Assembly: GCA_963741205.1 (NCBI GenBank)
Contig: CAVUHW010000020.1
Coordinates: forward strand, 293,744-357,743
Origin: Nitrospirota bacterium
Lineage (GTDB): Bacteria > Nitrospirota > UBA9217
Length of the DNA stretch: 64,000 nt
Reading direction: 5' to 3'
Shown in pieces: positions 1 through 64,000 of this stretch (within the stretch, counting starts at the first letter, position 1; each line of letters starts with the position of its first letter). Below the pieces are notes generated by a model. That model was not told where the DNA came from and searched no databases. It saw only the letters and a list, made by a program, of their open reading frames with translations. The translations under genes and the position numbers were made by a program.

Positions 1-519
1 GGGCTTTACTCGAGCAGGATGGCGGAAGCTCTCAACATGCCCTCCGATTTCATCGAAACGCTGACCTTCGCGAGCCCCATGCACGACCTGGGGAAGATCG
101 GCATTCCCGACAGCATCCTGCTGAAACCAGGCGCCCTGACGAAGGAAGAATTCGAAATCATGAAGACCCATACTTCGATCGGCCAAAAGATGCTTGTCGG
201 GTCATCCTATCCGGGAATCCAGATTGCCTCGTCCGTAGCGTTGTTCCACCACGAGCGGTGGGACGGCAACGGGTACCCGAACGGGCTCAAGGGAGAAGAG
301 ATCCCGATCGAAGCCAGGATCGTCATGCTCGTGGACCAGTATGACGCCCTCAGGAGCAAGAGACCGTACAAGCCTGCGTTCGATCACGAGAAGACCTGTA
401 AGATAATCACCGAAGGAGACGGAAGGACGATGCCGGAGCATTTTGATCCGACTGTATTAAAGGCCTTTACGAAGGTCTCTCCCCTGTTCAACGAAATTTT
501 CGAATCCCACCGGGACTAG
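1..519 (+). CDS. HD-GYP domain phosphodiesterase (5' partial)
   Basis: [22 protein letters not shown] motifs; frame runs to the window edge. Confidence 0.9.
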
Positions 520-623
520 TGCCGCCCGGGCGGCACGATGAGCCGTTGTCCCCACGTCCGCCCGGAATCCACGCCCCATTTTCCATCAAATTCCCCTCGG
601 TAACTGCGCTCGATGACGATTGC

Positions 624-652
624 TTGATTTATCTTCCGTTTTATATTATAGT
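624..652 (+). promoter_or_regulatory. sigma70-like promoter, likely leaderless
   Basis: TTGATT-N17-TATAGT, ATG 5 nt downstream, no SD. Confidence 0.55.
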
Positions 653-657
653 TTCGC

Positions 658-1146
658 ATGCTTGATAAAATAAAGACCGTCGTTCATCTTCTTCCCCTCC
701 TTGCTATCAGTCGCGCCGCGGGAAAGAAGATCGTTTTTACGAATGGTTGTTTCGACATTCTCCACACCGGCCATACTCGCTATCTTGAGAAAGCCAGATC
801 GCTCGGCGACGTACTCATCGTTGCTGTGAACAGCGACGCGTCGGTGCGCGCAATCAAGGGAGAAAAAAGGCCGATCAATTCCGAAGCCGAAAGGATGGAG
901 ACCCTGGCCGCCCTTGAATGCGTGGACTACGTCACGATCTTCAGCGAACCGGATCCTCACCGAATCATTTCCGAACTCCAGCCCGATGTTCTGGTCAAGG
1001 GCGGCGACTGGCCAATTGAAAAAATCATCGGGAGAGATGTGGTTGAAGCGCGAGGGGGAAAAGTCGTAAACATACCGTATATCGATGGCGCATCGACAAC
1101 CGGCATTATTCAGAAAATCGTTGAGAAATACGGAAAGGAAAGATGA
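658..1146 (+). CDS. hldC: D-glycero-beta-D-manno-heptose 1-phosphate adenylyltransferase
   Basis: [27 protein letters not shown] motifs of RfaE domain II. Confidence 0.9.
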
Positions 1147-1218
1147 GGAAATAACGTCATGTGACGAGGATGCTCTTGAAGAGATCGGTCGAATCATGGG
1201 AGTAGGATTTCACCCCCT

Positions 1219-1932
1219 ATGCGAATAACGCGTCGGACAATACTAATGATTCTCTTGACGGCAGTATTGACTGCAGGTGCCGCCATACTCGCTCTAGGGC
1301 CCGGCTCCTCCCATCATATATTCAATCATCCTGTAACACTTTTTGATGTCATGATCGTGATTGTTCTCGTGTCGTCAATATTGGCAGCGTTCGCCCTGCT
1401 GCTCGTTCCGGAGACCAGCGACCCCCATCAAAAACTGAGTCAGGCTGCAATGCTGTTTCACAAGCGAACCCGCCCCGTGGCAGCGGAACGACTTATCAGA
1501 GAGGCCATCTATATTTTCAAACAGAATAACGATCAACTGGGTCTTGCTGCGGCATACCAAATCTACGGATTCTTTTTTCGGTCCGCTTCAATTAAAAAGT
1601 GGCGGAAAACATATCGCGAAAGCGGTTTTTTCGACAAAAGCGCTGACTATGACTACCGATTGCTAAAATCGCTTGAGTATTTCGAGAAAGCCAAGGCCAT
1701 ATTTATGGAAAATAATAACTATGAAGGGCTGACAAATGTCAATTACAATTTAGGCGTCACTTACGAATACATGAACAATGTTTTCCTTGCCTGTCAGGCA
1801 TACGACGAGAGCCTGAGCTGTTATAGAAATAATCTCCGGCAAAATCCGCAGAAAACGGGGGCTGAAGCAAGCGGATTTTCGGACTTCGAAAAAGTTGTGG
1901 ACTCCTGTAAGAGGAGGGCCGGGTGTAAATAG
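1219..1932 (+). CDS. membrane-anchored TPR-like protein
   Basis: two N-terminal hydrophobic segments; TPR-like YNLGVTY...AYDESL. Confidence 0.6.
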   Translation: MRITRRTILMILLTAVLTAGAAILALGPGSSHHIFNHPVTLFDVMIVIVLVSSILAAFALLLVPETSDPHQKLSQAAMLFHKRTRPVAAERLIREAIYIFKQNNDQLGLAAAYQIYGFFFRSASIKKWRKTYRESGFFDKSADYDYRLLKSLEYFEKAKAIFMENNNYEGLTNVNYNLGVTYEYMNNVFLACQAYDESLSCYRNNLRQNPQKTGAEASGFSDFEKVVDSCKRRAGCK

Positions 1933-2074
1933 CAGCCTTTAACCTCATTGCAGCGGGAAAGCTTCTTAAGAACAATTGCGTTACCTCGTGTTCAGCCCAT
2001 AAAACTGGCGCTCATCAATGAACGCGGGACATCATGAAGGCAAAGATACAAGGGCTGTCATTCGAGGCGTGACC

Positions 2075-3835
2075 ATGCCAATCTCCGATGGGACCGATTC
2101 AAATAATCATGAGTCCTCCCCTGCTTTGTTCCGTCAACTTATCGCAGATGAGTGGGATTTTCGCATGCGGGAAGACCCCTTATTCGCGACTATGACCGGT
2201 GACCACCGCTTCGACGACCGGCTGCCCGGCCTTTCCGAAGCGGACTTCTCGCGGCGGCTTGATCGCATGATCGAGTTTCGTTCTCGGCAAAAAGAGATCG
2301 ATCGCGGCCTCCTCACCCCCGCAGAGCAGATTAATTATGATATTTTCTCCGGTCTTCTCGACCGGGAAATCGCCGAACTCCGGTTCCATGCCTACCGGAT
2401 GCCCGTCACGAAAATTGACGGCTACCACGCCCTCTTCCCCCAATTGCCCCAGTTCATACCGCTTGAATCTTCCTCGGACTATGATAACTACATCGCCCGC
2501 CTGCGCGCATTCCCCCGGCTCGCGGACGATCTCATTGATGTCATGCGGATGGGACTACGCAATGGGCAGGTGCCGCCGCGCGTGACCCTGGACACCGTGG
2601 TTGATCAACTAAGGACTCATATCGTTGACGAACCGGTTCACAGCCGACTCTATAAACCCTTTGTGCGATTTCCGCGAGCGGTCCGGCAGGCAGACGGAGA
2701 ACGTCTCGCCGCGGAAGGCCGGTCGGCGATCATGCAGGCCGTCGTACCCGGGTATCAGGCGCTGCTAAAATTTTTCGAGGAAGAGTACCTTCCGGCGGCT
2801 AGGACTGATATCGCCGCTGCCAACCTTCCTGACGGCCGCGCCTTTTATGCCCATCGCATCCGCTACCATACCACGCTCGATCTGTCTCCGGACGCGGTGC
2901 ACGCAACCGGTTTGGCAGAGGTCGAACGGATACGAGGAGAGATGGAGGACGTCATCCGGAAGACCGATTTCAAGGGATTTTTCCGGGAGTTCGTGGAATT
3001 CCTGCGCGTTGATTCCCGCTTTTATGTCGCTACGCCGGAGAAATTGATGAAGGAGGCGTCGTACATCCTCAAGCGCATGGACGGCGAGCTGCCACGGTTG
3101 TTCAAGACTTTGCCGCGCATGCCTTACGGCCTCCGCGCCATGCCCGAGGAGATATCACCGGGCAATACCACGGCCCGCTACTGGCCGCCGACGGGCGACG
3201 GAACGCATGCCGGCGTTTTCTTTGTCAACACCTACGACTTGAAGAGCCGCCCGCTGTACGAACTGGAGGCGCTGTCCCTGCATGAGGCGGTGCCGGGCCA
3301 TCACCTGCAGCTTGCGCTCCAGAGGGAATCGGATGAACTCCCCAATTTCCGCCGCTTCGGCGATTTCACGGCCTTTGTCGAGGGATGGGCGCTTTATGCC
3401 GAGCGACTGGGGCTGGAGGTCGGCTTCTACGAAGATCTATACAGCGACTTCGGCAGGCTCAGCTTCGAGATGTGGCGCGCTTGCCGTCTGGTCGTGGACA
3501 CGGGCATGCACAGCCTCGGCTGGACGCGCGGGCAGGCCATTGACTACCTGGTTGACCGTACGGCGCAGACTTTTTTGAACATCACAAACGAGGTCGACCG
3601 CTATATCGCGTGGCCCGGCCAGGCCCTGGCCTACAAGACGGGGGAAATGAAGATCCGGGAACTTCGCAGGCGGGCGGAAGATGCGCTCGGGCAGCGCTTC
3701 GATGTGCGCGAATTTCATGACGCGGTCCTCAGAAACGGCGCCGTGCCGCTCGGAGTACTTGATAAGCTCATCACGAACTGGATTAAACTGCATGATCCGG
3801 ACACCGGAAGCCGGAGTAAAGACGAACGGACCTGA
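2075..3835 (+). CDS. DUF885 family putative metallopeptidase
   Basis: HEAVPGHHLQ, EGWALYAE, PGQALAYK motifs. Confidence 0.9.
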   Translation: MPISDGTDSNNHESSPALFRQLIADEWDFRMREDPLFATMTGDHRFDDRLPGLSEADFSRRLDRMIEFRSRQKEIDRGLLTPAEQINYDIFSGLLDREIAELRFHAYRMPVTKIDGYHALFPQLPQFIPLESSSDYDNYIARLRAFPRLADDLIDVMRMGLRNGQVPPRVTLDTVVDQLRTHIVDEPVHSRLYKPFVRFPRAVRQADGERLAAEGRSAIMQAVVPGYQALLKFFEEEYLPAARTDIAAANLPDGRAFYAHRIRYHTTLDLSPDAVHATGLAEVERIRGEMEDVIRKTDFKGFFREFVEFLRVDSRFYVATPEKLMKEASYILKRMDGELPRLFKTLPRMPYGLRAMPEEISPGNTTARYWPPTGDGTHAGVFFVNTYDLKSRPLYELEALSLHEAVPGHHLQLALQRESDELPNFRRFGDFTAFVEGWALYAERLGLEVGFYEDLYSDFGRLSFEMWRACRLVVDTGMHSLGWTRGQAIDYLVDRTAQTFLNITNEVDRYIAWPGQALAYKTGEMKIRELRRRAEDALGQRFDVREFHDAVLRNGAVPLGVLDKLITNWIKLHDPDTGSRSKDERT

Positions 3836-5419
3836 TGACAATCCCTGCCAATACCGACGTGCTCATCGTAGGCGCCGGCCCGACCGGGCTTATGCTCGGC
3901 ATTCAACTGGCCAGGCGCGGCGTGCGCGCCCTGATCGTGGACCGCAATCCCGGCCCATCTGTCTACAGCAAGGCCCTCGGCGTACATGCACGCTCCCTTG
4001 AAATTTATTCGCATCTCGGGATTGCCGACCGGGCGATCGAGTTGGGTATACGCGCAGCAGCCGCCAACCTCTGGGTCGAAGGCCGCCGCGCCGCACGCGT
4101 GCCTCTCGGCGATATCGGCCGCGACCTGAGTCCCTACCCCTTTCTTCTTATATTGGCGCAGGACAGCAATGAACAACTGCTCGGTGAGGTCTTGCACGGC
4201 CTGGGTACGGAGGTCTCCTGGAATACCGAGCTTGTCGGTCTCAAGCAGCAGCCCGAAACGTCATCGGCAACGCTGAGACTGGCGGACGGCTCGACCCGCG
4301 AGCTCGAGGCGCGATGGATAGCTGGCTGCGACGGCCCGCACAGCGCTGTTCGGAACCTCTGCGGTATCGACTTCCCCGGCGCGCCCTACGAGCACGTGTT
4401 TTATGTCGCCGACACGACAATGACCGGTCCCATGGCGCCTTCCGAGCTCAACATCTACCTGCGGCGCAACGGGTTTAACATTTTCTTCCCGATGCGCGGG
4501 CAGGACCGCTGGCGGATCGTTGGTATCCTTCCTCAGGACCTGAACAGCAGGGATGATCTGGCATTCGAGGCCGTAGCCCCGTCGATCCGCGAGCAGGTGG
4601 GCTCTTCTCTTGTGTTTCAGGAATGCCGCTGGTTTTCAACCTACCGCATCCATCATCGCCGGGCCGAACGGTTTCGAGACCGCAGATGCTTCCTGCTCGG
4701 CGACGCGGCTCACATCCACAGCCCCGTCGGCGGCCAGGGTATGAACACCGGCCTGCAGGACGCATATAACCTGGCGTGGAAGCTTGCCCTCGTCATAAGA
4801 GGACGGGCCGAAGAGGCTCTGCTCGACTCCTATGAGGCGGAACGCCTGCCAAACGCCATACGACTGCTCAGGACAACGGACCGGGCGTTCTCGTTCGTCG
4901 TCTCCAGCCAATGGCTTGCGGGGACCTTTCGCATCCGGGTGCTCGGCAGGGCCGTCGCCTTCGCAATGGGCCGCGACCGCATGCGAAAGTTCGTATTCCG
5001 CACCATTTCCCAGATCGGCATCAACTACCCCGCGAGCATCCTCTCGGAGACACTTCCGGGCCTGCCCGAAGATGCGCCGCAGGCGGGAGACCGCTTCCCC
5101 TGGCTTCATCTCAAGTTCTCTCCGGACGCTCCTGCCGTGGACTTGTTCGCGAGGCTCGATGATACACGCTTCAATTTCATCGTGATCGGGCAGTCATTCT
5201 CTTCCCGAAGAACCGCCGGAGCTCGCCGGTCTCCTCGTTACCCACCGAGTACCCGACGACCCGGCCAATGACCGGGAACTCGCACGCTTCCGGATACCGC
5301 AGCCGTCCTTTTATCTTCTGCGGCCTGACGGCCACATCGGGCTCGCCGGAACGAAGCTGGATGCTTCTTTACTACGCCGGTATCTTGAGGGGAGCCTGCA
5401 TCTCCGAAGAGCTGGCTGA
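3835..5419 (+). CDS. FAD-dependent monooxygenase (frameshift near 5200)
   Basis: GAGPTG, GCDG, GDAAHIHSPVGGQGMNTG; C-terminal LLRPDGHIG in another frame, ending TGA 5419. Confidence 0.85.
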
Positions 5420-5461
5420 CCTCCTCGAGCGAGATAAGCTTCGCGCCTTCTCCGCAAGATG

Positions 5462-5927
5462 CTAGACGGTCATCTCCGGCACGATCATCCACTCCATGGC
5501 CCATCTCCCGTCGTCGGATCGCTTTATGCAGACGAGCCCTCCCATCTTGAAGTCCACGAACATCTTCTCTTTGTCCCCACAGAGAAGCAACCCGGCAAGC
5601 TTCGCCAGGTAGGGAAGGTGGCCCACGAGCATGATGTCTTCGTTCATTTCAGCGACGCGCTTCGACCAGGCGGCAGGGTCATCCAGGGGCGCGAGGTTAT
5701 CGGTCGCCGTCACGCCCTTCTCCGGCTTCAGATAGTCCGCAAGCACCTTCGCGGTCTGTGCGGCCCTTTTCTTTCCGCTGTGATAATATGGCGCTTACCC
5801 TGACACCGAGTTTCTGGGCATACACGGCGGTCCTCGCAATATCCCTGAAACCTTTGTCGGTCAGTCCCCTCTCCGGGTCTTCCTCCACCTTCTTCGCCTC
5901 GGCATGCTGGACAAGATAGAGCAGCAT
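5462..5927 (-). CDS. sixA: phosphohistidine phosphatase SixA (frameshift near 5775)
   Basis: LYLVQHAEAK..ERGLT N-terminus and MLVGHLP in a second frame. Confidence 0.85.
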
Positions 5928-6049
5928 GAACATCACCTCCTGTGCATCGCACCGATTGTGCTCCTGAGATAGTATAATTATATCGTAGCAGCTGAGGAAC
6001 CCTGATATGCGCGATCGAAATGCAAAACGAGCAAAGGAGGCTTCAGAGC

Positions 6050-7774
6050 ATGAGACCCCATGACATCCTGCCGCTGGCCGTCCCGCTGGTCGGGTTCTTC
6101 CTGCTTTTTTCCAATGTCCAAGCTGAAAATAAAAACAAGCCTTCCGGTCCTGAACAGTGGGACAGGTTCGTCCAGGATTTCATCGAATCGTTCTTTACCG
6201 CCCACCCGGATGCAGCCGTTTTTGCGGGTCGTCATGAGTTCGACGGCAAGCTTCCTGACTGGAGCCGGGCCGGTCTGGATCGGGAAGGCCGGCGTCTTCG
6301 CGCCGAGCGGGAACGTGCGCTGTCCTTTAATCCCGCGGACCTCGATGAACGACGGCGCTTCGAGCGCGAGTACCTGACGGCGGTCGTAGACGGGAAATTA
6401 TTCTGGCTGACCTCTGCGGGATGGCCGTACAGGAACCCGGTCTTTTACGAACGCGCCCTTGATCCCAATGTGTACCTCATGCGCGAATATGCGCCTTTGG
6501 CAAAACGCATGGCCGCCTACATCAGGTATGCGAAGGCGGTCCCTCTTGCTACCAGGCAGATTCGAGACAATCTGCGGCCGCCGCTTCCCCGGCACTATCT
6601 CTCTATCGGACGCACTATCTTCGCCGGCTTGGCATCGTATTATGAGAAGGACGTACCCGCGGCCTTTTCTCCGGTGAACGACCTGAAGTTGCAGAGGGAC
6701 TTCCGAGCGGCCAATGAAACGGCGATACAGGCGATGAAAGAGCTTGTGGTCGGGATTGAAAGCCTGGAGGCCTCCGCAACCGAAGATTTTGCACTGGGAG
6801 CCGAGCGGCTTCGTGAAATGCTGTGGACGACAGAAAGGATCGACGCCTCGCTTGAAAGCCTTGAGACGACGGCCAGGCAGGACTTGGAGCGCAATACGGC
6901 GGCTCTGCGCCAAGCCTGTGCCGAGTTCGCTCCCGGGAAGACGATTCCGGAGTGCATTGCGCTGGTGCAGGGGAAAAAACCGGAGGGCGGGGCGGTTGCC
7001 GAGGCGCAGCAGCAACTCTCCCTGCTCAAGACGTTCATCCGGGAAAAGGACCTCGTCTCGATCCCCGGCGAGGAGGAAGCACGCGTCGCGGAGTCCCCGC
7101 CCTACAAGCGCTGGAATCTCGCCTATATCGATATCCCCGGTCCCTATGAGAAAGGGCTGCCCTCAACTTACTATATAGCGCCTCCGAACCCATCCTGGTC
7201 GGCGGCGGAGCGCGATGCGTATGTCCCGGGCAGGACGAACCTCTTGTTTGTATCTGTCCATGAGGTCTGGCCCGGCCACTTCCTGCAGTTTCTCCACGCG
7301 CACCGGACGCCATCGAAGTTCAGCCAGGTCTTCGTCGGTTACGCCTATTCGGAAGGATGGGCGCACTACACCGAGGAGATGATGTGGGAGGCAGGCCTCG
7401 GCAAGGGGGCCCCGGAGGTACACATCGGCCAGCTCATGAACGCCCTGCTCCGTGACGTGCGGTTCATTTCCGCACTGGGTTTACATACCGGACGCATGAC
7501 GGTGGCGGAATCGGAGAGGATGTTCCGTGAGTCCGCCTGCGAAGACCCGGGTAACGCCAGACAGCAGGCTGAACGGGGCGCCTTCGATCCCGCCTATCTG
7601 AACTACACCGTCGGCAAGCTCATGATCCGCAAGCTGCGGGACGACTGGACGTCGTCGCGGGGGGGACGTCAGGCGTGGCGCGCATTCCACGACCGATTCC
7701 TTTCATACGGCGGGCCTCCGATCCCGCTCGTCCGCACCCAAATGATGGGCAAGGATGCGGGACCGCTTTTTTGA
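6050..7774 (+). CDS. secreted DUF885 family protein
   Basis: signal peptide, HEVWPGHFLQ, EGWAHYTE; SD AAGGAGG. Confidence 0.85.
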   Translation: MRPHDILPLAVPLVGFFLLFSNVQAENKNKPSGPEQWDRFVQDFIESFFTAHPDAAVFAGRHEFDGKLPDWSRAGLDREGRRLRAERERALSFNPADLDERRRFEREYLTAVVDGKLFWLTSAGWPYRNPVFYERALDPNVYLMREYAPLAKRMAAYIRYAKAVPLATRQIRDNLRPPLPRHYLSIGRTIFAGLASYYEKDVPAAFSPVNDLKLQRDFRAANETAIQAMKELVVGIESLEASATEDFALGAERLREMLWTTERIDASLESLETTARQDLERNTAALRQACAEFAPGKTIPECIALVQGKKPEGGAVAEAQQQLSLLKTFIREKDLVSIPGEEEARVAESPPYKRWNLAYIDIPGPYEKGLPSTYYIAPPNPSWSAAERDAYVPGRTNLLFVSVHEVWPGHFLQFLHAHRTPSKFSQVFVGYAYSEGWAHYTEEMMWEAGLGKGAPEVHIGQLMNALLRDVRFISALGLHTGRMTVAESERMFRESACEDPGNARQQAERGAFDPAYLNYTVGKLMIRKLRDDWTSSRGGRQAWRAFHDRFLSYGGPPIPLVRTQMMGKDAGPLF

Positions 7775-7867
7775 GTGATAACGGGACTGCCCAGTACCAA
7801 TTCTCTCGCAAAGTCGCCAGAGAAACCTTTACAAGGAATTCGTTGGTGAAGCCCATAGCCTCTTTTA

Positions 7868-7935
7868 GTAATCCGGGCTTGACCGGAATCCATCGGCCCT
7901 CGATACAAAAATGAATTCCCTTTCGCAGGAATGAC
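7868..7935. repeat. degenerate paired REP-like palindrome
   Basis: GTAATCCGGGCTTGACCGGAATCCA ... TGAATTCCCTTTCGCAGGAATGAC; two short hairpins in inverted arrangement. Confidence 0.5.
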
Positions 7936-8025
7936 AAGGAGACCCAACCCGGTTAACCTTTCAATGCGTAATATGCGAGCTTGCGCGAGACGCACTGCTT
8001 CTCGCCGAGATACGAAAACCATGAA

Positions 8026-8706
8026 ATGGCCCGACGACCATTCACGATCGACCAGGCGCGCGATCTCCAGCTCCGGCTCCGGAAAATAGTCAGGATCGCC
8101 CCCCTCAAAAAAGAGCCGAGATACATTGCGGGCGTGGACGCGGCTTTCTCTGATGACGCCGTCTTCGCCGCGTCATGCCTTTATCTTTTCCCGGAACTGG
8201 CCCTGCTTGAAGAAAGTTTTGCCGTCAAACAACTTTCGTTTCCCTACGTTCCGGGCTACCTGGCTTTTCGGGAAGGACCCGCAATCATGGCCGCACTCGA
8301 ACAGTTGCCGCGAAAGCCTGACCTCATCCTGGTCGACGGACAGGGAATTGCCCATCCCCGCGGCATGGGGATCGCCTCGTATCTCGGAGTGCTGTCAGGC
8401 ATTCCCTCGATCGGCTGCGCCAAGTCGAGACTGGTCGGCGAGCACGACGAGCCGCGTAGAAAAAAAGGCGACTGGTCGCCGCTCCGGTTCGACGGCAAAA
8501 CCATCGGCGCGGTCTTAAGAACACGGGACAATACCCGGCCCCTCTTCATCTCTCCCGGCCACAAGACCGACCTTGACAGCTCGATCCGCCTAACCCTTGC
8601 CTGCACCGGCGCCTTTCGCATTCCCGAGCCGATCAGATGCGCGGACATGTTTTCAAAAAAAATAAAAAATAGGGAGCTGTTTCGTCGGAATGGGGATGTC
8701 GCTTAA
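8026..8706 (+). CDS. nfi: endonuclease V
   Basis: AGVD, PYVPGYLAFRE, VDGQGIAHPRGMGIA, IGCAKS, FISPGH. Confidence 0.93.
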   Translation: MARRPFTIDQARDLQLRLRKIVRIAPLKKEPRYIAGVDAAFSDDAVFAASCLYLFPELALLEESFAVKQLSFPYVPGYLAFREGPAIMAALEQLPRKPDLILVDGQGIAHPRGMGIASYLGVLSGIPSIGCAKSRLVGEHDEPRRKKGDWSPLRFDGKTIGAVLRTRDNTRPLFISPGHKTDLDSSIRLTLACTGAFRIPEPIRCADMFSKKIKNRELFRRNGDVA

Positions 8707-8743
8707 ATTCGAAGATCTCCTGCAAGGACCGTCGTCAAGCCCT

Positions 8744-9277
8744 TCATTCAGCCAAGTCGGCTTCCACATCAAGAAAGAGCTGCACCTCTTTTCCCGCGAC
8801 CAATCCGCCTCCTTCCATCAGTTCGCTTCCCCACATGATGCCGAAGTCCTCGCGGTCTATCGTCGTGGAACCGGAAAAACCCAGGGTCATTTCGCCGCCG
8901 TAGGGGGTCTTACGCGGCCCGGCATACTCCCCCTCGAACGTGACCTGCCGCGTCGTACCGTGGATCGTCAATTTGCCGTTCACCCGGCAGCGGTTGCCGT
9001 CGAGAAATTCGACTGACTCGCTTGAAAACTTGATCGTCGGATATTTCCCCTGGTCGAAAAAGTCTCCGGTCAGCAGATGCGCGTCCCGGTTTTTGTTCCC
9101 CGTCATAACGCTTGAGACGTCGATTTCAACGTCAACGGAAACGTGCGAACGGTCAGCAGGATCATAATGGATCGCCCCCTGCATCTTCGTGAACTGGCCT
9201 CGAACATTGGCGAGGGCCATATGCCGGATCGCAAAAGCCGCGCAGGAATGGTTCGGATCAATCGTCCAGATAGCCAT
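8744..9277 (-). CDS. YceI family protein
   Basis: WTIDPNHS, RDAHL..DFFD..KYP, IDREDFG. Confidence 0.9.
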   Translation of the reverse strand: MAIWTIDPNHSCAAFAIRHMALANVRGQFTKMQGAIHYDPADRSHVSVDVEIDVSSVMTGNKNRDAHLLTGDFFDQGKYPTIKFSSESVEFLDGNRCRVNGKLTIHGTTRQVTFEGEYAGPRKTPYGGEMTLGFSGSTTIDREDFGIMWGSELMEGGGLVAGKEVQLFLDVEADLAE

Positions 9278-9448
9278 AAGATTCCCTCCTCTCAAACTGC
9301 CTCTGTAGCAATTATACAGATTTTCCCTGCGCCCCACGCTGATAATTGACCTATTAAAAATGTTTTTTTTGCGTTCTTCCCTATTGCGAAACGATAGACA
9401 GAGATTTATAATAGGGCGACAATTTCGGCGAAAGGCGGGACTTAAGCG

Positions 9449-10550
9449 GTGCGCATCAAAAGCAGTCGCACTCATCTCCGGCGGGCTGGACAGCGTGCTG
9501 GCGGCCAAGGTGATCATGGAACAGGGTTTCGATGTCCTCGGGCTCTATTTTACCTCCGCCTTTTCCAAGAACTACGGCAAAGAGCAGGATACGCACGCGG
9601 CCCACGTCTCCAAGGCCATCGGCATCGACCTTCGCGTCATCGACATGGGGCAGGCTTACATCGATCTGGTCCGTAACCCCGTTCACGGCTATGGTAAAAA
9701 CGTGAACCCCTGCATCGACTGCAAGATCTTCATGCTCAAGTACGCCAAGGCTGTCATGCAGGAAATAAAGGCCCCGTTCGCGGTCACCGGCGAGGTCCTG
9801 GGCCAACGCCCGATGTCGCAGCGGCGAGATACCTTGCACGTTATCGAGCGCGACTGCGATATGCGGGGTCTGATCGTTCGTCCCCTCTCCGCAACGCTCC
9901 TGCCTCCCACCAAGGCCGAGCAGGACGGGCTGATCCAGCGGGACAAGCTCCTGGGCATCAGCGGCCGGTCCCGCACGGTCCAACTGCAGCTTGCGGAACG
10001 CTATGGCATCCGCGGTTACTCCACCCCTGCCGGCGGATGCCTGCTCACGGACAAGAACTTCTCCGAAAAACTTCGCGACCTGTTTGAAGACCAGCGGGCC
10101 GTCAACTCCGACGACATCCGACTTTTGACCGTCGGCCGTCATTTCCGGATCGACCGGGGGATCAAGATCGTCCTCGGACGCGACAACAAAGAGAACACCA
10201 TGCTCATGTCGCTGGCGCAGAACGGGTATCATCTGTTCACGCCCCATGGTTTCCCCGGGCCCGTGGCCCTGCTGCAAGGAGATCCCTCACAGGATACCAG
10301 GCAAACCATCGGGAGACTGATAATCACTTACAGCAAGCGCGTCCCTGGCCGTAAATACCGCATCCAGCACGGCAACGAGGTCTTCGACCCCGGGGAACCG
10401 CTGCCTATCAACGGATCACCGCTCCGGCGGCTCGGGGCGGACAGTATAGCAATTTCCTTCCGCCTGGCTTCATCATCTCCCTGCACCTACCCTTTTACCG
10501 GCATCGCGCTTGTCGGTTCGAGTGTCCCGCCTTTCCCCGTGCCATGCTAA
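9449..10550 (+). CDS. ThiI/MnmA-like PP-loop tRNA thiouridylase (probable 5' frameshift)
   Basis: SGGLDS, CIDCK, GEVLGQRPMSQ, PAGGCLLTD. Confidence 0.75.
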
Positions 10551-10595
10551 AATAGGAGCAGGTCCTTCCCATCACCCATCTCAATCGAGGAGCAT

Positions 10596-11682
10596 ATGCC
10601 GGGTCTATCAATGAAGGCGGTGCAGGAATATCTCGAATCCCTTTACAACCAACCGGTGCGGCTTTTGTCCATGACGACACGGGGCTCGCAGGAGGAGGGA
10701 GACGACCTGAAGGGGTTCGGATACGGCTCGCCGTTGTTCATTGAATATCGAGATCGCCGAAGGCCGGAGAAAGGCCGTGTTGGAGACCATGGCGCCTTCC
10801 ACGTTCGGACACGATCATTTTTCAGACCGCGCCCAAACCATCCTGTGGGAGCACTCGGCGTTCAACGACCTGCCGCGCCATGTTCGCTCCCTGGACAGCG
10901 GCGCATTTCTCGATTCCGGCGGATGATCTCGACGGGGAAGGCGCAGGAGTTTTTTCTGCTCACCGAATTTGCGGACGGCTCCGGGTATTTCAAGGACCTG
11001 GAGCGGATCCGGGACACGGGCGCGGCTGAAGAAGCCGATCTCCTGAGGGTCCTGGCCTTGTCGGACTATCTCGTCGAGATTCACCGGAAAAAAACCGATG
11101 TCCCCGGGCTCTACGTCCGGCGCATCCGCGACCTCCTCGGCCACGGTGAATGCATCATGGGGATCATCGACAGCTATCCGGAGGCGTTTGACTTCATCAA
11201 CGCACCGCTCCTCGAACAGATCGAACGGGCATGCGTCGCATGGCGCTGGCAGATAAAGCGACCGGACGCACCGCCTCTGCCAGGTCCACGGAGACTTCCA
11301 TCCCTGGAATGTGCTCTTCCGCGCAGGGACGGACTTCTCGGTGCTTGACCGCTCGCGGGGCGAATGGGGCGAGCCGGCTGATGACACCGCCACAATGAGC
11401 ATCAACTATCTGTTCTTTTCCCTCCAGCGCTCCGGCAGGTTCGAGGGCGCATTCGAGAAATTGTTCACGGTCTTCTGGGACAACTACCTCGAAAAAACAG
11501 GCGACCGCGAGATGCTGGAGGTTATTGCGCCTTTCTTTGCCTTTCGGGGCCTGGTGATCGCCAGCCCGCTTTGGTATCCGCACCTCCCCTCTGTTCTCAG
11601 AAAAACCGTTTTCACCTTCATTCAGAACGTCCTCGGCGCGGGAAGCTTCGACCCGGGAGACATGAACAGGTATCTCCGATGA
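10596..11682 (+). CDS. aminoglycoside phosphotransferase-like kinase (about 3 frameshifts)
   Basis: segments join across frames; VHGDFHPWN and LDRSRGEWGEPADD motifs. Confidence 0.7.
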
Positions 11683-12208
11683 GTCACCGGGCAGGGGTTC
11701 GCCGTCTGGATAACCGGCCTTCCGGCGTCCGGCAAGAGTTCCATCACCCGCGAGCTCGTAAAAAGGCTGCGCGAGCTTCAGGTGCCGGTGGTTGTGCTGG
11801 AATCCGACAGATTGCGAAAAATCCTGACGCCCAACGCGACGTATAGCCCCGGAGGAACGTGACCGGTTTTACCGTACCATGGCTTTGCTGGGAGAATTAA
11901 TCACGCGAAACAGCGTCAATGTGATCTTCGATGCCACGGCAAACCGGCGTGGCTACCGCGATTACGCGCGAACGCTCATCCCGAAATTCCTTGAAGCCTA
12001 TGTGCGATGTCCCCTCGAGGTCTGCATGAAACGGGACCCCAAAGGGATCTACAACCGCGCCCGTTCAGGCGCTGTCGTCACGGTGCCGGGGCTCCAGGCT
12101 GAATATGAGCCGCCCAGAGTCCCGGAAATCACGCTGGATTGCGAGGCCCGCCCAGAAACGAGCGCCGAAGTCGTTTTAAACAAGCTGAAGCAATTATTGT
12201 ATATATAA
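11679..12208 (+). CDS. adenylyl-sulfate kinase-like P-loop kinase (frameshifted)
   Basis: WITGLPASGKS, RDPKGIY, VPGLQAEYEPP. Confidence 0.75.
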
Positions 12209-12279
12209 ACAGTTTTTTCCTGCCTATTTATGAAACTCATTTGACTGGCTTTGACCCCTCCTATAGAATAGCCCCCATT

Positions 12280-12726
12280 ATGGGGAAAAAAGTAACTTAC
12301 GAGCGATGGATCAACCTGTTTCTGCCGGACGGATGGAACGAGCGTGAAGAGATGGGTTTTATAATGCTGGAGAAGGAAGGATGGCCCGGCATGGTTCAGC
12401 TTACCTTCATCGAACGGGATGAATCAAAGCTGCCGCCGGTAGAAGCCGCCAAGATACTTCTTGAGGATACCCTGGAGGAACGCGATGTCCCTTTCCCGCG
12501 GGAGGCTATCAGGGTTGAGGACCGGGGAGATATGGGGATCGCGAGCCTTGACTACCTCTTTCAGGACAAGGACGAGCCTACTCACTGGCGAATCTGGTTC
12601 CTGGCAGACAAAACCCGTGCGCTTATGGCCGCCTACATCAGCGCGCCCGAACTCGACGTTCCACACCTCGATGAAGCCACGCGCATTATCGCCGATATTG
12701 AATTCATCGGAAGCACGAACGACTGA
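12280..12726 (+). CDS. hypothetical protein
   Basis: 148-codon ORF preceded by TTGACT-N17-TAGAAT. Confidence 0.6.
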   Translation: MGKKVTYERWINLFLPDGWNEREEMGFIMLEKEGWPGMVQLTFIERDESKLPPVEAAKILLEDTLEERDVPFPREAIRVEDRGDMGIASLDYLFQDKDEPTHWRIWFLADKTRALMAAYISAPELDVPHLDEATRIIADIEFIGSTND

Positions 12727-12787
12727 GCCACCCTTGAGCAGCGGCGTTCCGTCTTCGACCATCACGAGCCGGTGAGCAGCAGAAGAC

Positions 12788-12817
12788 AAAAAAAAGGACG
12801 CCTCACTTCGGCGTCCT
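12788..12817 (-). terminator. intrinsic terminator of sigma gene
   Basis: GGACGCC/GGCGTCC stem followed by T-run on minus strand. Confidence 0.75.
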
Positions 12818-12854
12818 CCTCGATAATTTCCCTTCAGAATCTCCTGATTCAAAA

Positions 12855-14214
12855 TCAAACGTACTCGCGCAGCAGCTTGCTGCGGGCCGGATGGCGAAGC
12901 TTTTTTAGCGCCTTGATCTCGATCTGACGGATTCGCTCCCTGGTGAGGTTGAAAAATTTCCCCACCTCTTCAAGCGTGTGCTCGCTGCCCACCCCGATGC
13001 CGAAGCGCATCCGTATGATCTTCTCTTCCCGCTCCGTAAGCGATGAGAGCACCTGTTCAATGCGGTTTGCCGCCTCGTTGTTTTCCAGCGTTTTGAAGGG
13101 GGAAATGGATTTTTCGTCGATAATGACGTCCTTCAGTTCCTTTTCCTCGGAGAGGATGGGCGTCTCCAGGGATACGGGTTCCTGGATCGCGCGAAGGATT
13201 TCATTCACCCGAACGACGGACAGCCCCATGAGCTTGGAGACCTCTTCGGGCGCAGGCTCTCTCCCCTTTTCACGCATGAACTTGGTATAAATACGGCTGA
13301 TCCGGGTGCTTTCCTCGATCAGATGTACGGGCAGGCGGATCGTACGCGCCTGGTCGAGTATTGCGCGGGTGATACGCTGTCTGATCCACCAGGTTGAATA
13401 CGTGCTGAACTTCGTGCCCTTGCCTGATTCGTAGCGGTCCGCGGCCTTCATCAGCCCGATGTTGCCTTCCTGGACGAGATCGAGAAGCGTCAGGCCCCGG
13501 TTTACATACTTTTTCGCGATCGAGACAACCAGCCTGAGGTTGGCCTTGATCAACTCGTCCTTGGCCTGCTTTACCCTGACTTCTTCCTCCTCGATGCGGT
13601 TGACCATGTCCCGCAACGCCCGCTCGTCGATGCCGAGCTTTTCCAGTTCCGCCATGTTGCCCCGCTCGACCTGTTTCCCCAGCGCCACGAGCTTCTTGAG
13701 CATTTTTTCGATCTCGCGGAACGAAAGGCTCATTTCATTCAGCGTCGCTGTCGCGCGCTCCATGTCCCGCCTTGCAACCTGCCTCTTCAGCCGATTGTAC
13801 TGACGCATGAAGTTGCCTCGTACGAGTCATTCCATTCACCCGGATAACGAAGAACGTCCAACGCCTTTACGAGCCCCTGCTTGATATTTGCGCCCAACGC
13901 CAGGACCCGCGGGATCGCCAACGGGGAGCTCAACGCTATCGTTTTGAGCGCGGCCTTGCCTTCCTCGAGCCGACGGACGTATTCATGCTCTTCTTCGATC
14001 TTGAGCATGGGAAACCTGCCGACGGATTTAAGGTAGGTATCGACGAGATCGGCGCCGCCGCTACTTCTTCGGCCGCGACCTCGGCGATCTCGACGGCGGT
14101 GGGCTCTTCTTCCTCTTCCTCCTCCGCGAGTTCGTCGGCGAGTTCTTCCAACACGTCTTCAGGGACCCCTTCGGGGTATTCATTTTTTTCTTCTGTCAAA
14201 ACAGCCTTGCTCAT
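12855..14214 (-). CDS. RpoD-like sigma70 factor (2 frameshifts)
   Basis: [45 protein letters not shown]; acidic N-terminus and region 1.2 in other frames. Confidence 0.9.
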
Positions 14215-14641
14215 ATGTCCTCTTTATATCTGCACTATCTTCTTTCGTGCTTTCATCTCTTCCTAAAACAATTATATCAGAATAAATCAACAACCCATAG
14301 TCGATCAAACATTAATTTATTTGCGCTATAATAGAATAATTTACATTGGCATCTTCTCCGCGGGTTACCCTCTGATCGTTCCCCCTGCAGAACCTGTACG
14401 CGATGTTCCCCATGTCGGGAAAAACCTGGGTCTTTCTCCCGCCTTGCGTAGCCTTCGTTGCTTCACCTCTTATTTCGATGCCGGGTGTGTCTGTCTGGTG
14501 CTCCTCTTCATCGGGGTCAGGCTGCTTTGTGAAATGACCGGAATTGCGGAGACAGTAAACAATGAAGATAAGCTTGGCAGAAAATTCTCGGCAAAAACAA
14601 AGCTCATCACGATCAGGGCATTCACAGGCCGGACGAAGATA

Positions 14642-15217
14642 TTACTTCAAACCCCGGCTGCCGGGCTTGACAGGCGCGCTCCCTGCCTTGCACAGGGGGC
14701 ATGCATCCGGCTCATAGGTGGGGACATTCAGCGTAACGAGGGATTTGTACGGCACGCCGATGTCTGCTCTGCCGCCGGACCGGTCTACGAGCGAGCCCGC
14801 CGCCGCCGCTACTCCGCCTGCCCTCCTCACGACCTCGATGGTCTCTTTCGTCGACTTTCCGGTCGTGATTACGTCCTCGACCACGAGGAGGCGCTCACCC
14901 GGTTTGATGGTGAACCCGCGGCGGAGCGTCAGTTCTCCGTTTACGCGTTCGGCAAAGAGAGCGCGCACGCCGAGCGCGCGCGCGGTTTCATGTGAGACGA
15001 ACACTCCCCCAAGTGCCGGGGCGATCACGGCCTCGATGCGTTCGTCCTTAAAGTGGGCCGCAAGGGCCGCGCAGAGCCGTGTCGCGATATCCGGCTCTTG
15101 CAGCACCAGCGCCGACTGAAGATACTGTTCGCTGTGCAGGCCCGATGAAAGAAGAAAATGGCCGGTCAAAAGCGCCCCGGTTTTCCTGTAGATGTCCAAT
15201 ACCTGTTCTGATGTCAT
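14642..15217 (-). CDS. pyrE: orotate phosphoribosyltransferase
   Basis: HFLLSSGLHS, VVEDVITTG. Confidence 0.95.
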   Translation of the reverse strand: MTSEQVLDIYRKTGALLTGHFLLSSGLHSEQYLQSALVLQEPDIATRLCAALAAHFKDERIEAVIAPALGGVFVSHETARALGVRALFAERVNGELTLRRGFTIKPGERLLVVEDVITTGKSTKETIEVVRRAGGVAAAAGSLVDRSGGRADIGVPYKSLVTLNVPTYEPDACPLCKAGSAPVKPGSRGLK

Positions 15218-15243
15218 CTCGTATTACTCCTTCAAAAGACAAA

Positions 15244-15373
15244 GGGACGTAGATTTTCACAGATCAACACAGATGAAGAAAGAAGTTCAGTTTGAAAGAA
15301 GGGACTTCAGTCATCTCTCTCCGTCCGCCTCTTGATTTGTCTTATCAGCGCTCATCTGCGTTCATCTCGTCCC
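15244..15373. repeat. periodic-arm inverted repeat (10-nt period)
   Basis: GGGACGTAGAT TTTCACAGAT CAACACAGAT vs revcomp GGGACGAGAT GAACGCAGAT GAGCGCTGAT. Confidence 0.75.
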
Positions 15374-16104
15374 ACGTTATCCATTTCTTCCAGAATCTTC
15401 TCCACCGCCGCCTTCCGGTCCCTGGCCTTCAGTACCGGCCGCCCGACAACGATAAAATCTGCGCCGGTCCTGACGGCCTCGCCGGGCGTCATGACCCTTT
15501 TCTGATCGTCCTTTTCCGCCCACGTCGGCCGAACGCCCGGGGTGAGGATAAGGAATTCTCCGCGCACCGACCGGCGAAGCATCTTGATCTCTTGCGGCGA
15601 AGCGACAACACCGCTCATGCCTGCGCGCTGCGACAGCCTTGCCAGATGGGCGACCTGCCGCGGAAGAGATCGCGTGATTTTCAGTTCCCGACGAAGACTC
15701 CGTCCGTCCATGCTGGTAAGAACGGTGACAGCCAGCATGATCGGAGCCGGAAGGTTGCATTTCTCCGCTGCTTCCTTCGCGGCGTATACGGCGGCGCTCA
15801 TCATGTCCAGTCCGCCCAGGGCATGAACATTAAAGATGCTCACGCCGAGCTTCACGGCCTCGGTTGATGCTTTTGCAACCGTGTTCGGGATGTCGTGGTA
15901 TTTAAGATCGAGGAAAACTCGACCGCCCATGCCGATGATGCGGCGCACGATATCGGGGCCATAAGCAGTAAAAAGCTGATGGCCGACCTTGAACATGCCG
16001 ACCGAATCCCGGAGCTCGGCCACGAGGCCAAGCGCCTCGGCGTCATTATCGACGTCAAGGGCGATGACGAGACGATCAACCGGCCGCAATTCAGCATTCA
16101 GCAT
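15352..16104 (-). CDS. pyrF: orotidine-5'-phosphate decarboxylase
   Basis: FLDLKYHDIPNTV, TPGVRP, VVGRP. Confidence 0.95.
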   Translation of the reverse strand: MLNAELRPVDRLVIALDVDNDAEALGLVAELRDSVGMFKVGHQLFTAYGPDIVRRIIGMGGRVFLDLKYHDIPNTVAKASTEAVKLGVSIFNVHALGGLDMMSAAVYAAKEAAEKCNLPAPIMLAVTVLTSMDGRSLRRELKITRSLPRQVAHLARLSQRAGMSGVVASPQEIKMLRRSVRGEFLILTPGVRPTWAEKDDQKRVMTPGEAVRTGADFIVVGRPVLKARDRKAAVEKILEEMDNVGRDERR

Positions 16105-16119
16105 TCCGCATTCCGCATT
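16089..16119. repeat. heptamer tandem tract
   Basis: ATTCAGC x2 then ATTCCGC x2, across the pyrF start. Confidence 0.8.
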
Positions 16120-16125
16120 GAAGTG

Positions 16126-16695
16126 TCAATAGATTCTGATCAAACTCAAGAGCCGGTCCTTGAACATATCCGCCAGGGTATGGAGGCTCGACACGGTCAA
16201 AAACTCTCCGGCATTGTTCGAAAACAGGAGCCAAACCTCGGCCGGGAAATCCTGGGTTTCCTCGGAGATCTCCACATGCAAGTAAACTTTCGGCAGCGCG
16301 CGCACCGTGAAAGCAAGGTCGCTCCCGATGATGCTCGGCGCCACTTTGGCGTCTATCATGGAAAAAATCGAGTTTGCCCGGGAGATGATCCCTGATGCAT
16401 AGGCGGTCAACGGCAGTTCCACCCGCTTTCGGAAATCCGGAACTGACTGACCGGCAAAGTCCCCGATAGCCCGCCAAGGCACCATGACGACCGCCGCCCC
16501 GGAAGCAAACAGGTAATCCAGAACCACTGATGCGTGCGCTTCAGGCGCCTTCTGACCGTGGATAAAGACGCCGTCGTGCCGGATGATATATTCCTGACCC
16601 AGCATGCCCAGGAGGAGCGCGTCCTGGTCTTCGCTATAAAGGGCGCAAACCCGTTCCGCTATTTCTGGAAATGCAATATGATCGAGGGCCTTCAT
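16126..16695 (-). CDS. DUF3786-like protein
   Basis: LPKV...EETQDFPAEVWLLF C-terminal pattern. Confidence 0.6.
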   Translation of the reverse strand: MKALDHIAFPEIAERVCALYSEDQDALLLGMLGQEYIIRHDGVFIHGQKAPEAHASVVLDYLFASGAAVVMVPWRAIGDFAGQSVPDFRKRVELPLTAYASGIISRANSIFSMIDAKVAPSIIGSDLAFTVRALPKVYLHVEISEETQDFPAEVWLLFSNNAGEFLTVSSLHTLADMFKDRLLSLIRIY

Positions 16696-17086
16696 GCTTA
16701 AGCTCCGGTTCATGCGGCTAAACGGAAGAAATTATACCTGTAACCGCTGGAAACGACAACAATAAAATTGGAATTCCGGGGCGGCAGCGGAACGTTTGAA
16801 CATTGCGACTGCCGATCAGGCTCCATGCCTGATTCTTTTAGCGGTTTCGTTTGAATATTCCCTGAAATCTGAATGGACATACCCCCCGGATTACAGGCGT
16901 GTGTCAGAAATTTCCCGGATATGCTCGATCCCTGAATACTCGATTGTTGTGCAAATGCAATCACTCTCGTTTGGGAATGAGGGATTAGCAAGGGACAGGC
17001 GCTTGGCTCAGGTTGCCATACCTACGATGAGAGGGTTTGCCATTAGGGGGGCTGCCTGAACGAAGGAGACGCCCGATGAACGGGGA

Positions 17087-17719
17087 TTAATACTCAAACC
17101 TGATGCCCGCTCCGCCCGTCGTTCGGTCGCCGGCTTCGACTTCCAGAAGAACCATGAACTTCTGGCTGATCTTCCACTCAAGCCCCACAAAGCCGTTCAC
17201 GAACGTTTCGCGCTGGTCGGGAAGCGATCCGTAGATGGCCGACATAGACAGCCCGCCGTAAGGGACAAGCTTATATCCCCGGTCTGTCAGAGGAAAGTCT
17301 TTACTGACGATGGTCACAAAGGACAGTTCACTCGCGTTTTTGTCGTTGATAATCGTAGTGTCGACCCCCAGATCCACAGAGAGATCGAGCGGAATGCCCT
17401 CGGTCTCTTTGATGAGCTGATACTTGAAATCGGCGCCGATCAGCGCCCCCAGTTTGTCCGTCGATTCAAGGGGTATCTCCGTAGCGCCGAACTTGACCCC
17501 TACCTCCATCATCGCTCCCAATCCGTAGCGGATTTCCGGGTAGTAGCTTTTAAAATGATCACCGAAACTGAAAAAGATGCCGGTCTGAGCCATGCCGGGG
17601 TCAAGGCTTTCTCCGGTCTTGAATTCATTCTGAGTAATATGGGGAAATGCCGCAGCACTGCTTACCGTAAGCAGCAGGACCGCGGCGATAATGATAAATG
17701 ATGAAATATTTTTTTGCAT
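17087..17719 (-). CDS. outer-membrane beta-barrel protein
   Basis: signal peptide, amphipathic strands, C-terminal GIRFEY. Confidence 0.7.
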   Translation of the reverse strand: MQKNISSFIIIAAVLLLTVSSAAAFPHITQNEFKTGESLDPGMAQTGIFFSFGDHFKSYYPEIRYGLGAMMEVGVKFGATEIPLESTDKLGALIGADFKYQLIKETEGIPLDLSVDLGVDTTIINDKNASELSFVTIVSKDFPLTDRGYKLVPYGGLSMSAIYGSLPDQRETFVNGFVGLEWKISQKFMVLLEVEAGDRTTGGAGIRFEY

Positions 17720-17925
17720 TCCTCATGGCCTCCGCGCCGTAATGATCGATCGCACAATGACACGGAATATAGCATCAAACACCATGGTTGACAAGAAAAA
17801 AAATTCGGTGCAGAGGGCTACGGGTTTGCGGATTGAGAATTCGACTGCCCGGGCAAATCGCAGTCATCGCAGTGGAGGGGTGTCGAAGGCATTGCGGAGA
17901 GTGGTGATCGTTTGCATCTTCCGGT

Positions 17926-18462
17926 TCAGTCGTCTTTGGTGAGCTCAATGTTCCAGTAGAGATAATCGCGCCAGCTGAGAGGGGCGTTTTTGATCCCGAT
18001 CGTCATCGTGACAACCGGCATCCACCGGGGCTTGTGCGGGTGCCGGATCAGCCTCATCTTCGCCTCCTGGGGCGTCCTGCCGCCCTTCCGGTTGTTGCAG
18101 GACAGACAGGCGGTTACAATATTTTCCCAGGTGGCCTGGCCGCCTTGGACCTGCGGGATGACATGATCAAAGGTCAGATCCTCGGCAGCGTGCCTGACTC
18201 CGCAGTACTGGCAGGTATACTTGTCGCGCTGGTAGATATTTGCCCGTGAAAAACGCACTTCCCTGCTGGCGCGCCGGATCTTGACAAGTTTCAGCAGACG
18301 GAGGATGGAGGGCAGCTTGAAGGAGATGGACACGCCGCGGACATCTCGATCGTAAAAGTCGATTACCTCCACTTTCCCCTGGGTCAGGAGGGTAATCGCC
18401 CTTTGCCACGAGATGATCTTTAACGGTTCAAATGTTGCGTTGAGAAGCAGCGTCCGTTCCAT
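17926..18462 (-). CDS. HNH endonuclease (McrA-like)
   Basis: RDKYTCQYCG, TFDHVIP, WENIVTACLSCNNRKG. Confidence 0.92.
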   Translation of the reverse strand: MERTLLLNATFEPLKIISWQRAITLLTQGKVEVIDFYDRDVRGVSISFKLPSILRLLKLVKIRRASREVRFSRANIYQRDKYTCQYCGVRHAAEDLTFDHVIPQVQGGQATWENIVTACLSCNNRKGGRTPQEAKMRLIRHPHKPRWMPVVTMTIGIKNAPLSWRDYLYWNIELTKDD

Positions 18463-18586
18463 TGCGACCCTCGTATTCCCGCGATAAAGGAGAACCGAAA
18501 AGCATGCAAATTCACGTTGTTAAGTGATAAAAATACAGAAAACTTTGGTGTTTGTCAATAGTTTTGAAAACCCGTATAATGTGGCT

Positions 18587-19546
18587 ATGAGCGACGTCGA
18601 TGAGGCAAAAAAGGCAGAAGCTGCGTCAGCCGGCGACGACCAGATAGTCACGCTGCTCCACGACCCCTCTCCCGAGGTCATGAGGGCGCTTCTGGAAAAC
18701 AGCAACCTGCGCGAGGAGCATGTCCTCGTCATCGCGAACAGGAAAAACCTGCCCGCCGATGTGCTCGCCAAGATCGCCCGGGACAATCGCTGGATGGATA
18801 ACTATCCGATCCGCCTTGCGCTTGCTAAAAACCCGAAGACGCCCCTTTCGGTCTCTCTCTCGATTGTGCGATATCTCCGCCTCTTTGATATCGCGGAGAT
18901 GACCCGCAATCACCTCCTTCCTCTTGCCTTCAGGCACAAGGTGGAATTCATCGTCATGGAAAAGATTCCCACCATGCCGCTCGGAAATAAGAAGTCGCTG
19001 GCGAAGATGGCGGTAGGCGCCGTCCTCTTCAGGCTGCTGCAGGATGTCGAAGACGAGGTGGTCGCGCTGTGTCTCGCTAATCCGCGGATGCAGGAGAGCC
19101 ACCTCTTCAAGATCATCAGCCGCAAGGACACGCGGGCGGAAACCATCCGCATGATCGCCGAACACCGGAACTGGTCAAGCCGCTCGCTCGTACGGTTTGC
19201 ACTTGTCCGGAACGAGCATATGCCGCTTGCGGTCTCTGAGCGTTTTCTGCGGTCCATGAGGGTGCCCGAACTGCGGGAACTCTATGCCGACCCGATGCTG
19301 CCCTTGGGCGTTAAACCGCTCGTCTACCGGGAACTCGTCAGCCGCGGGCAGGAACCGAGCGAGAGTATCGAGGAGCCCGTTTTTGAAATTGACGAAGACG
19401 CTGACGCGGATCTGGACAACTTCGAGACTATTGAAGATACTGCAGGACCGGAGAAGCCGGACGAAGAGAAGCTGAATAGACGCACCCGAGCTGGATCATG
19501 GGGAAATGAAACCGGGCACGCGAAGGAGAAGGAGGAGAAGGTTTAG
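18587..19546 (+). CDS. helical-repeat (LRV/HEAT-like) hypothetical protein
   Basis: repeated ALxxNPxxP motifs, acidic tail; TTGTCA-N17-TATAAT upstream. Confidence 0.7.
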   Translation: MSDVDEAKKAEAASAGDDQIVTLLHDPSPEVMRALLENSNLREEHVLVIANRKNLPADVLAKIARDNRWMDNYPIRLALAKNPKTPLSVSLSIVRYLRLFDIAEMTRNHLLPLAFRHKVEFIVMEKIPTMPLGNKKSLAKMAVGAVLFRLLQDVEDEVVALCLANPRMQESHLFKIISRKDTRAETIRMIAEHRNWSSRSLVRFALVRNEHMPLAVSERFLRSMRVPELRELYADPMLPLGVKPLVYRELVSRGQEPSESIEEPVFEIDEDADADLDNFETIEDTAGPEKPDEEKLNRRTRAGSWGNETGHAKEKEEKV

Positions 19547-19622
19547 TAATAGTACCCATTGTAACGGGCTTTGAATGTTGTTACAATTATACAAGAAACA
19601 TCCGACATAAGGAGATGTAACT

Positions 19623-20904
19623 ATGGTTAACCTGACAAGAATATATCTAGGGGTTATAAGAGCCCGGGCAGTTCTCTTTCAATTCCTTTCTGCGCTTGCT
19701 GTAACCGGCTTACTTTTCGCATGCGTTGCCAAGTCTAGCGGGGACGGCACCCAACCCGCAGGTGTTGCTGGAGACCTGGTTTCCTCCGGTGAGATCGCCA
19801 CCCTCGGGGTGGCTCAACTTGACCAGACACTCGCGGGCTTCGGCATCACCGGTATTTCCGTAAGCGGCAGCGTGACATGCTATAAGCTTTCGTACATAAC
19901 GCCGGATGTCTCAAACAACCTTATCACAGGCCTCGGGCCTGGTCTGTGTGCCCCCGGCCAAAAGCGGCGGCAACCCTGTCATCAGCTATCAGCACGGCAC
20001 AATATTTCAGGATACCGATCAGGTCAGCGAGGCGCCCTCCAGGTTTACTAACGGCGAAGGGCTGTGGGCATCCTCCTCGCGTCGATTGGATACATAGCGG
20101 TGTTGCCGGATTATATCGGCTACGGCGATTCGACAAATGAACTTCACCCCTATGTGCATGCAGCCACACTCGCGTCGGCCACCGTCGACATGAACCGGGC
20201 AGCGCGCAAGTTCCTGGCGGGCATCAACAGGTCCACCAACGGACAGTTTTTTCTTACGGGCTACTCGGAAGGGGGATACGCGACGCTCGCGACCCAACGG
20301 CTGATGCAGCAAAGCCTAGCAACGGAGTTTCCCGGTAACCGCTTCGGAACCCGGCGCGGGGCCATATGACATGACGGGCACGACCCGGACAATCCTGTCG
20401 TCACCCACCCTGTCGCAGCCGGCCTTTGCAGGATTTTTTATGAAGGCCTACGATTCCATTTACAATACGCCCAGCCAGCTCACGAACTATTTCTCCGCGC
20501 AATACGTGAACATCGTAGACACTCATTTTGACGGAAGTTACAGCAGGAACGAGGTCAGCGCCGCCCTCGGAGGCCCCGGAGTCCCAACAAACACGCTTTT
20601 CAATCCGGCGTTTATTACAAGCTACCTTGGCACGGGCGAGACTTCATTAAAAGCGCACATAGCGGAAAACGACATCTACAACTGGGCGCCGGCAGTCCCC
20701 ACGCGTTTGTTCCACAGCACGGACGACGACACCGTTCCTTTCGCCAATTCAACGACTGCAAAGACTGCGATGGAAAATAACGGTTCGACCAAGGTGACCC
20801 TTGTTACCTGCGTTTCCGGCACATTACCGGCGACACATACCAACTGCGCACGCCCGTTCGCCCTCGACATGATTTCTTTTTTTAAACTGACTTCAGGGTT
20901 ATGA
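19623..20904 (+). CDS. secreted lipase/esterase lipoprotein (several frameshifts)
   Basis: lipobox LLFAC, SYQHGT, PDYIGYG, GYSEGG, DDTVP, H; split across frames. Confidence 0.8.
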
Positions 20905-22035
20905 TACGATCTTGAGTCCCCATCCCTTGCCAACCGTTATCGCGCCCTGGGGACAAAATTCCTGGCAGCAGAAACAGCGGATACAATCTCTGTAGCGGAT
21001 CTCAAGCCCCCGCTCTGAATCCTTGATAGCTCTCTGAGGGCAGTGGCCCTGGCAGATGCCGCACTTGACGCAGAGCTCATGGTTGATGAGGGGTCTTGTC
21101 GTGAAGGCGTTCTTGAGAGAACTGCGGGCCCACTCAGGCAGCGCCCATTCGGTGTGCTCCCGCGGGGGGAGACGAAACCGCTTGACGGCCGCGCCTCCCA
21201 GGGGTTCTCCCAGGACCCTGATGCGGTCTGCTTTCGTCTCGCCGACTCCTGCTGCTCGGGCGGCCATAAGGACGGGAAGTTCTTCGGCATCCACCCCGAC
21301 CAGGCGGCCCGCTATCACATCGACAGCTACCGCGTCGCGGCCTGCGATGACCTTTCCGATTTTACAAGGATCGCCGCTTCCGGGGCCGTTTCCTTCCATG
21401 CCGATGACGGCATCCATGATGGTGAGCTTCGGATGAAGAAGGCGGTATAACTCAACGAGCATCGTCATGAAAAGCTCGTGGTTTACGCCGGTATTGAAGT
21501 GCCATTGGACCTTGCGCTTGCCTGGGATGCATCCAAAAAGGTTTTTGACCGCGCCGGTGAGCGTCGTCATGCCATGTGTTTTAAGCTTGGGCAGATTGAT
21601 GATCAAGTCGGCATCGCGTGCGGCGCGCGACACCTCAAAGCGCTGAAATCTGCCGCTGTTCTTTACCTGCACGGCCTCATCCATGTTCGCGAAGTCCGCT
21701 CCCTCTTCACGCACGACGTCAAGAATGCCGCATCGTTCGGAAACCTTTCGAAGATCACCCATGCCGGGGCTGTCTCCTACCAGGGCCTGGCCGCCTGCTT
21801 CCTGTACGAGTCTGATAACGGCGCGGACCACTTCCGGGTGAGTCGTAACGGCCGCTTCGGGCGGGGCAGCCTTGAGCAAGTTCGGTTTTATCAAGACCCG
21901 GTCACCACGCTTCACAAATTCTGCGATGCCGCCAAGCAAATCGACAGCCTGCCTTACCGCTGAAGCCGTCTTCTCCCGGTCATACGCGGAACATCGGACA
22001 ATGGCAACATCGGACGAAGTTTCGTTCATTCTCAT
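20899..22035 (-). CDS. DUF362 protein with 2x[4Fe-4S] domain
   Basis: IKPNLL, TTHPE, LPKLKTH; two CxxCxxCxxxCP motifs. Confidence 0.9.
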   Translation of the reverse strand: MRMNETSSDVAIVRCSAYDREKTASAVRQAVDLLGGIAEFVKRGDRVLIKPNLLKAAPPEAAVTTHPEVVRAVIRLVQEAGGQALVGDSPGMGDLRKVSERCGILDVVREEGADFANMDEAVQVKNSGRFQRFEVSRAARDADLIINLPKLKTHGMTTLTGAVKNLFGCIPGKRKVQWHFNTGVNHELFMTMLVELYRLLHPKLTIMDAVIGMEGNGPGSGDPCKIGKVIAGRDAVAVDVIAGRLVGVDAEELPVLMAARAAGVGETKADRIRVLGEPLGGAAVKRFRLPPREHTEWALPEWARSSLKNAFTTRPLINHELCVKCGICQGHCPQRAIKDSERGLEIRYRDCIRCFCCQEFCPQGAITVGKGWGLKIVS

Positions 22036-22850
22036 CTTTTTTCATTCCGCATTCCAAAATCCGCGTTCCGCATCTTTTCGACCTTCTGCAGTATCTCCAG
22101 CATGTGATGATGTATCCTGCCGTTGCTTGCAAGGATCTCCTCGGCATGAATGCTGAAGCGGCTGCCGGAGAAATCGGAGACCGCACCTCCGGCCTCGGTC
22201 ACGATCAGACTTCCCGCGGCTACGTCCCACGGCTTTAGTTTGAGCTCCCAGAAGCCGTCGAAACGTCCGGACGCGACATAACAGAGATCGAGCGCAGCAG
22301 ACCCGTCCCGCCGTACTTCCTGCGACGCCATGAGCAGATCATGGAAGTAGTCCAGGTTATTTTTTTCGCTTATCTTGCGGTCGTAAGGAAATCCCGTCGC
22401 AAGCAGGCTCTTGATGAGGGTGTCAACGCCGGTGACCCGGATCTTCCTGCCGTTCAGGGTAGCGCCCATCCCCTTACGCGCCGCAAAAAGCTCGTCTCTC
22501 ATGGGGTCATAGACGACGCCCGTGATAATTTCTCCGTTATGCTCAAGCGCGATAGACACGGAGAAACAGGGATACCCATGGGCATAATTGGTCGTGCCGT
22601 CGAGAGGGTCGATTATCCACAGATAGCCGGACTCGTTTCTCATGCTCGTTTCCTCTTCGGCAATGATGCCGTGCCCGGGAAAGGCCGCGCGAAGCGTCTC
22701 AACGATCGCCCGTTCCGAGCGTGTGTCCATCTCGGTTGCCAGATTGATGTCCCCTTTGTAGAAAATTTCCCGGGTGCCGTTTATATTTTCTCGCAGGATT
22801 TTGCCCGCGTGGCGCGCCGCATCGCTTGCGACGGCTAAAAACTCGTCCAT
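22032..22850 (-). CDS. suhB: inositol monophosphatase
   Basis: WIIDPLDGTTNY, GSAALDL, WDVAAG. Confidence 0.9.
   Translation of the reverse strand: MDEFLAVASDAARHAGKILRENINGTREIFYKGDINLATEMDTRSERAIVETLRAAFPGHGIIAEEETSMRNESGYLWIIDPLDGTTNYAHGYPCFSVSIALEHNGEIITGVVYDPMRDELFAARKGMGATLNGRKIRVTGVDTLIKSLLATGFPYDRKISEKNNLDYFHDLLMASQEVRRDGSAALDLCYVASGRFDGFWELKLKPWDVAAGSLIVTEAGGAVSDFSGSRFSIHAEEILASNGRIHHHMLEILQKVEKMRNADFGMRNEKR
22043..22073. repeat. heptamer tandem tract within suhB 3' end
   Basis: CATTCCG CATTCCA AAATCCG CGTTCCG; encodes MRNADFGMRN. Confidence 0.7.
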
Positions 22851-22909
22851 ACATCGTCCTCCCTGTTCGCAGCGTTCTGGATGATAGTACCACAATTCTC
22901 CCTGAAATA

Positions 22910-22942
22910 AAAAAAGGGCAAGGCTCCTTCGCCTTACCCTTC
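22910..22942 (-). terminator. intrinsic terminator
   Basis: AAGGGTAAGGC-GAAGGA-GCCTTGCCCTT plus T-run on minus strand. Confidence 0.75.
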
Positions 22943-22978
22943 CTACTCGTAGCACCTGAAAGAAATTATCAGTGACTT

Positions 22979-23167
22979 CTACTGAACAATCGTTTCCATC
23001 TGAACGCCGAGGTAATCCGCCAGAAGCTTCACGGTCCGCGGCTTCATGGTGACTCCTTTGAGCGTTCTCGATACTGTTACTTTGTGCATCCCAAGCCTAT
23101 CTGCAATCTCAGTGTAACTTAAACCCTTCTCCAAGCGTTTTCTTTCAAGAATTTCAATCTTATACAT
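22979..23167 (-). CDS. small XRE/Cro-type HTH regulator
   Basis: 62 aa, GLSYTEIADRLGMHKVTVSR; SD GGAGG. Confidence 0.85.
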   Translation of the reverse strand: MYKIEILERKRLEKGLSYTEIADRLGMHKVTVSRTLKGVTMKPRTVKLLADYLGVQMETIVQ

Positions 23168-23344
23168 GACATTCCTCCGCAACAAATGTGACATATACAC
23201 GGCTTAAAAGACTGTAGATGGAGATAATCTAAATATACAATTATTAATATAGCACAAATATTTGCATTGTGAAACAAAAAATATATAATTTTTTCGTAAC
23301 TTCCTGTTGACAAAATGCTAAAAAGAGGGTATAAAAAGTCCGGT

Positions 23345-23587
23345 ATGACACTCGCGGAAAAACTCAAGAAACTGCGGATGCGGAACAAACTGTCGATGAG
23401 CCAGGTGGCGCGCATGTCTGAACGCGCCTCTGACAACCGCGGCAGGATTACGCAAGGCTACATCTCGCGCCTCGAGTCTGGTAAAGAGACCAATCCCAGC
23501 CTTATGAAGCTCATCACGCTCAGCAACATCTATAAAATCCAGCCCAACGAACTCTTCGTACGAAACAACAGAAAAAAATCGAAATAG
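23345..23587 (+). CDS. XRE-family HTH regulator
   Basis: LKKLR..LSMSQVA..ITQGYISRLESGKETNPS; TTGACA-N17-TATAAA upstream. Confidence 0.88.
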   Translation: MTLAEKLKKLRMRNKLSMSQVARMSERASDNRGRITQGYISRLESGKETNPSLMKLITLSNIYKIQPNELFVRNNRKKSK

Positions 23588-23761
23588 ACTTGTCGGTTTC
23601 GTAAAAAGTCAGAAATGCAGAAGGTCCATCCTTCCGATGGCCCGCGCCCAGCGATTATGACCCTGCACCCAGCGGTTATGAGTGCTTGCGCGAATGCAGG
23701 GTGTTCCGAAGGCCAGTGCAGAGCGTCTGGAATCGTTTTTTACCAGGATGTCATATGAAGA

Positions 23762-23795
23762 GGTGATTCCCGATGATCGGGAATCACCACTTTTT
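23762..23795. terminator. terminator-like hairpin between convergent genes
   Basis: perfect 12-bp stem GGTGATTCCCGA/TCGGGAATCACC then ACTTTTT. Confidence 0.75.
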
Positions 23796-23834
23796 AGGCG
23801 AGTTCACCAAAGTTGACGAGACCGCGTGTGCGCC

Positions 23835-24675
23835 TTAGCGGCTCGCAGTCCAGCGGTGCGGCACGTGGCAAATTTTGCAGTGCTTGGATGATTCGTGAAT
23901 GGGTTTGAGCGAAAGCACCTCGCGCGTATGACAGCGAAGGCAATCTTCATCAGTCGGTTTGATGCGCGCATGGGGCTTGTGGCACTCATAGCAATTGAGC
24001 CGCGCCATAGGCACCCTATCGGGAAATGACGTCCGTGACGACTTTCGATGACACGAGAGGCATTGCTCACGGTCGGGGATGAAGGCCTCAAGTTTTTTTG
24101 GGGAGAAGGTGTGGCACCGCAGACAGGAGATATCCTCCATGCCGACGCCGTGAATCTTCCAGTCCTTGTGGCAGCGAAGGCAGGCGTCCTTCTCCGGTCG
24201 GAACGAATGAACGGTTTTGCTGTGGCAGTCTTTGCAGGACAGCTTTTCCATGAAAACATGGCGCGCATGGCCTGTCGATTTATTCACGGTCAGCGACCCT
24301 TGCGCAGCCTCATCCCAATGGCACTTTGTACAGGTCTTCCACGGAGTTTTATTTCCATGCGGTTCAGGCGTCTTGCGGTTGGTCGTGAAAATAAATTTCA
24401 CGAGCAGCATGTTCTGTTCTATCATGCCGAGCTGGTGGCAGTCCTGGCAGACCATGTTCCGGTGGCCGGACAGCTTCCATGCCGTGATACGCCTCCTCCA
24501 TCAGGTGGCAGCTGTTGCAGAACTCCGGGTTTTTCTGGATATACTGGTAATACCTCACGGCAAGGACAATCCCGAGGACCGAGATCGTAAGCAGGACGGA
24601 GACGATGATGACTTTGTCCCTCGGGCTTAATCCCCGTTCGAGCTTATCGAATATTTTGGCTATAAATTTATACAT
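23835..24675 (-). CDS. membrane-anchored decaheme cytochrome c (frameshift near 24490)
   Basis: N-terminal TM helix, PEFCNSCH (NapC/NirT-like start); 10 CxxCH in total. Confidence 0.85.
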
Positions 24676-24730
24676 GGTTACAATCAGGAGTCGGAAACCG
24701 CCACCCCGACCCCTTACTGTTGTCTCACGG

Positions 24731-25745
24731 CTACTTTATCAAATGCTCCGCGATCTGCACCGCGTTCAAGGCCGCGCCCTTCCGCAGATTGTCGGTCACG
24801 AGCCAGAGATTGATCCCGTTCGGGATCGACTCGTCTTCCCGTGATCCTGCCGACATAGGTCTCGTCCTTCCCGACGACATCCAATGCCAGGGGATAAATG
24901 TTCTTTTTCGGCTCGTCGTACACCAGGATGCCCGGCGCCGCCGCAAGGAGAGCCCTCACTTCATTGGCCGAGATCTTTTTCTCGGTTTCGATGTTCACCG
25001 ATTCGGAGTGGCCTCGAAAAACAGGGACCCGGACCGCCGTGGCGGTCACTCGGATGGCGTCGTCTTCCATGATTTTCTTCGTCTCGTTCACCATGTTCAT
25101 CTCTTCCCTGGTATAGCCGTTGTCGAGGAAGGAATCGATGTGCGGAAGGCAGTTGAACGCGATCTGATGCGGATAGACCTTTGTTTCAATGTCCTTGAAG
25201 TTCAGGAGCGCGACGGTCTGCTGCGCAAGCTCGTCCATGGCCTTTTTGCCCGTGCCGGACACGGACTGAAAGGTGGTGACGACGATGCGTTTGATTTTCA
25301 CCACGTCATGAATAGGCTTCAGCACCACGACCAACGCGATCGTGGAGCAATTCGGGTTTGCGATGATCCCGTTGTGCCTTTCCAGGGCATGAGCGTTCAC
25401 CTCGGGCACCACGAGCGGGACCTTCGGGTCCATGCGGAACGCGCTCGAGTTGTCGATCACAACCGCGCCGGAATCGACTGCCGCTGGGGCGAACTCGAGG
25501 CTGCGCTCGGCGCCGGCCGAAAAGAACGCGATGTCAACATCCTTGAACGAATCCTTGTCCAGTTTACGGACAATAACGTTCTTGCCCTTAAACTCGACCC
25601 GTTCACCCTCGGAACGCTCCGACGCAAGCGCGACAAGCTCGCTCACCGGGAACTTTCGTTCTTCCAGGATCTCGAGCATTTCCCTGCCCACGGCGCCGGT
25701 GGCGCCTACAACGGCAACGACGTATTTATTCTTTTTCTTGAGCAT
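24731..25745 (-). CDS. asd: aspartate-semialdehyde dehydrogenase, ~340-aa type (frameshift near 24840)
   Basis: [33 protein letters not shown]. Confidence 0.9.
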
Positions 25746-25756
25746 TGTTTAAATTC

Positions 25757-25815
25757 GACGGAATAACAGGATCAATTTCGGATTTAATAATCCTGTCGAT
25801 CCTGTCATCCTGTCC
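25757..25815. repeat. periodic-arm inverted repeat (8-9-nt period)
   Basis: ATCCTGTC x3 opposite GACGGAAT AACAGGAT. Confidence 0.65.
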
Positions 25816-25827
25816 AATGTTTTGACC

Positions 25828-26940
25828 TTATTTCTCCACCACGATCCGCAGCATTCGCCGGAGCGGCTCTGCCGCGCCCCACAGGAGCTGGTCGCCGCAG
25901 GTGAAGGCATTCAGGAACGTCGGCCCCATGTTCATCTTGCGCAAGCGTCCGACCGGCACGGTCAGCGTGCCGGTAACCGCAGCGGGGGTGAGTTCCTTCA
26001 TCGTGATCTCGCGCTGGTTCGGCACGACCTTCACCCACTTGTTATGCTTGGCGATCATGTCGGTGATCTCGTCAAGCGGCACGTCCTTGGTCATCTTGAT
26101 CGTGAGCGCCTGGCTGTGGCAGCGCATGGCGCCGACACGAACGCAGGTGCCGTCGATCGGGATCGGATTATTCTCGCGGCCCAGGATCTTGTTCGTCTCG
26201 GCCTGGCCCTTCCACTCTTCCTTGCTCTGGCCGTTGTCGAGCTGTTTGTCGATCCAGGGAATGACGGAACATGCCAGCGGCACGCCGAAAAATTCCTTGG
26301 GATAGGCGTCGGAGCGGACGTGCTCGGACACCGTGCGGTCGATCTCCAGGATCGCGCCGGAGGGGTCGTCCAGGAGGTCCTTCACCGAGCCGTGGGCAGA
26401 GCCCATCTGCTTCAGAAGTTCGCGCATGTTCTTCGCGCCCGCGCCCGAGGCCGCCTGGTAGGTCATGGCGCTCATCCATTCCACGAGCTCGCGCTCGTAG
26501 AGCCCGCCCAGGGCCATGAGCATGAGCGACACGGTGCAGTTGCCGCCGATGTAGTTCTTGATCCCCTTGGCCAGGCCGTCCTTGATGACCTTCATGTTCA
26601 CCGGATCGAGGATGATGATGGAATCGCTGGTCATGCGGAGCGTGGACGCCGCGTCGATCCAGTAGCCCTTCCAGCCGGCAGCGCGCAGTTTGGGATACAT
26701 CTCGGTCGTGTACTCGCCGCCCTGGCAGGAGACGATGGTCTCCATCTTCTTCAATTCATCGATGTTCTTCGCGTCCTTGAGCGCCGGGACGTCCTTGCCG
26801 ATATTCGGCCCCTTGCCGCCCACATTCGAGGTCGTGAAGAACACCGGATCGATAAGATTGAAATCCTTTTCCTCATTCATGCGGCCCATGAGCACCGAGC
26901 CCACCATGCCGCGCCAGCCTATGAAACCAACTCGCATCAT
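25828..26940 (-). CDS. asd: aspartate-semialdehyde dehydrogenase, gammaproteobacterial type
   Basis: [29 protein letters not shown]. Confidence 0.95.
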
Positions 26941-26986
26941 ATGTTACTCCCTTTCAGGTTTAGTTCCACAATCAGAAATTCGCAAT

Positions 26987-28063
26987 TCAGACCAGCCCCG
27001 CCACCATGTCCCCCACTTCGGTGGTCGAATAGCCCATCTTCCCGGCAGCCTGGCTCTTCATTTTCTTCATGGTCGCAATCATCGCGTTCTCGATGGCCTG
27101 AGCTGATTTCGCTTCTCCCAAGGAGTCGAGCATCATCATGGCCGCGCCGATGGCCGCCATGGGGTTGATCACGTTCTGGCCGGCATACTTCGGCGCGCTG
27201 CCGCCCATGGGCTCGAACATGGAAACGCCCGCGGGGTTGATGTTCCCGCCGGAGGCCACGCCGAGCCCGCCCTGGATCATGGCGCCCAGGTCAGTGATGA
27301 TGTCGCCGAAGAGGTTTTCCGTGACTGCCACGTCGAACCATTCGGGGTTCTTCACGAACCACATGTTCGCGGCATCGACGTGGTTATAGTCGCGCTTGAG
27401 CTCCGGATACTCTTTCGCTCCCATCTCCTCGAAGGCCCGGTACCAGAGGTCGCCGCAATAGGTCAGCACGTTTCGTTTATGAATCAGCGTGATCGGCTTT
27501 GCAGCGTATTTCGGGTTCGTTGCGTTCCGCTTCTTCTTCAGCTCGAAGGCATATTTGAGACAGCGGTCAACGGTGCGGCGGTCGTAGACCATGAGCTGCG
27601 TCGCGATCTCTTCGGTCGTGCCCACGCGCGTGGCCCCGCCGTGGCCCGTGTAGATGCCTCCGGTGTTCTCGCGGATGACCACGAAATCGATGTGTTCCGG
27701 ACCCTTGTCCTTGAGCGGCGTCTCCACGTTAGGATAGAGTTTCACCGGCCGGAGATTGATGTACTGGTCGAGGGCAAAGCGTATCTTGAGCAGGATCCCT
27801 GTTTCAAGGATGCCGGGTTTGACATCGGGATGCCCGATCGCCCCCAGGAACATGGAATCGAACTTTTTGAACTCGCCGATCGCGCTATCCGGGAGCGTCT
27901 CTCCACTCTTTAAATACCGCGCGGCGCCGAAATCGAACTCGGTGAAATCCAGCTTGAAACCGCCCTTTGACGCGGCCGTGTTCAGGACTTTTACCGCCTC
28001 TCGAACGACCTCAGGTCCTGTCCCATCGCCGGGGATCAATGCGATCTTATAGGTCTTTGCCAT
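26987..28063 (-). CDS. leuB: 3-isopropylmalate dehydrogenase
   Basis: PGDGTGPEV, NLFGDIITD, FEPMGGSAP. Confidence 0.93.
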   Translation of the reverse strand: MAKTYKIALIPGDGTGPEVVREAVKVLNTAASKGGFKLDFTEFDFGAARYLKSGETLPDSAIGEFKKFDSMFLGAIGHPDVKPGILETGILLKIRFALDQYINLRPVKLYPNVETPLKDKGPEHIDFVVIRENTGGIYTGHGGATRVGTTEEIATQLMVYDRRTVDRCLKYAFELKKKRNATNPKYAAKPITLIHKRNVLTYCGDLWYRAFEEMGAKEYPELKRDYNHVDAANMWFVKNPEWFDVAVTENLFGDIITDLGAMIQGGLGVASGGNINPAGVSMFEPMGGSAPKYAGQNVINPMAAIGAAMMMLDSLGEAKSAQAIENAMIATMKKMKSQAAGKMGYSTTEVGDMVAGLV

Positions 28064-28103
28064 CTTGTTGTTATCCCTTTCGTATGGATCTCTTCAGAGA
28101 AAA

Positions 28104-28125
28104 CGCGCCCTCAAGGGTGCGGCTA
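28104..28125. repeat. REP-like palindrome
   Basis: minus strand TAGCCGCACCC-TTGA-GGGCGCG; same core as 37765-37782. Confidence 0.55.
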
Positions 28126-28200
28126 TCTCCGAAACCCGTTAAACAGATTCGATAGCCGAAGGACCGGCCCCTAGAGGTTATGAGCGCGCGTGTGAGGGGC

Positions 28201-28425
28201 TTAGCCTGCGTTCTTTCTCACGCTGCAATTGTCCGTTCGCATATGAACGCAGCCTGCGTCGTCGGGGAGAAACCCCAGTCCGCAGAATTCCGCGCTTCCC
28301 GCCGGGTGCGGATACTCGGTTTTGTCCAGGTTCTTGCTGAAGTAGACACAGGAGGCGCAATATTCTTCGGGATCGAGCCGCGGCGGCTGTTGGAGAGCTC
28401 TTACGAGTTTGAAACAGGCTGTCAC
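28201..28425 (-). CDS. small Cys-rich hypothetical protein
   Basis: GTG start overlaps leuD stop (GTGA); CASC plus 4 further Cys. Confidence 0.55.
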   Translation of the reverse strand: MTACFKLVRALQQPPRLDPEEYCASCVYFSKNLDKTEYPHPAGSAEFCGLGFLPDDAGCVHMRTDNCSVRKNAG

Positions 28426-28922
28426 GCAAGTCCCGCCTTCTTCTTCGTGTACGCCATCAACCCGCCTGCGGCGATCAGCTCCTGCATAAAAGGAGGGACA
28501 GGAGTCGCTTTGAACGTCCTGTTCGTCGTGATGTTCCGGATCACGCCGTTATCCGCGTCCACCTCGATCTGGTCCCCTTCCGTGATTCCATCTACGGCAT
28601 CGGCGCTCTCGAAGATCGGGAGCCCCATGTTGAAGCAGTTCCGGTAGAAGATGCGCGCGAAGCTCTTGGCTACGACGCAGGACACACCGGCCGCCTTGAT
28701 GGCGATCGGCGCATGTTCGCGCGACGACCCGCACCCGAAGTTCTTCTCGGCGACGATGATGTCCCCGGGCTTCATCTTCTTCATGAATTCAGGATTGGTC
28801 GAATCTTCCATGCAGTGTCTGGCCAGCTCTTTCGGTTCGGAGGTGTTCAGATACCGGGCCGGAATGATTGCGTCCGTGTCGACGTCAGCCCCGAATTTCC
28901 ATGCATTGCCTTTGAATTTCAT
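28422..28922 (-). CDS. leuD: 3-isopropylmalate dehydratase small subunit
   Basis: DTDAIIP, NFGCGSSREHA. Confidence 0.95.
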   Translation of the reverse strand: MKFKGNAWKFGADVDTDAIIPARYLNTSEPKELARHCMEDSTNPEFMKKMKPGDIIVAEKNFGCGSSREHAPIAIKAAGVSCVVAKSFARIFYRNCFNMGLPIFESADAVDGITEGDQIEVDADNGVIRNITTNRTFKATPVPPFMQELIAAGGLMAYTKKKAGLA

Positions 28923-28946
28923 TGAAATCCTCAAAAGATTAATGTC

Positions 28947-29038
28947 TTTGGACGCTGAAACATCGGTAAAGGCGGAGACGACGGATCAGGATTTGACTCT
29001 CCGCTTTCACCGCTCTTTCCGGTTTTTCCGCGTCCAAA
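28947..29038. repeat. periodic-arm inverted repeat (9-nt period)
   Basis: TTTGGACGC TGAAACATC GGTAAAGGC GGAGACGAC GGA vs revcomp TTTGGACGC GGAAAAACC GGAAAGAGC GGTGAAAGC GGA. Confidence 0.75.
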
Positions 29039-29049
29039 AGGTTTTGACC

Positions 29050-30309
29050 TTACTTCAGTTCTTCCGGCCTGCCGATCCTTCCCAAGACCGCCGATGCCGC
29101 CGCGATGGCCGGGTTGGAGAGATACACCTCGCTCTTGGGGTGTCCCATCCTGCCGACGAAGTTTCGGTTGGTCGTCGATATGGAGCGCTCGCCTTCCGCA
29201 AGAATGCCCATGTGGCCGCCCAGGCACGGTCCGCAGGTCGGTGTACTGAACGCCGCGCCCGCGTCGATAAAGACGTCGACCAGGCCTTCCTTGATGGACT
29301 GTTTGTACACGGCCTGTGTTGCCGGGATCACGATCATGCGCACATAGGGATGGACCTTGTGGCCTTTAATGACCCTGGCCGCTTCGCGGATGTCTTCAAT
29401 CCTTCCATTCGTGCAGGAGCCGACGACCGACTGGTCGATATTGACGGCCGCAAGCGCGGAAACCGGTTTTACATTCTCGGGCATGTGCGGGCAGGCTACC
29501 TGCGGCTCCATTCCGGTAAGATCGTATTCGCGCACGTCCACGTAGTTCGCCTTTCTGTCGCTCTTGAAGAATTTATACTTCCGCTTCGCGCGCCGGGCAA
29601 CGTATTTCTCGGTGATCTCGTCGGGCTCGATGATGCCGTTCTTGCCCCCCGCCTCGATCGCCATGTTGCAGATGGTGAGACGACCGTACATGGGAAGTTT
29701 CTTGATCGCCTCGCCGGTGAACTCCATGGCCCGGTAGAGCGCTCCGTCCACGCCGATATCGCCGATGGTCCTTAAGATGATGTCCTTGCCGCCGATCCAC
29801 TTGCCGGGCTTGCCCGCATACACGAACTTCATGCTCTCGGGCACCTTGAACCATGCCTCGCCCGTGATCATGGCGGCGGCCACATCGGTGCTGCCCACGC
29901 CGGTCGAGAACGCCCCCAGTCCGCCGTACGTGCAGGTATGGCTGTCCGCTCCGATCACCACGTCGCCGGGGACCACGAGGCCCTGCTCGGGTAGGAGCGC
30001 ATGCTCGATGCCCATCCTGCCCACCTCGAAATAGAGCGAGAGGTCGTGTTCGCGCGAGAATTGGCGGAGCAGGTTGCACTGCTCGGCCGAGGGAATATCC
30101 TTGTTCGGCGCGAAGTGGTCAGGGATGAGGGCGATCCGGTCCGGGTCGAACACCTTCTTCGCGCCCGCCGCGCGGAACTCCTTGATCGCAATCGGCGCGG
30201 TGATGTCGTTCGCGAGTACGAGGTCGAGCTTCGCATTGATCAGCTCTCCCGGCTTGACTTCTTTCTTGCCGCAATGTGCGGCCAGTATCTTTTCGGTAAT
30301 GGTCATCAT
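29050..30309 (-). CDS. leuC: 3-isopropylmalate dehydratase large subunit
   Basis: [33 protein letters not shown]. Confidence 0.95.
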
Positions 30310-30343
30310 AGGTTTTTGAATATACCTTATCCCCGGGTCAGTT

Positions 30344-31873
30344 TCAACTGTTTTTTGCCCTGCCTCTTTTCCAATACTCAAGCTTGTTGAGCGCATTCAA
30401 GTACGCCTTGGCGCTCGCGACGATGATGTCCGTATCAGCCCCGTGACCGGTAACTTTCTTGCCCCCTTCCTCGACTTTTACGGTTACTTCTCCCATGGCG
30501 TCCGTCCCCCCGGTGATGCCCTGGACAAGGTACGCGTCGAGCTTGCTCTGGGTCTTCGTAAGCGACGCAATGGTACGGTAGACGGCATCCACCGGTCCGT
30601 CGCCGCTGCCGGTCTGCTTTACGGTCTTACCGTCAACCTCCAACTCCAAAGTCGCCGAGGGATGGGCATCGGTACTGCTTTCGGCATGAAGATGCTTGAG
30701 CACGTAAACTTCCTTGATCTGCTGGACTTCGTCGGAGACGATCGCTTCGAGGTCCTCGTCGAACACCTCTTTTTTCTGGTCGGCAAGGCGCTTAAACCGC
30801 TCGAAAGCCTTATTGAGATCGGGATCCGAGAGTTCATACCCCATGTCCATGAGCCGGTCCCGGAAGGCGTGCCTGCCTGAGTGTTTGCCGAGCACAAGGT
30901 TGGTCTTGACCAGCCCGATCGACTCGGGCCGCATGATCTCATAGGTGGTCCGTTCCTTGAGCAGCCCGTCCTGATGGATGCCGGCCTCGTGCGAAAAGGC
31001 GTTCGATCCGACGATGGCCTTGTTCGGCTGCACGGGAATGCCGGTGATCTTGGTCACGAGCCTGCTCGACCGGGTGATCTCTTCGGTATGGATGCGGGTG
31101 TCTGCCGCGTAGAAGTCCTTCCTCGTCTTGAGCGCCATGACGATCTCTTCCATGGAGCAGTTGCCGGCCCGCTCGCCGATGCCGTTTAGGGTGCACTCGA
31201 TCTGCCCGGCCCCGTTCAGCACTGCCGCCAGGGAGTTAGCCACGGCAAGACCGAGATCATTGTGACAGTGGACGGAGATCACGGCGCGGTCGATGTTTTT
31301 GACCCGTTCCCGCAGGGTGCGGATGAGTTTGCCGAACTCCTCCGGCGTGGTGTAGCCGACCGTATCGGGGATGTTGACAGTGCCTGCGCCCGCCTCGATC
31401 ACGGCCTCGATGACGTCGCAGAGATAGGCCGGTTCCGTGCGCGTTGCATCCATGGCGGAAAACTCGACGTCCTCGATGAGGCTCTTCGCAAGCTTCACCA
31501 TATCAACAGAGCGCTTGAGTGCCTCGGAGCGGTCGATCTTGTACTGGTGAATAAGATGGATGTCGCTCGTGGAATGGAAGGTATGAAGCCTTCTTCTCGG
31601 GACGTCGCGCAAGGCCTCCCATGCCCGTTTGATGTCCGCTTCCTTCGCGCGCGCGAGGCTGCAGATGACCGGACCCTCCACCTCGGCGCCAATTCGTTTG
31701 ATGGCCTCGAAATCGCCGGGCGAACTGATGGCAAACCCCGCCTCGATGATGTCCACACCGAGCCGCGCAAGCTGCCTGGCCAGGGTGATCTTTTCCTCGA
31801 CGTTCATACTCGCGCCGGGAGACTGCTCACCGTCTCGGAGCGTGGTATCGAAAATCCTGATGATGGAACTCAT
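30344..31873 (-). CDS. leuA: 2-isopropylmalate synthase
   Basis: [22 protein letters not shown]. Confidence 0.95.
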
Positions 31874-32000
31874 ATGCCCCTCCACAATACTCTGCGGTAC
31901 GCCGGAAGCCATGCCCGATAAAACAGGAAAAAAGAGATCAGGACAACTGTCCTTACCCCTGAGAGACCACCGTCTTTAGCACTATTCCGAACAGGACGGA

Positions 32001-32750
32001 CTAAGCAGCGGCTGGTTTTCGTCTCCTGAACAGCCCGTACAGCGCTTCCGCTATACCGACGGCGACGTAGGAGACGGAAACCAGGAACAGGACGAGCGCG
32101 GGATGATACGCCACAACTGTCAGGAAAGCCGCGATGATCACGAGGATCCCGAAGGGTCGGCGTTCCTTGAGATTGGCCTCCTTCAGGCTGTGATACGTAA
32201 TGTTGCTCACCATCAGTCCGGCAAGGAGGAAAGTCAGCGCCAGAACCCAGTAGTCTTTACCGACCGCGTCCGCCAGCCGCACCAGATTCTGGTGTTCAAG
32301 GAACTCGATAACCTCATCATAGGCCAACACGGTAGTCGCTATGACGAGAGCCGCGGCCGGCGTGGGAAGGCCGGTAAAGTGCTTTTTTTCCGCGCCTCCC
32401 ATTTGGATATTGAACCGGGCAAGACGCAACGCGGCGCAGGCGACAAGGAAGAAGGACCCGAGCCACCCGATCTTGCCGAACGAGGACAGCGTCCATGTAT
32501 ACACAAGAACGCCCGGCGCGACGCCGAAGGATATCACGTCGGCCAGAGAATCGATCTCAATGCCGAACCGCGTTGCCGTGTGCGTCAGCCGCGCCACCCA
32601 TCCGTCCAACACATCGAAGATCGACGCGATAAGAATGGCCCATGCAGCCCGCTCGAAATCCGTATTTAGCGAGGCAATGATGGAGTAGAACCCTGCGAAC
32701 ATGCTGGACAGGGTGATAAGGTTCGGCAGTACGTAGATCCCTTTTCTCAC
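32001..32750 (-). CDS. pssA: CDP-diacylglycerol--serine O-phosphatidyltransferase
   Basis: DVLDGWVAR, DSLADVISFG, RLARFN. Confidence 0.93.
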   Translation of the reverse strand: MRKGIYVLPNLITLSSMFAGFYSIIASLNTDFERAAWAILIASIFDVLDGWVARLTHTATRFGIEIDSLADVISFGVAPGVLVYTWTLSSFGKIGWLGSFFLVACAALRLARFNIQMGGAEKKHFTGLPTPAAALVIATTVLAYDEVIEFLEHQNLVRLADAVGKDYWVLALTFLLAGLMVSNITYHSLKEANLKERRPFGILVIIAAFLTVVAYHPALVLFLVSVSYVAVGIAEALYGLFRRRKPAAA

Positions 32751-32772
32751 TCGATAATGCCTTTCTCCAAAG

Positions 32773-32812
32773 TTCCGACCCCCTCAATGGGGGAGGAACC
32801 GAAGACGGGGTG
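32773..32812. repeat. REP-like palindrome
   Basis: CCCCCTCAATGGGGGAGG...GGGGTG hairpin between psd and pssA. Confidence 0.45.
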
Positions 32813-32817
32813 AAAAT

Positions 32818-33462
32818 TCATTTGAGCACTGCGATGACGTCCCTGGCTCCCTCGATGCGGTCGCCAAGTTTCACCTTGAGTTCCGCGTTTTTCGGCAGGA
32901 AAATATCGACCCGCGAGCCGAAACGGATCAGGCCGTACCGCTCGCCTTTTGTTACCGTGTCCCCCGGCTTGGCATAACATATGATCCGCCGCGCAATGAG
33001 CCCAGCGATCTGTTTGACGAGCACCTTGTTCCGCCCCTTCGCGATGACCATTGCCGTCTGTTCATTCATCAGCGACGCCTTGTCCACTGATGCGACGTGG
33101 AATTTGCCGGGGTTGTATTTTACGACCTCGACCGTTCCCTCGACGGGAATGCGATTCACATGCACATTGAAGACGGAAAGGAAGATGCTGATCTGCTTTA
33201 CATCCTCCTTCAGATAATCGGGCTCGTGGATGTCCTTGATCACGATCACTTTGCCGTCGGCCGGAGAGACCACTACGCCCTCCCCCCCGGGGACCGCGCG
33301 CTCCGGGTCCCGGAAGAAGAACAGGACAAACAGCGTAAGCACGAGCAAAACGACGCCCGCGTTCTTCCAGCCGAGCGCAAACAGCAGCGCCGTGACCACC
33401 GCCAGGGGGATGATGAACGGCCACCCTTCCGAGGCCACGGGGATACCATAGTTTTTCATCAT
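32818..33462 (-). CDS. psd: phosphatidylserine decarboxylase
   Basis: FFRDPER, SPADGKV, RFGSRVD. Confidence 0.93.
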   Translation of the reverse strand: MMKNYGIPVASEGWPFIIPLAVVTALLFALGWKNAGVVLLVLTLFVLFFFRDPERAVPGGEGVVVSPADGKVIVIKDIHEPDYLKEDVKQISIFLSVFNVHVNRIPVEGTVEVVKYNPGKFHVASVDKASLMNEQTAMVIAKGRNKVLVKQIAGLIARRIICYAKPGDTVTKGERYGLIRFGSRVDIFLPKNAELKVKLGDRIEGARDVIAVLK

Positions 33463-33482
33463 GAAATTAAAAGCCTTCTTTA

Positions 33483-33565
33483 GCCACAGAGGTCACAAAG
33501 AAATTCTTAGCAGACTGAAAATCCGAGATTTTGCCTTCACTGTGCTCTCTGTGTGCTCTGTCGGC
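33483..33565. repeat. periodic-arm inverted repeat (9-nt period)
   Basis: GCCACAGAG GTCACAAAG vs CACTGTG CTCTCTGTG TGCTCTGTC GGC. Confidence 0.65.
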
Positions 33566-33579
33566 AAATAGTTTTGCAG

Positions 33580-34614
<1,035 letters not shown>

Positions 34615-34690
34615 TCAGATAATTATGGAGCAATAAAAAAAGACACACGTCGCAGTGTTCCGTGCATCTTGAATGACAGAGCTGTGACCA

Positions 34691-35315
34691 TTACAGGAGA
34701 CGTTTTTTCAGTTCTTCATCCTGAAAAATCTGGTCCATGGCCGACGAAAGGGCCTCGGAAAGCGCGCTTTCCAGTTTCTCCTGCGAATACAACACATCCT
34801 GGTCGAGTTTGCTGCTCACCACGATCGTCCTGATGATTTTTTTCTCCGACGGGTCGCCGGCAACGACCTTGATCAGTATCGTTGCCAGGAGGTGCGTTTT
34901 CAAAGGTTCGGCGGTGGATTCCAGCCACAGCATCTTGATCTCGCCTCCCAGCAGCAGCGCCGACCCTCCGTCCGTCATGCCTTCCGCGGTCAAGTCCCAT
35001 GCGGGAACGTCCTTCACGGAAATACCGCGTGACGCAAGCGCCTTCTTCAGGATGGAAGTCGTCAGCTCCGCCACCGTACCCTGAACAACAAGGTCATTCA
35101 CCTGCCCGCTCGGTATCGTTCTCTTGCCCAGAACCGTTGCCGGCTTGCCGCGAACGTCCTGAAAGGGGCTCACCTCAACGGTTAGCCGTCGAAAGCGCTC
35201 CCGCTTTTTCTTTGGGCTCCTGATATGCGATATCGAGCAGGATCGGCCCCTTCTCGGCGCATCCGTGGAGCAACACTGCCAACACAACGATAAGCAAAGA
35301 CTGCTTGAACCTCAT
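34691..35315 (-). CDS. lipoprotein (frameshift near 5' end)
   Basis: MRFKQSLLIVVLAVLLHGC lipobox; body continues in a second frame. Confidence 0.7.
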
Positions 35316-35333
35316 GATTACCTTTCTCGAGAC

Positions 35334-35402
35334 CATCGTGATCCATGATGCATGATTCACGATGAAAAGCCTGGATCCTGCATCCTGCGCCGTGCATCCT
35401 GT
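35334..35402. repeat. heptamer tandem tract
   Basis: ATCCATG ATGCATG ATTCACG ... ATCCTGC ATCCTGC GCCGTGC ATCCTGT. Confidence 0.7.
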
Positions 35403-35403
35403 C

Positions 35404-35877
35404 TCATTCTCTCGTTATCGCCACCTTGCCCGTACGCACGATTTCTTTGATGCCGATCGGACGGAGGAGCTCGATGAAGGCCTCGATCTTCTTCTCATCA
35501 CCCGTCAGCTGGAAGGTATAGCTTTTTTGCGAGGAATCGACGACACGCGCGCGGAAGATATCGGCGATCCTGAGCGCCTCGGCCCGGTGCTCGGCCGGCG
35601 CGTTGACCTTGATGAGGCACATCTCACGCTCGACAAACTCCTTTTCCGCAAGGTCCGTTACCTTGATGACGTCGATAAGCTTGTTCAGCTGCTTGATGAT
35701 CTGCTCAAGGATGCGCTCGTCTCCGCTGGTCACGATCGTCATCTGAGAAATAGTAGGATCCAGCGTCGGTCCGATCGAGATGGTTTCGATGTTGAACCCC
35801 CTGCCGGAAAACAGTCCGGACACCCGCGACAGAACGCCGAATTTGTTCTCAACAAGCACCGATATGATATGTTTCAT
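35404..35877 (-). CDS. ilvN: acetolactate synthase small subunit
   Basis: [32 protein letters not shown]. Confidence 0.95.
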
Positions 35878-35886
35878 GCTTTATCC

Positions 35887-35968
35887 TTGTATTGCCCACG
35901 GATGAAGACGGTTTAGCAGCAAAAATATCTTAAGCTTTACGTTTTACCGTGTTTATCCGCGGTTACAA
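35887..35968. repeat. periodic-arm inverted repeat (10-nt period)
   Basis: CCACGGATGAAGACGGT vs revcomp CCGCGGATAAACACGGT. Confidence 0.65.
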
Positions 35969-37709
35969 TTATTTTACGGCTTTCAGCTTCTTCTCTTCTT
36001 TTTTCTTCTCTTCCCCGAAGATCATCTCGTGAATGGACGCGCCTGCCGGCACCATGGGGTAGACCTTCTCGTAGCGGGCGGTCACGAAATCCATGAACAC
36101 GGTCTTCTTCGCTTTGAGGGCCTCTTTGAGCACCGGCTCGACCTCCACGGGCTTCACCGCGCGCAGGCCGATCGCCCCGTACGCTTCGGCGAGCTTCACG
36201 AAATCCGGAGTGCTGCCGAGGTCCACCGACGAGTAGCGCTCCTGAGTAAAACAGCTCCTGCCACTGGCGCACCATGCCCAAGTAGCGGTTGTTCAGGATC
36301 ACCACTTTTACGGGGATATTATTCTCAACCGAGGTGGCCAGCTCCTGGATGTTCATCTGGATGCTGCCGTCTCCGGATATGCTGAACACATTACGGTCGG
36401 GATGGGCCACCTTGGCGCCGATGGCCGCCGGGAACCCGTAACCCATGGTTCCGAGTCCGCCGGAGGTGCACCAATTCCGCGGCTTGTCGAACTTGTAGTA
36501 CTGCGCGGCCCACATCTGGTGCTGGCCTACGTCGGTCACGATGATCGCGTCCCCTCCGGTGATCTCGTAGAGCTTCTCCACCACGAACTGCGGCTTGATG
36601 ACGTCATCGGCGTACTCATAGGTGAGCGGCCGTTCTTCGCGCCAAGCCTCAATCTGCCTGAGCCAGCTCTTACGGATCGCTTCCCAGGGTTCCTTGATAG
36701 CGCGGAGCTCCTTGTTGAGGTCCACCATGACGTGCTTCACATCGCCCACGATCGGGATATCCACGCGTACGTTCTTCCTGATAGAAGTCGGGTCCACGTC
36801 GATATGGATGATCCTGGCTTCGGGCGCGAACCCTTCCACCTTGCCGGTTACCCGGTCGTCGAACCGCGCGCCGATGGCGACGATCAGGTCCGAGTTGTGG
36901 ATCGACATGTTGGCATAATAGGTCCCGTGCATGCCCAGCATGCCGAGCGAGAGCGGATGAGTGCCCGGAAAGCCTCCGATGCCCATCAGGGTATGGGTCA
37001 CAGGAATTTTCGTAATCTCGGCGAACTCGAGGATCTCCGCCGAGGCGTTCGACAGGATAACTCCGCCACCGATATAGGCCACCGGTTTCTTGGCCTTGGC
37101 AATGGCTTCGGCCGCCTGCTTGATCTGCCACTTATTGCCGGTAACGGTCGGATTGTAGCTCCTGATCTCGACCTTCTCGGGATAATGGAACTCGGCCTTG
37201 TTCGTCACCACGTCCCTCGGCAAATCGACGAGCACCGGGCCCGGCCGTCCTGTCGAGGCGAGGTAGAACGCCTCTTTGATCGTTCGCGCGAGGTCCTTCA
37301 CGTCCTTCACCAGAAAATTATACTTGGTGCACGGGCGTGTGATGCCGACGATGTCCGCTTCCTGGAAGGCGTCGTTGCCGATGAGGGCGGTAGGCACCTG
37401 CCCCGTGAAGACCACGATCGGGATGGAATCCATGTATGCGGTGGCAAGGGCGGTAACCACGTTCGTGGCGCCGGGACCGGACGTAACAAGGGCGCAACCG
37501 ACCTTTCCCGTGGACCTTGCATAGCCGTCCGCCATATGGACCCCGCCCTGCTCGTGCCGCGGCAGGATCATGCGCACGTCTTTCTGATCGTAGAAGACGT
37601 CGAAGATCTTGAGCACGACGCCGCCGGGGTAGCAGAAGAGCGTATCGACTTTCTCCTTCTTCAGGCATTCCAGGAGGATTTCAGCACCGCTAATCTCTTT
37701 GTTTGACAT
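35969..37709 (-). CDS. ilvB: acetolactate synthase large subunit (frameshift near 36245)
   Basis: [21 protein letters not shown]. Confidence 0.95.
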
Positions 37710-37731
37710 AATGACACCTATCAATTCTCAG

Positions 37732-37788
37732 GGTAGCCGCCCCGGTTCGTCGGGACGACAGGAACGCACCCCAAAGGGCGCGTCCACC
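37732..37788. repeat. paired REP-like palindromes
   Basis: GGTAGCCGCCCC...CGCACCC-CAAA-GGGCGCG-TCCACC; GTAG-type end. Confidence 0.55.
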
Positions 37789-37793
37789 AAAAT

Positions 37794-39451
37794 TTATTCC
37801 GCTTTTACGATCGCTCCGGTATTGGCCGAAGTGACCACCTTGGCATAGCGTGCGAGCCAACCCGACTTTATCTTCGGCTCACGCGGTTTCCACTTTGCGA
37901 GCCGCTTCTTGATCTCCGTTTTGGACAACTTGATCTCCAGCTTCCGATTCGGGATGTCGAGGACGATCTTGTCTCCGTTCCGTACGATCGCGATCGGCCC
38001 GCCCTCCGCAGCCTCGGGCGAGATGTGGCCGATGCACGGGCCCCGCGTGCCGCCCGAGAACCTGCCGTCGGTCAGGAGCACGACGGACTCTCCGAGCCCC
38101 ATGCCGGAGATGGCCGACGTGGGCGATAGCATCTCACGCATGCCCGGCCCGCCCTTGGGCCCTTCATACCGGATCACGATCACATGGCCGGCCTTGATCT
38201 TTTTTGCGAGAATGGCCTTCATGGACTCTTCCTCGGAGTCGAAGACCACGGCCGTGCCTTCGAATTTCATCATTTTGTCGCTCACTGCAGTCTGCTTCAC
38301 CACACTGCCGTTCGGCGCAAGGTTGCCCTTAAGCACCGCAATGCCGCCCTCCTTGTGATAGGCCTTTTCGAGCGTCCGGATCACATCCGCGTTCCCAACC
38401 CGGCCGGCCTTGGCGATCACACCAATCGATTTGCCGCTCACGGTCGGAGAATCCTTCAAAACATCCTTAAAACGCGACAAAACTCCGGGAATGCCGCCTG
38501 CTGCATCGAGGTCTTCGAGATAATGGTGACCGCCAGGCAAGCATATTGCAAACATGCGGCGTCGTACGGCTGATCTTGTCGAACGTGTCCATCGACAGCT
38601 CGATGCCGGCCTCATGAGCGATCGCGGGTATGTGGAGCGTCGTGTTCGTGGACCCGCCGAGCGCCATGTCGATCCGTATCGCGTTCTCAAAGGCGTTCTT
38701 CGTCATGATCTTGCGCGGAGTGAGATCTTCCTTCACCATGCTGACGATCCGTTTGCCGCTATCGAAGGCGATCCGCCGTTTTTCGGCTGAGACCGCGAGC
38801 GCGGTAGCGCATCCGGGAAGGCTCATGCCGAGAGACTCCGTGACGCAGGCCATGGTGTTCGCCGTATACATGCCCTGGCATGATCCCGGCGCCGGGACAG
38901 GCGCAGATTTCGAGCTCCGCGAGCTCCAGTTCGGAGATCTCGCCCTTCCGCACCTTGCCCACAGCCTCGAAGGCGCTGATCAGGTTCACGCGATTACCGC
39001 GATAATTGCCTGAGTGCATGGGACCGGCGGTCACCACGATCGTCGGGATATCGATCCTCGCCGCCGCCATAAGCATGCCCGGCGTGATCTTGTCGCAGTT
39101 CGTGAGCAGCACGAGCCCGTCAAAGGCGTGGGCCATGGCCACGGACTCCACCATGTCCGCGATCAATTCGCGCGAGGCCAGCGAATAGTGCATGCCCATA
39201 TGCCCCATGGCAATACCATCGCAGATGCCCGGTACTCCGAAGAAGAGGGGCCAGCCGCCGCCCGAGTGTACGCCCTTCTCGATGAACCGCTCCAGGTCGC
39301 GCATACCGATATGCCCCGGGATGAGGTCGTTCCAGCTCGTTGCCACGCCGATCATGGGCTTGTCGAGCTCGCTCCTCGTGATGCCTGTGGCGAATAATAG
39401 AGACCTGTGCGGCGCCCGCTCCAGGCCTTTCTTGATTCTATCGCTCCTCAA
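37794..39451 (-). CDS. ilvD: dihydroxy-acid dehydratase (2 frameshifts)
   Basis: [34 protein letters not shown]. Confidence 0.95.
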
Positions 39452-39643
39452 CGTTCGTACTCCTTAACTTGTTTGACGGCCTCGTAATCGAAGACAGCGC
39501 AGGCTCAAAACACCCCTCCAGATAAATCGGGCGTACGCAATTAGGTACGCCCATGGAGGATGGATGCCTCACAACAAACGTTAGAACTTTTTAAAAAAGC
39601 CGATAATCATTATTTTTAACATAGATAGATGATTCTAGTCAAT

Positions 39644-39683
39644 AAAAAAATCCCTCTTTACTTCTACTCGTAAAGAGGGATTT
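39644..39683 (-). terminator. intrinsic terminator
   Basis: 14-bp stem AAATCCCTCTTTAC/GTAAAGAGGGATTT plus T-run on minus strand. Confidence 0.8.
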
Positions 39684-39740
39684 CTGACTTACAACGCCTA
39701 TAATACAAAAAGCAAGGTTATTTACCTTGCCTTCAACTTA

Positions 39741-39980
39741 TCAGGCCCTCCCGACCTTGCTGCGCCTGATCATGTCCATCATTTTGTCTTTTGCCGCCAA
39801 TTTCAGTTTCTGAATCCGCTTTCGTTCCACTTCTTCCTCAGGAGTGAGATACACATGAGAATCGATGCTCGCCAGTGTGGATTCCAGCTTATGGTGTTCT
39901 TCTTCCCACTTCTGGAACTCCGGGTTCTCTGTCCTGAGCTTTTCCCGCACTACTTCTTCCTTTACCTCCATGACATTCAT
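39741..39980 (-). CDS. DUF465 (YdcH-like) coiled-coil protein
   Basis: EEHHKLE...KLKLAAKD pattern. Confidence 0.8.
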   Translation of the reverse strand: MNVMEVKEEVVREKLRTENPEFQKWEEEHHKLESTLASIDSHVYLTPEEEVERKRIQKLKLAAKDKMMDMIRRSKVGRA

Positions 39981-40128
39981 AGGCAGCCCTCCTTATCGTC
40001 AGGTTTATTATGGTCTGAGAAGGTGTACAAAGAGCAATGCAAAAATTTTGTGTCAATAGAAAATTATCATACTTTAAAGGAAAAGGCAATAGATAATAAA
40101 TACAACATAAAACAGCTACTTACGGTTT

Positions 40129-40624
40129 TTACAAGCTCTTGGCCAAGCTCTCGAACGCGCCTTGATCGAGCGTCATGACGACGCGTCTTCGACAGGCGCG
40201 TCATAGTAGTCCCGGCGCATGGACGTACCGGTGAATCCAAGACTCGAATAGAGCTTCTGCGCGGCCATATTCGATGCCCTGACCTCGAGAAAGGCGCGCT
40301 TGCGCGCCTCTCTGGCGGGCGCGCGCGATCGCTGCGAGCACGAGCTTTCTTGCGATGCCCTGCCGCCTCGATGCCGGCGCCACGGCGAGGTTCAGGATAT
40401 GCATTTCGTCTTCAACGGTCCAGAATATAATAAAGCCGATGACAATGCGGACGCGGGCCGCCCGCGAGCGCCACCATGAGGTTCGAAACACCGGGGCTTC
40501 TGAACTCCGAGAGGAAGAGGTTCCGGGACCAGGGCATGGAAAAAGACGCCTGTTCGATGGCGAGGACCTGGTCGATGTCCTCCTTCTTCATGAAATCTAT
40601 CGTGATTGCATCTTCTTTTCCCAC
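40129..40624 (-). CDS. rimI: ribosomal-protein N-acetyltransferase (frameshifted)
   Basis: IEQASFSMPWS, HILNLAV..RRQGIA, LEVRASN; follows tsaB. Confidence 0.85.
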
Positions 40625-41296
40625 GCGATCTCGGCCTCCGGCCGGCGAATGTACAGTGGTGCAAGGCTGTCAATATCGGTCTGCCTGCCCGTTCGGATCA
40701 TGTCGAGGCCGATCTCCGCCACTGCCGCGGCCGCCGGCAGGACTGCCGAACGCGGCGCGAACAACGCCAAATTGCCGAACAGTTTTTCGATCTCCCCGCG
40801 ATACAGGAGGGATGCCTCTCCGGTGAACACCGTCTTGCCGGAGAGCAGATCGCCGAGACGGGAGAGAGGAACAACCGCCTCAGGCGCCGTCTGATGGAGG
40901 ACAGACCCGTCTGATATATAGACCGCCGCATAGACTTCATTCTTGCGCGCATCAAGGAGGGGGCAGACGGGACAGGCGGCATGGGGAACGTTCCACGCAA
41001 GCGCGTAAAGCGTCGGCACGGCCGCCACCGGTTTGCCCGTGGCGAACGCGAGCCCTTTGACCGTCGATACGCCGATGCGGAGCCCCGTGAAGGAACCCGG
41101 CCCCGTGGCTACGGCAAAGCCGTCGATCCGGGACAGTGCGAATTCCGGTGTCCTTCAGCACCCGGTCCACGGTTGACATGAGCCGCTCCGAGTGAGTCAC
41201 CTCGATGTTCAGGCTGTACTGCGCAACCACTCCGCTGTCCGAAACCACCGCCACACTGCCGGTCTTTGTTGACGTTTCGATGCCGAGGATGAACAT
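40597..41296 (-). CDS. tsaB: tRNA t6A biosynthesis protein TsaB (frameshifted)
   Basis: [36 protein letters not shown]. Confidence 0.9.
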
Positions 41297-41577
41297 GGTC
41301 GCTACCTTACCGCAAAAGCCATTTGATGTCAAAAACAAAAACATGCGCTATGCCGGCTTTCCATGGTTTTCGTCCTTGACCCGGAAGCCGGATTCGACAA
41401 AAAGAAAATAGTCAATTTTCGAGTCCTGCCCGTAAAAAATTCTTTGGCATTCCGCCTCTTCCCCGCTCGACATCGGCGATTATTTTTTCTATAGTAAGAG
41501 TGAAGGAGAAGCCTGCCAGGCCGCAACCTTTTGTGCTCGCGGGATTGCCGGGCGACGTTTAAGCAAGGAGGTAAAGA

Positions 41578-42426
41578 ATGGGCATTCTTGATTATTTCCA
41601 GTCCGTCGCTACCATGACCGCGGAGCAGGTACGCGTATTCCTGGATGGGCACAAGCCGGATGAGTACAACCTGGTGGACGTGCGCCAGCCCGGGGAATAC
41701 CGGCACGTACACCTGCCCGGCGCACGACTGATCCCCCTGGCCGAGCTTGCCGGCCGGCTGCAGGAGCTCGATCCGGCAAAACCCACGATCACCTATTGTG
41801 CATCGGGCACACGCAGCCGGGCGGCCGCGTCAGTGCTTGAGACCGCGGGGTTCAGGAACGTCTCCAGCATGGCAGGCGGGATCAAGGCGTGGCAGGGAAA
41901 TATTGCGGCAGGGCCGCCCGAGGCAGGCATGGCCTTCTTCACTGCCGCAGCCGATGCGGGCGAGCTGATCGCGCTGGCCTGGCTGCTTGAGGAGGGCTCG
42001 CGCAGGTTCTACTCTGCGGTTACCGAGATGCTGTCCGCGCCTGACGCTGCCGGGCTCTTCGGCGGACTGGTCGAGGCCGAAGAGCATCACAAAGAATCTC
42101 TCCGGGCGCTCTATCGCGAGGTCACGGGTAAGGAGGCGGGCCCTGATTTTCCGAAAGGTCTGGCCGTCACGCCGGACGCGGAGGACCGCATGGAAGGCAG
42201 CATGAAGGTGAGCGAAGCGCTTGACTGGGCTAAGGACAAAGGGACACGGGACCTGCTCGAGCTGTCCATGGCGCTCGAGACCGATTCCTATGATCTTTAC
42301 ATCAAGATGAGCAGAAGCGTGCCCGGAGAGCAGGCACGGCAGGTCTTTGCAAAACTCGTGACTGAGGAGAAGGCGCACCTGGCGCGGATGGCGGACATGC
42401 TGGACCGAAGCGTCGCGGCAGGATAG
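41578..42426 (+). CDS. rhodanese plus ferritin-like (rubrerythrin) fusion
   Basis: DVRQPGEY..HLPGA, YCASGTRS, GGIKAW; E..Y and EExH pairs. Confidence 0.85.
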   Translation: MGILDYFQSVATMTAEQVRVFLDGHKPDEYNLVDVRQPGEYRHVHLPGARLIPLAELAGRLQELDPAKPTITYCASGTRSRAAASVLETAGFRNVSSMAGGIKAWQGNIAAGPPEAGMAFFTAAADAGELIALAWLLEEGSRRFYSAVTEMLSAPDAAGLFGGLVEAEEHHKESLRALYREVTGKEAGPDFPKGLAVTPDAEDRMEGSMKVSEALDWAKDKGTRDLLELSMALETDSYDLYIKMSRSVPGEQARQVFAKLVTEEKAHLARMADMLDRSVAAG

Positions 42427-42494
42427 CAATGATGGATTCGCAGCGTGCCATTGGGGAGCAGCGGCCTCCCTCTTCCCGGGGTCATTCAGCCCTT

Positions 42495-43451
42495 TTATCT
42501 CAAACCCGCCTCGATCTCGGCGATATCCTCCGGGCTCAGGATGAATTCACCAGCCCGCATCACCCCTTCCGCCTGGGCGGCGTTCCGCGCGCCGACGATT
42601 GCGCCGGTCACCGCCGGATGCCTGAGCGTCCAGGCGATGGCCGCTTCTCCCGGAGAACGGCCGTGCCGTTTTCCCACAACCCGGAGCCGCTCGACCAGGG
42701 AGAGGTTCCGGGAGAGGTTGGGCTCGTTGAACTCAGGGCTGCGGCTCCGCCAATCGTCCGCCGGAAGCCTGGCCGCGCGCTCCCGCGTCATGGCGCCCGT
42801 GAGTAGTCCTGATGACATTGGTGCGTACACGATCACGCCGATCCCCTCCTGCTGGCAAAAGGGCAGGACCTCGGATTCGATATCGCGCCGGATGAGGGAA
42901 TAGGGCGGCTGGAGCGAGGTAATAGGAGCTATGGCCTTTGCGCGCTTCATCTGTGAGACGTTAAAGTTCGAAACTCCGATCCAGCGCACTTTGCCCTCTC
43001 TCTGGAGAGCGGCCATGGCGGTCCAGCCCTCATCAAGCTCCGCGCCGTTCCGCTCAGGCGGCCAGTGGACCTGATAGAGGTCGATGGCATCGAGCTTGAG
43101 CCTTCGCAGGCTCTCTTCGCACTCGCGGCGGACCGAGTCCGCCGTAAACTTCCGGTTGACCGTGCCATGGCTGTCCCAGCGCAGCCCGCACTTTGTAAAA
43201 ACAGAGGGGCGCTGGCCCGGCCAGCGCTCAAGCGCCCGCGCCACGATCTCTTCTGAGTGGCCGAGACCATATACCGCAGCCGTATCGATCCAGTTCACGC
43301 CCAGTTCAAGGGCCTTGAGGATAGCGGCAATCGAGTCCTCGTCGTTCTGCGCCCCCCAGCCATATTCCCATCCCGCGCCCCCGATGGCCCAGGCCCCATA
43401 TCCGATGGGAGTAATAGAGAGATCTGAATTGCCCAGTGTTCGTATCTTCAT
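42495..43451 (-). CDS. aldo/keto reductase
   Basis: DTAAVYG, DLYQVHWP, IGVSNF. Confidence 0.93.
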   Translation of the reverse strand: MKIRTLGNSDLSITPIGYGAWAIGGAGWEYGWGAQNDEDSIAAILKALELGVNWIDTAAVYGLGHSEEIVARALERWPGQRPSVFTKCGLRWDSHGTVNRKFTADSVRRECEESLRRLKLDAIDLYQVHWPPERNGAELDEGWTAMAALQREGKVRWIGVSNFNVSQMKRAKAIAPITSLQPPYSLIRRDIESEVLPFCQQEGIGVIVYAPMSSGLLTGAMTRERAARLPADDWRSRSPEFNEPNLSRNLSLVERLRVVGKRHGRSPGEAAIAWTLRHPAVTGAIVGARNAAQAEGVMRAGEFILSPEDIAEIEAGLR

Positions 43452-43706
43452 AATTCACCTCGATATCATCTTTTCGTCGAATGAGGCGGTGGCTTGCTCA
43501 AGTCAAGCTACGAAGCGCGAATGAGTCCGCGAGCAGGGCGAGCGTGTGGTCCCAGAACTAGTCGTGACTCCGCTTACGGGAAAAATAAAAACCAGGATGA
43601 GACAGCAGCTACTTGAACCTCACAAGGTTGTACGGGCCATGATACTAAAAATATAGGGTATGACGAAGGGGAAGTCAAATTTCACGCCAGACACCGGGTG
43701 GTTCTT

Positions 43707-43738
43707 GTGCTCGTGTGATATCATATAAACATGAGCAC
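43707..43738. promoter_or_regulatory. inverted repeat, possible operator
   Basis: GTGCTCGTGT-N12-ACATGAGCAC upstream of the 43787 gene. Confidence 0.35.
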
Positions 43739-43786
43739 GAATAGTTCATCACGGAAGAGTGTAACGGTGTTTCAGGAGGTAGAGCG

Positions 43787-44328
43787 ATGAAAAAGATCAT
43801 GTCGATCACTATGACGGCCCTCGTGGCCATGTCACTGATCGCCCTCGCAGTGTATGCGAGGAGAAAAACAGATGGGACCCCCGGTCACCCACTCCAGGGA
43901 TTTTGACCGCATGAAAGAACTGGTGGGAACTTGGGAAGGGAAAACAGACATGGGCAAAGGGATGGAAAAGCTCACGGTCATCTATGAATTGACTTCGGGC
44001 GGCAATGCCGTCGTGGAGCGGTTCAATGTGGGAACGCCCCACGAGATGGTCACGGTCTACTATGACTACGGCGGGAAACTGGCCATGACCCATTACTGCT
44101 CACTCGGGAACCAGCCCCACATGGAGCTCAGTAATCCCGGCGAGACCAACCTGAAGTTCATTCTGTCCGAAAAAATGCCTGGCCTTGTTTCGTCGGATGA
44201 AATGCATATGCATGCTCTCACCATCGCCGTCGACGGCAAGGACAGCATCACCCACACCTGGACCCTCTACGATAAGGGAGCGAAGAAGTCGGATGTCGAT
44301 GGTCAAGTTAGCGCGCGTCAAAACATAA
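43787..44328 (+). CDS. secreted hypothetical protein (frameshifted)
   Basis: SD AGGAGGT, signal peptide, THYCSLGNQP motif. Confidence 0.7.
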
Positions 44329-44465
44329 CCGGGTCATTCGAGCGGACCACAGAGAAGGAGTACATAAACAGCCGGGACAGCATGCCCCGGCTGTTTTGCT
44401 GATAAGCAAGAGAACGACAAGCGGAGCCCCCCTCGTTATTGATTTCGCCTTTTCGTCATGACACG

Positions 44466-45785
44466 TCACACGTCCGCGTCGGTCTGCAATCCGTGTCCGA
44501 TCGCTTTTTTGAGCGGCTTCAGGAGGGCGAGGAACGCCAAACCGGACGCGAAGGACAGGGCGAACATCAGCAGGAAGAAATTCTCCTTGGGCATTTTCTC
44601 CCAGAACGTTCCCAGATATCCCGACAGGTAGTTGCCGAAAAAGCTCGAGAGGAACCAGACGCCCATCATCATGGAGACGATCCGGGCGGGAGCGATTTTG
44701 GTCACCAGGGAGAGGCCGATCGGGGAAAGATAGATTTCGCCGATCGTGAGCACGAACGTGCACGATGCGAGCCACCAGAGGCTCGCCTTGGGAATGACTG
44801 CCAGTTCCCGGGCCGGCGGGATCAAGACCAGAAAGGCCGCGGCAAGAAGGATGCAGCCGATTCCCATCTTGGCGATGCTCGAAGGTTCCTTTCCCCGGCG
44901 GTCCTGCGCGTGCCAGAACATATTCAGCAGCGGAACGAAAATGAAGATCATGAGCGGATTGAACGACTGGAACCACGAGGCAGGCATCTCCCAGCCGAAG
45001 ATCACCCGGTCCGTATTGGCGTCGGCCCAGAGCGCCATGGTGTTTCCCTGCTGCTCGTAAACGCTCCAGAAAACGATGGAGAGCGCCATCATGACGAAAA
45101 TCGCGCCGATCTTCAGCCAGTCCTCTCGTGTCATCGGTTCTGAAGACCTCTTCTCTCCGGACTGCTTTTTCTGCATGATCAGGTCGGTGGCAAGGTGCTT
45201 CTGACCCCACAGATAAACAAGGACCCCGATCACCATGCCGACGCCGGCAGCGGCAAAACCCCAGTGGTACCCGATCTTCTCGCCGAGGGTCCCGCAAACG
45301 AGCGGGGAAAAGAACGCGCCGAGATTGATTCCCATGTAGAAAATGCTGAACGCGCGGTCGCGGCGATGGTCGCCGGGAGGGTAAAGCGCCCCGACCTGCG
45401 TCGAGATATTCGGCTTGAAGGCGCCGTTTCCGAGGATCAGGAAAACGAGCGCGGGGTAGAACAGGCTTTCAAAGGCCATCAGGAAATGTCCGATAGCCAT
45501 GAGCACCCCGCCCAGGATCACCGTTCGACGCTGCCCAAGAAGCCTGTCCGCGAGCATGCCGCCGAAGAGCGGGGTGAAATAGACAAACCCGGTATAGAGC
45601 CCGTAAATCTCGGATGACCGCTCCTGCGTGAACTGCAGGTGCTTGATCATGTAGTAGACCAAGAGTGAGCGCATCCCGTAGTAGGAAAACCTCTCCCACA
45701 TTTCGGTAAAAAAGAGGACATACAAGCCAGGGGGGTGTCTATGGCCTCTGGTCATGTTCTCGGTTACGGCAATCGAATCGCTCAT
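44466..45785 (-). CDS. POT/PTR family proton-dependent oligopeptide transporter
   Basis: EMWERFSYYGMR, FYMGINLG. Confidence 0.93.
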   Translation of the reverse strand: MSDSIAVTENMTRGHRHPPGLYVLFFTEMWERFSYYGMRSLLVYYMIKHLQFTQERSSEIYGLYTGFVYFTPLFGGMLADRLLGQRRTVILGGVLMAIGHFLMAFESLFYPALVFLILGNGAFKPNISTQVGALYPPGDHRRDRAFSIFYMGINLGAFFSPLVCGTLGEKIGYHWGFAAAGVGMVIGVLVYLWGQKHLATDLIMQKKQSGEKRSSEPMTREDWLKIGAIFVMMALSIVFWSVYEQQGNTMALWADANTDRVIFGWEMPASWFQSFNPLMIFIFVPLLNMFWHAQDRRGKEPSSIAKMGIGCILLAAAFLVLIPPARELAVIPKASLWWLASCTFVLTIGEIYLSPIGLSLVTKIAPARIVSMMMGVWFLSSFFGNYLSGYLGTFWEKMPKENFFLLMFALSFASGLAFLALLKPLKKAIGHGLQTDADV

Positions 45786-45915
45786 CTATCGGTCTCAGAA
45801 ATCATGGTGAGGAACACAGGGAGAACATCGCGGTCCCTTCTCGACAATGACAAGTGCGTCACATGAAGGAAAAATGGAAGAAGAGAGTCAATTGCGCGGC
45901 TACGCCTCTCTCTTA

Positions 45916-46743
45916 TCAGGCGGCTTTCTTCCGCGCTCTAAAAAGGGCGCCTCCCGTAGAGGGAGACGTACGGAAACCGGTCATGCCGCTGAACAGTATA
46001 TCGCCAAAGCCCGCCCTCCGGAGCATCAGGAGATGGTCCCCGACCGGGACCGTGCCGCCGATTCATTGCGACCACGCTTCGGCGCTGCCAGCCGTGCCCG
46101 CGGGCAGTTCCTGCTCCAGCACCACATCGGCGTAACCAAGCCTGCCTCCCGGCTTCAGCACCCGGTTGATCTCCCGGAACAAGGTCTCTTTATCCGGAGA
46201 GAGATTAATCACGCCGTTCGAGATGACCACATCAAAGATGTTGTCCTCGAACGGCAGGCTCTCCGACGCCACCTGCCGCACTTCGGCATTCGCAATGCCT
46301 GCCTTCTGAAGGTTCTCGCGCGCCCGCACCACCATGGCCTCGGTCAGATCGACGCCGTGCACCATGCCCCCGGGACCGGTCAGCCTCGCCGCGATATACA
46401 GGTCGAAGCCCGCGCCGCATCCGACATCGAGAATGACCGATCCGGGCTCAATCGGGAACAGGGAAAAGGGATTGCCCACCCCGCAAAAGGATTCGAGCAA
46501 ACCGGGATGGGCGGCGTCAACGAGCGCGGGATCATAGCCGAGCGCGCGTGCGCCGTCTTCGCCCGTGGGATAGGCAAACTTCCCTGAGGCCGAGATCGCC
46601 ACCTCGGCATATTTGCTCCGTACTGCGCTTCTGATCTCTTCCGGCTGTGGTCCCTCTTGCCGGACTCCCGCCTCGCTGCACCCCCCGGTGCCGCTCAACG
46701 GCGCTCAGCGTGGTCCGTTCAAATGCTTCTGCAGGTTTTCCAT
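45916..46743 (-). CDS. ArsM-like SAM methyltransferase, candidate selenoprotein (U13, U227)
   Basis: FCGVGNP, LDVGCGAG, SNGVINL; in-frame TGA at 46705-46707 and 46063-46065 with the frame open beyond both; SD GAGGTG before ATG 46743. Confidence 0.8.
46035..46051 (-). promoter_or_regulatory. bacterial SECIS-like hairpin
   Basis: 11 nt after TGA: GGTCCC-GGTCG-GGGACC. Confidence 0.75.
46675..46694 (-). promoter_or_regulatory. second SECIS-like hairpin
   Basis: GC[G]GCACC-GGGG-GGTGC[A]GC; loop 18 nt after the first TGA. Confidence 0.45.
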
Positions 46744-46858
46744 GGGTCACCTCGCGATACAAAGCGGACAGGGGGCCATTTCTCATCGGCCGGAAGCCCA
46801 CATCCTCTTTTGCCATTTTACCACAACATTTCAGAGATATTTACGCGCCGATTCGCGT

Positions 46859-47641
46859 TTACTCGTGGGGAAAGAGTCGATCGCGGCCGGCGCTCACGCG
46901 CTCGTACTCGCGGTGACCGCACGCGTCCCATTCAAGCCGTGTCAGTAGTGCGTTAAACTCGGAATCGAGAGGCGCCTCGATACGGACCGCCCTCCCCGTA
47001 TGCGGGTGAATGAACTCGATCTCGCAGGCATGCAACAGCATACGCCGGCACTGGAACTGTGTCCGGAAGAAGTCGTTCTGTTTCCCGTCACCGTAAGTCG
47101 TGTCGCCGATGATCGGGTGGTAGATGTGTTTCATATGCCGCCGTATCTGGTGGTTGCGGCCGGTAAGGGGGGACGCCTTGATAAAGGAAAATCGCGCGCT
47201 CGTGTAGCGACCCACCGGATACGGCAACTCGGCGGTCGCGAGCCTGACATACTCAGTCCTGGCTTCCTGAGCTGGTTTGTCCGGGTCAACACGCTGATCG
47301 GTCCTTTTGTCCCTGCGTTCCTTTAACGAATGGTCGATGAGCTCCGTCTCTTTCGTCCAGCCCCGCACGACGGCGAGATAGGACTTCAAGATGGTCCCGC
47401 TGGAGAACAGCCCGGTCATGTCGCGGGCGCTGTCCTTGTCCAGGGCAAACAGCAACACGCCCGAGGCGGATTTGTCGAGCCGGTGCAGGAGGTAAACCCA
47501 GCGGCCCAACTGGTCCCGGACGAGTTGCATGGCATAGTCGGTCTCGTGCCGGTCGATGGCGCTGCGGTGGACGAGAAGGCCCGCCGGCTTGTCCACCGCC
47601 ACCAGGTGATCATCCTGATACAGTATGGATAGCGATCTCAC
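46859..47641 (-). CDS. truC: tRNA pseudouridine(65) synthase (RluA family)
   Basis: KPAGLLVHRS, HRLDKSASG, TGRNHQIRRHMKHI. Confidence 0.85.
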   Translation of the reverse strand: MRSLSILYQDDHLVAVDKPAGLLVHRSAIDRHETDYAMQLVRDQLGRWVYLLHRLDKSASGVLLFALDKDSARDMTGLFSSGTILKSYLAVVRGWTKETELIDHSLKERRDKRTDQRVDPDKPAQEARTEYVRLATAELPYPVGRYTSARFSFIKASPLTGRNHQIRRHMKHIYHPIIGDTTYGDGKQNDFFRTQFQCRRMLLHACEIEFIHPHTGRAVRIEAPLDSEFNALLTRLEWDACGHREYERVSAGRDRLFPHE

Positions 47642-47698
47642 TCCAAACCTTCCTCTGAGGGAAACCGGCGTCGCACGGCCGCGCATTGCGCGATTGTT

Positions 47699-47974
47699 CT
47701 AGTCACGTCCGACATCTCGATATCGATTTTCTCTTTCGGAATCCATGTTTTTTTGATGCCGTCCTATGAAGAGATACAGGGGCATTCCAACCGGAGCGAG
47801 CATCAGCACGAAAAAGAACCAGATGATTTTATCCGTACTGTTCCTGAACTCACTGCTGACGATATCGATGATCGTTACCAGCCAGAAGAGAAAGAAAGCA
47901 ATGGCTAAAATGATGATCGCCGCGCTGTGGCGCGAACAGGATTCAACAAGTTGAGGATTAAATAAGGGGGTCAT
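47699..47974 (-). CDS. PLDc N-terminal-type small membrane protein
   Basis: two TM helices, KIIW...PVG..LY..IGR. Confidence 0.75.
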   Translation of the reverse strand: MTPLFNPQLVESCSRHSAAIIILAIAFFLFWLVTIIDIVSSEFRNSTDKIIWFFFVLMLAPVGMPLYLFIGRHQKNMDSERENRYRDVGRD

Positions 47975-48106
47975 TCCATTCACCGGAGGACTCGAAATGA
48001 TCGACCTCCTATACCTTCCCTGGTTCTGAGAGGAATCGTGGTATTGTGAAGCCTTTCGCCGCGCGCCAGATTGGGGCGATTCGCACCTTATCGCACGAGG
48101 CAAGGC

Positions 48107-48574
48107 CTAAAGGTTTTTTTTGAGATTTTCCAAGAGATGAAGCGTCCTGACATCTCGTTCTCCCTGGAAATACTTATCAAGAATACGCGCAAACACAGAG
48201 TGCGGTTCGGCTACGCTCGCAAAAAGAGTCATGGATGATTTAAGCTTCAGGTCATCAGGATATCCAAAAATGTCTGAAATTGACAGGCCCTCAAGGCCAA
48301 GAACCGATTCCGCGCACTCCACCAGCCTCGTGCCAAGGACAGGATGATTGAGATATTGTCGCGCTTCTTCGACGCTCTTAATAGCGTAGTGTTTTGTCAT
48401 TGCACTATGTCCCAGTCCATCAATCTGCGGGAATATATACCACATCCAGTGAGTTCGTTTCCGGCCGCTTCTTAACTCAGCAAGGACGATATCATAGATT
48501 CTTTCTTGCGCGCTGATGAAGCGACTTAATTCAAACGGGTCGTCACGATCGCTAGCATCGTTTTCTTTTATCAT
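48107..48574 (-). CDS. DUF1810 protein
   Basis: KRTHWMWYIFPQ, DDLKLKSSMTLF. Confidence 0.9.
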   Translation of the reverse strand: MIKENDASDRDDPFELSRFISAQERIYDIVLAELRSGRKRTHWMWYIFPQIDGLGHSAMTKHYAIKSVEEARQYLNHPVLGTRLVECAESVLGLEGLSISDIFGYPDDLKLKSSMTLFASVAEPHSVFARILDKYFQGERDVRTLHLLENLKKNL

Positions 48575-48727
48575 GCCGGGCTCTCCCCAAACACAACATG
48601 TAGTTTTCTTCCCATTGATGTTCGTCGAAAAAACGCGACATGCTTTTTCACGTCCAACAGCAACTTCCGGCGCCCTTCGCCCCTTCGAGAAACAGAAGAT
48701 CCGTATTACTGCAATGCAAAACACTGA

Positions 48728-49132
48728 TTACAGCAGATCTACCGACTTTATACTTTTGACCTTTTCGTACAGTTTTTTATCTGCGGTCACGAATGAACAC
48801 TTGAGCCTCCGGCTGAGCTCAATATAAGTTGCGTCATAGAGAGATATTTTATATTTCCTGGACAAGGCCAAGCCGCCCTGAAACTCTTCCAATCCGAGGT
48901 CGAAACGTTCGAGGGAAAAATCCCACAAAAGCGCAAATGCCTCTGCACTGGCCGCTTCGGAAAGCCGCGTCTTCGTCGCCAAAACATTGCCGATCTCATA
49001 GAACAGCAGGTCCGGCACTGCTACAGTCTCATGCCCGGCTGCATGAGCTTCCTTCAAACGGGCCGCGCGGTCGCCGCCGGCCTCGTCATCGAATATCCAC
49101 TTGAGGACCACCGAGGCGTCCAGAACGATCAT
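48728..49132 (-). CDS. VapC PIN-domain toxin
   Basis: IVLDASV, YDATY, TAD. Confidence 0.9.
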   Translation of the reverse strand: MIVLDASVVLKWIFDDEAGGDRAARLKEAHAAGHETVAVPDLLFYEIGNVLATKTRLSEAASAEAFALLWDFSLERFDLGLEEFQGGLALSRKYKISLYDATYIELSRRLKCSFVTADKKLYEKVKSIKSVDLL

Positions 49133-49407
49133 CTATGCTCCCGTGCTTCCCGGATAGCCTTTACGACGTCTATTTGAGTGGTCTCTTTCCGGTGCTCCTT
49201 CTTCCAGGCATCCATTCGGGCGGACAGTTCCTTGAGCTTCCTCCCCCGCTCTCCTTTCAGCACCTTGTCCTGATACTCGTCAGCGGAAATAATGACCGCG
49301 AGGGGCTTGTTCGCCCGGGTGATCGTCACCGGTTCATGCCCTTCCGCCACGGAATTAAGAACGCTGCCCAGTTTTTTTCGCAGGTCGAGAGCAGTTACGG
49401 TTTTCAT
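49129..49407 (-). CDS. Phd/YefM antitoxin
   Basis: PVTITRANKPLAVI; 4-bp overlap with toxin. Confidence 0.88.
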   Translation of the reverse strand: MKTVTALDLRKKLGSVLNSVAEGHEPVTITRANKPLAVIISADEYQDKVLKGERGRKLKELSARMDAWKKEHRKETTQIDVVKAIREAREHR

Positions 49408-49425
49408 GCAGAACCTCCTTCGCAG

Positions 49426-49449
49426 TGATAGGTCTAATATAGACTATCA
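49426..49449. promoter_or_regulatory. TA operator-like inverted repeat
   Basis: TGATA(G)GTCTA-ATA-TAGACTATCA. Confidence 0.5.
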
Positions 49450-49505
49450 TAGCAGGTATGTCAATATGGGGAAGTTGGCGACCCCGCAGTGCGATAATGT
49501 GTCCC

Positions 49506-49781
49506 TCATTTGTACACTTCGTCATGACCCCCTATGTCAAGCAGGATGATCTCCTTCTCGGTGACCATCAGGGTAAGGGTTATCCGATAGCTGTAAGTAA
49601 GACTAACCGCGTAACAATCTTGCAGCTTTCCGCTGAGACCGTGCATTTCAAGGCGGGGCTGAAAAGGGTCCTTCCGCAGGTCATCGACGACCTCGACAAA
49701 CGATTTTTTCAGATCGGGATGTTTTTTAAAGAATTTCTTTGCGCGGCGAAGGAAGTAATGCGAGGCTTCGATAGTATACAC
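49506..49781 (-). CDS. RelE/YafQ-like toxin
   Basis: HGLSGKL, YRI, LDIGGHDEVY. Confidence 0.85.
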   Translation of the reverse strand: MYTIEASHYFLRRAKKFFKKHPDLKKSFVEVVDDLRKDPFQPRLEMHGLSGKLQDCYAVSLTYSYRITLTLMVTEKEIILLDIGGHDEVYK

Positions 49782-50053
49782 TATTTCTCATCCTCAGCCT
49801 CAATCGCCTTTAATAGATCACCGGCTGATTTGAAACGGCGGACCCTGCCTGCCTTGACGTCCTCAAGCGACGCTCGCATGCGGGCGATATATGCTTCGTC
49901 CTCCGCTGCGATCAGATCCCGATACCGCTCCTCGGAAAGGACGACATACTTGGGCTGGTTGTTCTTGATCACATGGACAGGCCCATCTTTCAGCGCCTCG
50001 TCCACTGCGGAGATTCCTCTTTTCTTGATGTCCTGCGCAGCAATTGCATTCAT
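49781..50053 (-). CDS. Phd-like antitoxin
   Basis: PVHVIKNNQPKYVVL; 1-bp overlap with toxin. Confidence 0.85.
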   Translation of the reverse strand: MNAIAAQDIKKRGISAVDEALKDGPVHVIKNNQPKYVVLSEERYRDLIAAEDEAYIARMRASLEDVKAGRVRRFKSAGDLLKAIEAEDEK

Positions 50054-50176
50054 TACAAGGGACTCCTTTCGGTACTTGTTTTAATACCAAAATAATACTA
50101 TAAATATAGCACCTATTTCAACCCTAATTTTGTTTCACCCATTTCGATTCTCTGGTTGCAATGCAACCGCTAAGCC

Positions 50177-50248
50177 TTGAGAGAGGCGATGAATCTGCGT
50201 CCGGACCAGAAGATCATTCTCGCGCAGACAGTCGGGTACCCCAAATAA
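50177..50248 (+). pseudogene. nitroreductase-like C-terminal remnant
   Basis: LREAMNLRPDQKIILAQTVGYPK* with no upstream body. Confidence 0.55.
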
Positions 50249-50327
50249 CAATTTCGGGGGATCGTTCGAATTGTATTTTCGATTTCGGATTGCGGCTTCC
50301 CAGGCTATTAAACCGGGGAAGGAGGGA

Positions 50328-50630
50328 TCATTTCGGCCGATCGAAAACGATCTGATACAGAACAATCGGCAATACAACCGGGACGAGAATGACTGTGTCA
50401 AACAAAAGGCTGAAAGGAAGGTCTATTCTTGGATAGTCCGGTGGTTCGACCCCGTACTTGTTTTTGTAAACGAGGAGAATATTTTCATCCTGCGCGCTCG
50501 AATGGATATCGAGCCTTGTGCCGCTGTAAAACTTCGGGCTGTCCTCCGTAAAGTGAGAAGCGGTTGTTAAGGTAGCGCATCCTGACGTAATGAGCAGGGC
50601 GACGCATACGAAACATAAACACCTGATCAT
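50328..50630 (-). CDS. YceK/YidQ-like lipoprotein
   Basis: ITSGC lipobox, YSGTR, DLPFSLLFDTVILVP. Confidence 0.85.
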   Translation of the reverse strand: MIRCLCFVCVALLITSGCATLTTASHFTEDSPKFYSGTRLDIHSSAQDENILLVYKNKYGVEPPDYPRIDLPFSLLFDTVILVPVVLPIVLYQIVFDRPK

Positions 50631-50656
50631 GATTTGACTCCTGACGATGGTACTGT

Positions 50657-51230
50657 TCACTGCACTTCCCGATATCGGAAGCAATCGACCAGGTGATCGT
50701 TAACCATACCCGCCGCCTGCATGAAGGCATAACAGATGGTCGAGCCCGCGAATTTGAACCCCCGCTTCCTGAGGTCCTTGCTCATTGCGTCCGATTCAGC
50801 GGTCGTTGCCGGGATCTCGGAAAGGCGCCGAAACTGGTGTTGAACTGGCTTATTACCGATAAATCGCCAGATATAGGCGTCGAAGGAACCGAACTCCTTC
50901 TGTAATTCAAGGAACAACCTTGCGTTTGCAATAGTTGATTCTATCTTCAAACGATTGCGAATGATGCCGTCGTCCTTGAGAAGACGCTGCACATCCTTTC
51001 CCATTATATCGCGCTATGGTCTTCGGATCGAAGCCGTGAAAAGCCTTGCGATAGTTTTCCCGCTTCCGGAGCACTGTAGACCATGAAAGGCCTGCCTGCG
51101 CGCCGTCAAGGACGATGAATTCGAACAGTTTCCGGTCATCGTGAAGCGGCACGCCCCATTCCTCATCATGATAGGCAATCATGAGCGGATCATCAGACGG
51201 CCAGGAACATCGTTTTACGCCCTTCTGCAT
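50657..51230 (-). CDS. tag: DNA-3-methyladenine glycosylase I (frameshift near 51003)
   Basis: RCSW, YHDEEWG, AQAGLSW, IIRNRLKI, GMVNDHLVDC. Confidence 0.92.
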
Positions 51231-51302
51231 GCCGGTCTCCGTATTTCCGCTCGCCCCATTCTTTCTTCCTTGCTTTCAAGGTCGCTGTCACCGGGGACCG
51301 AT

Positions 51303-52418
51303 TCAGACCCTGTACTCCCGCAGGGTCTTCGTTGCGCGTGCCTTCTTTTTTTTCTCCGGCAGGGAGAGCGCAAACTGTTTTCCCGCCGCAATCCATTTCT
51401 CCAATGCGGCCTGCCCTCTCCATCCGGTTTCCTTCACCATGAGCCAACCGCTCATCGGTTTGCCGGTGATGTTAAAAGGTTCTACATTCCTGTCCCGCAG
51501 ACTCCGCTCCCCCTGCTCCTTGCCGACGCGCACGATCAGAAAATCCTTGTGGATGCCGAAGGCCATATTGCTCTTGGGGATTCTAGGTTTGGCGCTCGGT
51601 ATGTCGACTGAGATCCGAAGACGAACACCCGCGGGTGAACACGAGCTGCGGCGGAGCGCGAAATCAGCCCACAGCAGCAACGCGGCACCGGGCGACGCGC
51701 GAGCAAAGCGAAGACCCGACCGCCGCAAGCCGAACCCCGGGCACGCAGGCCCGGACGCCGGAGAAGTAGCACCGAGCGTGCCGGCAGCGGGACACCCGGC
51801 ACCAGGGCAACGGAGAGACCCGAAGACAGCCGCGCAAAGCCGAGAAGCCGCCGCCAAACGCGCGCCCAGAGGAGAAGGAGACAACCACCCGGACGCCGGG
51901 TAAGGGAGGCCGCGGAACCCGACCGCGGAGCGAACAAGCGCCAGACGACCGACGGCAAGCACAGCGGGCCAAAGGCGCGCGCGAGCCCAGTAGGAACGAA
52001 CGAACAGCCGCGGTAACAGGGACGCGCCCAAAGCAGGGCGACAGCAGTCGTCAGTACTCGTAGGAGCCTGACTGGTTGCGCCGTTTTATGAGAGGCACAC
52101 AAAGAGAAAGGCGTGAGACCGCGAACGGGAGAGCTGACAACGGCGGCGTAGCGGTCAGCGACAGCGATGACCGGATAGTACGGAAAACGCTCTCGGCACT
52201 GGCGTGAGATAAGCGTTGGCAACCACATCCGCGAGGGTAGTAGCTGCTCCGTTGTCGGGTAGCAACGGAATTTTATGCCGCTTGAAATCGCCACATCTCT
52301 AATATAGGTGAGAATTCAAAAGGTAGCAGACGCCGCCGAACATTTTCTTTTTTTCCACATTCTGCCAGCGCTTCACCGCGCTGTCAATCTTCTCTTCCAG
52401 CTTCGTATTGTAGGACAT
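51303..52418 (-). pseudogene. TfoX/Sxy N-terminal-domain gene interrupted by ~740-bp insert
   Basis: MSYNTKLEEKI...KKMFGGVCYLL (52418-52317) joins KSNMAFGIHKDFLIVRVG...GKPMSGW (51575-51303). Confidence 0.85.
51576..52316 (-). mobile_element. adenine-depleted partial copy of a tnpB element
   Basis: collinear with tnpB from 61058 to ~60080; near-identical first ~68 nt; only 6 T in plus-strand 51661-52020. Confidence 0.8.
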
Positions 52419-52457
52419 CCCGTCCTCCTCAGCGCTGCCGTTCTTAGGAGCGCGCAG

Positions 52458-52892
52458 TCATGGCGCGACGATACGGTTTGCTCCTTCCGGCCAGACCCGT
52501 CTGAAATCGTTCATGTTGAAAGTCACAATACGGTCGGCCCCGCTCTTCTGCGCGGCCTTCACGATGAGAGCGTCATATACGGCGCCCCCAGAGAGCCCCA
52601 GATCGCTCAGGCGCTTGACTGTTGCCATATATTCGGAGGATGTGAGTGAAACGATGGAAACATTAGGCTCTATACTTTCATGGATAAGCCGCCATGCAAG
52701 ACCTGGAGAAATCCTCGGACTGACCGGTAGCGTCGAGAGCACGGCGTAGACCTCAGCGATGCTGTGCGAAGATATCACCAATTCACCTGATTTCGATTTC
52801 GGCCGTGTGAGCCACGGAAGTGCTCGCAGATGTTCGGGGTGCGGCTCCACAAGAGCGGCCACGAGCACCGAAGTGTCGAGAAGCACTTTCAT
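52458..52892 (-). CDS. VapC PIN-domain toxin
   Basis: VLLDTSVLV, YDALI, TFN..DF. Confidence 0.9.
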   Translation of the reverse strand: MKVLLDTSVLVAALVEPHPEHLRALPWLTRPKSKSGELVISSHSIAEVYAVLSTLPVSPRISPGLAWRLIHESIEPNVSIVSLTSSEYMATVKRLSDLGLSGGAVYDALIVKAAQKSGADRIVTFNMNDFRRVWPEGANRIVAP

Positions 52893-53152
52893 GGTTTCTT
52901 CCCGGACGCGACTTTACCCAGCCTTTCTTCACGAAGAGCACGGACCGCGCCCCTGAGGTCTCCGGTCGCGCTCCCGGTGAAAACAAGAATGCCCTCTTTC
53001 ATGATGAGCGAGGGGCCGTGTTCAATGGGCTTCAGCACGACCTCATTCCCCTTCTCGTCAATCTCAAGTTCCGCCCCTGGCCGTAACCCCAGCCGGTCCC
53101 GGATCTCCTTGGGTACCACCACTCGTCCGAAACGGTCCAGTGTCGTTTTCAT
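52889..53152 (-). CDS. AbrB/MazE-type antitoxin
   Basis: DRFGRVVVPKEIRDRLGLRPG. Confidence 0.9.
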   Translation of the reverse strand: MKTTLDRFGRVVVPKEIRDRLGLRPGAELEIDEKGNEVVLKPIEHGPSLIMKEGILVFTGSATGDLRGAVRALREERLGKVASGKKP

Positions 53153-53165
53153 GCATCCCTCCTCG

Positions 53166-53198
53166 TAATTGCCATTATATCATCCCAATTGGCAATTA
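53166..53198. promoter_or_regulatory. TA operator-like inverted repeat
   Basis: TAATTGCCA-N15-TGGCAATTA. Confidence 0.55.
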
Positions 53199-53241
53199 TC
53201 AATAGCAATGCACGATCATTCAACCGGAACCGCGGTTGGCG

Positions 53242-54124
53242 CTATTTCAGATACCGGTCAAAAAATTCCCCAACTCGCTTCTCGTACTCGCTTCCCGCGG
53301 CTGCAAGCGTGCCGCCGTGTCCAGAGACCGGGATGATCCAGAGCTCTTTCGGCTCCTTTGCGGCGGCATAGAGTCTTCGTCCATTGTCCGCTGGGAATCA
53401 GTTGGTCTCCTTCACCGGCGATGATCAGGATAGGAGTTGGAGAGATGTCTGCGATGGCCTTCGCAGGTGAAACCGCGTCGATAGATGTCTGAAAATAGAG
53501 GTCATATCCGAGGACCGTGAGGGGGAGGAAAGGAAACACGGGCAGATGATAGATAGCGGCGATCGCGCTCCGCGCCAGGTCCCTGAGGTTTGCAAAGGCG
53601 CTATCCGCAACAACGGCGCGGAACCCGTTTGACCTCGCTGCAGCGAGGATCGCCGAGGCCCCGCCCATGGAAAAACCGAAGATCCCGATTTTTCCGGCGT
53701 CGATCCCGGGCCGTGCCTTGAGAAATCCGAAGGCCGCGAGAACGTCATCTTGCTCGTGGTATCCCAGAGAAGACCTGCTTCCGCCGCTCTCTCCGTGGGC
53801 GCGGAAGTCGAAAAGAAGGACCGCATATCCCCGGCGCGAGAGCGCCGCTGCCAATTCCGTGAAATCCGATTTGTTCGCGCCGAGGCCGTGGCAGATGATA
53901 ATGGCCGGAGACGGCTGGCGGGGATGAGATGGCTTGACGAGCCAGCCCTTGAGTGTGACCCCGTCCTCGCTCGTGAAAACGACATCTTCGTAATCGGCCT
54001 TATACGCCGAGGGAGGCATGAAGAGAGGATATTTCGGCGGGTGGGTGTTCGCATAGACGAGGAGGAGCGAGACCGCGACAACGACGAGGATGGCACCGAT
54101 GAAGATGGTCATGGCGGTTTTCAT
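53242..54124 (-). CDS. alpha/beta hydrolase (frameshift near 53390)
   Basis: CHGLG, DFRAHGES, GFSMGG; catalytic His segment in second frame. Confidence 0.88.
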
Positions 54125-54172
54125 GAGCTAGCGGGGCAATGCCTCAGACCGATGAAACAAAATCAACATCCT

Positions 54173-54274
54173 TTCACCGCAGCGACTCAGAGACTCTGAG
54201 AACTTCAGATTCTGATTTTTTAAACCGCGAGCCTTGTGATGTTTTTCTCCGCGTCTCGGCGTCTCTGCGGTGAA
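54173..54274. repeat. periodic-arm inverted repeat (8-nt period)
   Basis: 30-nt arms, 25/30 match: TTCACCGCAGCGACTCAGAGACTCTGAGAA vs revcomp TTCACCGCAGAGACGCCGAGACGCGGAGAA. Confidence 0.85.
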
Positions 54275-54301
54275 CGCTTCTGGTTTTCTCAAAATAGTCA
54301 T

Positions 54302-54634
54302 TTAGCCGCTATAGCCATAACGGATGTCAAAGTGTTTGTACTCTCCCTGGTAAGGCTCCCAGAGGATGTCCACCTTGGTTACGCGCGCTCCCGGCGGGCC
54401 TTTGTGACACCAGCCGATGATCTCCTCGACCTTTTTCTTCTCTCCTTCGAAGAGGGCCTGGACCGTGCCGTCCGGTAGGTTCCTGACCCACCCGCCTACG
54501 CCGATCCGGATCGCCTCGTCCCGGGTGGTGGCTCGGAAAAACACGCCTTGAACCATGCCGTGGATGACCACCTGTGCGCGAAGGTGGTCCGCATCCTTTT
54601 TGCTTGCAGGCGACGTGGAAGTCATTCTGGCCAT
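54302..54634 (-). CDS. acyP: acylphosphatase
   Basis: GMVQGVFFR, GWVRNLPDGTV. Confidence 0.93.
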   Translation of the reverse strand: MARMTSTSPASKKDADHLRAQVVIHGMVQGVFFRATTRDEAIRIGVGGWVRNLPDGTVQALFEGEKKKVEEIIGWCHKGPPGARVTKVDILWEPYQGEYKHFDIRYGYSG

Positions 54635-54672
54635 ATCATTGCTCGTGATCTTCTTCCGCTCCGGGGGGACGC

Positions 54673-56106
54673 CTACTTTCTCGTACGATACGGTTTGCGA
54701 CCAGCGCCCTGCAGTGTCGATTTCCCGGCCTCACGCCTCTCGAAAGTGCGCGGGGGTTTGCGGTCTCCTTCACGAGGCCCTGCGGTCCGCTCCGTCACCG
54801 GCTTCTGTGAAGGGCCCGTGTCAAATATCTTTCCGCGCATTCTTGCAGCAATGGTTTTCTTGCCTTTCGGTCTAAACGCAGAACTCTTTGCCGTGCCCCG
54901 GTCCGATGCCCCTTGCCCCGGACGCCCAGTTGCCGTACGTGTCCGGCTTCTTTCTTTATACTCAGGACCGCCTCCAGCTTTGGTGCCTGTGAACGCCGCA
55001 GACTGGCCCTGCCTGCTGCCCGCATCCCTCACGGGCCGTCTCGGACCTCTGCCGCTCGCGCCTTGCCCCGGGACCCTGGGTTCCTGGGCCTGCCTGCGCC
55101 CCTCAACCCCTCGCGCAGCGCCGCCGGTCCTGCCTTCTCCCGCAATAAACTTCCCTCTCCCGCGGACGGGTGAAGATACTGCCCCGCCCCTAACGGACGG
55201 TGTGAAGGAAGACCGCATAGGCTTTACTTCACCTTTGTGAACGCGATCAACGGGTGGTCGTGTCCCCGGGACCCTCATCTCCCGAGATCGCAACCTTGTG
55301 TCCGTTGCCGGCCCCCTGCCCCTGGACTCCGGCCCCTCCCGCCTCTTTCTATCTTCTTGCCGCGCCCCGGCTGCGCTCACCCGTTCTTTTGTCGCAAGTT
55401 CTTTCATCGCCTGGACCTCGTCCGGGGTCAGGTAGCGGAACGCCCCCTCGGGAAGATCGCCAAGCACGAGGTTGCCAGTCCTGACGCGCTTAAGCTTGAT
55501 GACAGAGTGGCCGACGCGGTCGAACATGCGCCGGACCTGCCGCTTCTTACCTTCATGGATCGTTATCTCAAGCCAGGAGTTCGCCTCTTCCTTGCTTAAC
55601 TTTTTTATCTTGGCCGGCGCGGTCCTTCCGTCGTCCAGGTAGATGCCTTTTTCGAGATTGTCTATCTGGTGGTCTTCGAGCACGCCCTTGACCTTCGCCC
55701 TGTAGGTCTTGGGGAATTCATGCTTCGGGTGCGTGATGAGGTGCGCGAAGTCTCCATCGTTCGTCAGGAGCAGGAGACCCTCTGTATTGAAGTCGAGGCG
55801 GCCAACTGGATAGACCCTTATCTTAACGCCTTTCAACAGGTCCTGGACCGTGGGACGGCCTTCCGGGTCCGACATGGTCGTGACATAACCCACGGGTTTG
55901 TTCAGCATGATATAGGTCGGGGGCTGATGCGGATTGATGAGCTTGCCGTCGACCTTGATGTGGTCTTTGGCTGCATCGGCCTTGGTCCCGAGTTCAGTAA
56001 CCACCTGGCCGTTAACGCGGACCCTGCCGTCCAGGATGAGCTGTTCCGCGGCGCGGCGCGACGTGATCCCGGCCGCTGATATGATCTTCTGAATGCGTTC
56101 TAACAT
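54673..56106 (-). CDS. rluB: rRNA pseudouridine synthase (RluB/RsuA family) with long basic tail
   Basis: S4 domain, GRLDFNTEGL, EGKKRQVRRM; Arg/Gly-rich C-terminal half. Confidence 0.85.
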   Translation of the reverse strand: MLERIQKIISAAGITSRRAAEQLILDGRVRVNGQVVTELGTKADAAKDHIKVDGKLINPHQPPTYIMLNKPVGYVTTMSDPEGRPTVQDLLKGVKIRVYPVGRLDFNTEGLLLLTNDGDFAHLITHPKHEFPKTYRAKVKGVLEDHQIDNLEKGIYLDDGRTAPAKIKKLSKEEANSWLEITIHEGKKRQVRRMFDRVGHSVIKLKRVRTGNLVLGDLPEGAFRYLTPDEVQAMKELATKERVSAAGARQEDRKRREGPESRGRGPATDTRLRSREMRVPGTRPPVDRVHKGEVKPMRSSFTPSVRGGAVSSPVRGRGKFIAGEGRTGGAARGVEGRRQAQEPRVPGQGASGRGPRRPVRDAGSRQGQSAAFTGTKAGGGPEYKERSRTRTATGRPGQGASDRGTAKSSAFRPKGKKTIAARMRGKIFDTGPSQKPVTERTAGPREGDRKPPRTFERREAGKSTLQGAGRKPYRTRK

Positions 56107-56490
56107 GAATTCCTTTCGCGAGTCGTCTTCTTCGTTTATCGAATTTTGGTTATTATACAGTCAATCATGGGGAAAAGCAATGATGGCGGGGTGCCGGAAA
56201 GGTCAAGGGCATCAATCTGATATGCCGCGTGTCTTGAAAAGAGCGGCCGCCAGGCTTCCTTCACAACTTGGCCGGATCCGCCGCGGCTTATGCGCCAGAT
56301 CCGACGCAGTATGCGTTTCCTTGACAAAATAAGAGTGGGTTTTCAGGCTAATTTGTACTTTCTGCACTGTTTTCTCTCTGACTTAAATTCTTTGTATAAG
56401 TCCTCGTAATTTCAGTTCTTACGGCTTAAGGTTTGACAATTCGTTCAAGAGTTAGCAATCTCGGTCAAAACAGTCTGCCAGACTTGCTTC

Positions 56491-57234
56491 TCAATACAGC
56501 TTTCTGCACCGCATCCCTGCCTTTTCAAATGCCGCCTGCAATTCCTCACCTTCTTCAAGGAGGAATTCCTCACTCATAGCTCGTTGCATGCCGTGTTTTT
56601 TGTATGCCCAGTCTGCATAATGATAATTGTACCTGTCGATCAAAACATGGTCCACCTTGTCCTTAAGCAGACCGATTAATCCTTCTGCCCCCGGAAGCAG
56701 GGGTGCGACCATGACAAAGGTCTTTATCCCCGCGGCATGAAGAATTCCTAATGCCTCTACCCTCTTTTCTATCGGGGGAGCACCCGGTTCAAAGATCTTC
56801 CGCACTTTCTCATCTGCAGTGGTTATGGTGAATCCAACCTCAGAGTCTGTTGATCTCTTCAGTATCGCAATGTCACGCAGAACCAATGAGGATTTTGTCT
56901 GAATCGTCACCGGCCATCCATTCGCAATGAGGATCTCAAGGCATCTCCCGGTGAGCATATACTTCTTCTCTATGGGTTGATACGCGTCGCAGACCCCACT
57001 TATCCAGACTCGTCCTTTTTTCTTTTTCTTCACCTCACGAGCGAGCAATTCAGGGGCATTTATCTTTACGTCAACAAATGCTCCCCATGGTTCTCGGTGC
57101 CCGGTAAATCTCTTCATGAATTTTGCGTAGCAGTAGATGCAATTAAACTGACAACCGACATATGCATTCAAAGTATAGTCGTAAATCTGGGACTTCGATA
57201 GGATTGTCTTTGCTTCTATCTCTTTGACGATCAT
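56491..57234 (-). CDS. radical SAM protein (SPL-like)
   Basis: GCQFNCIYCYA, DAYQPIE, TKS. Confidence 0.88.
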   Translation of the reverse strand: MIVKEIEAKTILSKSQIYDYTLNAYVGCQFNCIYCYAKFMKRFTGHREPWGAFVDVKINAPELLAREVKKKKKGRVWISGVCDAYQPIEKKYMLTGRCLEILIANGWPVTIQTKSSLVLRDIAILKRSTDSEVGFTITTADEKVRKIFEPGAPPIEKRVEALGILHAAGIKTFVMVAPLLPGAEGLIGLLKDKVDHVLIDRYNYHYADWAYKKHGMQRAMSEEFLLEEGEELQAAFEKAGMRCRKLY

Positions 57235-57421
57235 TACAGTAAATTATAACGTGCTACTCTTTTTCGATCAACAATTCTTTACAGTTGAAATCTTTTTTAT
57301 CTACCCATATATAACCCTCCTGCGCATGCAATAAAGTGAATAGTTGCAAACCTTCGAAATTGACAACTCTTCAAAGCTATGTCACCATCTAGCTAATCCC
57401 TTTCACGATGGAGGCATAGAT

Positions 57422-57886
57422 ATGAATGTTTTTAAAACAGATGCACGATCCGGATTTATCTTTCTGGCCCTTCTTACGGCAATAATCATCCTGGGGGGCT
57501 GTTATTCCTCCGGGGTCAAATATATCTATAACCCCGGTACCAGCTTCTCGGGACTTAACAGCTATGCGTGGACCCCGGTATCAGACCGGGGCCGGCAAGC
57601 GTCCCTGGTTGTGACAAATATCCAGTTCGTTGCGGATCAGGTCCTCGCGCAGAAAGGGTTCAAAAAGACGTCATCGACGCCAGACCTGCTGATCTCGATA
57701 GATAACGAGTACGACGCCTTTAGTGACGTCTATCAGCTCAGGATGATGACCCTGAATATTTATCAGAGAGAGAGCAATGAACTGATCTGGCGGGGGACGG
57801 CTCCGGGCAACATCAATACCGATGCGGCTTCCAACGATCTGAAGAACGCCGTTTGGGACGTTCTTGCCAAGTTTCCCCCGAAATAA
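57422..57886 (+). CDS. DUF4136-like lipoprotein
   Basis: LGGC lipobox, LIWRG, C-terminal FPPK. Confidence 0.8.
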   Translation: MNVFKTDARSGFIFLALLTAIIILGGCYSSGVKYIYNPGTSFSGLNSYAWTPVSDRGRQASLVVTNIQFVADQVLAQKGFKKTSSTPDLLISIDNEYDAFSDVYQLRMMTLNIYQRESNELIWRGTAPGNINTDAASNDLKNAVWDVLAKFPPK

Positions 57887-57904
57887 TGATCCGGAACGTT
57901 CTCG

Positions 57905-57947
57905 AAAAAAAGGGACGCTGACGGCTGAGGCCCCGGCGTCTTTTTTT
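57905..57947 (+). terminator. intrinsic terminator
   Basis: A-run, GACGCTG...CGGCGTC stem, T-run. Confidence 0.65.
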
Positions 57948-58257
57948 CTGGAATCGATATATTTGTCAGAAAGCCATCGAGAATCTTCACGATTTACTCG
58001 CAGTATACAGTTGGATTTCGACAACCTTATCTGCAGCCATGAACCCTCGCCAACCGTAAAGAAGCGTTTTCTATTCACTCCTTTCCACTATAGCTCTTTT
58101 CCAAACGGCGCAATGCCAATGGCAGGAGTGTGGTATTATCATTATCGACATAACAGGCACCCAGTTGTTCCTAGCCGCGCCAAGTTGAAGAGAAAGAGTG
58201 ATAAAAGAACTATGAAGGCGACGAGACGGGCCTTTGAAGTCAAAGGAGGGAGGTAAA

Positions 58258-58491
58258 ATGATAAAATATATTGCCGTCGTTACAATATTATTGATCTCAG
58301 GTTGTGCGATAACAGTTACTGAGCAACGTCAAAGAACATCATCATATTATAGTGGTTGCGCTCAAAATGAAATTGAAATAAAAAATGGGGAAGGTTCTGA
58401 AAATAGCAATACATGGACTGCGGTATGTCATGGTAAAAAATTCAACTGCAATGATGCGTTATCACCTACATGCAAAGAAGAAACGAAATAG
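58258..58491 (+). CDS. small Cys-containing lipoprotein
   Basis: SD GGAGG, ISGC lipobox, 4 further Cys; AT-rich. Confidence 0.75.
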   Translation: MIKYIAVVTILLISGCAITVTEQRQRTSSYYSGCAQNEIEIKNGEGSENSNTWTAVCHGKKFNCNDALSPTCKEETK

Positions 58492-58843
58492 TTTTCCTGT
58501 TTATTGCACAGACGGCTAACGGTGTTGAAGTGCCTATGATCATCGTTGGTGTCGCGCGGAGTCAGTAGAGATCATGCGTGATTTGTGGTCAGAGGGACGT
58601 GGTGTAACCAGCGCTCGGTACCTGATGGCAAAATGGATCAGGCGCAGACCGAAAAGCAGTTGAATACAAAGATTTTCCGGCTAGTCAAATTGTAAGGACT
58701 CTGCAGAAATAAAACTCAAGCTGGCGGGCGATTGATCGTCACCTTAATCCCGAGACGTTGAGAACATCACCGGCACCGTGATTCAATTAACAACATCCAA
58801 ACCAAAGATTCACCAAGAGGTGCAGCTGGATCCTGCCAGGTCA

Positions 58844-59386
58844 TCACCGCTTCGACAAGAGCCCCGCTCGCGACAGATTGTTTGCCAGATCTTCGGCATA
58901 GGATGATACTTGGTCAAGGTATTGGCGAGGATCGGGTGAGTCCTCCCGTATCTGCGTTTCCGCTGAAGCGGACGAGATCCGTTTGTTCGTCTTCATGTCG
59001 TAGACATCTGTGCGCGTATTAAGATATAAGTGCCCCGATGTATCTTTTTTTGTGCCAGCAGGTCCGGTAATCAGTACGGTATCTGCACCGAATTCCTTTG
59101 CTAGTGCCGCTATAGCGATCATATCGGACACGACCTCATCAGGCGCTAAGCCGAAGTATTTTGTGACAGCATCTACATTATGTTTCTTCAATGCCTTCAC
59201 CGTTTCGTCTTGGAAGAGCCTTCTAATCTTGGAATCTTTAAACGTACTGATCACAAGGATCTTTTCGGGATGCCCTTGATATGCCTCGTCCTTCCATATA
59301 TCGGTAAATTTCGTCGCTGTGCACGCAAGGAAGATAAACAACATGAAGAACGCCGCGAATTGCATGGATAATCTTAAAACTCTCAT
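58844..59386 (-). CDS. lipoprotein
   Basis: FLAC lipobox, DIWKD, TDVYD. Confidence 0.7.
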   Translation of the reverse strand: MRVLRLSMQFAAFFMLFIFLACTATKFTDIWKDEAYQGHPEKILVISTFKDSKIRRLFQDETVKALKKHNVDAVTKYFGLAPDEVVSDMIAIAALAKEFGADTVLITGPAGTKKDTSGHLYLNTRTDVYDMKTNKRISSASAETQIREDSPDPRQYLDQVSSYAEDLANNLSRAGLLSKR

Positions 59387-59574
59387 CTCTCTGAGGCTCC
59401 TTTCTACTTCCCAGGGTTTCCCTGAGGAGGCGTTTCATTGCACAACTGAAGACGCAAGATTAGAAGGCGAAAATCTCTTGCTCTATTTCTAAAACATTAC
59501 TGAATTATAGCATAATACTGACCTGATCCTCGAAAACTGAAACAACCCAATAGCAGAACCTATGTTGGCATAAT

Positions 59575-61225
59575 ATGAACTACCCGCCACTGAACCAATT
59601 ACATGGTTGCAGTGGGGGTTTCACGGATCATAGAAGCGTGCAGTCCCTGGGTAGTTCCCAAGTCCTGTCTTATCTGCTTCTCCCCGCGCGTAACTTCGGC
59701 CGGTTCCCGGCCTAGTGTTTCCTTCTTCCTTAACCGCATGGCGCGTTCCTGATGCTTTACGGTAATTTCGCCAGATACAAGCATTTCTATGCCGCGCTTC
59801 TTGATAACGAGAGACGCATTGGTATCGGCGTTTTCCGTAAAGCCACAGCTCTGGCAATCGAACACCGCCTGTGACTGGCGATTGTCCGGGTGAGTGTGCG
59901 AACACTTCGAACACTCCTGTGAGGTGCCGTGCGGCGGTATGGCGATAACGAGCTTGTTGCGTCGCGAGGCTTTGTACGTCGTAAAGAGTTTTACCTTGCC
60001 CCACGCTGATTCGAGTATGGACTTGTTGAGACCGGCCTTGGCCTTTGCCCCGTTCGGAATATACGTCCCGCCGGCTGACTTCTTAGGTTTTGGCGCTCTG
60101 GTCATGTTCTTGACCTTGAGGTCCTCGAAGACGAACACCTCCGCGGGTGAATCCACGAGCTTGCGGCTGGCCTTATGCGCGAAATCATGCCTCACATTGG
60201 CAGCATACGCCTGGCACCGGGCTGATTTCGCAACTGATTGCCTAAATCGGCCGGATCCTTTGATCCGCCTCGCCATTTGCCTCTGATATCTCTTCTTCCG
60301 GGCATCCTTTTTTGCCAGTCGCTCTTTTTGGATGCCGGAGAAGTCATGCACCGAGCCGTCGCTCGTTGCCAGCGGGATTTTCACCCCTCGGTCCATTCCC
60401 AAGGCAACGGTATTAAGACTCTCTGATGACATGCCGCCGTAAAGCTCGAGAAGTTCCTGCTCGCTCATAACTGTGCCTTGCTTCTCATAGGAGAACGAGA
60501 CATACCATTTCCCGGACTCCCGGGAAATGGTGATGGCCGCCGGAACCTCGTACTCATCATGAGCCTTGAACTTAAGTTCGCCCAGATCGACCGACTTTGT
60601 GCCAAGCATCAGCCGGTGCTCATATATTGTTTTGTCCTGCCGCTGTTTTGAGCCTCCAGTAGGAACGAACCTGAATAGCTCGCTGGTAATCCAGACGGAC
60701 TGCCGCCCCGCCTTCTTTTTATAAGCAGGGCGATCAGACAGTCCCGTCAGGTACCTCTTATAGGATCCCATGAACCTGGTTGCGCCGTTTCTTAGCACCT
60801 GTGACGGCACATCGTATAAAAACGGAGTGAGTTCCTTGTCCTTGAACTGGGAGTACTGCTGATCGATCGGCGGCTGTAGTCCGGTTAGCGACAGTGAGTG
60901 GTTTCGGAATGTTCGGAAATAACGCTCCTCGGCAACCTTGGCGTTGTAGATAAACCGCTGGCAGCCCATCCACTGCGCGAGAATATCGGACTGCTCCGTT
61001 GTCGGGTAGCAACGGAATTTTATGCCGCTTGAAAACGCCATATTTCTAATATAGGTGATGACGCATGAAAGCGCAACTAAATAAAACGTTGCCGCCCTCA
61101 GCCTATATTGTGAGGCTAAATATCGTTTTCCGTAGCACAAGCATGGCACAAATCCACGCCCAAATCAGTCCGCTTGACCCCCTCCTGGCGCTTCGCCCCT
61201 AGCAGGGGGAATGCGCGGACTTTAG
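59575..61225 (-). mobile_element. IS200/IS605-family (IS1341-like) tnpB-only element; left end uncertain
   Basis: right-end hairpin GAAACCCCCACTG...CAGTGGCGGGTAGTTCA(T); no tnpA; candidate left hairpins at 61095-61116 and 61168-61220. Confidence 0.75.
59599..61041 (-). CDS. tnpB: RNA-guided endonuclease TnpB
   Basis: KFRCYPTTEQ HTH, GMDRG, FEDLKV, CSKC/CQSC, NADTNA. Confidence 0.95.
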   Translation of the reverse strand: MAFSSGIKFRCYPTTEQSDILAQWMGCQRFIYNAKVAEERYFRTFRNHSLSLTGLQPPIDQQYSQFKDKELTPFLYDVPSQVLRNGATRFMGSYKRYLTGLSDRPAYKKKAGRQSVWITSELFRFVPTGGSKQRQDKTIYEHRLMLGTKSVDLGELKFKAHDEYEVPAAITISRESGKWYVSFSYEKQGTVMSEQELLELYGGMSSESLNTVALGMDRGVKIPLATSDGSVHDFSGIQKERLAKKDARKKRYQRQMARRIKGSGRFRQSVAKSARCQAYAANVRHDFAHKASRKLVDSPAEVFVFEDLKVKNMTRAPKPKKSAGGTYIPNGAKAKAGLNKSILESAWGKVKLFTTYKASRRNKLVIAIPPHGTSQECSKCSHTHPDNRQSQAVFDCQSCGFTENADTNASLVIKKRGIEMLVSGEITVKHQERAMRLRKKETLGREPAEVTRGEKQIRQDLGTTQGLHASMIRETPTATM

Positions 61226-61779
61226 TTTAAAAGGAGGATAATTACGGGGTGTCAAAAAAGGATTCACTTATAAGCAAATCATAGGCATGTTCGCAGATCA
61301 TAGGCATGTTCATAGCTTCAAAGATGCTCGTGAGCATAGGACCATCGATAGTGTACATCTGAATAAAATCGCCAACCGGCTTCCGAAACTGATTTTAGGC
61401 CGTTGCAAACTACAAGTGGTTTATTTCAATATTTTTCTTAAGTTCGATTCCACAGTAGTAGGTGCTGTCGATGACCGTGATGGCGCCGAAGAACAACAAA
61501 TTCCATTTGTAACTTTCGTCGAGTCCTGCTTCCAGTACTTGATACCGCTGCGGTTTTCTAATCACCAACAGTACAAATCGAATAGTGGGATTTCAGAAAG
61601 CCTCATTTTCTGCTTTATCTTCCGGGAAAATAGCTTTATACTTTTGCTGTTAGACTGCCCATAATCGATGGGATTCCTCGGCAAAGAATGTTGCGTCGCA
61701 TTATCGTGATGCCAGCACATACAACATCCCGGTCATGAATCGGTTGCCGGGATGACACCATAAGATAGGAAATCAGCCT

Positions 61780-62184
61780 ATGCGAAAGAAAAAACTCATC
61801 GTATTTTTTTCCATCCTGATCGTGATTGCAGCGGTTATCCTTGGTTATGTTGCCGTCCTTTACAGGAAAGGGGGCGTCAACAACTATGAACCGCCGAAAC
61901 AGACGTACGCTACCTCCCGAGAACAGGTACAGGCGGATTTGCAGAACCTTTCAAAAGCCGTCGAGGCCTACTTCGTCGTTAATATGGAATACCCCCGGAA
62001 ATTAGAACAACTCCAGCCTGCGTTTCTTGATCGTATCGGCAACGATCCCGCGAGCGGAACACCTTACGTGTACACCCTGTCCGAGACCAACGGCGCCGGC
62101 CACTATCGCATCAGCGTGCCGAATCCTAAACTCTATAACGCAGAGGACCTCTATATTGAAGACGGCAAACTTTTTCAAAAATAG
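61780..62184 (+). CDS. membrane-anchored pseudopilin-like hypothetical protein
   Basis: N-terminal TM; DL..L..A.E.Y....EYP..L..L, DPASGTPYVY. Confidence 0.6.
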   Translation: MRKKKLIVFFSILIVIAAVILGYVAVLYRKGGVNNYEPPKQTYATSREQVQADLQNLSKAVEAYFVVNMEYPRKLEQLQPAFLDRIGNDPASGTPYVYTLSETNGAGHYRISVPNPKLYNAEDLYIEDGKLFQK

Positions 62185-62212
62185 ATTTGTCAATTATCCC
62201 GTCCGTACTCGC

Positions 62213-62935
62213 TTGATTACGGCATTGGCGGCTGTAATCGTACTTTTATCTGGCGCGTCCACGCTCTATTCCCGGGAATCGCTTGACGGTGAGCTTGCGA
62301 AAGCACTGAGAAAAACGGTAAAGTGCGAGCGAATAGAGATTAAAACGAACACCGGGGACGACAAAAGCGGGGACCTTAAGTCCTTGTTCATGAAATTCGT
62401 TTCGCTCCCGATAAACGGTGTCCCGGTCGACTACGTCACCGCGCAGTATACCAATCCGAAGATCGATTTCAAGGCGTTAAGAAATGCAAACACCGTTAAA
62501 ATTACTTCTTATTCGGATTTTGCCGTCAGGATACTGGTTTCGGAACAAACGATAAAAAATGAATTCATAAGGAAGGCGAGGAGGCAGAACTTTCACTACG
62601 ACAAATTTCTGATCAAATTCAGCCCCCCGTATATTGAATTGGAGTTCAGCGTTCCGGCCAGTACGATACCCCCGAAAGACAGAAAGCTCGTCGAAAAGTT
62701 CATGGTAAACAATCGTTTTGAAGGGTATGCAGCGCTCCGCCTGGAGGTCCGTGACAGCAGGATATTCGTAGTTCCGGCCAAGGTTATCCTGAACCATTTT
62801 CTCCTGCCGATGCCTGTGCTCACGGAACTCCAAAAGAGGGTCAATCCTATATATCAAATTCCCCGCATGCTGCCTTTTGACTATACGCTTGGAAAAGTCG
62901 ATTTGTTGAAACAGTATATCTTCCTCAGTAATTGA
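62213..62935 (+). CDS. exported hypothetical protein (start uncertain)
   Basis: long ORF with signal-like hydrophobic stretch. Confidence 0.55.
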   Translation: MITALAAVIVLLSGASTLYSRESLDGELAKALRKTVKCERIEIKTNTGDDKSGDLKSLFMKFVSLPINGVPVDYVTAQYTNPKIDFKALRNANTVKITSYSDFAVRILVSEQTIKNEFIRKARRQNFHYDKFLIKFSPPYIELEFSVPASTIPPKDRKLVEKFMVNNRFEGYAALRLEVRDSRIFVVPAKVILNHFLLPMPVLTELQKRVNPIYQIPRMLPFDYTLGKVDLLKQYIFLSN

Positions 62936-63190
62936 GTTCCGGCCGATTACCAACCGAGGCGAAGATGCTGACTCCTTGAGTTGCGAACGTTCTGTGGGGA
63001 AATCTGAACTATTCAGGTTGAACTGTTCAGCCACAAGATCATCCTGAATCGGCTGAAGTTTCCATTCTTTGAACACTTAAATTTACAACTCGCATTAAAT
63101 AACAGCTACCTAAAAGATACCTGTCTTTTATACTTTATCTTAATGTTAAATTCGACTATACTTTTAGTGTAAATGTGGGCGGGCTGGGTG

Positions 63191-63249
63191 CAAGAGCCCT
63201 GGAGCTGACGGCCTGTAGCGGCGCCGCAGATTAAATCTCTCGATAGGCG
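63191..63249 (+). other. decayed attC-like site
   Basis: CTGGAGCTGACGGC...GCCGCAGATTA...CGATAGGCG (GTTAGGC-like). Confidence 0.45.
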
Positions 63250-63277
63250 CTAATTATAGCAGCGGACTCAACAGACG

Positions 63278-63996
63278 ATGAGTTTGAGAACAGTAACTGC
63301 CACGAGGTATGTAACTCCACTGCGAGAGAGGGTGGATCGCTTCCAGCAATAGTCGAAGCCGATGATGATGGGATGTATGTTCTCAAATTCCGCGGCGCAG
63401 GTCAGGGACCCAAAGCTCTTATTGCTGAGTTAGTAGCGGGGGAGATCGCCCGCGCAGCAGGACTGCCGGTGCCTGAAATCGTCTTCGTCGAGCTCGACAA
63501 CGATCTCGCCCGCACCGAACGGGACCCGGAAATACAAAGCCTAATAAAAGCGAGCGCTGGTCTCAATCTCGCGCTTGACTGACCCGCCCGGTTCGTTGCG
63601 TCCGACCCGGTTGCAGAGAAGCTCGACGCGGATCTTGCATCGTCGGTTGTTTGGTTCGACGCTTACGTATCAAACGTAGACCGTACTCCGCGCAACACGA
63701 ACATGCTTATGTGGCACCATGAGTCCGGCCGATTGATCACGGTGCGGCCCTCAACTTCCATCACACATGGTCCGACTACATGGAATCCAGCCAAGCCCCT
63801 TTCCAAAATGAAAAGACCACGTCTTGACTCCCGTTTGCCAACTCGCTCCGAGAAGCAGACTGAAACAGCTGGGCGGCTCACGCGAGACGTCATTGCCAAC
63901 ATAGTTAAACGTATTCCTGATGCTTGGTTGGTTCTCTTGGGGGATCACAGTTCAACGATAGCAACCAACACCGGGACGCTTACATTGAGTATCTAA
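63278..63996 (+). pseudogene. HipA-like kinase, degraded
   Basis: RYVTPLRE..SLP, VLKFRGAGQG, NVDRTPRNTNML; several indels and a stop. Confidence 0.8.
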
Positions 63997-64000
63997 TGAG

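Follow-up and report, generated by a model that had tools for sequence, protein, structure and literature searches.

Canonical ArsM binds arsenic through Cys174 and Cys224, and its Cys44 and Cys72 give electrons by a disulfide cascade that is reset by thioredoxin, as described in PMC6138428. A selenocysteine (Sec)-containing arsenite S-adenosylmethyltransferase is also a known prokaryotic selenoprotein. The review table in PMC13188914, citing Fomenko et al. 2007, gives it as NF008823/PRK11873 with a UxxG motif and one Sec, and Sec-containing ArsM appears as well in the GOS selenoproteome table (PMC2398784) and in PMC9312934. The same review table attributes double- and triple-Sec ArsM-like fusions to Haft & Tolstoy 2025. 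The core ArsM Sec is already known (since 2007), as are double-Sec ArsM-like proteins (since 2025). In the literature that we searched, outside which Haft & Tolstoy 2025 lay, no N-terminal Sec was mentioned for ArsM-like proteins, and the main texts of deep-Sep (PMC12013277) and BSepDB (PMC13326102) contain neither 'methyltransferase' nor 'arsenite'.

In this study, we analysed a gene on the minus strand of the window, that is, the whole stretch of 64,000 nucleotides that was examined. The gene very probably encodes a stand-alone 275-residue ArsM-fold SAM methyltransferase with two Sec residues, in which an N-terminal arm carrying the first Sec would take part in catalysis. On comparative sequence grounds, codons 13 and 227 are both best read as selenocysteine. 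The arm with the N-terminal Sec and a SECIS of its own is a widespread variant that is apparently undescribed, and no NCBIfam model covers it.

A 275-codon reading frame with two internal TGA codons

A minus-strand frame (46743..45916) runs from the ATG at 46743-46741 over 275 sense codons, two of which, codon 13 (46707-46705) and codon 227 (46065-46063), are in-frame TGAs. Its stop is TGA 45918-45916, with TAA 45915-45913 immediately after; translation would start at ATG 46743 and end at this TGA-TAA tandem. The table-11 ORF list held a sole entry for the locus, 46698..46063, a 211-aa frame with a TTG start that ends in AWSQ, which matches the earlier observation that the ORF track stops at AWSQ. 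The features of the locus are listed below.

45916..46743, minus strand: coding sequence of the predicted 275-aa ArsM-like SAM methyltransferase selenoprotein (from the frame, PF13847, the NCBIfam ArsM-type selenoprotein models, AF2 and Foldseek)
46748..46753, minus strand: Shine-Dalgarno-like GAGGTG, 4 nt 5' of the ATG, with purine-rich motifs at the same place in orthologs
46705..46707, minus strand: first in-frame UGA, read as Sec13; in frame in 17/17 family orthologs and 54/80 loci
46668..46701, minus strand: SECIS-like hairpin 1, with apical stem 46691-46687 / 46682-46678 and loop GGGG 46686-46683
46663..46743, minus strand: N-terminal arm, residues 1-27 (leader, U13, PLSGTGG, C22), predicted to be disordered (pLDDT <50)
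46678..46680, minus strand: Cys22, the putative partner cysteine at U+9; Cys at +9 in 31/51
46483..46485, minus strand: Cys87 of CGVGNP, equivalent to CmArsM Cys72 by alignment to 4kw7/4fr0; invariant in 52/52
46405..46437, minus strand: SAM-binding motif ILDVGCGAGFD, residues 103-113 (from the frame translation, PF13847 and the ArsM alignment)
46213..46215, minus strand: Gly177 of ISNGV, at the position of As-binding Cys174 of CmArsM by alignment; Gly in 80/80 loci
46063..46065, minus strand: second in-frame UGA, read as Sec227 (U-I-G-G), at the position of CmArsM Cys224; TGA in 80/80 loci, Cys in distant homologs
46035..46051, minus strand: SECIS hairpin 2 (candidate), GGUCCC-GGUCG-GGGACC, beginning 11 nt past the UGA, with six pairs, three of them compensatory

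A promoter scan found no minus-strand promoter. The terminator-like hairpins returned by the scan all lay within the coding sequence and were regarded as chance. No conserved gene neighbours and no ars operon were found, the best neighbour cluster occurring in 5/52 loci, so the operon context gave no clue to function.

The core has the ArsM/AS3MT fold with altered active-site residues

We compared the read-through protein with family profiles and with known structures. PF13847 (class I SAM methyltransferase) matched at 116.1 bits against a cut-off of 27. The top NCBIfam models were the ArsM-type selenoprotein models NF041537, NF047649 and NF041536, at 282.2, 276.6 and 259.8 bits; their cut-offs of 510, 460 and 575 were all missed, and the matches were restricted to the core (profile positions 11-251), beginning past the arm. 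The arsenite methyltransferase model NF008823 scored 200.9 bits, under its cut-off of 263. Five divergent arm proteins behaved in the same way: they missed every NCBIfam cut-off, scored 139-213 bits with NF008823, and their matches began past the arm. An AF2 model built with 52 sequences had a pLDDT of 90.8 overall and below 50 at residues 1-27. In a Foldseek search of the PDB, ranks 1-13 were all ArsM/AS3MT, the best being 6cx6_A (E 2.8e-18, TMq 0.69).

Alignment to CmArsM paired C87 with Cys72 ('FYGCG'), G177 with Cys174 ('ISNCV') and U227 with Cys224 ('GECLGG'). The first-pass annotation had placed U227 at the catalytic cysteine of ArsM/AS3MT and had noted that the SNCV cysteine is Gly here (SNGV); the alignment bore out both statements (Cys224 in CmArsM chain numbering), and the CGVGNP motif that it named is also present. 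The Cys224 feature of ArsM/AS3MT thus occurs as Sec and not as Cys. Residues 50-86, from the first helix to C87, contain no Cys, hence the Cys44 feature is absent; U13 and C22, located ahead of the first helix, do not occupy a position equivalent to Cys44. The core evolves with a pN/pS of 0.31. Every member of the Sec clade has Gly in place of Cys174, and on these sequences the 'rewired chemistry' proposed earlier is plausible. Because the NF008823 score is below cut-off and Cys174 is absent, arsenite may not be the substrate. A soft metalloid, either As(III) or a Se, Te or Sb species, is the most likely predicted substrate.

Both TGA codons are conserved in relatives

We searched 60 other genomes of the phylum, 36 from the host's family and 24 from other families. 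Orthologs at 57-83% identity were found in 16 of the 60, all within the host's family (16/36), and the 24 genomes outside it contained only Cys-type ArsM at no more than 44% identity. Both TGAs were in frame in every family ortholog (17/17). This result, with the SECIS hairpins and the Sec machinery described below, bears out the original proposal of a double selenoprotein. As a separate observation, one ortholog copy (L043) looks degenerate.

A cross-species scan with one genome per prokaryotic species gave 80 loci. The core TGA and the Gly at the Cys174 position were present in all 80. The N-terminal TGA was present in 54/80, from Nitrospirota and Desulfobacterota-type MAGs. The other 26 comprised 11 AhpD-fused loci, one with a long C-terminal extension and 14 'plain' loci, two of which are cut by contig ends; L063, also 'plain', has Ser at the position of the first Sec. 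In a quick IQ-TREE analysis, 54 of 55 arm rows fell into one 55-member clade (SH-aLRT 91), apart from the AhpD-fused clade (98). At the U227 site, Cys occurred in the distant homologs L044-L056, P0126 and P0151 and in the PDB ArsM chains, so that the homolog comparison called for at the second TGA yielded a Cys/TGA pair. In the N-terminal segment 46743-46705, whose conservation had been named as a test of U13, the TGA was kept in frame in 54/80 loci, with a start codon about 13 codons before it, and the leader residues were poorly conserved (pN 0.51).

In the other sequencing runs compared, neither TGG nor TGC was seen at the TGA sites. Contigs from three of these runs (three studies) spanned the first TGA and showed no alternative base; at the second TGA, the runs offered only short, relative-like pieces. 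Among the runs sharing sequence with the locus, no RNA run was listed, and the shares were at most 0.18.

SECIS-like hairpins follow both TGA codons

The hairpins that had been reported after the two TGAs were both present, GCACC-GGGG-GGUGC after the first and GGTCCC-GGTCG-GGGACC 11 nt after the second. Hairpin 1 folded with an MFE of -26.1 (z -3.08), and 2/200 shuffles were as good. Hairpin 2 alone was no better than shuffles (z +0.58, 146/200); its fold energy is unremarkable, and its support therefore comes from comparison. When single sequences were folded, the mean z values for the two hairpins were -0.71 and -1.25, with 11 and 15 of 52 under -1.64, scores too weak to discriminate.

Comparison across 52 sequences was more informative. 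Hairpin 2, which we take to resemble the E. coli fdhF SECIS, showed a 6-bp stem with three covarying pairs, one of which was GC in 22 sequences, AU in 22 and GU in 8, and the stem began 11 nt past the UGA in 44/52. For hairpin 1, RNAalifold applied downstream of the first Sec codon to all 52 sequences gave no consensus structure; with no single-register consensus, the sequences were split into two registers. The pairing then covered 85.3% of cells in the Nitrospirota-type register (31 sequences) and 93.1% in a second register offset by 3 nt (12 sequences), the registers being assigned by eye with 9/52 sequences left out (L065, L073, L075, L087, L088, L090, L102, L113 and L117). Slid controls paired in 10-58% of cells. 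Compensatory changes affected 6/7 and 4/6 pairs, and the covariation score was reached by 0/500 shuffles.

Synonymous divergence was calculated in 58 windows over 14 orthologs. The four lowest windows lay directly after U227 and U13, with values of 0.20-0.23 past U227 and 0.41-0.45 past U13 against a median of 0.69. Within 45800-46900, the Rfam matches at E up to 10 were limited to chance hits to one microRNA and one lncRNA family; no SECIS family was among them. We propose that SelB and Sec-tRNA(Sec) would be recruited at UGA-13 and UGA-227 by the hairpins about 11 nt downstream of each.

Sec machinery genes of the host and the standard code

The host assembly, which is 84% complete, was searched for the selA, selB, selC and selD functions. 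It contained selD (352 bits, with its own in-frame TGA), selB (372 bits, adjoining selA) and two tRNA-Sec genes with anticodon TCA, all above their cut-offs. selA, matched at 531 bits and likewise above its cut-off, appears frameshifted by 1 nt near codon 370. selA was uninterrupted in 4/4 of the closest relatives searched, all of which carry the same double-TGA gene. The frameshift is treated as a probable assembly error, which remains a caveat. TGA was the commonest true stop in the window, ending 16/31 ORFs of at least 250 codons, which indicates the standard code and no reassignment.

Codon 13 and the N-terminal arm

We collected 51 non-redundant arm genes for arm statistics. An ATG lay 13 residues before the U13 TGA in 36/51 (range 9-22). 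Between this TGA and the core, no ATG, GTG or TTG was found in 20/51 arm genes and in 7/17 family orthologs, and the linker to the first core helix varied from 19 to 48 residues with the frame never lost. Arm-less forms have an ATG start 12 codons ahead of the core helix. The consensus after the Sec was U-P-P-x-G-G-x-G-G-C-R, with Pro at U+1 and U+2 in 31 and 42 of 51. The conserved arm residues overlap hairpin 1, and RNA constraint may account for part of this conservation; upstream of U13, the leader was poorly conserved.

A Cys near U13 was found in 47/51 arms, only downstream in 32 (mostly at +9) and only upstream in 15 (at -1 to -7, outside hairpin 1), with both sides together in 0/51; these counts come from related sequences and hence are not independent. 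The either-or placement favours a functional Sec/Cys pair over pure RNA constraint. In L065 and L066, close relatives of the window gene, the Cys is shifted from +9 to -4.

No Cys-for-Sec ortholog of U13 was found among the inspected database calls, the scanned loci and the profile-search matches, so the classical Sec/Cys pair is lacking at this site. Full-length database calls had Trp at both sites, and 11/11 of those inspected were code-4 calling artefacts. An arm-only profile matched nothing among longer proteins at E up to 10, a weak result given the short motif. With a whole-protein profile against 1.84 billion representatives, 0 of the best 150 matches started ahead of profile position 13 or covered the arm, and the seven that were inspected all lacked an arm.

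The absence of a Cys form of U13 fits an alternative that we consider improbable, namely that U13 is a real Sec without a catalytic role. The early UGA would then be a selenium checkpoint, at which translation lacking Sec-tRNA would stop after 12 residues and no useless 226-residue truncated enzyme would be made, and the conservation of the arm would be a SECIS footprint. The constant proximity of the UGA to the start (13 residues in 36/51), the poorly conserved leader peptide, the disordered arm and the conserved G-G-x-G-x-C codons, which are the stem of hairpin 1, all agree with this. The partner Cys does not: it lies either upstream, outside the hairpin, or downstream, and never both (47/51), which is hard to obtain from RNA constraint alone. 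The Pro-Pro at U+1/U+2 (31 and 42/51) moreover lies in the spacer and not in the stem, and the second Sec of the sister families sits in C-terminal modules, which are unable to act as an early checkpoint.

It is very improbable that the stretch from ATG to TGA is a separate 12-codon ORF, possibly regulatory, with the enzyme starting further on, for example at TTG 46698, as a single-Sec ArsM. Such a TTG does lie three codons past the TGA in the window gene, gene callers give calls of this kind (proteins of 186-211 aa), and the NCBIfam profiles begin past the arm. However, TTG 46698 lies within hairpin 1 and has no Shine-Dalgarno sequence, no ATG, GTG or TTG is available from the TGA to the core in 20/51 genes and 7/17 family orthologs, and the frame is held over linkers of 19-48 residues. 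A covarying hairpin stands at SECIS distance from the TGA, and the arm-less forms instead open with an ATG 12 codons ahead of that helix of the core.

A pseudogene, assembly-error TGAs or a lineage in which TGA is reassigned (Trp/Gly) might be suspected from an 84% complete MAG with an apparent selA indel and from some database gene calls with W at both TGAs, but this explanation is effectively refuted by the comparative data, as the same two TGAs recur in dozens of independent assemblies, three other runs agree at the first TGA, the core pN/pS is 0.31, TGA ends 16/31 long window ORFs, and Sec machinery and SECIS hairpins are present.

The first-pass annotation had graded U13 as the weaker of the two sites, and this grading did not hold, given the start spacing, the lack of alternative starts, the covarying hairpin, the low synonymous change and the partner-Cys pattern.

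Proposed mechanism and significance

In the double-Sec enzyme, U227 takes the place of the metalloid-binding, catalytic Cys224 of canonical ArsM and C87 that of Cys72, with the second As ligand, Cys174, replaced by Gly. With Cys174 lost, Cys224 turned into Sec and Cys72 retained, we propose the arm as the missing ligand and/or the resolving redox pair. The disordered, Gly/Pro-rich N-terminal arm with U13 and C22 may swing into the active site, where this Sec/Cys pair would stand in for the third ligand that is lacking and/or deliver reducing equivalents, as Cys44-Cys72 do in the disulfide cascade of ArsM. The arm would become linked to U227 or C87 by a selenenylsulfide or diselenide, and thioredoxin would reduce this bond. 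In sister subfamilies, a C-terminal Sec module (UXPK tail, AhpD domain or DUF2284 domain) seems to fill this role, and the second Sec in these modules fits a modular 'second mobile Sec'.

A wider reading, which we offer tentatively and hold to be possible though somewhat doubtful, is that the Sec-type core, with U at Cys224 and Gly at Cys174, is a catalytic platform based on selenium and always needs a second, mobile Sec. This second Sec would be provided interchangeably by an N-terminal U/C arm, a C-terminal UXPK tail, or an AhpD or DUF2284 domain, the arm being the form present in this gene and in at least 54 species-level genomes. The relay between arm and active site would run through a diselenide or selenenylsulfide, and the true substrate may be another soft metalloid or a selenium species and not arsenite. 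If this is correct, the arm form would represent a widespread double selenoprotein that is undescribed, and its distance from start to Sec codon would be among the shortest known.

Most public gene calls of the subfamily either give fragments of about 186 aa or have Trp at both sites; with these calls and with no NCBIfam cut-off passed, the real 275-aa product is invisible in databases. With one As ligand lost, the other present as Sec and a Sec/Cys arm added, the enzyme would be a natural experiment in selenium-for-sulfur catalysis. The hosts of the arm form are anaerobic sediment and soil Nitrospirota and Desulfobacterota, participants in As/Se cycling. A short gene with two SECIS elements, the first of which lies only about 13 codons after the start, would also offer a compact system for the study of Sec insertion near initiation.

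Comparison with known systems

The window protein shares with CmArsM (4fr0/4kw7/6cx6) and human AS3MT (8xt7) the same fold (TM 0.55-0.69), the SAM motif and the equivalents of Cys72 and Cys224, C87 and U227. Its identity to canonical ArsM/AS3MT is 24-29%. It differs from the four-cysteine ArsM/AS3MT enzymes in having Gly for Cys174, no Cys in the Cys44 stretch, Sec for Cys224 and the extra Sec/Cys arm.

Mammalian thioredoxin reductase has a mobile C-terminal GCUG arm with Sec. By analogy, both proteins would use a flexible terminal Sec/Cys pair to exchange electrons with a buried active site; the reductase has an unrelated fold and carries its arm at the other end of the chain, and we do not propose homology. 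MduS, listed in the review table of PMC13188914 with a CxxU motif and two Sec, is also distinct, as CxxU is absent here and the Sec contexts are GPRU and WSQU.

With the described Sec-containing arsenite methyltransferase, the window protein shares the fold, the Sec position (U-I-G-G) and the type of SECIS directly downstream, whereas one Sec is listed for that enzyme and a second Sec with its own SECIS lies on the N-terminal arm here. Among the NCBIfam families, NF047649 is a methyltransferase/UXPK-star double selenoprotein, NF041536 is ArsM/DUF2284 (UU) and NF041537 is ArsM/AhpD (UU); the review table credits all three to Haft & Tolstoy 2025. The window protein has in common with these the UxxG Sec of the core, the Gly at the Cys174 position (seen in the AhpD-fused loci) and a second Sec outside the core. 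In the three families, however, this second Sec is in a C-terminal tail or domain, which the window protein lacks; it ends 48 residues past U227 and carries its second Sec at the N-terminus.

Arm leader and upstream ORF

The leader preceding the first Sec was compared among the 51 non-redundant genes that carry the first TGA. Its sequence was weakly conserved and its length nearly constant, with 13 residues in 36 of these 51 arm genes across two phyla, Nitrospirota and Desulfobacterota. The near-fixed length may reflect a spacing need between initiation and SECIS-dependent decoding.

Two related genomes carried an additional ORF ahead of the arm:

L040 1469-1756 and L042 2293-2583, minus strand: small thioredoxin-like ORF upstream of the arm

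Both ORFs have an SD and an in-frame TGA of their own and continue in frame to the arm TGA without an intervening stop. The match to Thioredoxin_3 was weak (18.7 bits vs a cut-off of 24.8) and was obtained for L040 only. The arrangement represents a triple-Sec fusion or, alternatively, an upstream gene whose stop codon is the arm UGA.

The 3' end of the gene

The results showed that the true stop of the gene is a TGA-TAA tandem (window 45913-45918), and close orthologs likewise terminate with TGA. The TAA may serve as a back-up stop against read-through in a Sec-decoding cell. One further feature lay within the final 20 codons of the coding sequence:

45948-45968 of the window, minus strand: terminator-like hairpin with a T run

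This hairpin falls within the conserved RTSPxTxGALFRA region and was taken as chance or coding constraint.

Deviating copies and public gene calls

Locus L043 (G001:C1:578120-578815), in a related genome, is a degenerate copy and likely a pseudogene, because its leader contains a TAA, it no longer has the +9 Cys and its C-terminus is cut short. Additional partial copies were found in G001 and in a second related genome, G031. At a single locus, L063 (70-110), TCG (Ser) occupied the place of the first TGA in other loci; its contig is labelled Geobacter sp. and shares 76% identity with the Nitrospirota genes. This gene lies where the contig begins, and the sequence upstream of it is unrelated.

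Database calls for the subfamily (P0017-P0058 and others) were of two kinds, fragments of ~186 aa whose last residues are AWSQ, directly before the second TGA, versus full-length calls from contigs of ~1 kb in which each of the two TGAs is translated as Trp. W stood at both positions in every one of the 11 full-length calls that were inspected, and such calls were probably made under code 4.

Sec machinery of the host MAG

The host assembly contained two tRNA-Sec genes:

L014 1497-1595 and L015 1498-1592, contigs C45 and C30: tRNA-Sec, anticodon TCA in both

They could be a true duplication or indicate a second organism within the bin (contamination 4.94%). The host selA (G000:C26:85156-86524; locus L004 1501-2905) occupies two reading frames, divided at about codon 370 by what looks like a 1-nt indel, with the first frame running without a stop across the spacer and open into selB; selA was uninterrupted in all four of the close relatives searched. 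Since the host selD (G000:C14:97717-98643; L001) holds one in-frame TGA, SelD itself is probably a selenoprotein.

Follow-up and report, generated by a model that had tools for sequence, protein, structure and literature searches.

The mobile elements closest to the locus analysed here are the tnpB-only (IS1341-like) members of the IS200/IS605 family, to which ISDra2, with its TTGAT target, also belongs. The closest base-specific process is that of diversity-generating retroelements, which substitute at adenines and do not delete them. The third comparison is with errors of long-read (metagenome) consensus building and polishing. In its accessible text, one report on such errors names indels in homopolymers and repeats as the hardest to correct and states that polishers can introduce errors themselves (PMC11232133), and the accessible text of another gives Nanopore reads, Flye assembly and a single Medaka round for some named relatives (PMC12313526).

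The window, i.e., the whole 64,000-nt stretch of DNA that was analysed, comes from a genome bin of 4.27 Mb in 50 contigs that is 84% complete. In this window, a block of 741 nt (51576..52316, minus strand; 51574-52314 fits equally well, a 2-nt ambiguity) separates codons 34 and 35 of a 124-aa TfoX_N gene. The 5′ part of the gene (52317..52418, minus strand; codons 1-34, ending in ...MFGGVCYLL) aligns to residues 1-34, and the 3′ part (51303..51575, minus strand; codons 35-124 and the stop codon, starting with KSNMAFGIH...) to residues 35-123, of a 126-aa TfoX_N protein from a same-genus relative, L009, that matches Pfam PF04993 with an E value of 2e-12. The original prediction that ca. 741 nt interrupt a TfoX of ca. 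124 aa is thus borne out. Taken alone, the chimeric 242-aa ORF of the window gives a weak TfoX_N match (0.0057) that lies below the cut-off. The two halves of tfoX are adjacent (query 670-677 joins 1421-1426) in nine of the 40 relatives searched, and the four of these nine that were checked have intact tfoX ORFs of 123-126 aa. The T-less core of the block had no match in any of the 40 relatives.

The block is collinear with the tnpB element located ca. 8 kb away, at window positions ca. 60075-61063, over ca. 1 kb (998 template positions), and can be described as a corrupted internal fragment of this tnpB insertion sequence (IS). The expected collinearity with ca. 980 nt of tnpB was therefore found, but it concerns only an internal part of the 1,655-bp IS: ca. 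165 nt on the left-end (tnpB 5′) side and ca. 500 nt on the right-end side are missing. As it has neither of the IS ends and no open tnpB frame, the block is not an intact member of the IS.

Alignment with the best-scoring sibling IS copy revealed that the differences are overwhelmingly deletions: 268 of the 998 template positions are deleted, while 11 bases are inserted and 29 substituted. On the plus strand, the loss is hierarchical and strand-specific, T > C > A > G, with 179 of 266 T (67%), 66 of 276 C (24%), 16 of 205 A (8%) and 7 of 251 G (3%) deleted from the block. In terms of the minus strand, this is the predicted loss of adenines and of some guanines, and plus-strand A and G are almost untouched. 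The two example strings and the start-codon variant on which the prediction was based are present in the sequence as quoted. The loss of C consists mainly of the shortening of CC to C (7 of 17 CC runs are shortened), and single C residues are kept in 24 of 25 cases.

The loss of T is graded inward from both junctions of the block. Retention is ca. 60% in the first ca. 45 nt and ca. 2% in the core (51620..52040, plus strand), where near-total T loss is accompanied by frequent CC-to-C shortening. About half of T residues are kept in a patchy zone (52041..52243, plus strand), without clustering of the retained ones (runs test, P 0.60), and nearly all are kept in the last 70 nt. The core contains 8 T in 421 nt, and the stretch 51661-52020 contains 6 T in 360 nt, exactly as originally counted; T makes up 22.8% of the whole window (binomial P = 6e-36 for the depletion). 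Between positions 51654 and 51999, a base is present at just 15 of the 140 positions at which the template has T. A scan of the 64,000-nt window showed that the block is the sole stretch in which any base falls below 5% per 200 nt. Next to this depleted region lie 68 intact nucleotides (52244..52311, minus strand), comprising the tnpB start in its GTG-start variant and 14 nt upstream.

When T was removed and homopolymers were compressed, the block was 87-90% identical to 14 IS copies, and two copy-versus-copy controls treated in the same way gave 91-94%; T loss and run shortening thus explain most of the difference. The intact 68 nt recur exactly in three other IS copies (at C20:167935, C34:55891 and C47:17334), in agreement with the suggestion that a sibling copy served as the source. 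Among the copies compared, none stands out as the single source of the block.

The source element itself was characterized using its full-length copy in the window, a tnpB-only IS of 1,655 bp (59575..61230, minus strand) whose boundaries were derived from 13 full-length copies. Its tnpB occupies positions 59599-61044 of the minus strand, and the ORF 59599-61149 (minus strand) matches HTH_OrfB_IS605, OrfB_IS605 and Cas12f1-like_TNB (Pfam E values 2.3e-10, 7.2e-12 and 4.3e-18, respectively), i.e., it codes for a TnpB/OrfB protein with the HTH, OrfB_IS605 (RuvC-like) and zinc-finger TNB domains of the IS200/IS605 family. The bin holds 13 full-length and ca. 8 partial copies that share 90-97% identity. 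DNA folding revealed subterminal hairpins, and not long inverted repeats, at both IS ends (-22.4 and -20.3 kcal/mol, z scores of -3.1 and -5.1). A Y1 (HUH) TnpA (PF01797), expected in cis or in trans, is absent from inside the 1,655-bp copies and is encoded next to diverged tnpB copies with the same left-end terminus as the IS (C34:18326-18688 and C26:373741-374103).

The site of insertion is seen directly in two sister contigs that are 99% identical, one filled (C28:13837-15497) and the other empty (C29:6637-6648). In the filled contig, the IS immediately adjoins a TTCAA (TTGAA on the tnpB strand) that is already there in the empty one, and the target site is not duplicated. Of 11 readable left-end flanks, six are TTCAA, two are TTCAT and three are others. 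The filled and empty sites show that the IS is polymorphic among the co-assembled strains and was recently mobile, as the original prediction of recent, population-polymorphic transposition had it. The source element is an ordinary IS200/IS605-type member that is polymorphic among the strains of the bin. For the reference copy of the window, no empty site was found in 14 same-genus genomes.

Several other copies of the IS have peculiarities of their own. The copy at C20:164896-168166 is interrupted by a piece of ca. 1.6 kb (between C20:166138 and 167764) that does not belong to the IS and may be a nested insertion. Two internal fragments, C43:30653-31701 and C43:95338-96311, have a near-identical start (equivalent to window positions ca. 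59754-59756) and may be parts of some other composite repeat. The copies C20:220727-222343 and C34:55739-57350 lack 30 and 35 single bases, respectively, at scattered positions when compared with the reference copy; all four bases are affected, and some of these deletions cluster near the right end. They probably stem from a locally poor consensus and not from decay.

The block in tfoX is located directly 5′ of a TTCAA (52315..52319, plus strand; TTGAA on the tnpB strand) that is the native target motif of the IS and belongs to tfoX, and its tnpB has the orientation expected for a real insertion. The empty site of tfoX reads GCTC / TTCAAAAGG. There are 75 TTCAA motifs per 64,000 positions of the plus strand, so that such placement is unlikely by chance (ca. 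0.1% per position and strand, or ca. 0.4% when the 2-nt ambiguity of the block boundaries is allowed for).

An environmental short-read contig (321 nt, depth 2) joins position 51573 directly to 52315, skipping the block. Its right arm differs at 5 positions and has a 3-nt insertion, and it may derive from a sister strain or from another sample. Matches to the window stretch came from only three soil-metagenome runs, all of one study, and covered a small share of it (0.07-0.09). Contigs from these runs do not cover 51671-52171, which is uninformative on absence because contigs drop rare variants. Contigs of depth 12 contain 52244-52311 flanked on either side by normal IS sequence with its T residues; since three further copies in the genome have these 68 nt as well, the contigs cannot be traced to the one in tfoX. 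A 51-nt string from the T-less core had no exact match in genome and metagenome contig collections, and the intact 68-nt end had none in the metagenome contig collection. Since these scans may omit the window's own record, their zeros are weak evidence against a real T-less tract.

The assembly was also scanned for other single-base-depleted tracts, a check that had been proposed along with the original prediction. No second base-stripped tract was identified in 4.27 Mb, and no base-specific loss was observed in 16 other IS copies of the genome. With a lower threshold (at most one occurrence of a base per 90 nt), T-poor tracts outnumbered A-poor ones; the T-poor stretches inspected were ordinary low-complexity coding linkers or membrane segments and not further hidden stripped tracts.

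Errors of another kind are present in the bin. At C37:17178-17922, a poly-T run of ca. 745 nt replaces a normal stretch of 782 nt that is kept in a near-duplicate (C20:4740-5521), with the left flanks 97% and the right flanks 86% identical; this run is a gross consensus artefact. At C28:39233-39547, there is a poly-G/C run of ca. 315 nt, made of ca. 305 G followed by 11 C. At exactly that point, the sister contig C46 is empty and C47 has a 1,163-nt toxin-antitoxin-like cassette encoding an RHH (CopG-like) protein and a PIN domain, which indicates that gross consensus failures coincide with strain indel heterogeneity. Both the poly-G and the poly-T run thus sit where sister contigs differ. Sets of near-duplicate contigs (C28/C29, C28/C46/C47 and C37/C20) are 93-99% identical, and the bin evidently mixes closely related strains. 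Contig C10 has a GC content of 61%, compared to ca. 55% for most contigs; it contains very GC-rich stretches and a cluster of four reverse-transcriptase matches (C10:116000-147300 and C10:79178-84134) and could be chimeric or of an origin foreign to the bin.

Taken together, the data make it very probable that consensus building or polishing mangled a genuine, canonical insertion of the IS that is probably carried by only part of the population. The original prediction favoured this reading, and it fits everything that could be tested (target, orientation, empty sites and errors in sister contigs). The block is almost certainly an assembly error and not a new kind of mutation; most likely, it is not real DNA and is a faithful image of no DNA molecule. 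On this reading, the multicopy tnpB-only IS would have inserted into tfoX as a normal 1.65-kb copy, at the TTGAA target that it commonly uses and probably in only some members of the population sampled; reads or strains would have disagreed on the insertion when the contig consensus was computed. The consensus or polishing step would then have called base versus gap at each position near its decision threshold, and base-specific thresholds of a likelihood-based or neural step could have led to base-specific loss, with an error model that removes T first, then C in runs, and keeps A and G. As an outcome, both IS ends would have been dropped entirely and, in the middle, almost every T would have become a gap, as would one of the two C in many CC pairs. 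In the poly-T and poly-G runs, this decoder seems to have failed as well, though in different ways. The specific software step behind the T loss is something that we infer, and a literature search retrieved no earlier report of deletion artefacts that are base-specific. An even mixture of reads with and without the IS would not fully account for the loss of its ends beside 68 perfect nucleotides.

The error could instead have arisen at the level of reads, if base calling had failed over a real IS insertion in one or a few long reads, with T never emitted, and thin coverage had let the failed read set the consensus. The poly-T and poly-G runs resemble a decoder stuck on one symbol, for which a base-caller is as possible as a polisher, and the scattered 1-nt deletions in the IS copies that start at C20:220727 and C34:55739 suggest thin or poor consensus. 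There is no reason, however, why a read-level glitch should begin and end within the insertion, show a gradient from either junction or lose both IS ends, and the poly-G run at a polymorphic indel site points to a step that saw several disagreeing reads. We therefore consider such an origin unlikely. Still less likely, and in our view improbable, is that there was no insertion at tfoX at all and that a piece of the IS was spliced in through a chimeric read or a mis-join and then corrupted. The presence of an internal IS fragment without either end, and of 68 well-preserved nucleotides common to three other copies, would agree with such a splice; the placement exactly 5′ of a native TTCAA in the correct orientation and the demonstrable mobility of the IS in the population argue against it.

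Finally, the block could be real A-less DNA, made when a polymerase copied an IS-derived single strand or transcript into tfoX at a TnpB/TnpA target and left out adenines and some guanines of the tnpB sense strand. The block is indeed part of the contig as deposited, the loss shows a striking specificity for base and strand, and the bases that remain are in register. If true, T-less DNA in cells would mean a base-specific deletional copying process without known precedent, and we know of no polymerase that copies in this way. However, there is no second case in the 4.27 Mb of the bin, in the other IS copies, in the 40 relatives or in the two contig collections; all 10 RVT_1 matches are on contigs C10, C12, C14 or C45, and contig C20 has none. 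The changes are deletions and not substitutions, the CC-to-C shortening is a typical signature of sequencing consensus, and the same assembly contains other impossible tracts (poly-T and poly-G). No independent evidence speaks for a new process of base-specific deletion, and we regard real A-less DNA as extremely improbable.

The main value of the result, with the block read as a consensus artefact, is a warning about quality: a public genome bin contains 741 nt of fabricated sequence as well as homopolymer runs hundreds of bases long. Because a T-less plus strand, and hence an A-less minus strand, cannot encode stop codons, the core of the block is stop-free on either strand, and gene callers emit spurious ORFs of 240-250 aa and a falsely chimeric TfoX. 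Over the block, the spurious ORFs (240-252 aa) are 51181-51903 (plus strand), 51303-52031 (minus strand) and 51536-52294 (minus strand), one of them being the false TfoX chimera. Such errors can be detected by a simple scan for tracts that are depleted of a single base or consist of a single base only. The biology is modest and ordinary: in a soil population of Nitrospirota-like bacteria, a tnpB-only IS200/IS605-type IS that targets TTGAA has been active recently and is polymorphic, and a tfoX-like gene is probably among its insertion sites.

Compared with the described systems, the tfoX block resembles targets of diversity-generating retroelements in that adenines on the sense strand of a sequence resembling a template are specifically changed. 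It differs in that the changes are deletions, contig C20 has no reverse transcriptase (RVT_1) and there is no pair of equal-length template and variable repeats at the block; the block is thus not a target of such a retroelement. The source element agrees with the tnpB-only members of the IS200/IS605 family in its TnpB domains, in its subterminal hairpins, in insertion beside a pentanucleotide without duplication and in the presence of a Y1 TnpA elsewhere in the genome, while the tfoX copy, lacking both ends and most T residues, is, as written, neither functional nor genuine. Relative to long-read consensus and polishing errors, the near-complete loss of a single base over ca. 420 nt goes beyond what the accessible texts of the papers found describe; the block has in common with such errors its confinement to a multicopy repeat at a site that is probably polymorphic in the population, the shortening of homopolymers (CC to C) and the company of other gross consensus failures in the same assembly.
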